Source: Dicyema japonicum (taxonomy: Eukaryota; Animalia; Dicyemida). From it: DNA of 32,954 bases. Shown here piece by piece: positions 1-32,954 of this stretch (positions are counted from its first letter, which is position 1; every line of letters starts with the position of its first letter). Position numbers and translations under genes: made by a program. The notes under the pieces were generated by a model. The model was not told the origin of the DNA. It ran no database searches and worked only from the letters and a program-made list of their open reading frames with translations. The stretch spans positions 893,468 through 926,421 of the forward strand of contig RDEW01000020.1 in assembly GCA_011109175.1 (NCBI GenBank), given 5' to 3'.

Positions 1-890
1 TTCTTTGCTTTAAGTATTTCTGCTTTCTCTGAAGCTGATCCTGGATTTGTCGCACTCATTGTAATATTGGAAGGGGAGAAGCTATCTACGCAGGTGGCAT
101 CCCAGGCTAGGTACTTCCCAGCATCCCACGGGAACAGAGTCGCTCCATCCGGCTTTCTGTTTGCCGTGGCAAGTACTAGGGGCTCCATCTGGACAGGGAA
201 TCTGGCAGCTTCTAGTCCCCACGCAATTGCACTATGTCTCAGGCTTTTTCCAGCGCTCCTTCGGCAGGAAAGTGCGTGGAGTCCTTTCGCGTCGACTATT
301 CCTCCACATCTACAGCGATGGATTGCGCAAACATCGATTCCGAGGCGGACGCAAACCCCAATCCTCGTGGAGTCATCGTCCAGAAAAGTTCCGAGTGAAA
401 TGCACGGTGATACTTTGAGCCATGCACCACTTACGTTTGTTGATGCGGTAGCCAGACAAGCCAGACGATGCTGGTCGTGTTGTGGTTTTAGCTCATCGAT
501 GGTCCTCGAACATACAAGTTCGTTCCAGTCTCGTTGTTTGTTGAAGTTCTTCTGGAGTCCCAGATTAAGTCCAATCCAAACATCGTGAGCCATGCATGCC
601 ATTGGTTCAGTTAAGTCCAATCCAACATCCGATCCGTTAATGTAGCGTAGGATCTGGTGAACTAGACCGCGGGAAGCATATGTCGAAGACAAAATGGCTG
701 GGAGGGCGAGTTCAAGTGGCGAGCGTATCCCAATTCCTCCATAACGAAGTGGTAACTTGCATTGGGTCCACCCTGCTTTATCCAGAGAGATGTTAAGTGT
801 TTCTTCAACAGAGGTCCTCAGCTTCTCATTGATAACTCTCAAGAAATCCATGTCTGTGAAACATGGGGATGTCCGTAGAAAAAAAAGGAG
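1..890 (-). mobile_element. CRE-like (REL-endonuclease) non-LTR retrotransposon, C-terminal part of ORF, 5'-truncated, runs off the window edge
   Basis: Manual minus-strand translation is open for ~296 codons from 890 to the edge: LLFFLRTSPCF...CKLPLRYGGIGIRS...SGAWL...HRCRCGGIVDAKGLHALSCRRSAGKSLRH (CCHC knuckle + RH)...MEPL...RKPDGATLFPWDAGKYLAWDATCVDSF (PD..D nuclease). It is absent from the ORF track because there is no stop in the window. Confidence 0.9.
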
Positions 891-1139
891 TTAATTGATT
901 ATAACTTAAAATTTTATAGCATTCGGGAGTCGTACTTTGATAATATTAGAACCACAAAGTGAGAAATTGATTCGTTTCTACCTTGAGTTTCAAGTTCTTC
1001 GTCATTTTAATTCAATGAGTTCTTGTATTAACTCTTCTGTATCTAACCCTGATAAAAACCACAGATTTATCGTCCAATCTGCAATATTCCAATAAATTAA
1101 TGTTATTTTATTTATGCCATTAAAACAGATTGATTAATC

Positions 1140-3200
1140 AAATTAGAGAAATAATTAAGGAAATGTCCGAGATCTACATCGTCTTAACAATTCTTGCATT
1201 ATGTAGTTACTGAATGGAATATTTTTTTAATAATTCGGAAGATTTTTTGTCGGAATATGGTTATAAACAATTATACACAGGGAATACAACTCCTAGCAGT
1301 CGAATGAGGATTACCTATGTAAACTAGAATGAAGAAAAACCACTATTTTCGATAATTTATGCAACTTTATATGAATACGGAAGCCAGATTCTGCATCCCT
1401 GAAGAAATCTAGGAAGACAACTGAAAACAAACATTAGATTTTTCAAGATGTTTATACACGAATGAAATTGGCTGCCAAAAGGATCGGCAGATTCTGCCGA
1501 TCATTAGGACATCTTGTCTCTTTTGATGAGCCATATTTCACAGCATTAAGATCGTGTGAATTCACCCATAGCATTTCAATAAACGGCCAATCGGCCGCAA
1601 TGATGAATTAATAAGATAGTTAAAGATAACTCTTAAATTATCAGTTGAAGAAACTCCATTCGGTGTTATTAAACATTCAAGTTCTATTAAACTTTGGAGA
1701 TATCTTTTCCGGGACCCTATCGAGTTCCGGATGAAAGACTGGAAGATATTCCAAAAGATAAGACCGATAGACTCTTAGGATATGATGAAATACTTGGCCG
1801 ACAGGCCATGTATGTTGCATGAAAGAAATCCTTCCTTACAAGATAATCCCCCTCAGAGCTGAAATTGTTCACGAACTCGGGAACAAGAAACGGGTTGTAC
1901 TGTTTCACTATATTGGGTTAACGTTTTGCAATCGCCGTTAGCACATATGCTAAAGGATGCTTTTAAGTAGCACCCCTCTGCATTTTCATCCTTTCATCTG
2001 CAAGGCCAGACTTGGAAAACCGTGAATCAGTTCTGTCGAACTCAGGATGTGGCATTCGAAAAGCATTATATGCTCACATCAGATTTGATCGCTTCAACCG
2101 ATAGTCAGGATTTCTGGTTACTTCATGAACTGATTACAGGTATCATGAACGTTTACGGTTTAAAACAATCGGAATATTCGAGGTATATCCTCAGGATGTT
2201 GGGTCCACGTTTTATCATCTTTCCCAATTATCATGGCACGTTTGAATTTAAACGTGGAATTATGATGGGAAAGGAAATAAAAGCCCTTTCGAAAATTACC
2301 AATTTGGGAGCTTGTTATTCTCACCTATATGAACAAAGTAAATTTACTCTATTCAGGTGAGCCAACACTAAAAGTCCCGTGAAAATTTATCTACATTGGA
2401 GGAAATGATCATCTCGCCAAAAAACCAGAGGAATATCTGATTCTGATTACAGATATCCACATATCTGTGGGTTCTCAGATATCAGAAGACAAACACGGAT
2501 ACTCAAACATAGCAGTCCGATATTGTGAGAAGGTAATCTTTCTTGGAAATTCTGGATACAGAAGCCCCATTGGGAAAGAATGTGTTGATGGTGGTTTGCC
2601 ACAATTTGAAGCGCCTTACTTCTATGGACGCCCGGGATTTGTCATGTTAGCGATTATCAGAAGGATTATAAAACGTTTCAGGAAGGAGATCACTTTGATA
2701 AGCTATCTGACTGATCGAACAGGAAGAAATAGAAAAGATTGACCATGCAGATAGTTTCCCGTGTTGCACGTGCTTTGTCAAATCATCTAGGAAAGTTAAA
2801 TTCCAGCCAATCTCTATTTTCTCTCAACTTTTGGTCAAATCTCATTAAACTGAAATGCTTCCCATAAGGAAGGCTACCATTTTATCCTCCACAATAACGC
2901 TCATGGTCTATGATCTAGTTTCCCATATAATTTTCATATAAAGACTTAAAGAGGACTCTCTTAGAATCAGCAAAAATGAAAGGGACACAATACTCAGTTA
3001 ACGCACATATCCTTCAGTAAATAGGATTCTGATTGGTTTCATCAATGTGGTTCACATGATTGGATGCCAATTTACTCTGGGAACTTAAAGAAGCACAATT
3101 ATCCCATATCAACCGGTTTACCAACCTCAGGTAAGTTGGATAATGGCGGCTACCGAGCGAATGAAAAGTTATTAGGCTCTCCAACTCACTAAGACACAAA
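1140..3200 (+). pseudogene. Endogenous narnavirus-like RdRp (degenerate non-retroviral EVE); boundaries approximate
   Basis: Colinear motifs across frameshifts: LAAKRIGRFCR (~1470-1500); GYDEILGRQAMYVA*K (~1778-1825); motif F PLRAEIVHELGNKKRV (1849-1896); WVNVLQSPLAHMLKDAFK*HPSAFSSFH; motif A SDLIASTD (2079-2102); motif B RGIMMGKE..K...NL (from 2253); motif C *KFIYIGGNDH (2380-2412); GSQISEDKHGYSNIAVRYCEKVI (from 2470). Confidence 0.85.
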
Positions 3201-3329
3201 AATTTTCTAACAACAAATTATATATAATTTTAAGGTAAAAATTTAATTAACAATAAAATTAACAAATTATATTAATTTAAAAATCAAGTCATTTAGAAAA
3301 ATTCCTTGTTCCCCAAATCTTGTGATAGG

Positions 3330-3720
3330 CTGCTTACGATTCCTTAGTACAACTACAATCTGCGAACCAAGTAAAGGTAGAATGAAAACATGTAAACTCC
3401 ATGAAATAAGAAAATTATCGAAAAGATTCATACAAGACGTCGACTAAAAAAATCAAGAATTTATACGGCCGAACTATCAAACCTTAATAGCGAAATTACA
3501 GAATTAATCAAGAAAATAAAATTGGACGGTTGGAACAATTTCATCACAAAAATTAACCATCGAACAAGACTAAAGGATTTATTGGGCACTTTACGTGGAA
3601 TTCAGTCGAAACAAAATAGAATGGAGACAACCCACACCACCAGTATTGACAAGAATAAAACACCACGTGATTTCATTCATCAGGCAGATGTCATAATGGA
3701 CCACTACGCAAAATGAATCA
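3330..3720 (+). mobile_element. I-group non-LTR retrotransposon fragment (linker between APE and RT)
   Basis: LSNLNSEITELIKKIKLDGWNNFITKINHRT...QADVIMDHYAK resembles the EN-RT linker of I/Ingi-like ORF2. No catalytic motif is present in this fragment. Confidence 0.55.
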
Positions 3721-3879
3721 ATAGATACGAACAAATGCTCTCGTCCATGCAAATTGAAAAACGTTCAACAGATGTCGAAAAACTCATCAAAAACTCTCCT
3801 GCCAAAGGGCTTGATGGAATCTGCATTTAAAACATCTGAAAATACAAATATAAATACACCTTCTGATGTTCCTGCATAT

Positions 3880-4430
3880 GCTATGTGCAGGATCCGAAAA
3901 AAGTCCAAGAGCTTCGTTCTTAAAGGAGGAAGAATGTATCTAAAAGACCCAGAAGGCGATAAATTGGTTATTGTTTCGGACAACGTTGAGGAAATGAAGT
4001 TTGTTGCTACTCAATATCATGATTTAACACATTGTGTTCAAAACATCCTAGAAACATATTGTAAAGATCAATCCATCTGTAAAAAAAAGTTATTCGCAAT
4101 GTTGTATCCAATTGTGAGACATGTCTTTTTGCCAAAAGTCTCACTCAAATTCATGATTTAACACTGTTATTCCAACTGTGTTGCATGTGCACCATTTTTG
4201 GTACATGAAGTTTGTTGCTACTCAATATCATGATTTAACACATTGTGGCCAAAACATCCTAGAAACATATTGTAAAGATCAATCCATCTGTAAAGAGAAG
4301 TTTTTCGCAATGTTGTATCCAATTGTGAGACATGTCTTTTTGCCAAAAGTCTTAAGGAATATAATGAAGACTTGCACTCGTAATAATGGTTATTCGTGGC
4401 TTTTAACGACTATTGATTGATGCTTGATAA
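3880..4430 (+). mobile_element. Degenerate rve-type integrase (HHCC zinc-binding domain + start of core), Ginger/GIN-like
   Basis: HDLTH...(frameshift)VIRNVVSNCETC gives an HHCC finger. It is followed by NNGYSWLLTTID*, typical of the start of the DDE core (xNGYxWILTxID). Confidence 0.6.
3994..4352 (+). repeat. 148-bp direct repeat (3994-4141 and 4205-4352) duplicating the HHCC finger
   Basis: Both copies run atgaagtttgttgctactcaat...tttttgccaaaagtct with only a few substitutions; the spacer is 63 bp. Confidence 0.95.
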
Positions 4431-4804
4431 GCATGTAAAAAACAAACTTCCAATACCATGTGACAAATTAGAAAAAAAATAATATAGATTGACCTGTGCT
4501 TGTTGAGTGATTGAAAATAATATAGATTGAATCCAGAAAGTTTTAATATAGAAGAAATGGAAGTTGTAGAAAATCTCGACACTTACAATGAAGGTTTTTT
4601 ACTGTTATTTATTAGTAAGGATGATGAGTACCAGCTTATTTTTGAGAGGGCAAATTTGCAGTCGTTTATACAAGAATGAAAAGGATGATGGAAGTACATC
4701 GATAAATATGAGTTTGATGTTGGAAATTCAAAACCAATGAAATAATAGTTAATTATTGATTTTTTTATATTTTAATATAAACTATTTATTTGAATAAACA
4801 AAAT

Positions 4805-5195
4805 CAATGTTTGGCCGATCTCCCAACTCTTTAATCCGATAATGATGTTCCTCTTCTTATGCGGACGATACTGTTTTGCCTTTGCGAGATGGGAATATTC
4901 GAAGGCTACAACAAGAATGCAAATTATCCCTGACCGGTTCAACAACTGGATAATCGAGAATTTGTTTATGGTGAATGCAGAAAAGTCGACCACGTCCCAT
5001 TTTAGTTCGGACAAGATTAGGAAGGAAGAGAGTCACCTTGAAGTTAAACAAGGTCGATATCACTTTCAACAGATGTCAAAGGATTTTGGGCTGACACTTG
5101 ATATCTGTCTATTACGACACGTAGAAAATATTCTTGTGAAATGTTAAAAGAAATCGAACGTACTAAAAAGTTTATCAGGAATGTGGAGATCGATA
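4805..5195 (+). mobile_element. I-group non-LTR RT fragment (YADD and thumb region)
   Basis: tat gcg gac gat = YADD at 4858-4869, then ...NAEKST..F...GLTLD...RHVENI...KKSNVLKSLSG across frameshifts. Confidence 0.75.
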
Positions 5196-5222
5196 CTCAC
5201 CTTTTTTGATTGACCTGTACGG

Positions 5223-5430
5223 AATGCTCTTCACTTCTTTCTTTTTGTTGGGTTTGAGCCCTTTTGTTGGATGTGAGACGATTCGGTTTGCAGTGAGATG
5301 TTCATTGATGACGGCATCAAGCCGAAGCATTGTAGATGCGTGAACCTTCAGCCAAAATGTACAGCAGCGAAATTCGAACTACCGACCATCGGACTTTTGC
5401 CCGCATTTGTTAAAATGCAACATCTTCTGT
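5223..5430 (-). mobile_element. tRNA-derived SINE, degenerate copy
   Basis: Reverse complement has a B-box-like AGTTCGAATTTC (5369-5380). It shares body (ctgctgt...aaggttc(c)acgcatcta.aatgc...gccgtcatca.tgaa...ctcactgc) and tail (aagaagtgaaga.catt) with 10090-10302. Confidence 0.7.
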
Positions 5431-6179
5431 TGTGATGAGTGATAGAGTAGGAAAAGTGAAATAGATTAGCAATAAACAATAGAAAAATCAGATAGTTAAG
5501 AATAATCCTTAATTAATTAGATTAATGTTGTGGCCGCGTGGCGCCATGTGGTGCTGCGTGGTTAATTGGTTTAAGTTTTCTGCTTGCTTGTCTGTTCCTC
5601 CTCTCTCTTCCTAATAGAGTGGCGTCATGTGATCCACCTGTCTAGGTGACGCCCAGTACCAGGCCGGCATGAAAAGGATCATTTGCTCTTCCCCACTCCA
5701 CTGGAGGGGTTTCCACAACTGCATGTAATGGACGTCTTACCCTTTATGCTGATTCCGAATGGACTCTGTTTCTGTAAAAGTGGAAACTGGATACACTTAA
5801 TTAGTTGTTTACTTTAACTTTTTTTTCGGTGTATCCGGGTTAATAAATAAATTAAATAAATATTACCAAAAATATATAGGACATTTTGATAATGGCCATC
5901 AACACTATATAAGCCTCCTGACATTGAACGTCAAGAGGGAGAAGTATATAGTCCATGAATTTCATGTTTCCAGATTTAGTGTTTAAGAGCTACTTCACCA
6001 GCTCAACCAAAAGGCTTAGTTAGTTAATTATCCCAGACCTCACTATTTTACAGGAGACCATCGGCTATTATGTAAGACGCGGCAAATGCCGGTCGCTTTC
6101 ATAAATAAGACGGTCTTGATATTGTACTAACTCAGAACATTCTAAAAGTGGTTTGCCGTAAACTTGGAGAGGTTACAAA

Positions 6180-7810
6180 ATGAACAGAGGACATTTTTTA
6201 CATTATCGATGGAATTGAGGGAGGCAGAGGTTGACCAACAAGGACATGTATAGTTAATTGTGGTTCGATTGAATTTTTTATATATGATCGTTGGGGCCTC
6301 TTTTCCTTTGGATGAAAGAATGGCCTGACACAGCTTTTAGTATGTTGATTTTGGGAGAGGGTTTTGTGCATTGTTCCCCAACATGGTTTGAAAAAGTCAG
6401 TAGTTTGTCGAAAATGACTCGAAATATTTTATGATGTTTCGTAACGAAGAGTGTTTGCCCATGAATTGTTAATATTGGCTGAGAATTTAGTTGGCGGCGG
6501 TTGGGTGTGATTAGAGTAACGATGGATTTCAACAGAAAATGAGATAGGTGATTTGTTTCAAGCTACTCTTAAAGAGAGTTCAAGTAGTTCTGGACATCCT
6601 TCGTTGATTTGCTAACGTCACTGTCTGTAGAAGCCAAAATCTGGTCATCCGCATATGATATAAGTGTCTTAAGAATTGGTTGGAATATCGTTTAGGTGCA
6701 AGTAGAATAAGTCAGGAGACAATACGGAGCCTTAGGAGACGCCGTTTGGAAGGAATCGTAATGAGATAGAAAAGAAATAATTTCAGCCCGACCAAGTCTT
6801 TTAGAGAGGAAATTCGTTAGACAATTCTTAAAACGTGGAAAAATTCGAGATGCAAGATTTTTGTTACTTAGAACCCGCCTTGATGTTCAATCAAACGCCT
6901 TGGTTAGGTCAATCGATGCAAGAATAGTCCGTTTGGGAGGATTGCAATTATTGAAGCGGTTTACTGATTTAGGGTGGAGTGATGCGTTGATGTTGATTAT
7001 TGCGGACGAAATCCATGTTGAGAATCTGGTAAGGAAAGATACTTCGACATTAATTTTAATACAACACATTCAACAATTTTCGATACTACAGATTTTAGTA
7101 AAATCGATCTGAAAGATCATGGATCCGAAGGATCTTCTTGGGCTTAATGTGGAATTTTTGTTATTGAGGATGACTAGTTGTTCAAGTTGAGATAGGATCT
7201 GAACCCCCATCTAATTACCCTTTTGACCGATTAGCCAAAGTCTTTGGCGTTTAGTTCTCTGCAGATTATGTTATTTTGAATCGTTTAATTTAGCCAGTTT
7301 GAGGATTATTACTACAATATTTTTTCATGAAGTAAGCTCATTGTGATTTCGATTTTCAGTAGTAGTATCACAGAAAGGAATAGATTTGTGTATAAGGGAG
7401 AGCACACGCTAGAATTAGGTCGGTCGCGGCGGACAATTGAATATTCTTTGAAATAAGGAAGAATTGTTTTTCTGGATAGTTTCGTTTCCTATAGGAGGGC
7501 AATATCGATTTTCTGGGGGTGAGAAAGATAATATGCTCAGTGGATTTGTGTTCAAGCCCATTTATGTCAAATTGAATGAAATTGAGGAATTTCCCATTTT
7601 TGTGAGGATCTGGGTTCTGTTTGATGTCCCCAGCGAGGATTAGGAGTAGCCAATCCGATCTTTGAGCGAAAGCTATACGCCTGCTCAATAGCCACCATAA
7701 TCCATTCCGACTTGCCAGAGGTCGATGAACAAGTTGGCAGGGGAGTAGTTTTGGTTATTTTAGTTGCCAGATTGAAACGTATCCAATTTTTATAGGTGAA
7801 GATGTACCAC
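6180..7810 (-). mobile_element. I-group (Ingi/Vingi-like) non-LTR retrotransposon, internally deleted: 2A-like peptide + APE start + RT
   Basis: LLLILAGDIKQNPDP then LNFIQFDINGL (APE motif I); NPPKRTILASIDLTKAFD (~6890-6945); YADD at 6644-6655; later ...FDKLLTFSNHV...KINILKAVSG and NYTCPCWS. Confidence 0.85.
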
Positions 7811-7919
7811 ATCGGAAATTAAAAAAGGCAATGTGCATTAGTTATAATAAAAATTATTAATTTTTTTTTTTTTTTTAATAAAGAAGTGTTAATTCAAATC
7901 AAATGAATAAAAATTAAAT

Positions 7920-8160
7920 TAAGGCATCTGAATGGCCATGCTATTTCCCCTAACAATAGCCAACGAGATACGTTCTCGGAACCAACCAGTCTCTCGCGGA
8001 TCCTTGGTCACATCTTGAATCATGGAGCCGATCTTACGAACCAACTCATCTGCTTGGGGGCCAAGGATTCCTGACGTTTCCACCGCGAATGGAACAAATA
8101 TATACTCCTCCGAAATTCTCTGGTACTTCCTCCTCTTTCGTTCCTCGGCCTTCTTCCCTA
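7920..8160 (-). mobile_element. CRE-like element, extreme 3' end
   Basis: KKAEERKRRKYQRISEEYIFVPFAVETSGILGP...WFRERISLAIVRGNSMAIQMP*, followed by an AT-rich tail. Confidence 0.85.
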
Positions 8161-8224
8161 TTAATTAAAGTCAAATTTTGACTAATTTATGTTAATTGAA
8201 TATAATTGTATTGTGAAGTGTTCA

Positions 8225-9740
8225 TTACCCACGGATTATTTCAGTGCACATCTACTGGCCTTCAAAAAACCTAAAGGTGGGGTCCGCTCCATTGCGGTCG
8301 GCAACTATTTCAGAAGACTGACAGCGAAAATCGCATGCAGTATTGTCTGTCCGAGATTATCTGAAGAATTTCCTTTCTCCAACTGGGGTGGTGTAAGTAA
8401 CGGATGCGAGACGGCAGTGCATGTTGATAGGTGTTTCTTTAGACAGAAAGACGAACAAAACCCACACATTGGGGTCAAACTGGACATCTGCAACGTCTTC
8501 AATTCACTGTGGAGGGATCAAATTTTCGAAACTACAAGCAAAAGAGCCCCTGAACTTATTCCACTTGTCTACCTCGTTTACGGAACTAACTCTACACTGG
8601 TTTTTGGAGATAAGATTATTTATTCGGAGACTGGAGTCAACAAGGGACCCACTTGGTCCACTTCTCTTCGCTCTGGCCATCGATGAAATTGTCCGCTCAA
8701 TCAACACAAAACTAAACCTCTGGTATCTTGATGACGCCAACGATTGGAGGGCCGTGGAGAAAAGTTTTTGACGTCCTGTCACAAGCCGTGTCGCACTACG
8801 AAACCTCGGACTTGAGATAAATATAAAGAAATCGGAGCTAATAAACATCACATACTCGGAGAGTGATTTCATCAGCGTGGTCGAGTCTTTCAACTCGGTA
8901 TTACCTGGAATTACTGTCGTACCCTGGGAGCGGACATACTTTCTTGGGTGTCCACTTGACGAAAAGGAACTGCGGAGCCATCTACTAACAAAGGAGGATG
9001 AACTTTCTAGAGTTACGAAGAAACTCTCTTTACTCCGATGCTCATACAGTGTTCTTCTTCCTTTTAAAAAATAGCATCGGCTTACTTAAACTCCTATACG
9101 CTTTCCGTTGTTTTCTCTTGCTTCAAACATTGTGACATCCTCTTGTCACTGGATAGGACATTGAGAAATCACCTGAATTGCTTCTAAACATCCACTTTGA
9201 CGTGCCGAGTTGGAATCATGTAAGCTTCCTACACGCCTCGGAGGTGCGAGTTTCAGGTCGGCAATGGAAATCTGTCATCGCTCTCAAGTGGGAGTCTTTT
9301 GGTCCATGATTTCCTACGTTTTCCAATCGGACTTTCTTGGGAAAAAGTCTTCGACGAAACTCGTCGCGAATGGTGTGAAACTGGTTTGGAAACGCCGAAC
9401 GATCCTTCGAGGCAACGAGACTGGGATAAGATCTACTCCAAGAATATTTTCGACGTGCTAAAGTTTGAGGCCAACCAGCATCGTCTTGCATGCTTTATGT
9501 CCACCGCCAACCATGGGAGCGGAGCATGGCTGGATGCACTCACGTGTTCCTCCCTGGGGACCCTTTTGGACGATGAATGTTTTCGGATTAAAATCGCACA
9601 GCGCCTGGGAGTTGATGTTTGCTTCGAACACCAATGTTGTTGTGGAGGGATCGTCAATGCCAAAGGGCTGCATCCGCTTTCGTGCAAAAGGAGTGAGGGC
9701 AGAGCATTCCGCCACGCTGCTATGAACAACATTGTCAATT
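8225..9740 (+). mobile_element. CRE-like non-LTR retrotransposon, degenerate RT + zinc knuckle, 3'-truncated
   Basis: LLAFKKPKGGVRSIAVGNYFRRL; VKLDICNVFNS; GV(Q)QGDPLGPLLFALAI; LWYLDD; LPTRLGG; SGAWL; HQCCCGG...GLHPLSCKRSEGRAFRHAAMN. Several frameshifts. Confidence 0.9.
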
Positions 9741-10089
9741 TCAGCATCGAATTCTCCATATTCCTTGAATTTCTTAATTTTCAATAATTTTTCTTTTTTT
9801 CATATAACTAGAACCATTCCACCTTAGATTTAATTAGTTAGTTACGAGCACTTCGTTGTTAAATTGTTACTCATAAGTATATGAATACTTAGGGTTCTGC
9901 TTGTTCCGTCTTGTGCCGTTCTCGAGACTATATTTACCCTTTGAAAAATCCGTCCATGGGGCTGTGTGGAATAGTCCAGCTAAGTTTTGTGACGACACCC
10001 TGATCGCTGCTTCTGCTATGAAACATGCCATAATAACGTTTAGAAAACACAGGCAACTCATCTATGCACTATCAGACCTTTTTTGTCCG

Positions 10090-10302
10090 CTAAGTATGGT
10101 GTTAGTGGTTAGGTGTCGGGCTTAAGTGGCTTAGGCTACGGGTTCGAATCTCACTGCTGTTCACCTGGTGGAAGGTTCCACGCATCTATAATGCAGAAAG
10201 GGTTTGACGAGTGACGCCGTCATCAGTGAATACTCACTGCGGAACTGGATTGTCTAGAAAGGACACTCACACAAGAAAAAGAAAAAAAGAAGTGAAGATC
10301 AT
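10090..10302 (+). mobile_element. tRNA-derived SINE
   Basis: A-box TGGTGTTAGTGG (10097-10108), B-box GGTTCGAATCT (10141-10151), structured body and A-rich tail. A second copy lies at 5223-5430. No complete cloverleaf. Confidence 0.75.
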
Positions 10303-10479
10303 TCATTGGTTCTACGATTAGTTAAAATTAACTGTCCTGTGTGTCCTGCCTATGCGGAGCTATAAAATACTATGGCTCTCGTGAAAAGGCTTTATAAAAA
10401 AATATATAAGTATGGTGTTGATGATCGTGGTCTAGCAAGTGTGATGGCGTTGATCGAATTACAAAATAATAATTTAATT

Positions 10480-10560
10480 GAAAATATCAACTTAAAAGCT
10501 TTCAAAGGTTTTCTTGAGAGAAGGACAACCCACACACGTGTATAGTGACAACTCACCTCG
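10480..10560 (+). mobile_element. Possible BEL/Pao-type integrase core relic
   Basis: KAFKGFLERR(fs)PTHVYSDN resembles the xFxRFxxRRGxPxxIxSDN integrase motif; only ~25 codons. Confidence 0.3.
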
Positions 10561-10621
10561 ATCGTAGTTGTCGTTCAAGTAGATGCAAGACCGCAATATT
10601 TTTGGGGTCGTTCAACAAATA

Positions 10622-11797
10622 CAGTGGATTTTTCTTTAACGAAAATTCGAATTTATTTATTTTTACACATAAAATCAGTTATTAAAAGTTTTTTTCCTTT
10701 TTTTACATCTAGCATGACATTTCTTAATTTACCCATAATTGGTATATGTGAAGGTGAATTTTGAAGAATAAACCTTTCCATAGTCTCAATTGCGCACATT
10801 GCATCAGCGAAACCAATTTTCTCTATATCGTTATCATTTTTATTCTCTTGATCTTTATCTTCACAAGACTCAATTGTACCCAAAATTTCGTCATCATTGT
10901 TGCTGCAAATTTTATAGGTACAATTTTCATTTTCATTATCATCTGAAACCGGAGAGTCCTCCTTAATAGTAGAGTCATCATTTATCTGCTTTGCCCAATT
11001 GTTAAATGCCTTTTCAAAGCAATTCCTCACTGTCGTTCTTGAAATATCATCCCACGCTTCAATAATCAATGGTATTGCATCAACTAGTTTAAAGCTTCTG
11101 ATTTTTTCATGAAAGTTAATTGTATCTTCTCTTTCAGTTAACGTAATATTCCTCATCAGGAGATTTTTATACTTCGCTTTAAATGATCTGATAATTCCCT
11201 GTTCAAGAGGTTGTATTTTTGAAGTGGTATTCGCGGGTATGAAGAAAAAATCAATTTTACTGAATTTTTTATCACTACAATGAACAGGAGCGCAGTCCAA
11301 CATAAGAAGAATGTTTCGATTTTCATTTTTCATTTTTTCATTAAGATTGTTCATCCAAATTTCAAACAAAATACAATTCATCCATGCTTTTTTGCTGTTG
11401 CCATATGTTAACGGAAGTTTTTCAACATTCAAATTCTTCATCCGACGAGGATTTTTTGATTTTCCAATGATAAATGGGTCTATTTTATCCCCCCAATAAT
11501 TAGTACACAACATAAGTGTAATTCTGTCCTTATAAAACTTTCTTGATGCTCTTACTTCAGATTCAACGTTTTACGTGGCCTGCATTTAAAAAACAATGCG
11601 GTTCCGTCGCAATTAAACACATCTTTGAGATCATAGGATGACATTTTCGATAAAAAATCAGCATGGCTTTCATATAAAAATATAGGATTGACTAATTGTA
11701 CTAGATTTTATTCTAAATTTATTCTTAAAAGAATTAATTCATGTACTTGAAGTTTTAAAATTCGGAAATTTTTTTCGTTAAATTATAAAACGTACTG
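10622..11797 (-). mobile_element. pogo/Tigger-family DNA transposon, deletion derivative with both TIRs and TA target duplication
   Basis: Ends are TA|CAGTGGATTTTTCTTTAACGAAAA (10620 onward) and, as reverse complement, TA|CAGTACGTTTTATAATTTAACGAAAA (from 11799). DDE_1 region: FNCDGTALFFK, RITLMLCTN...PFIIGKSKNPR, KKAWM, LLMLDCAPVH, IQPLEQGIIRSFK (ORF 10653-11513). Most of the N-terminal HTH region is missing. Confidence 0.9.
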
Positions 11798-11819
11798 TAT
11801 ATGTCTCTATTGTAAGTCA

Positions 11820-12345
11820 AGGAGCATGTAGGTTATCATTTAGTCACTCGGTGCGGATCCATGTTCTGCCACGACTACAGAACACCAGGGTCTAGATCAA
11901 GCTATACAGTGTTATCTAAACCTCGGTGCTAGTCATTCATAATAAACCGGACATTTGGTACACGATAAAGAGTCTGGCCAAGTCCTTATCATAGAAGTTG
12001 GCATTACGTCTCAAGACTGTTTGTAGAATTTGGAGGTGGAGAAAAAAGGAAGTATGACTTGCTTGCAAACAAGATGGGGGAGATGTTGGTTGCCATCAAG
12101 GGTTATCTAAAACAGTTGGGGGTAAATATGAAGCTCCAGACCTATATACAATCGACTGTATTTAAGCGGATCCTAGAGAGCCTGATACTGAAGGATATGA
12201 GACAGAGCTCGGAGATGCCATATAGGCAGATGGCTCAATTGTCAAGTTGCTCTCGGAACTGTTTCAGCAACCAGAATCGAACATGCCTGAGGAGGCTGGC
12301 GAGCAGGCAGATAAGGAAGGTTGTTGATTTTAAACATTAGCTTTT
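11820..12345 (+). mobile_element. REL-type (R4/Dong/NeSL-like) non-LTR retrotransposon 3' fragment
   Basis: HLVTRCGSMFCHDY (knuckle end), KPDI(fs)VHDKESGQVLIIEVGITSQD, EK(fs)RKYDLLANKMG, TYIQSTVFKRILESL. Confidence 0.75.
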
Positions 12346-12399
12346 CCGTTGGTTAAATAAACTGAGTTTTGTATTATATTTTATTAATAAGAATTTCAG

Positions 12400-12720
12400 T
12401 TGCATTAAACATGGAAATCATTGAATCGAGGTGGAAACTCTTTGGGTACGTACTTCGTACAGACATAGATGATCCTGCAAGTATAATAATGGTACAAAGA
12501 TTCAACAATGAGAACAGATCCCCCTTTAGAAGGCCGAGGGTCACTCTCCCTGTGGCCCTCAACAAAGATCTTATTAGGATTGGAAAGAAATTGGAATGTA
12601 CAGACCACCTAGAAAACCTACGGTCGCATGTCATGGACAGAGCCCGCAGGAGACGTCTAGTAAAGAGGATCTTAAATTATGTGGTACAAATGGCACCTTA
12701 GATAATATATCTGTGAACAT
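12400..12720 (+). mobile_element. RTE-like non-LTR retrotransposon 3' end
   Basis: RWKLFGYVLR...RRPRVTLPVALNKDL...LENLRSHVMDRARRRRLV matches the RTE C-terminal pattern (RLxWFGHxxR...GRPRxTW...AxDRxxW). Confidence 0.65.
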
Positions 12721-12806
12721 GCGTTTAATAATAATAATTTAATTGATATATTTAAATTGGTTAACCTTAATTAAATACATTTTTATTTAATTAATTAAAA
12801 AAGGTG

Positions 12807-14106
12807 ATGAAACATTCTAAAGATATTCCTGATACTAAAAATGTAGCTATAACTAAAATATTTTAGTTGACGTCGAGTTTCAATTATTATACTGTAAAAG
12901 CACCAAGTAATATAAAAAACATTTCTGGTAAACGTAAAGTTAATGTGGTCCACTTGAATGGGGAACAATTCGATGTGGAGATCACTGTAAGGTTCATTTT
13001 ACTATTTGCAGCCGATGAGTACTATTTTGGATTTGCTAGATGTATTCGTCGAAGAATACAAAATCAAAGATATAGATTATTTTTCATTTTACTATTCATC
13101 AAAGCTCAAAGATAAGGTAACCGATTGACTCAGTTCAGGTCTGGATTGACTCTAAAATTCCCATATGCGAACAAATATCTAAAAGTATGCTTTTTACTTA
13201 CACAGGAATGGCCAAAAACACCAGTTTGCATTTTGGTGTCAAATTTTATGTCCAAAATATCGCTCAAATTCCCGATGAAGTTACTAGGTAATTCGGTAAT
13301 ATCGAATTTAAGAAATTTGTTCTACATGCAAATCAAGAAAGATTTTCGACATAATGGGTATCAGTTACTCTGATTCCAGGCTGAAAGCCTCCGTGAAGAT
13401 GCTCTGTCAGCTCACGGCATATGTAATGCAACGTGAATTCGGGGACTGCTCGGAGACGGTGACTACTACTTACGAAATCGCTATATTTAAAAATAAACTA
13501 ATCGATGATCTGATTATGGCCGACATTCGAAAATTTCATAAGAAGCTCAAGTTCGTGTTCATGTAAATTATTAGAGGAGTTGGGGGTAACGATGCAATGA
13601 TTATGTTTCTGAAAATGTCCCTAAAGCTGCCATTATATGGAATCATGCTTACAAAAGCACACGTTTGTGGTGGACTTAATGTAGCTTTTGAAAAATAGTG
13701 GACTTCTTGGAGTGTCTAGGAGGGGGATCATTTTTTATATGAATAGTACCAGGTTCATAGAAATATTGTGGCCAGAAATCATTAAATTGGAGTCACGTGG
13801 AAACTGCTTTCTTTATTATCAAGGAAGGAGTTGGAAGAGAATAAATATTACATTTTTGATCTAAAAAGCTCCACAGAAGCGAAATATCTGTTAAAATATA
13901 GCACAGAATGCCACTGTTTTTTCAGGTTTTTGTTTTCCCATACGAAAGACTCGGTTTCTATCCAAGCAGCACTATAACCTCCAAACTAAAAACGCTTGTT
14001 CCTAATGACTCTCAAGGTGCTAACAAAGTTAGAAATTAGTCTACATTTGTAGGAATCCATAGACAATGAAGCTTCTAATACTAGAAACTCTGTGAGTCTA
14101 TTCTGA
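12807..14106 (+). CDS. FERM-domain (band 4.1 superfamily) protein, ~9-10 tiny introns; 3' end tentative
   Basis: Splicing 21-25-nt GT-AG introns gives VKFYVQNIAQIPDEVTR|NLFYMQIKKDFRHNG|RLKASVKMLCQLTAYVMQREFGD...AMIMFLKMSLKLPLYG...LLGVSRRGI...EAKYLLKYSTECHCFFR|L, i.e. F1-F2-F3 lobes. There is one apparent 1-nt frameshift near 13812. Confidence 0.85.
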
Positions 14107-14699
14107 AAGTTACAAATTTTTTCAATTCTGTTTTTCTAGCGAATTATCTACTATCGTTGATCCTGTAGCCAATTAGTTTTACTTTTCTTTTATTTGTGAT
14201 TAAGCAGTATTTAAAGTTGTTACTCAATGAATGTTGAGTAAGTAAATAAGTTATTATAAAGAAAAAGCACTGTAAATTAAGTGATGGGGGTAGAATATGA
14301 AACGGTAGGGCATGCCAACGACTTCTACCCGACAGTCTCCCAAAAAAATCCGTAAACACAGGGTCATCTCTGAAGATATGTGCCAGATACTTTAGTGCGA
14401 TTTTTGAAACCTCGAATAAGATTTTCGATAGTTCCGCCAACCTTGCACATGTTTTTTTTTCAACCATAAGGGAATTTGCATACGAGGACTTATTCCGTAA
14501 GCAAGCTTTAGAGCAAAATTTCGCGTTTTCTTAAATTTCTTGAGGATAGTCTATTTTTTTCGAATCGTACCATCCTTCTAAACCGTAATCCCATACTAAT
14601 GTTAAGTAAGTAAACGGTTTGGTTAATAAACCTCTCTTCCTGACAGCACCCTACGCCAATAGATGATTCAGAAGCAACCCTCGATTTAAATTTCAGAAG

Positions 14700-14985
14700 A
14701 ATTATTATTATTATTAGCACTTATCGCTATGTCATAGGACTTGACAAAGCATGTGCAACACGAGTTAGCAAATCACTGGTTAATTTCGTCCACTTTTTCC
14801 TATTCAAAGCCGCAGTGCGTAACCAGTCAAGATCCTCTCCACTTCCAAGATGCCGTCCCATTACTTTGAGGTCCTCGTCGAGAACGACTGGCAGTGGTCA
14901 TCCTTGGGCGACCACGGGAACGGGGGCTTCCAACATGAAGTAATCTTCCATGGCTACGTTCACGGTGGCATCTAGGTCCAGTTGC
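14700..14985 (-). mobile_element. RTE-like 3' end with (TAA)n tail, same family as 12400-12720
   Basis: LDLDATVNVAMEDYF...RGRPRMT(fs)LPVVLDEDLKVMG...DLDWLRTAALNRKKW...*; tail seen as attattattattatt at ~14701-14715 on the + strand. Confidence 0.7.
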
Positions 14986-14989
14986 AGAA

Positions 14990-15848
14990 TGTGGCCGAAA
15001 AGCCTCCTCGCACAACTGTATGTACAATTGTTTCTTCATATCTGAAGGATGGGAAAACCAAATGTTGCAAGCGTGGCGAGGATCATAGAACAATCTTGAC
15101 TGCTGATCATAAAAATTTAATACGGCAGTGGGTTGATGAAGATGAAACAATGACCTTGGGGGCGTTGAAAATAAAACTGTGTGATGAGATGGAGATATCC
15201 GTAAGGGCAAGTACCATCAACCGCTGTTTAAATGAATTTCACTACACAGTGAAAACTCTCAACATTGTTCCTTAGCGAAGATACTGTGAAAGAATCATTG
15301 AGACACGATTGGAATATGGGACAAATTTCCAAGAAATTTTATTTGACGTTGGGGATAGCCGAATAGTTTTTATAGGTGAATTAAGAATTGTGGATCCCTA
15401 CTTCGTTATGGACAACTAAAGGAATTATGGATCCCTATTTCGTCATGGACAATGCTAGGATTCACCATTACAATGGACTTACCGAAGTAATCCAATCCCA
15501 CAACCTCAAGATACTATATCTTCCTCCATACTCACCATTCCTTAATCCAATTTAGAATTTGTTCTCAAAATGGAAGAATTCTGTGAAGAGAGGGGCTGCT
15601 ATTGATGATTTACAGCTAAGACATATCTTTCAAATTGATTCCCCTGAAGACTGTGGAAGATACTTCAGAAGATGAAAGATACATTACGAGAGCAGTTAAT
15701 GGTGAAATTATCGACGAATCAATATTTTTTGTGTTTGACTATTATGTTGAAAAATTAATTTTCTGGCGTTATTGATTGACTATTGTCGTTAGTGATTGAC
15801 TAAGTTCCGATATTGGTTGACGAATTGTCGTTAGTGATATGAAAACCC
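14990..15848 (+). mobile_element. Tc1/IS630-like DNA transposon, 5'-truncated pseudogene with 3' TIR
   Basis: HTH region (PRTTVCTIV...STINRCL...YTVKTL), IVFIGE (D->G), FVMDNARIHH, YLPPYSPFLNPI. The 3' end has repeated ttgtcgttagtgat and terminates ...gaaaaccc|TA at 15848. There is an internal deletion and a short tandem duplication of PYFVMDN. Confidence 0.85.
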
Positions 15849-16109
15849 TATAATAAAACTAAGTGGATAGGCAGCTTAGGAACAGATAATTGCTTTTTGT
15901 AAAAAGAACCAAATCATTTCCTATTAAGCCCTGTGTTCGGGTAATCGTAGAATAAAAGAGATCTTGACGATTAGTCCAAACCTTTCGAAGGAGGAGCCAT
16001 ATTATCGAACTTCTTCATAAACTTCATTACTTTATTCCTAAATTTCAACGATTTTTTAATTATTATTACAGTTCATCAGGTTTTTTATTCGTTTATTTTT
16101 TTCAAAAAC

Positions 16110-16500
16110 ACAAAAATCAATCAAAAATGATCCCGGTGACATTTTTGACGTTACGTTGCCTCTCACGATTGCAACAGAAATCAACTGGAGAAGCCATCTA
16201 GTCTCTGTGCGTCGTGGCTCTTTCAGTGAGATAGGCGTCCCAGTTTCTTTAGGTAACGATGCGATTTCCCGCTTATTCCTTTTGTTGTCTCAACAACAAT
16301 GAGGTAGAACGTGAACCGATCGTGCAACGTTTCCTATTTTTTTCCTTTGCTTTCATTTTTTATGCGCGGCATATAGTGTGTCTACCAGGCTCCCGACAAT
16401 GTTGGATGGGCAAAGGGGGTCGACGCACATCCATACTAAAATCTTCTCCCCCATCGAATGAAAAAATTGTGATTCTGTCTGGCCTTTTTCCGTCACATCA
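16110..16500 (-). mobile_element. CRE-like element 3' end, degenerate
   Basis: GKRPDRITIFSFDGG(fs)ILVWMCVDPLCPSNI...ETRWLLQLISVAIVRGN. Confidence 0.75.
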
Positions 16501-16849
16501 GATTTTTAAATTCTTTCATTTAGTTTTTTTGCCTCTGAGAGATGACTATTAATGTTTTCAATACCTAAACCTCTACTTAGGCAAGATACACATTTTATTT
16601 CAAAAGTCAATGTAAATGTGTCAAAAATGTTGTTAACTTTGTCTTTCTCTGTAGTTGTATTAGTTTTGTAGTGAGAATTTTCGTAAAACCATAAAATATT
16701 CCCAAAGCGAAAAGACTGAGTTTTAAGAACTGCCACGATATGACTTTATTTAAGTGCATATCAGCTCAAATAATTTACACTTTCATGTATGTCTCTATTC
16801 AATGTAAAGTGGAATTTTATTTTAGGAAAATCCAGTTAAACCAATATTA

Positions 16850-17640
16850 CTGCTCGTTTATAGACCTTTCACTTCTTAGAAGAGGAGTCGTTGACCTGAA
16901 ACCCATCCGTTTCCTCCTCACCTGGGATGCCTGGCACGCAATCGAACTGATTTGCTAATTCTACTAGGTGATTGGTTGCTGTAACCAAATCTCCATCGAT
17001 AGTGCACACACCGTATTCTTGAAGGCAGCGGATAGAAGGCATGTTCTATTTGTGCATATATTGCGATGGTTCCCACGTGAGATTTATAAGCATTCAAAAC
17101 AACACTGTCCCATGCTAAAACAATAGGGATGACTTTTACAGGAGCACCATAGTATCAGAAATTATATCTCTGTTAGCATTTAGTGAAATGTCCTCACAGC
17201 AAACACATGGCAGCTCTAAAAGCTTGTCAGAAGCAGATACAATTTCTTCATCGGAGACCTTCATCCCGTGATTGTCTTCAATTAGAATGCTTTCGAGAGT
17301 CTTTTTCAGTACAACTGATTGGATGTAAGTCCTCGTTTCTCCTCCAATAGATAGCTTATTTATATAGTTCTTGAAGATTTCAAGACGTCCCAGAAGCTTG
17401 CTGGTATCAAGGCTTCTGATGGAATTTGTGGAAATCCAGTCGTGGGTCGATTCGGTATATCAACTCGTATCTTAACATTGTATGTTGATAATATTGACAG
17501 AGTCAAATCTAACCTCAACTTTTTTGCTTTATTGATTCTCCGGAGATGAAATCTCCATATTTCACCACTTCATCGTGTCTACGAACATAAGATTCTACCG
17601 CGCCTAGTGGCCAATGATCAACGTTCTTATTATTTTTCAA
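16850..17640 (-). mobile_element. Two adjacent R4/NeSL-like REL 3' fragments, same family as 11820-12345
   Basis: YVRRHDEVVK, NVKIRVDIPNRP, TYIQSVVLKKTLESIL (~17300-17600); then YGAPVKVIPIVLAWDSVV and SAAFKNTVCALS (~16990-17160). Confidence 0.7.
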
Positions 17641-17769
17641 AAAATCCTGTACTCGAGAAAAACAAATTTTTGTCTTTCAGGAGACAGTATAACGCTCCCC
17701 CTTTGACCGTTATTTCTTTGGAGTGCAATGATTTGAAATTAATTTTACAATTAGATATTGCTTCTGGAT

Positions 17770-18008
17770 TGTCTTGAAAGAGTCAATACAGTTTTTTGCC
17801 TCAGTTCGATATTTAGGAGATAGAAATCATGTGAGTGACTGGAAGATGAACCTCAAAGTCGACAATTTATTTCTTTTGATTACTCGCCGGAACCTCGACT
17901 TCCGGATACAAAAGGTTTATTTCTTACCCAAGTATTTAAGGAACCGAAAGAGCTCATTTAAAGGTAACCAAGATCAGTCCTATCCAAAAAGTCTTCCTTT
18001 TTAAATAT
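17770..18008 (+). pseudogene. Possible decayed paralogue of the neighbouring kinase
   Basis: QFFASVRYLGDRNHV-SDWKMNLKV resembles [15 protein letters not shown][HRDLKTENILI]DWKMNLKI with the catalytic loop missing. There is a 22-nt exact match between 17836-17857 and 20308-20329. Confidence 0.3.
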
Positions 18009-18018
18009 AACCTCTATG

Positions 18019-18635
18019 CGGCTGGGACTAAAAGTATGTGTACCTCACCCGTGCCGATGTGGCGTCCTGATAGACTGCTCTGGCCTGCACCCTCTCGCCT
18101 GCAGGAGGAGCGCTGGCAGATCCCCAAGGCACAAGGCTCTGAACGAAATTGTCAGGCGAGCTATGGATGCTGCTGGATACTCGGCCATTCTTGAACCGGT
18201 CGGGTTATGCAGAAGTGACGGGAAACGACCGGACGGGATGACCATATTTCCATTTGAGGCCGGGAAACCACTGGTTTGGGATGTGACATGTACAGACACG
18301 TTCGCCCAGAAAAATCTTCACGAGAGTGCTACAAGGGCCTGTTCAGCCAAACTCGAAGAAGGCCAAACTCGTTAAATACGTCGACCTTCCCGATGATGTC
18401 AAATTTGTTCCCCTTGCTATGGAGACTTCCGGATCCTACTCCCTCTCTACACTCGAGTTTTTCGGACGTTTTGGAAACCGGATCACCTCATGCACTGGAG
18501 ATCTCCGTGAACGCCGCTGGCTATTTGAGCGAATTTCGCTCGCAATTTTGAGAAGGAACAGCCACGCAGTGAGGGCGGCAACTACCTGACTTCTATTGTT
18601 TAAATTTAAAAACTATATAATTAAAAAAAATAAAA
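18019..18635 (+). mobile_element. 5'-truncated CRE-like insertion with A-rich tail and 10-bp TSD
   Basis: HPCRCG...GLHPLACRRSAGRSPRHKALNEIVRRA...LEPVGLCRSDGKRPDG...LVWDVTCTDTF...FVPLAMETSG...ERISLAILRRN...*. AACCTCTATG flanks it at 18009-18018 and 18636-18645. Confidence 0.92.
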
Positions 18636-19800
18636 AACCTCTATGTGCAGGTTTGAGGTACAACGTCAGAGTTGCATGAATTGTCGCATTTGTTGATCAA
18701 TATAATCGAATTCAAAAGGTTCAATATTAAACCGATAATTGTAGAGAGAATTTGCGTAATCATCTGTGGAACAAATTTGCTAAATTTAGTTTTTTCTTTG
18801 AAAGTTATTCTAACATCCTTTATGATAGAGTCAATGCCCTGAGAAGCATTGATTATCTTCTAACATTCCCTAATAACGGTATCCATCGTCCCCAGTCAAG
18901 ATTTTACAACAGGGAAATAAATTCTAATTGTCACTGATTTCTCAATTCCTTAGTAACATCCGTCATGTATTTCGAGATCATCAACAAAAAATAATGAGAT
19001 CCTCTTGATTAGTTAAAAGCTTTGGAAACTTAGAACTAAGGGTTCTGATTTGTGGATTCACCACTAACACGAATAACTGCGCAGAAAACGAATCACCCCG
19101 CGAGATGCAACGCCACAGGAAAAATAGTTCTGTGGACCATCACTCCAGAATGATATACATTCTTGATCTTCAAACCAATATTGCGTAACTTTTTGGTTGT
19201 TTACAAATTTCTGAATAATCTCCTTCGATTCAGTTCATGGCATAAATTATCCTTACTCTTTCCTGGAAATATACGCTGTTGAGGAGAGCCTCTGTCGAAG
19301 GAACACTGTGAAATTATCCATAGGGTTATGATATCAAAGTAAAGGACATTCAGAGGCATAAGCAAGTTATGAGGTTAATATTCTCGCTATCTTGTCCCCA
19401 CAAAGTTTATCTTTCGGTTGTGAGGATATGGGTCTCACGTGCTTGGAGAAATATACAACAACTACCACTATAACGACTTAGATTGGTTTGCTGAACCACA
19501 TCAATTTTACTAGATTGTTAAAAGATCAGGTGGTAGTTCACCCATATTATGGATAAAGCGATTTAGGAGTTAACCTGTGGTCAGCAAACAAATGTCTAAA
19601 ATTGAATAAAATTGAAAATTGATCTTCTAACACTAAAATTAAATAAAATTGATCGAAAATTCGTACGCATCAATGATTTTGTTAATAAATATAAAAATAT
19701 TAATTTTATTTAAAATAAATTTATAATTATGAAATAATTAAATTGTTATAATATTTATCTATGGATACCCAAAATTAATAATTATAAATTAATATTTTCA

Positions 19801-20950
19801 ATGATATCCGATCACTACTACATTCTTTCTAATCTCGGAAAGGGAGACTTTTCTACTGTCAAGTTGGGGATTCACAAACTCACATCCTGTGAGGTAATTA
19901 ATAAACTTATAACCAGGTTGCCATTAAAATTATCAAAACATCTAATCTCAGCCAATTCGGGATTCATCGCCTTTTGAGAGAAATAAATATTTTGAAGTCA
20001 ATCAATCACACCAATGTCGTCAAACTCTACCAGGTCATCAGTTTATTTATTTTAGTTGGTCGAGGATTCTGAACACGTGTATTTGGTACAGGAGTACCTA
20101 AAGAATGGAGAATTATTTGGTTTTTATATTTATTATTCAGAACTTCTTGTTACTTACATTCGAAGGAAAAGGAGACTCACTGAGTACTATGCGAGGGAGT
20201 TGTTCTGTCAAATTCTGTCCGGAGTGTCCTATTTGCACTCAAAGGGGATCGTCCATCGTGATTTGAAGGTTGTCGTCTGTCATAAAGCAGACTGAAAATA
20301 TTTTAATTGACTGGAAGATGAACCTCAAAATAATTGATTTTGGTTTTAGTACGTTCTGCCATCCTAATGAACTATTAACTGAATATTGCGGAAGTCCTTC
20401 TTATGCAGCACCAGAGCTATTCTCAGGGACTCCATACATCGGTCCCCCAGTTGACATTTGGGTAGATTGAGTGAAACATTGTAGAGTATTGGTGTCATTC
20501 TTTACTCCCTCGTGTGTGGATGTCTTCCCTTTGGTGGGGACACAAGTCAGATATTTCACCTAATAATGACAAGACCTATAAGAATTCCATATTTCCTATC
20601 ACGAGGTTCAGTTGAACTTATTTGATAGAAATTGAGGACATTTTGATGAGGATGCTGACTGTTAACCCACAAAAACGGATTAATTTAGAACAAATAGGGT
20701 GTCACCCATGGTTTTTGTCAAACATGCACCGTCCCCAGGTGGACGTAAAATCAATGGAAGTGTCAATCATTGGATCAGTTGCCATGAAAATTATGAAGTT
20801 ATGGGGTACCAGGAAGATGAGCTCTTCAGAGTTGGCTATCCTTATTATTCCAAGCAAATAAATAACATGACTTTCGGGCACATCTCAGCCACTTATTCTT
20901 TACTATGCGATAAGCTGGAAACGAATAAAGAATTCAGGGACAGGAATTAG
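19801..20950 (+). CDS. AMPK-related Ser/Thr kinase (SIK/MARK-like) with UBA domain; 6-7 introns of 21-24 nt
   Basis: [20 protein letters not shown]|[20 protein letters not shown]|[18 protein letters not shown]; UBA-like [10 protein letters not shown]|[17 protein letters not shown]. Example intron: 19894-19916 (23 nt). Apparent 1-nt frameshift at ~20795. Confidence 0.88.
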
Positions 20951-21087
20951 TCATTTTCTTAGGGAGAATGGGCATAATCATATATTTTATTCTAATTCGG
21001 TATGTTTAACTGCAATTATGCGCGTGCGTCAGTGTACTACCTCAGTGCATAATAATCAATTTTTTTACGTCACAACTTATTCCCTAG

Positions 21088-21369
21088 TTCACACGTGTGG
21101 AGAAATTTATGGAGGAGTTAATCCGAGAGTGTTTGATGCCACCTCCCCAGAATGCTGATTTGAGAACATACACACCTCAAATTTATTTCAGAGGCCAGTC
21201 CTTCACAAATCTTGCAATCAATCAACAGACTAATATGATTCCTTTCTACTACAAACGAAGGACTTCTGATGGAGGAATGCTTAATCAGGGATTCTCCGTC
21301 AGTCAGGAGACTAACCCACTTGTAAGAGAACACGGATATTATCACATTGATGACAAATTTGAATATTAA
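21088..21369 (+). CDS. Probable C-terminal exon of the SIK-like kinase
   Basis: Preceded by a candidate 19-nt intron (gtcacaacttattccctag). The ORF contains KRRTSDGG, resembling the SIK-family RRASD(G) PKA/14-3-3 site. The link to upstream exons is unresolved. Confidence 0.5.
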   Translation, partial: FTRVEKFMEELIRECLMPPPQNADLRTYTPQIYFRGQSFTNLAINQQTNMIPFYYKRRTSDGGMLNQGFSVSQETNPLVREHGYYHIDDKFEY

Positions 21370-21388
21370 AACTTGTTTATTTAAAATG

Positions 21389-21723
21389 CTAGTAATTCCA
21401 TGGTCTCCATATTTTAGCTGTACTCTTGTTTCGTTCTGAGTTTGGGATTTGAAAGCCTTTAAGTCTAAAAGTAACAAAACTGCTGAACTCCAAAAAACTC
21501 ATAAATTTGTGGTAATCCCTAATCTGCTTCATATAAAACACAGCATCCTCTAGTAAGGCTGCCTTCTCTATCTTACCGTTTTGTCTCTTAGAATAAAACA
21601 ATTTTATACTCTATTAGGATATAAATCACATAAAATATCTCTAAGTTCAATCAGACTCCGATTGACACGTGCTCGTCTTCGCCTTTCGACTATGTACTTT
21701 TCGGCCTTATTGTGTGCGTACAT
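21389..21723 (-). CDS. Minimal HES/hairy-E(spl)-family bHLH repressor (~103 aa); 5' end uncertain
   Basis: KAEKYIVERRRRARVNRSLIELRDIL...|(23-nt intron gtataaaattgttttattctaag)|RQNGKIEKAALLEDAVFYMKQI...KIWRPWNY*. Confidence 0.85.
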
Positions 21724-22014
21724 TAGGTGATAATATTTGATCCTCTTAAATATTGGTAGCACGTCCGAATAAGCAATAAATTTTATTATCTTTAATTGCA
21801 GTGTTCATTTCATGGGAAAACATTAGTCATTATCAATAAATTACTTCAAATTCATTGATTATTAAGGTTATTTACTCCAAACTTAAATTAATCGGCAAAA
21901 TAGAAGAATCTAATTTAACATTTTAATGATATATTGATTTAATCGCAGAAATACTTGAGATGCAAATGCATTGTCTAAAACTCATGAGAATTTGATAGTA
22001 ATTAAAGTCTGCGC

Positions 22015-22320
22015 ATGTCAATAATCTACAAGTTGGGATGGCATTATTTCCATACTCCCACGGAAAATTACTTGTTTGGGACGCCACATGTGTGGACACC
22101 TTTTCTGGGCCAGATCCCTGACTGGCACACTCATCGGCAGACAAGACGAAGGTTGGAAAATCCGAAAGTACAGATCAGTCAGAGATACTACCATTTCACT
22201 CCTATTGCTATGGAGACTTCCGAGGTCGTGGGAAGGGAGACGAACGCATTTCTCTCCAGTATCGGAAGAAGGCTTACTTCAAAGAGATGTAAGCCCGCAA
22301 AGGACTTTGAAATTCAACAT
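22015..22320 (+). mobile_element. CRE-like element 3' fragment
   Basis: GMALFPYSHGKLLVWDATCVDTF...KIRKY...YHFTPIAMETSEVVG...FLSSIGRRL across frameshifts. Confidence 0.8.
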
Positions 22321-22689
22321 AATTTGTGGACTTACGAAATACTAAAGGTTCACTCAAACGTCTGGAATTAATTTGAAGATAATGTTTCAAGGGTGCAACC
22401 ACACGTGTCATTTTAAATTCTTGCCCATCACAAACATTTTACCACATCCTGTTTTCAAAAGTACATGCACAATACTGTATTGTGTGTTCACACTGACGGA
22501 GAGAGCATTATTTTAGAATGATCAAGTTTAAAACTAGAGGAAGTATCTACGTAATTTAATAACACCAGATATGGCGGGAAAAGGTTGAGTGTTATTAACG
22601 TCAAATTATGGTATATCCAGTTCCTATGGTCGGTATTAAATGAAAGGATTATAGGAGAAAAAATTAAAGTGACTTGTGTCCTCTTTAAT

Positions 22690-23510
22690 TAAGATTTATC
22701 AACTTTGGTTTGATTTTTTAATTTTACGAGAGGCTTTTGTGCGTTGTTCTTCCACGTGCTTCGAGAAAGTTGGTAGTTAGTCGAAATTGACTCCAAGTAT
22801 TTTGGGATATTTAGTGACGGGAAGTGCCTTCCAAGAAAATTTAACTGTCGACGGTCGGAAATGGATAGAGTAACGGTAGAGTTCAACGGAGGTGGAGAAA
22901 GATGATTTAAAGTGAACCAGTTTTCAAAAGAGTTCAAATGGTCCAGGACCTCACTTGTTGATTCGCTGATGTCACTGTTTTTTGAGACGATGATGAAATC
23001 ATCCGCACATGATAACAGGAATATTTTTGATTTGGTAATAAGATCGCTTAGATGGGAACAAGACGAAGCCTTAGGGTACTCCGTTTGGAGGAGAAGATTG
23101 GATAGTGGGATCTGCGACAGTACGCCAGAAGAATGCAACAAGCGAATTATTGGCGGCAGAAAAGGCTGAGAAGTCTAAAGGGAGGAATTAAGAAAGGGTC
23201 CTGGACTGGTTCACAATTGCGGTACTATTATCGAGACAACTAGAGGTATAAGGGGGAAGTCTTTTTTTCTCAGAAAACTGTTACGTCCAGTTACAGTCAG
23301 AAACTATGACAACTGTAAAACCTAGTGACTCCTCCATTTAATCTCCGTTGCTACAATGAGATAAACTCGTAAGCAACTCTTGTGGGTAAGTGCATTCCAT
23401 CTAACGATTTGTATGGAAATACGCTCTATCAACCATCCCTCTTCTCCAAGATCCAATGAAACGCAGGAAGGTAAAGGATTTGGGTTCTACAATGTCCCTG
23501 GTGATCAAAT
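22690..23510 (-). mobile_element. I-group (Ingi/Vingi-like) non-LTR element, internally deleted; RT fragment plus degenerate 2A-like site
   Basis: LSCADDFIIVSKNSDISES...FENWFTLNHL...STVTLSISDRRQLN (ORF 22689-23141). The nucleotide motif at 23475-23496 aligns with the 2A-like site at 7605-7628. Confidence 0.7.
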
Positions 23511-23897
23511 CAAACCTTTATTTCAAGACCACCGTTAAACCAAAAAACCAAACTAAATGATCCCGACAAATTTAACCCAGGCTCTCAGCTTGACTCGATG
23601 CTCCTCCCTCGATCCTACACAAGCTCGTTAAGGCTGGGTTTTCTCCTGATCACGTTGTATCAGGCCTCCTCCGTTATTCCTTCAAATTAGGATCTCCAAG
23701 GTGTCGGCATCATGTTCTTTTTTTCCGAGACCACTTCTCTCACTCCAAAAGTCATTTTTGTGCGATTAGAATTATATTAACATAACACGAAATTCAAATA
23801 ATTCAAAATTATTATTTTTCTAAAGATATATAAAATTATGCGATATATTGATTTTTTATAGTTTATAAATCGAAACGTGGCACGTAACAACACTTGA

Positions 23898-24626
23898 ATG
23901 GACGGGTCTCACACCAATCTGGATTTGACCGTTGAAAAAAGGCTAATTTCTGAATGTTCAAATTCCAGCGAGGCTTATTCTCAAGATATGTCGGAAGAAA
24001 CTATTTCACAGAATGCCGAACACATCACATGTGATGAGTCCGTCCATAAGTCACTCTATAATTCAAACTACTCAAGTGTTTATATTAATGAGGGAGATCA
24101 AAGCTGTATCCTATCCGAATCACAGTTACATCCCACAACTATTAATCATCTCAACAAAGTATTCAACAAACCTTTGTATTCCACAATTCCAATCCCTTTC
24201 ACGAGAAAATCAGAGAAAAATGAAGGTATAAAATGTATTATGGCTCCCTCGTTCCAGAAATCAGTTAAATACTCAGTCAAAAGCTATAATTTTGAGGAAG
24301 GCAGAGACGTCTTGGATTATCAAACTTTAACCCAATCATCTATCCAGAATGGAGTTAATTCAAAGCCATTACTGTCAGAGAATATATTGAATGATCAAAA
24401 GCAGAAGAGGGTATCCCTGAAGTTACTTTACACACTGGCCTGTTTTACCTTTCTGGTTAATCCCATTTTTGGTTGTTATTCGTTGGTCTATGCTAATCGA
24501 TGTTCTGAAGTAGATGATTACTATTATGCGAACAAATCGTCAAAAATATCATATTATATTTCAATTACTGGAATTTTGATTAGTGTTTGTGCTGGAATCC
24601 CCCTTGCTCTTTATTTTCTTAAATGA
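23898..24626 (+). CDS. CD225/dispanin (IFITM/PRRT/SynDIG-like) membrane protein, 242 aa, apparently single exon
   Basis: Clean ATG-TGA ORF: long Ser/Asn-rich N-terminus, then two hydrophobic segments LLYTLACFTFLVNPIFGCYSLVYA...YYYANKSSKISYYISITGILISVCAGIPLALYF with CD225-like spacing (P.G..A/S...A...S..A/S). Confidence 0.6.
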   Translation: MDGSHTNLDLTVEKRLISECSNSSEAYSQDMSEETISQNAEHITCDESVHKSLYNSNYSSVYINEGDQSCILSESQLHPTTINHLNKVFNKPLYSTIPIPFTRKSEKNEGIKCIMAPSFQKSVKYSVKSYNFEEGRDVLDYQTLTQSSIQNGVNSKPLLSENILNDQKQKRVSLKLLYTLACFTFLVNPIFGCYSLVYANRCSEVDDYYYANKSSKISYYISITGILISVCAGIPLALYFLK

Positions 24627-25646
24627 CATTAAAGATTTGTTTTAAAAATTACATTTTTGTTATTAAATGTTATGTTTTGAGTAAGAGTTTCAGACTTATC
24701 ACGTGCTATTTAAATGTGTTAGTGTTGTCCCGACGGTAGGACGTGTGATGAAAATGAAAGCGGGTGGACCTACTTCACCTCTCTTCAGAAGCGAAAGCCT
24801 GTAATGGACTATTGGAGGATGGGAGTAATCAGCACAAGCAGACTTTATCCGTTTGGTTCCTTTCTTGGATTAATTATTTGTGATTGTTTGTGCTGGGCTT
24901 ACATAATAAGAGCAGTTCCATTCACAACCAGCTATCAACATCAGAAACTAAGTCTTCAAGAACTAAAGTCTCTTGAATGGCATCCTATCTGAAATTGTAT
25001 ATTTGTTATTTCTCCCTCGAACCAACTTCTTGTATTGATTTTATTTTCCACTGAGGAGGCCGAGCGCTATTGCATGATCACTTTTACGACGCCTCTTGGA
25101 AACAGTACCTTTCAGATTTGGTGACTTTGAGATCCTCTTGATTTTTCTATGCCTGCACGCCTTTCGTCTCTTGTGGTCTCGGATTCTATTCTCAGGAAAG
25201 ATTCTACACTCCTTCCGAGAATTTTTCTTCTGGCCAAGAAATTTACCACTGGAGATCAGAATCGTTCTTATTCGTACTTCCTCTATCTCCAAACATGCGA
25301 CGGAGTCTGGACGGCGTTGTTTGAAAAAATAAATTTGAAAAGAAGCCCTTCAACCAACATCGCTATGCTTGCCTGTTGTTTGGAGACTCTTCTGAAAGTA
25401 AGACCTGACTCAACGCCATTCCAAGCGGAGTTCTGTCGTCACCTATTCTGCTATATTCCAGAAGCGGGAATAGCGACGCAGTTGAGGTTTCGGTCATCTA
25501 ACTCTAATTTTTGGTTTTAAAAAAGATCAAGTCATTCAACCAATCAATTAACATCAAAGTCATTCAACCAACATAATTAAGATAGGTTTTAACATTCTTT
25601 TAATTCAAAATTATTCTTTTTAATTCAAAATTTATTACTGACAAAA

Positions 25647-25920
25647 TAAAGTGAACAAATGGTCATGCGATTACTCCGCTACCTGGGTGTGTTATTATAG
25701 AAATAGAGATTGATCAAGAAGGGTCATTTCTTGAGGATTTTAAACAAGAAAAAAAGAGCGCTACAGGCACTCCTTAGTACGCGAAAATTATGTTTCGGGA
25801 CAGATACGTTATTTCGACCTATTCTAACTTGTGACCAACCCTAATGGACCATAACCTGCTCTTTATATAAGATCACTTTTACATTATTCTGGACACACGC
25901 ATGGGAAATTGCCTAAAATC
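25647..25920 (+). mobile_element. Jockey/I-like RT C-terminal fragment flanked by a 14-bp direct repeat
   Basis: LRYLGV...HFLRILNKKKRA...TLFRPILT. TATTACTGACAAAA occurs at 25633-25646 and 25921-25934. Confidence 0.5.
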
Positions 25921-25950
25921 TATTACTGACAAAAGCACAAAAACAATGAA

Positions 25951-28900
25951 TTAATGATCAAAAACAGCGACATTAGTACAATCCTTTGTTTTATATACTC
26001 CAACAAGTCTATCACTCAACTCAAACATGTGTGATCTGAGTGATATAATAATAAATTGAGCATCACATGTCCATTTCTATAATAACCAAAATACAATAAC
26101 CTTAACATAATGTGCTATAATAGACACATTTCTGTAATCCAATGCTGCATCAATCTCGTCCATTACATACAATGGGGATGGCTTATAATGATGGAGGGCA
26201 AAAACTAGTGCTAAACTACTCATAGTCTTCTCTCCACCACTCAGATTCGATATATTCTTCCATGTCTTCCGAGGAGGTCGCACACTTAATATAACCAATG
26301 ATCACCTAAATACAACTCCCTCTGAGAAGGGATTCATAGAGTCCACTAATTCTAGTTCAGCATCACCTCCTAGAGTTATCATTTGGTACATCTCCTTCAA
26401 TTTTAGTGAAATAGCATCAAATCCAGCCATAAATTCGCTCAAACGTTTCTTCTTTGTTTCCTCCATGTAATTTTGTTGATTACTCCTCACTGCAGTTAAC
26501 CTCTCCAGAACATCCACTCTCCGCAAGTATAACTCTTTCTACGATATCCCCCAAAATTAACCTTTTCCTTATAATCACGAATAGCTGCCATGTTCGGGTT
26601 CATCACATTCAGCTCTTTTTCTAAATTCTTAATAGAGTTCTCAGTGTCAATTATATTCAGTGAAGTGAGTTCCTCGACAGTGATGACTGGCAGCATCTCC
26701 ACAACCTCATCAACTTCCTTCATGGAAAGTTTAAGGATCAAAATAACCATAGAAAACAACCTCAGAATCCCAATGCTCTATTTTAGAGTACAATCCTTAA
26801 TATTTTCATAAATTGTGTCATATTTTCCCTTCAATGATATTTTCTCTCGTTTTAGATCACCCTCTTGTGTGGCCATAGAGTCCAACTCCTCCTGTAACTC
26901 TTTCAGTCTGTTACCAAAACCAACAGCTTTTTCCTATCAATTAATGTCAATCTAACTGTTGACTCTTTGCTGGCTTTAATCAATTCTGAGGCCCTTTGAT
27001 CAATCTCTGTCATTTCCTTTGAGAGTTTCTCCAGTTTGTCCTCCAAATGAGTCCTATCCTTTTTCAAAGACTCTAAACTCTCAATATTCTTCTTTATACG
27101 CCTAACATTAACACAATCTAAACATTTCACATTTTCTTTCATCCAATGATAGCTTATCCAACTCGGATTTAACAGCAGACAGTCGACTGGTGCTCTCATC
27201 AACAGCCTTTTGTGCCAATGTAAATCGAGTCCCACGAATGGAAGCAAGTTTAGAATACAAACTCTCAACATGTGCTTTCTGTTCCTCACTGACCTTTATC
27301 TTTCTCTCCATTTCTGTTAATAATACAACAACAAACCAACAAGACATCCCTCTAATCTGCTTTTATATTCCGCCAATGCCTTTTTATCAACCACAACAGA
27401 GGCAGCCTTCTTCTTCCAATTTATAATCTTATTCTTAGACAAACTTATGTTATCCTCACATCCCTTCACTCCACATCAAAAATTACCTTTATTTCCATCT
27501 TTAATCTCTCCAAAATATGTTCAATGCTACTCTTATCACTCCCAAGCTTCTCTATATCAAGGTTTACTTCCCTTAATTGTGAGTCCAACTCTGTTATTTT
27601 ATCAACCATCTAATTACAAGACTATGACTACCTCCTGAAGCTTCTGTTCTGATATAAGTAAGGTACTTGAATTAACTCCCTTATTATAGTCAGCAGAAGA
27701 CAACCCCATCTTATTGCTCACTCGTTTTGTCCCTCCCCCACTCAGAGTCCCTAAACTATGTTATTAACAGTATACCAGAAGTCTCTATCAATTTTCCATC
27801 CAAAGTAACCACTCGATACCTAACTGACCCAAACGCTAAGGCAGTGGCCTTGTCAATGTCATCAGCCACCAAAGTATTCCCAATAGCAAAGAAGAAGGCA
27901 ACACTATATTTATCATCAGTTGGTCTTATCAGATCATACAACCGTTTGGCCCCTTTCGGTCTTAGATAATTACACCAAATTACATGTCAACTTTCTTTAG
28001 ACTTTCTGATTTCATTTTGTTAATAATATTCAACACAATGAACGTATATGAACCCAAATTACGACTTTTTAGGAACTGAATGGCTTTCTCTGCAGTCTCA
28101 TAGTCCTCCACCACAATATTGTCTAGTCTAGAACAAGCAGTTGATATGGCCACGTCATACTTAGCATCAATAAGACCCAAATCCCCCTATTAATTAATAA
28201 GAAAGTGTCCACCAATCTTCCAACAATTCCTGGTAGTCTTCCCTGTCTTTTCTCCTCCATAAATGTCTTCATAATACTTCTACTCTTATTTGCCGAAGAA
28301 TAAGACTTCATTTCCTCTATTTTATTTCTATCTTGTCCAATCTCACAATAACCCCCTTATTAACCTTAACATTCATCGCTCCAATCTTATTCTTCAACTC
28401 CTTCTGTACTGTATTTTTATTTATTACTTCCTGGGAGATCTCTGACAGTTTTTCAAAATGTTCAGTATATGCCCTGTAATATTACACAGACTCCCACTCT
28501 GTCTTAGCCTTTAGCGTCTCTTGTAACTCACCCAATTGTCTCTCTATAGCATTGGCTTTAACGTCCGCTGATTCTGTCTCACTCTTGAACATATTAAACT
28601 CAGACTCTGCTATTTCATACTATAATAAATAAAATCCTCAACATTATGTTTGGTTGAATCAGCCTCTGTCTGTAATTCTGTCAATATCTTTTCATGTTTC
28701 TGAATTTCCAGTTGAACAGGCTTTAATAAAATTGAACTCCACCTTTGTGGCTGATTTCAGCTCATCAATGACAATTTGCAGATTCTCGTTGTTTTTTGCA
28801 TGTTCAGTCTTCAGTTTTTCCAAATACTCAGACAATTCTTTTTGTTTCTCAACATGAGTGGTAGACCGTCGAGTACACTGCTCACTCTAATGAATACTTA

Positions 28901-30158
28901 GAAGTGAAATACCTCTGTTTCATTATGCTTGATTGAATCGACAACTTGTACTAGTTCCAGTTTAGTGTGTTTCTGGTCCTCTCTGACCTTGGTATCCTCA
29001 AATTCTAGCTTTTTGAACTTTTGTCGAGCATCAGACCCGACTTTATTAGCTTCTTTAAAGTGTCTGAATTATAAACAACAGTACTTTTGTGTCTCATTAT
29101 ATTCATTATTAATAGTGCTCTTTGCGGAATAATATTCATTCAATTTTGCATCACAGTCATCCAATTTGACCTTCAAAGACTTCTTCTCGTCTTCACCAGT
29201 TTTTATACGACCCTTTATATCAAATCTACAATTTCTAAAGTATTATACATGTTTTTATTAAAAAGTTTAAATTTATAAACAGTTTGAGAATTCAGCAGGC
29301 TGAGATAGTGAATAGCTTCATCTCTGGCCTCTCTCAGTTCGTTCTTTTCAATTTCTGACTGTTTTGTCAATGTGAACTTGCATCACCCCAAACAACTACC
29401 ATGTTAACTTTGGCATCAGAGAGTTTAGCTATTCTATCCTCATAAATGTCAATAATTCTTTTGTATTTGTTCGACCCAATGATATCCTCTAGGTATTCAA
29501 GCATCCCTTCGTCGTTCTCTCCTACAGAGATTGGTTTCATAAGGGAAATCTGTTCAACCTCTCCCTATCATTATATCCTTCCATTTCACCTGTAAGATAA
29601 GAAACCGGTTATTCTGAATTCCAATTCCACATTGTTTTAGATGACTGGCGACCTGCTTTGCTGAGATTTTCTCGTTGTCATGATAATAGTTAGAAACCCC
29701 TTCTTTGTTGACAGTCCGACGAATTGTGAACTTTTTGTTATCGTCGGTTTGGTTAACGTTAATTTGTCTGAATTCTATAGAGACTGAACAGCTATGAATG
29801 TTTGAGAACGATGAGCTGTTGTGGATTAGCACTGCCAGGTTCTTTGAACGTATCTTTTGGGCTCTAAATCCAAAGACAAATAGAATGGCATCGATAATGT
29901 TTGACTTTCCACTTCCATTTGGTCCGACAATACAAGAAAAGTTCTATAATGAAAAAATAAAAATACATTGTGGAATGGACCCAGTCGGTTGACTCCAGCG
30001 TAGGATTTGAAATTTTCCACTACTAGATAGTCGATTATGAAGCGGCTTTGTGGATTGAGATCGTCTGCTAATACAACATCTTCTTCAATCTCTATTTGTC
30101 CTAAGGACTCAACAGAATCAATATTATTGGGATCGAAATCAACTGAAGAAACTTGCAT
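25951..30158 (-). CDS. SMC4: Structural maintenance of chromosomes protein 4 (condensin), ~22 tiny introns
   Basis: ENFKSYAG, Walker A GPNGSGKSNIIDAILFVFG, NRFLILQ|GEVEQISLMKP, GMLEYLEDIIGS, hinge GRL|GDLGLIDAKYDVAISTAC and RVVTLDGKLIETS|GTLSGGG, signature NLSGGEKTMSSLALVFALHHYKPSPLYVMDEIDAALDYRNVSII, QFIIISLR. I walked the frame exon by exon; three local lesions are described in the findings. Confidence 0.97.
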
Positions 30159-30187
30159 CACTGATGACGTTTAGATAGTCTACTGTA

Positions 30188-30196
30188 GGCGCCAAT
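30188..30196. promoter_or_regulatory. Candidate overlapping E2F-like (TTGGCGC) and CCAAT site ~30 bp upstream of the SMC4 ATG
   Basis: GGCGCCAAT is the only GC-rich word in an otherwise AT-rich upstream stretch. SMC4 is a cell-cycle-regulated gene in other animals. Motif match only. Confidence 0.3.
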
Positions 30197-30278
30197 CTAT
30201 TTAAATATATTTAAATTAAATAATAATAATATAATAATAATTAGAAGAGTTAACTTCCAACTCATCCTTATCCCTCTC

Positions 30279-30821
30279 NNNNNNNNNNNNNNNNNNNNNN
30301 NNNNNNNNNNNNNNNNNNNNNNNNNNNNNNNNNNNNNNNNNNNNNNNNNNNNNNNNNNNNNNNNNNNNNNNNNNNNNNNNNNNNNNNNNNNNNNNNNNNN
30401 NNNNNNNNNNNNNNNNNNNNNNNNNNNNNNNNNNNNNNNNNNNNNNNNNNNNNNNNNNNNNNNNNNNNNNNNNNNNNNNNNNNNNNNNNNNNNNNNNNNN
30501 NNNNNNNNNNNNNNNNNNNNNNNNNNNNNNNNNNNNNNNNNNNNNNNNNNNNNNNNNNNNNNNNNNNNNNNNNNNNNNNNNNNNNNNNNNNNNNNNNNNN
30601 NNNNNNNNNNNNNNNNNNNNNNNNNNNNNNNNNNNNNNNNNNNNNNNNNNNNNNNNNNNNNNNNNNNNNNNNNNNNNNNNNNNNNNNNNNNNNNNNNNNN
30701 NNNNNNNNNNNNNNNNNNNNNNNNNNNNNNNNNNNNNNNNNNNNNNNNNNNNNNNNNNNNNNNNNNNNNNNNNNNNNNNNNNNNNNNNNNNNNNNNNNNN
30801 NNNNNNNNNNNNNNNNNNNNN
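30279..30821. other. Assembly gap (N run)
   Basis: Continuous Ns. Confidence 1.
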
Positions 30822-32640
30822 AAGGCCTCACGAGCATGGCCGGAATTCTTGTAAATAGAGAATTCAGGTAGAGAGTGTAGAAACTTTTTGACATAGGAGC
30901 TACCAGCCACTAGCGATGATAGGTATGAAGGGAGAAAAAGCTCCACAAGGTTCCGAATTCCAAGTCCTCCAAGTCTCAATGGCAGCCTGGCTTGCTTCCA
31001 TAAGTAATCTTCGAACCGGACGTTGAAAATACGTTCTGCTGTCGTACGGAAGATCTGGTTAATCTATGCTAGTTGCTCACACAGAGTGAAGTAGGGAGCA
31101 GTCCTCACGACATATGTAGGCCTCTGTACGTTGAAACTGTTTTTCAAAAGGAATAATGCTGTATGCAAGTCAAGTATACACAAGCGGTCCAGAGTCTTTC
31201 CGAGTAACAGTTGTTATTCAGGCATTGCTATTCCCATCGAGTTTATGGTGATTTAGGATCCGAAGTATGTAATTTTTTCATTGGGTGTGGAAATACTTCC
31301 AGGCAGTAAATTTCCGAAACATTATAATACTTTAAAATACTTCTTTTTTGAAAGTCCGTAATTGTAGATTTCGCATTTAAATGTATTTTAATTCTAGTCC
31401 AGCTTCCAACAATAATAGAAGTATCACTTCCAAATCCCGAAAAATAGTATCCCGGGGTCCTCCGAGGACCGCATTATCCAGAAACCATAAGCTGAGCAGC
31501 GAGCGCGGAAGTTTGGTGATATTCTCTTTTGCAAGACAAAACAATAGGGGTCTAAGGGGATCTCCCTGTTGCACTCCAGAATATGAATAGATTAGGTAGT
31601 CACCGAAAAGTAAAAATGAAGGTAGGTTGCATGACTGATTCATAAATTCAAAAATATTATGGGATCTCTCAACACACGCCTCCAGGAAATTGTTCCTTCT
31701 TACACTATTAAAGGCGTTCTTGATGTCCAGTTTGACCAGGATATGTGCCCGGGAATTTTCTATATGCGATTTATGAATGACCTCACTTAATGTACAGCGC
31801 CCTCGCATTCCAAGCGAAAACAAACTCCTACTTAAGAAGAGTTCAAGAATTATGTGACGAGTGGAATAGANNNNNNNNNNNNNNNNNNNNNNNNNNNNNN
31901 NNNNNNNNNNNNNNNNNNNNNNNNNNNNNNNNNNNNNNNNNNNNNNNNNNNNNNNNNNNNNNNNNNNNNNNNNNCCAGGAAATTGTCCCTTCTTACACTA
32001 TTAAAGGCGTTCTTGATGTCCAGTTTGACCAGGACATGTGCCCGGGAATTTTCTATATACAATTTATGAATGACCTTACTGAATGTACAGCGCCCTCGCA
32101 TTCCAAGCGAAAACAAACGCCTACTTGAGAGGAGTTCAAGAATTATGTGACGAGTGGAATAGATTATCTGGAGGTAATTTTAGCAGCCCCTTTTCTGAAG
32201 ACAAACCGACCGGANCGCATTCCAAGCGAATACAAACGCCTACTTGAGAGGAGTTCAAGAATTATGTGACTAGTGGAATAGATTATCTGGAGGTAATTTT
32301 AGAAGCCCCTTTTCTGAAGACAAACCGACCGGAACTGGTCGTACTCCGCCGCCCTTCTTATCGAAGGCTATCAAATTGGCGGATAACAGGAAAAGGCGGG
32401 AAGAACTCAAGACAGGATCCGGTACATAAGTGGAGTAGTTGAATTCGTAGGACAAAGTCCTGATCTCTTACGGACAAAGAGGTTAGATCCTTCAGGTAGC
32501 CAGGTCTCATTCCGTCGAGCCCACTACTGCTGGAGCAAAATTACGTATTGCGAGGAGAACTTAAATCGTTTGATGCAATCAGGGGACTCACTCCAAATGG
32601 GGGAGCGACTTGGCGTAGGTTTTTGGAATGCCAGTGGATG
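30822..32640 (-). mobile_element. CRE-like non-LTR retrotransposon RT region, degenerate, with gap-associated duplicated segments
   Basis: SSGLDGMRPGYLKDL, NLIAFDKKGGGVRPVPVG, LVKLDIKNAFNSVRR, SGVQQGDPLRPLLF, LWFLDN, WKQARLPLRLGGLGIR. Confidence 0.88.
31871..31974. other. Assembly gap (N run)
   Basis: Continuous Ns. Confidence 1.
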
Positions 32641-32689
32641 CTTGTTCAGTAAAATTTTGTATGCGTCTAGAGTCAGTAAAATATTGTAT

Positions 32690-32954
32690 GCGTCTGGAAC
32701 AGAAGCATTCAATCAGCGACTCAGTTGGCTTATCATATGCTCCACAACTTGGAACTATAGCTCTCGAAGCGGAGAGTTGCAGCAAAGTCCTTTGTCTCAC
32801 TGTTTACCACCTACAAGAGACAGCTCTGTATCGAAACAAAAGTCTTTATGAAGAACGAAGCTATCTCTATTAACAAAACACCGAAGATTCTGGGAGTTAC
32901 CTTTGATCAGGGACGGACCTTTAACCGGCATGTTGAAAACAGAGTAACTTCTGC
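32690..32954 (+). mobile_element. I-group non-LTR RT fragment (post-YADD), runs off the window edge
   Basis: AAKSFVSLFTTYKRQL...INKTPKILGVTFDQGRTFNRHVEN (plus-strand frame not in the ORF track). Confidence 0.75.

Follow-up and report, generated by a model that had tools for sequence, protein, structure and literature searches.

The window analysed here, the whole of a 32,954-nucleotide stretch from one contig of the Dicyema japonicum assembly, very probably contains a broken copy, ~1.2 kb long, of the middle portion of a Matryoshka-like RNA-dependent RNA polymerase (RdRp) gene, probably a dead viral fossil in what is likely animal nuclear DNA. We regard this copy as a genuine non-retroviral endogenous viral element. 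A preliminary description of the region had reported polymerase peptides of narnavirus type, interrupted by scattered stops and frameshifts, and had assigned positions 1140-3200 to the virus. Every one of those peptides is found within that range, in order and on the plus strand. The motif F-like PLRAEIVHELGNKKRV lies at 1849-1896, in the frame of ORF 1789-1941. Motif A (SDLIASTD, 2079-2102) and the start of motif B (RGIMMGKE, 2253-2276) both fall inside a 129-aa ORF at 1971-2360, while motif C (IYIGGNDH, 2389-2412), whose triad in the window is G-N-D, shares ORF 2383-2742 with motifs D and E (GSQISEDKHG...AVRYCEKV, 2470-2535). The peptides are thus spread over three reading frames, with stops between them. 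The reported defects are present as well: in the window there are five frame changes (near 1606-1643, 1733-1751, 1823-1825, 1896-1899 and 2285) and three in-frame stops (TGA 1820, TAG 1968 and TGA 2380), and several stops lie between the first two pieces of the copy, at about 1606-1643.

The two longest ORFs measure 129 and 119 aa; when the sequence was shuffled 500 times, the longest ORF had a 95th percentile of 116 aa. ORF length alone is not beyond chance, and the case for an RdRp origin therefore rests on homology. A phmmer search with the 129-aa piece carrying motifs A and B against 1.84 billion proteins gave 19 matches at E<=1e-3 (best 8.2e-13), most of them 840-1050 aa long and all at 31-43% identity. 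For five of the 19, the 90% cluster includes a virus name; the others are unnamed contigs, mostly of ~3 kb. The named matches are Matryoshka RNA virus 4, Matryoshka RNA virus 1 (whose RdRp falls in one 90% cluster with Plasmodium vivax narna-like virus 1) and Erysiphe necator associated narnavirus 52. The narna-like (Lenarviricota) origin first proposed for the RdRp is borne out; the database entries of these closest named relatives carry the label narnavirus or narna-like.

We then searched the 1338 six-frame pieces of the window with a profile of 19 relatives (P0001-P0021 minus the repetitive P0018 and the near-duplicate P0020), referred to below as the Matryoshka-like profile. Seven colinear plus-strand pieces matched, with E values from 1.6e-28 to 1.6e-3, and the next best piece had an E value of 1.3. 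Across these seven pieces, the palm motifs follow the canonical order (F, A, B, C, D, E) with canonical spacing. Used as tblastn queries, the relatives gave colinear HSPs at 1378-1602, 1644-2327 and 2296-2589, in three frames, with summed E values down to 2e-49. Identity between the copy and its relatives is 33-45% over up to 338 profile columns. Judged by these comparisons, the homology to RdRp is far beyond chance. The virus-derived stretch and its pieces are as follows.

1378-2589, plus strand: whole virus-derived stretch, comprising the premotif region and motifs F, A, B, C, D and E (tblastn HSPs; profile 239-626 of 955)
1438-1608, plus strand: piece 1, in frame 1 (coordinate mod 3 = 1); profile 239-292, E 4.9e-5
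1644-1751, plus strand: piece 2, the ETPFG...W..LFR block, in frame 0; profile 308-343, E 4.7e-7 (searched piece 1620-1775)
1733-1822, plus strand: piece 3, in frame 2, ending at the in-frame TGA 1820-1822; profile 345-373, E 8.7e-5 (searched piece 1691-1819)
1825-1899, plus strand: piece 4, motif F-like, LRAEIV.ELGNK.R, in frame 1; profile 376-398, E 1.6e-3 (searched piece 1789-1938)
1896-1970, plus strand: piece 5, the YWVNVLQSPLAH block, in frame 0, ending at TAG 1968-1970; profile 398-421, E 9.6e-8 (searched piece 1863-1967)
1971-2285, plus strand: piece 6, motif A and the start of motif B, in frame 0; profile 423 to ~525, phmmer E 8.2e-13 (the searched piece 1971-2357 matches profile 423-533, E 1.6e-28)
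2296-2382, plus strand: piece 7, the rest of motif B and a linker, in frame 1, ending at the in-frame TGA 2380-2382 (tblastn HSP 2296-2577)
2383-2574, plus strand: piece 8, motifs C, D and E, in frame 1; profile 564-626, E 1.2e-24 (searched piece 2383-2739)

Detectable viral homology has its left edge at ~1378/1438 and its right edge at ~2589. Profile searches of the flanks (900-1440 and 2560-3420), carried out by pieces and with the sequence read through with X, gave only negative scores, and no relative matched the minus strand of the same two flanks. The range of 1140-3200 originally assigned to the virus was therefore too wide. The copy had also been thought to cover most of a genome segment, which it does not: it corresponds to profile positions 239-626 of 955, or ~40% of the polymerase, and to ~1.2 kb of a segment of ~3 kb. 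Conservation of the C-terminal third is high among the relatives, so that this part would have shown up if present. By these searches, the missing N- and C-terminal thirds are absent in recognisable form.

We extended the comparison to a broader set of narna-like polymerases. A degenerate DNA pattern, corresponding to the narna motif B and GDD of a published study (PMC13515979), was used to scan IMG/VR and yielded 120 loci (L005-L124). Nearly all of the ORF products of at least 200 aa from these loci (103/107) fall in one BLASTP family. A wider narna-like profile, made from 43 IMG/VR products of at least 600 aa, ranks the searched piece 1971-2357 first among the 1338 pieces and the piece 2383-2739 second, the latter at a profile position colinear with the former. 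These matches are far weaker (E 2.9e-5 and 4.8) than those of the Matryoshka-like profile to the same two pieces (1.6e-28 and 1.2e-24). The copy and the wider IMG/VR narna-like RdRps have in common S-x-D-L-x-x-(A/S)-T-D, R-G-I-x-M-G, G..(I/L)(S/N)..K and (F/Y)-C-E. GGDDH and YCEK had been put forward as hallmarks of the Narnaviridae, but GGDDH and Y-C-E-K/R are marks of the Matryoshka-like clade rather than of the Narnaviridae at large. Other motif C contexts than GGDDH occur in the wider IMG/VR narna-like profile, and a published narna-like virus likewise has another context there (PMC13515979).

A protein language-model atlas pointed in the same direction. All neighbours shown for the A-B piece and for the C-E piece are viral RdRp clusters; at the top of the A-B list stand Lenarviricota/mitovirus clusters, and at the top of the C-E list tombus-like and Lenarviricota ones. 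Pfam and NCBIfam assigned no family to the viral pieces of the window. Five intact relatives and two IMG/VR narna-like proteins, when compared, proved to lack a Pfam RdRp match themselves, which accounts for the blank in the curated libraries and makes it uninformative. A word-indexed protein search with both main pieces returned nothing, as did single-piece searches for related loci in IMG/VR and metagenomes and an Rfam scan of the window; a PDB sequence search returned malate synthase only, at chance level. AlphaFold, run on the 129-aa piece with no alignment, gave a pLDDT of 38. Elsewhere in the window, a minus-strand stretch at 8035-8154 matched IMG/VR narna-like proteins by tblastn (E ~0.004). 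This stretch is Arg-rich and of low complexity and has no match to the Matryoshka-like profile, and we attribute the hit to chance.

For phylogenetic placement, the copy was entered with gaps or X at every break. In a careful tree of 20 rows, it clusters with Matryoshka RNA viruses 1 and 4, Plasmodium vivax narna-like virus 1 and the unnamed P0002 (support 81/83). A quick tree of 31 rows, for which 10 IMG/VR narna-like sequences served as the root, shows the same grouping with an SH-aLRT value of 95. One caveat here is that the end branch of the copy is long (2.2 changes per column in the careful tree, 1.3 in the quick tree) and that both trees leave out reference narnaviruses, mitoviruses and botourmiaviruses, and hence its placement in a subgroup is provisional. 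With that qualification, the two trees suggest a place in the Matryoshka-like group, although the exact position is unsure.

Matryoshka RNA viruses 1 and 4 are the best named matches, and they resemble the copy in palm motif order and in the contexts round motifs C and E, with 37-39% identity over the profile columns. They differ in that they are RNA, whereas the copy is DNA, partial (239-626 of 955) and frame-broken. P0006 has the highest identity of all relatives compared (45% over 223 columns) and falls in the same 90% cluster as Erysiphe necator associated narnavirus 52 (P0143). The RdRp of the latter virus belongs to the same narna-like group of ~1000 aa; it has an intact ORF on a 3.3-kb contig and sits in a neighbouring subgroup of the rooted tree. 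The biological settings differ as well, in that the surroundings of the copy look animal and Matryoshka RNA viruses 1 and 4 are tied to apicomplexan parasites. Matryoshka viruses are described as bi-segmented and narna-like and are assigned to haemosporidian parasites by association, with viruses 1 and 4 tied to Plasmodium vivax and avian haemosporidians (PMC6953888). The nearest Matryoshka relative reported there, in 2019, is Wilkie narna-like virus 1, which came from mosquito samples and whose host is unsure (PMC6953888).

The complete open RdRp frame on an RNA of ~3 kb that characterizes a live virus is lacking in the copy, which is a derivative and not a virus and is presumably without function. 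The nature of its stops deserves closer attention. Both TGA codons (1820 and 2380) align with columns in which the relatives have a conserved Trp, and TAG 1968 aligns with a W/F/Y column. Such a pattern could be read as the trace of a mitochondrial, mitovirus-like replicon in which UGA encodes Trp, either in the source of the copy or as its current reading, so that the TGA codons would not be defects at all; with UGA read in this way, the frame 2281-2754 is open for 157 aa. However, one of the three stops is a TAG, and even on this reading the copy keeps at least three frame changes. At three further conserved Trp columns the window has TGG, the relatives came to light as long ORFs when translated with the standard code, and TGG to TGA is a single transition of the kind expected in decay. 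The pieces also have no match to the Pfam family Mitovir_RNA_pol (PF05919), at E values up to 10, although five intact relatives have none either, making this family a poor discriminator. Because the TAG and the frame changes are unexplained under TGA = Trp, decay by single transitions fits the stops better than an alternative genetic code does, and we consider the chance of a mitochondrial replicon to be next to negligible. Nothing points to a present-day function of the copy.

The question of whether the viral sequence is truly joined to its surroundings was addressed with reads over 500-4000. The neighbouring features are listed below.

3-890, minus strand: high-copy retroelement fragment (post-RT domain); BLASTP E 3e-39 to 9224-9787 and 2e-16 to 30861-31063
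892-1377, no strand assigned: low-depth non-viral left flank, with no profile match and a depth like that of the viral part; contigs join it to the repeat edge
2590-3300, no strand assigned: low-depth non-viral right flank with an A/T-rich end (3190-3300) and no profile match; bridged by contigs 1968-2746 and 2717-3372
3400-4161, plus strand: high-copy repeat on the right; depth climbs from ~3308-3424 onward

The reads come from four runs of one sample in one study, probably the sample that was assembled, with the library type unrecorded, and they do not constitute independent proof of integration or of fixation. These four runs contain 70-74% of the sampled words; the only run from another sample contains next to none of them and carries no weight either way. 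The region is tiled by read contigs, some of which cross the borders of homology: contig 1349-1719 on the left, and contigs 1968-2746, 2020-2693 and 2090-2746 on the right. The repeats are reached by contigs 870-1086 and 880-1175 on the left and by 2717-3372 on the right. Over 968-3300, contig depth is 6-56 in runs X1, X2 and X4 and mostly ~280-520 in X3, with similar values for the viral part and the non-viral low-copy parts. Contigs of the flanking repeats have depths of 290-3265 in X1, X2 and X4 and of tens of thousands in X3, and the retroelement fragment at 3-890 has a contig depth ~100 times that of the viral part.

The reads also bear on the defects themselves. At the three stops and at the frame changes near 1606-1643, 1733-1751 and 1823-1825, the contigs are identical to the window, while the frame change near 1896 lies under none of the listed contigs. 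At two other sites, contigs of all four runs differ from the window: at the frame break at 2285, by a length that is not a multiple of three, and at the first codon of the motif C triad, by one letter. Overall, the window and the read contigs differ by ~1%, including small indels. It follows from the two discordant sites that the window overstates the decay, although the reads, too, show a broken element.

These data show that, in short-read contigs of one sample, the viral sequence is continuous with non-viral flanks. Continuity of the copy with repeat-flanked, non-viral eukaryotic DNA is supported by contigs that bridge both borders. One could still suppose that the assembler joined the cDNA or RNA of an exogenous virus to host sequence, and the ~1% difference, the small indels and the N gaps further along the scaffold do indicate an imperfect assembly. 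But single contigs cross both homology borders into non-viral sequence at equal depth, only 40% of the gene is present, and the contigs, too, have the three in-frame stops along with no fewer than three frame changes, defects that a replicating virus would not carry. A chimera or contamination of this kind is, in our judgment, very improbable.

As for the broader setting, the observations support eukaryotic nuclear, repeat-rich DNA. Elsewhere, the window includes an intact-looking ORF for a pogo-type DDE_1 transposase, RVT_1 retroelements and an SMC_N exon. The segment 30861-31063, to which the left retroelement fragment is related, adjoins an RVT_1 ORF; ORFs 3405-3716 and 3697-4161, in the high-copy repeat on the right, have no Pfam match. 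No N lies between the copy and the SMC_N exon, and the N gaps are found further along the scaffold. The best 120 listed matches of this exon are almost all animal SMC4 proteins (46-56% identity); the non-animal entries among them, with names read by eye, are Chlamydomonas and Naegleria (46-49%), and the 120 include no alveolate and no protein of the same species. The assignment to an animal rests on this one exon, whose identity to animal SMC4 does not exceed 56%, and a divergent animal host is only moderately supported by the sequence comparison. Residence of the copy in the germline is likewise inferred.

Alternatively, the scaffold could derive from a co-sequenced eukaryote other than an animal, such as a protist or fungal parasite or symbiont, in which case the fossil would record an infection of that organism. 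The closest named relatives, which are linked with haemosporidian protists and with a sample of powdery mildew, would sit well with this idea, as would the limited identity (no more than 56%) of the SMC4 exon to any listed animal protein and the two non-animal rows, at 46-49%, among its best 120. On the other side, nearly all of the named rows among these 120 are animals and none are alveolates. Moreover, contig depths of the flanking retroelements are in the hundreds to thousands, the level one would expect of the sample's main genome, and the pogo-type DDE_1 transposase and several RT-bearing repeats are also part of the window. We consider a non-animal host unlikely. As to the preliminary interpretation as a whole, its core is right and its extent was too generous; the host and the fixation are unproven.

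Non-retroviral endogenous viral elements arise when the reverse transcriptase of a host retroelement copies viral RNA and the resulting cDNA is inserted. The copy in the window may well have formed in this way, with a host retroelement enzyme having copied the viral RNA into cDNA and the cDNA having then been inserted into germline DNA. RT-bearing repeats are abundant in the window and occur within ~490 nt of the left end of the copy; the high-copy repeat on the right is ~700 nt away. No poly(A) tail or target-site duplication was seen at the borders of homology. That the copy is an internal fragment would fit with template switching or with later deletions.

Narna-like viruses lack both a capsid and a DNA stage, and which host they truly belong to in a mixed sample is often a matter of guesswork. 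A DNA fossil links a virus lineage to the carrier of the genome and can be dated through orthologous sites. To our knowledge, Matryoshka viruses have so far been known only as RNA, with hosts that are haemosporidian parasites or unsure. A fossil of the Matryoshka group in an animal genome would widen or challenge the picture of haemosporidian hosts. For the full claim, that a genomic fossil of the Matryoshka lineage lies inside the genome of an animal, we put the chance at somewhat below even. If true, either animal germline cells once supported replication of the lineage or RNA of a parasite virus was captured by the animal host; the locus would then provide a first minimum age for the Matryoshka lineage and a testable host link. 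The copy would gain in weight with proof that its host is an animal and that it is shared across individuals or species.

In the literature searched, we found no report of an endogenous copy of the Matryoshka group. Narna-like RdRp fossils have already been reported in animal assemblies (PMC6540820), so the kind of object is known, and what is new here, as far as the literature searched goes, is the lineage. The assembly of the ant Linepithema humile is reported to contain two narna-like RdRp endogenous viral elements, which are the same kind of object as the copy, namely narna-like RdRp DNA in an animal assembly (PMC6540820). One of them has an open frame of 750 aa and is nearest to Hubei narna-like virus 19 (PMC6540820). 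The copy in the window is a broken 40% fragment whose nearest relatives are the Matryoshka viruses.

Retroelement fragments form a patchwork across the window. One retroelement family, with a Cys/His-rich domain after its RVT_1 reverse transcriptase (post-RT domain), is represented by at least four diverged copies of that domain, found on both strands. These are listed here with other coding or putatively coding features of the window.

Coding and putative coding features (window coordinates, strand, description)
3-890, -, Cys/His-rich post-RT domain copy, retroelement
9224-9787, +, Cys/His-rich post-RT domain copy, retroelement
10653-11570, -, open frame of 305 aa; its DDE_1 match is full-length (E 1.9e-34)
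17968-18375, +, Cys/His-rich post-RT domain copy, retroelement
23898-24626, +, open frame of 242 aa, candidate gene, with a Met start and a hydrophobic stretch at its end
26903-29943, -, exons of an SMC4-like gene, with the SMC_N match at 29554-29943
30197-31063, -, Cys/His-rich post-RT domain copy, retroelement

Gaps of N at 30254-30850 and near 31850-31980 lie within retroelement copies. The DDE_1 frame is a pogo/Tigger-type transposase that appears intact across the coordinates listed. For the 242-aa frame, no Pfam match was found. The top protein matches of the SMC4-like exon are animal SMC4 proteins, with identities of only 46-56% among the matches listed, which indicates an organism whose close relatives are absent from the annotated proteins searched. 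The 26-29 kb part of the window has a strongly negative GC skew.

Many IMG/VR narna-like proteins gave weak tblastn matches (E about 0.004) to 8035-8154 on the minus strand. The translation of this segment is Arg-rich and of low complexity, and it has no match to the Matryoshka-like profile, which was built from 19 RdRp relatives of the viral fragment (a decayed narna-like RdRp copy). On these grounds we take the matches as chance.

We compared the window with short-read contigs from four runs of one sample. In contigs from three of the four, 56 nt of the A/T-rich segment 3203-3260 give way to 19 different nucleotides, an indel that distinguishes either the assembly from the reads or one allele from another. 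Clustered length differences of 1-5 nt occur at 1137-1302, in the non-viral left flank, and suggest assembly indel errors or allelic variation. The high-copy repeat on the right-hand side of this fragment's locus contains a 163-nt direct repeat (3994-4156 and 4205-4367; 93% identity, spacing 211 nt).
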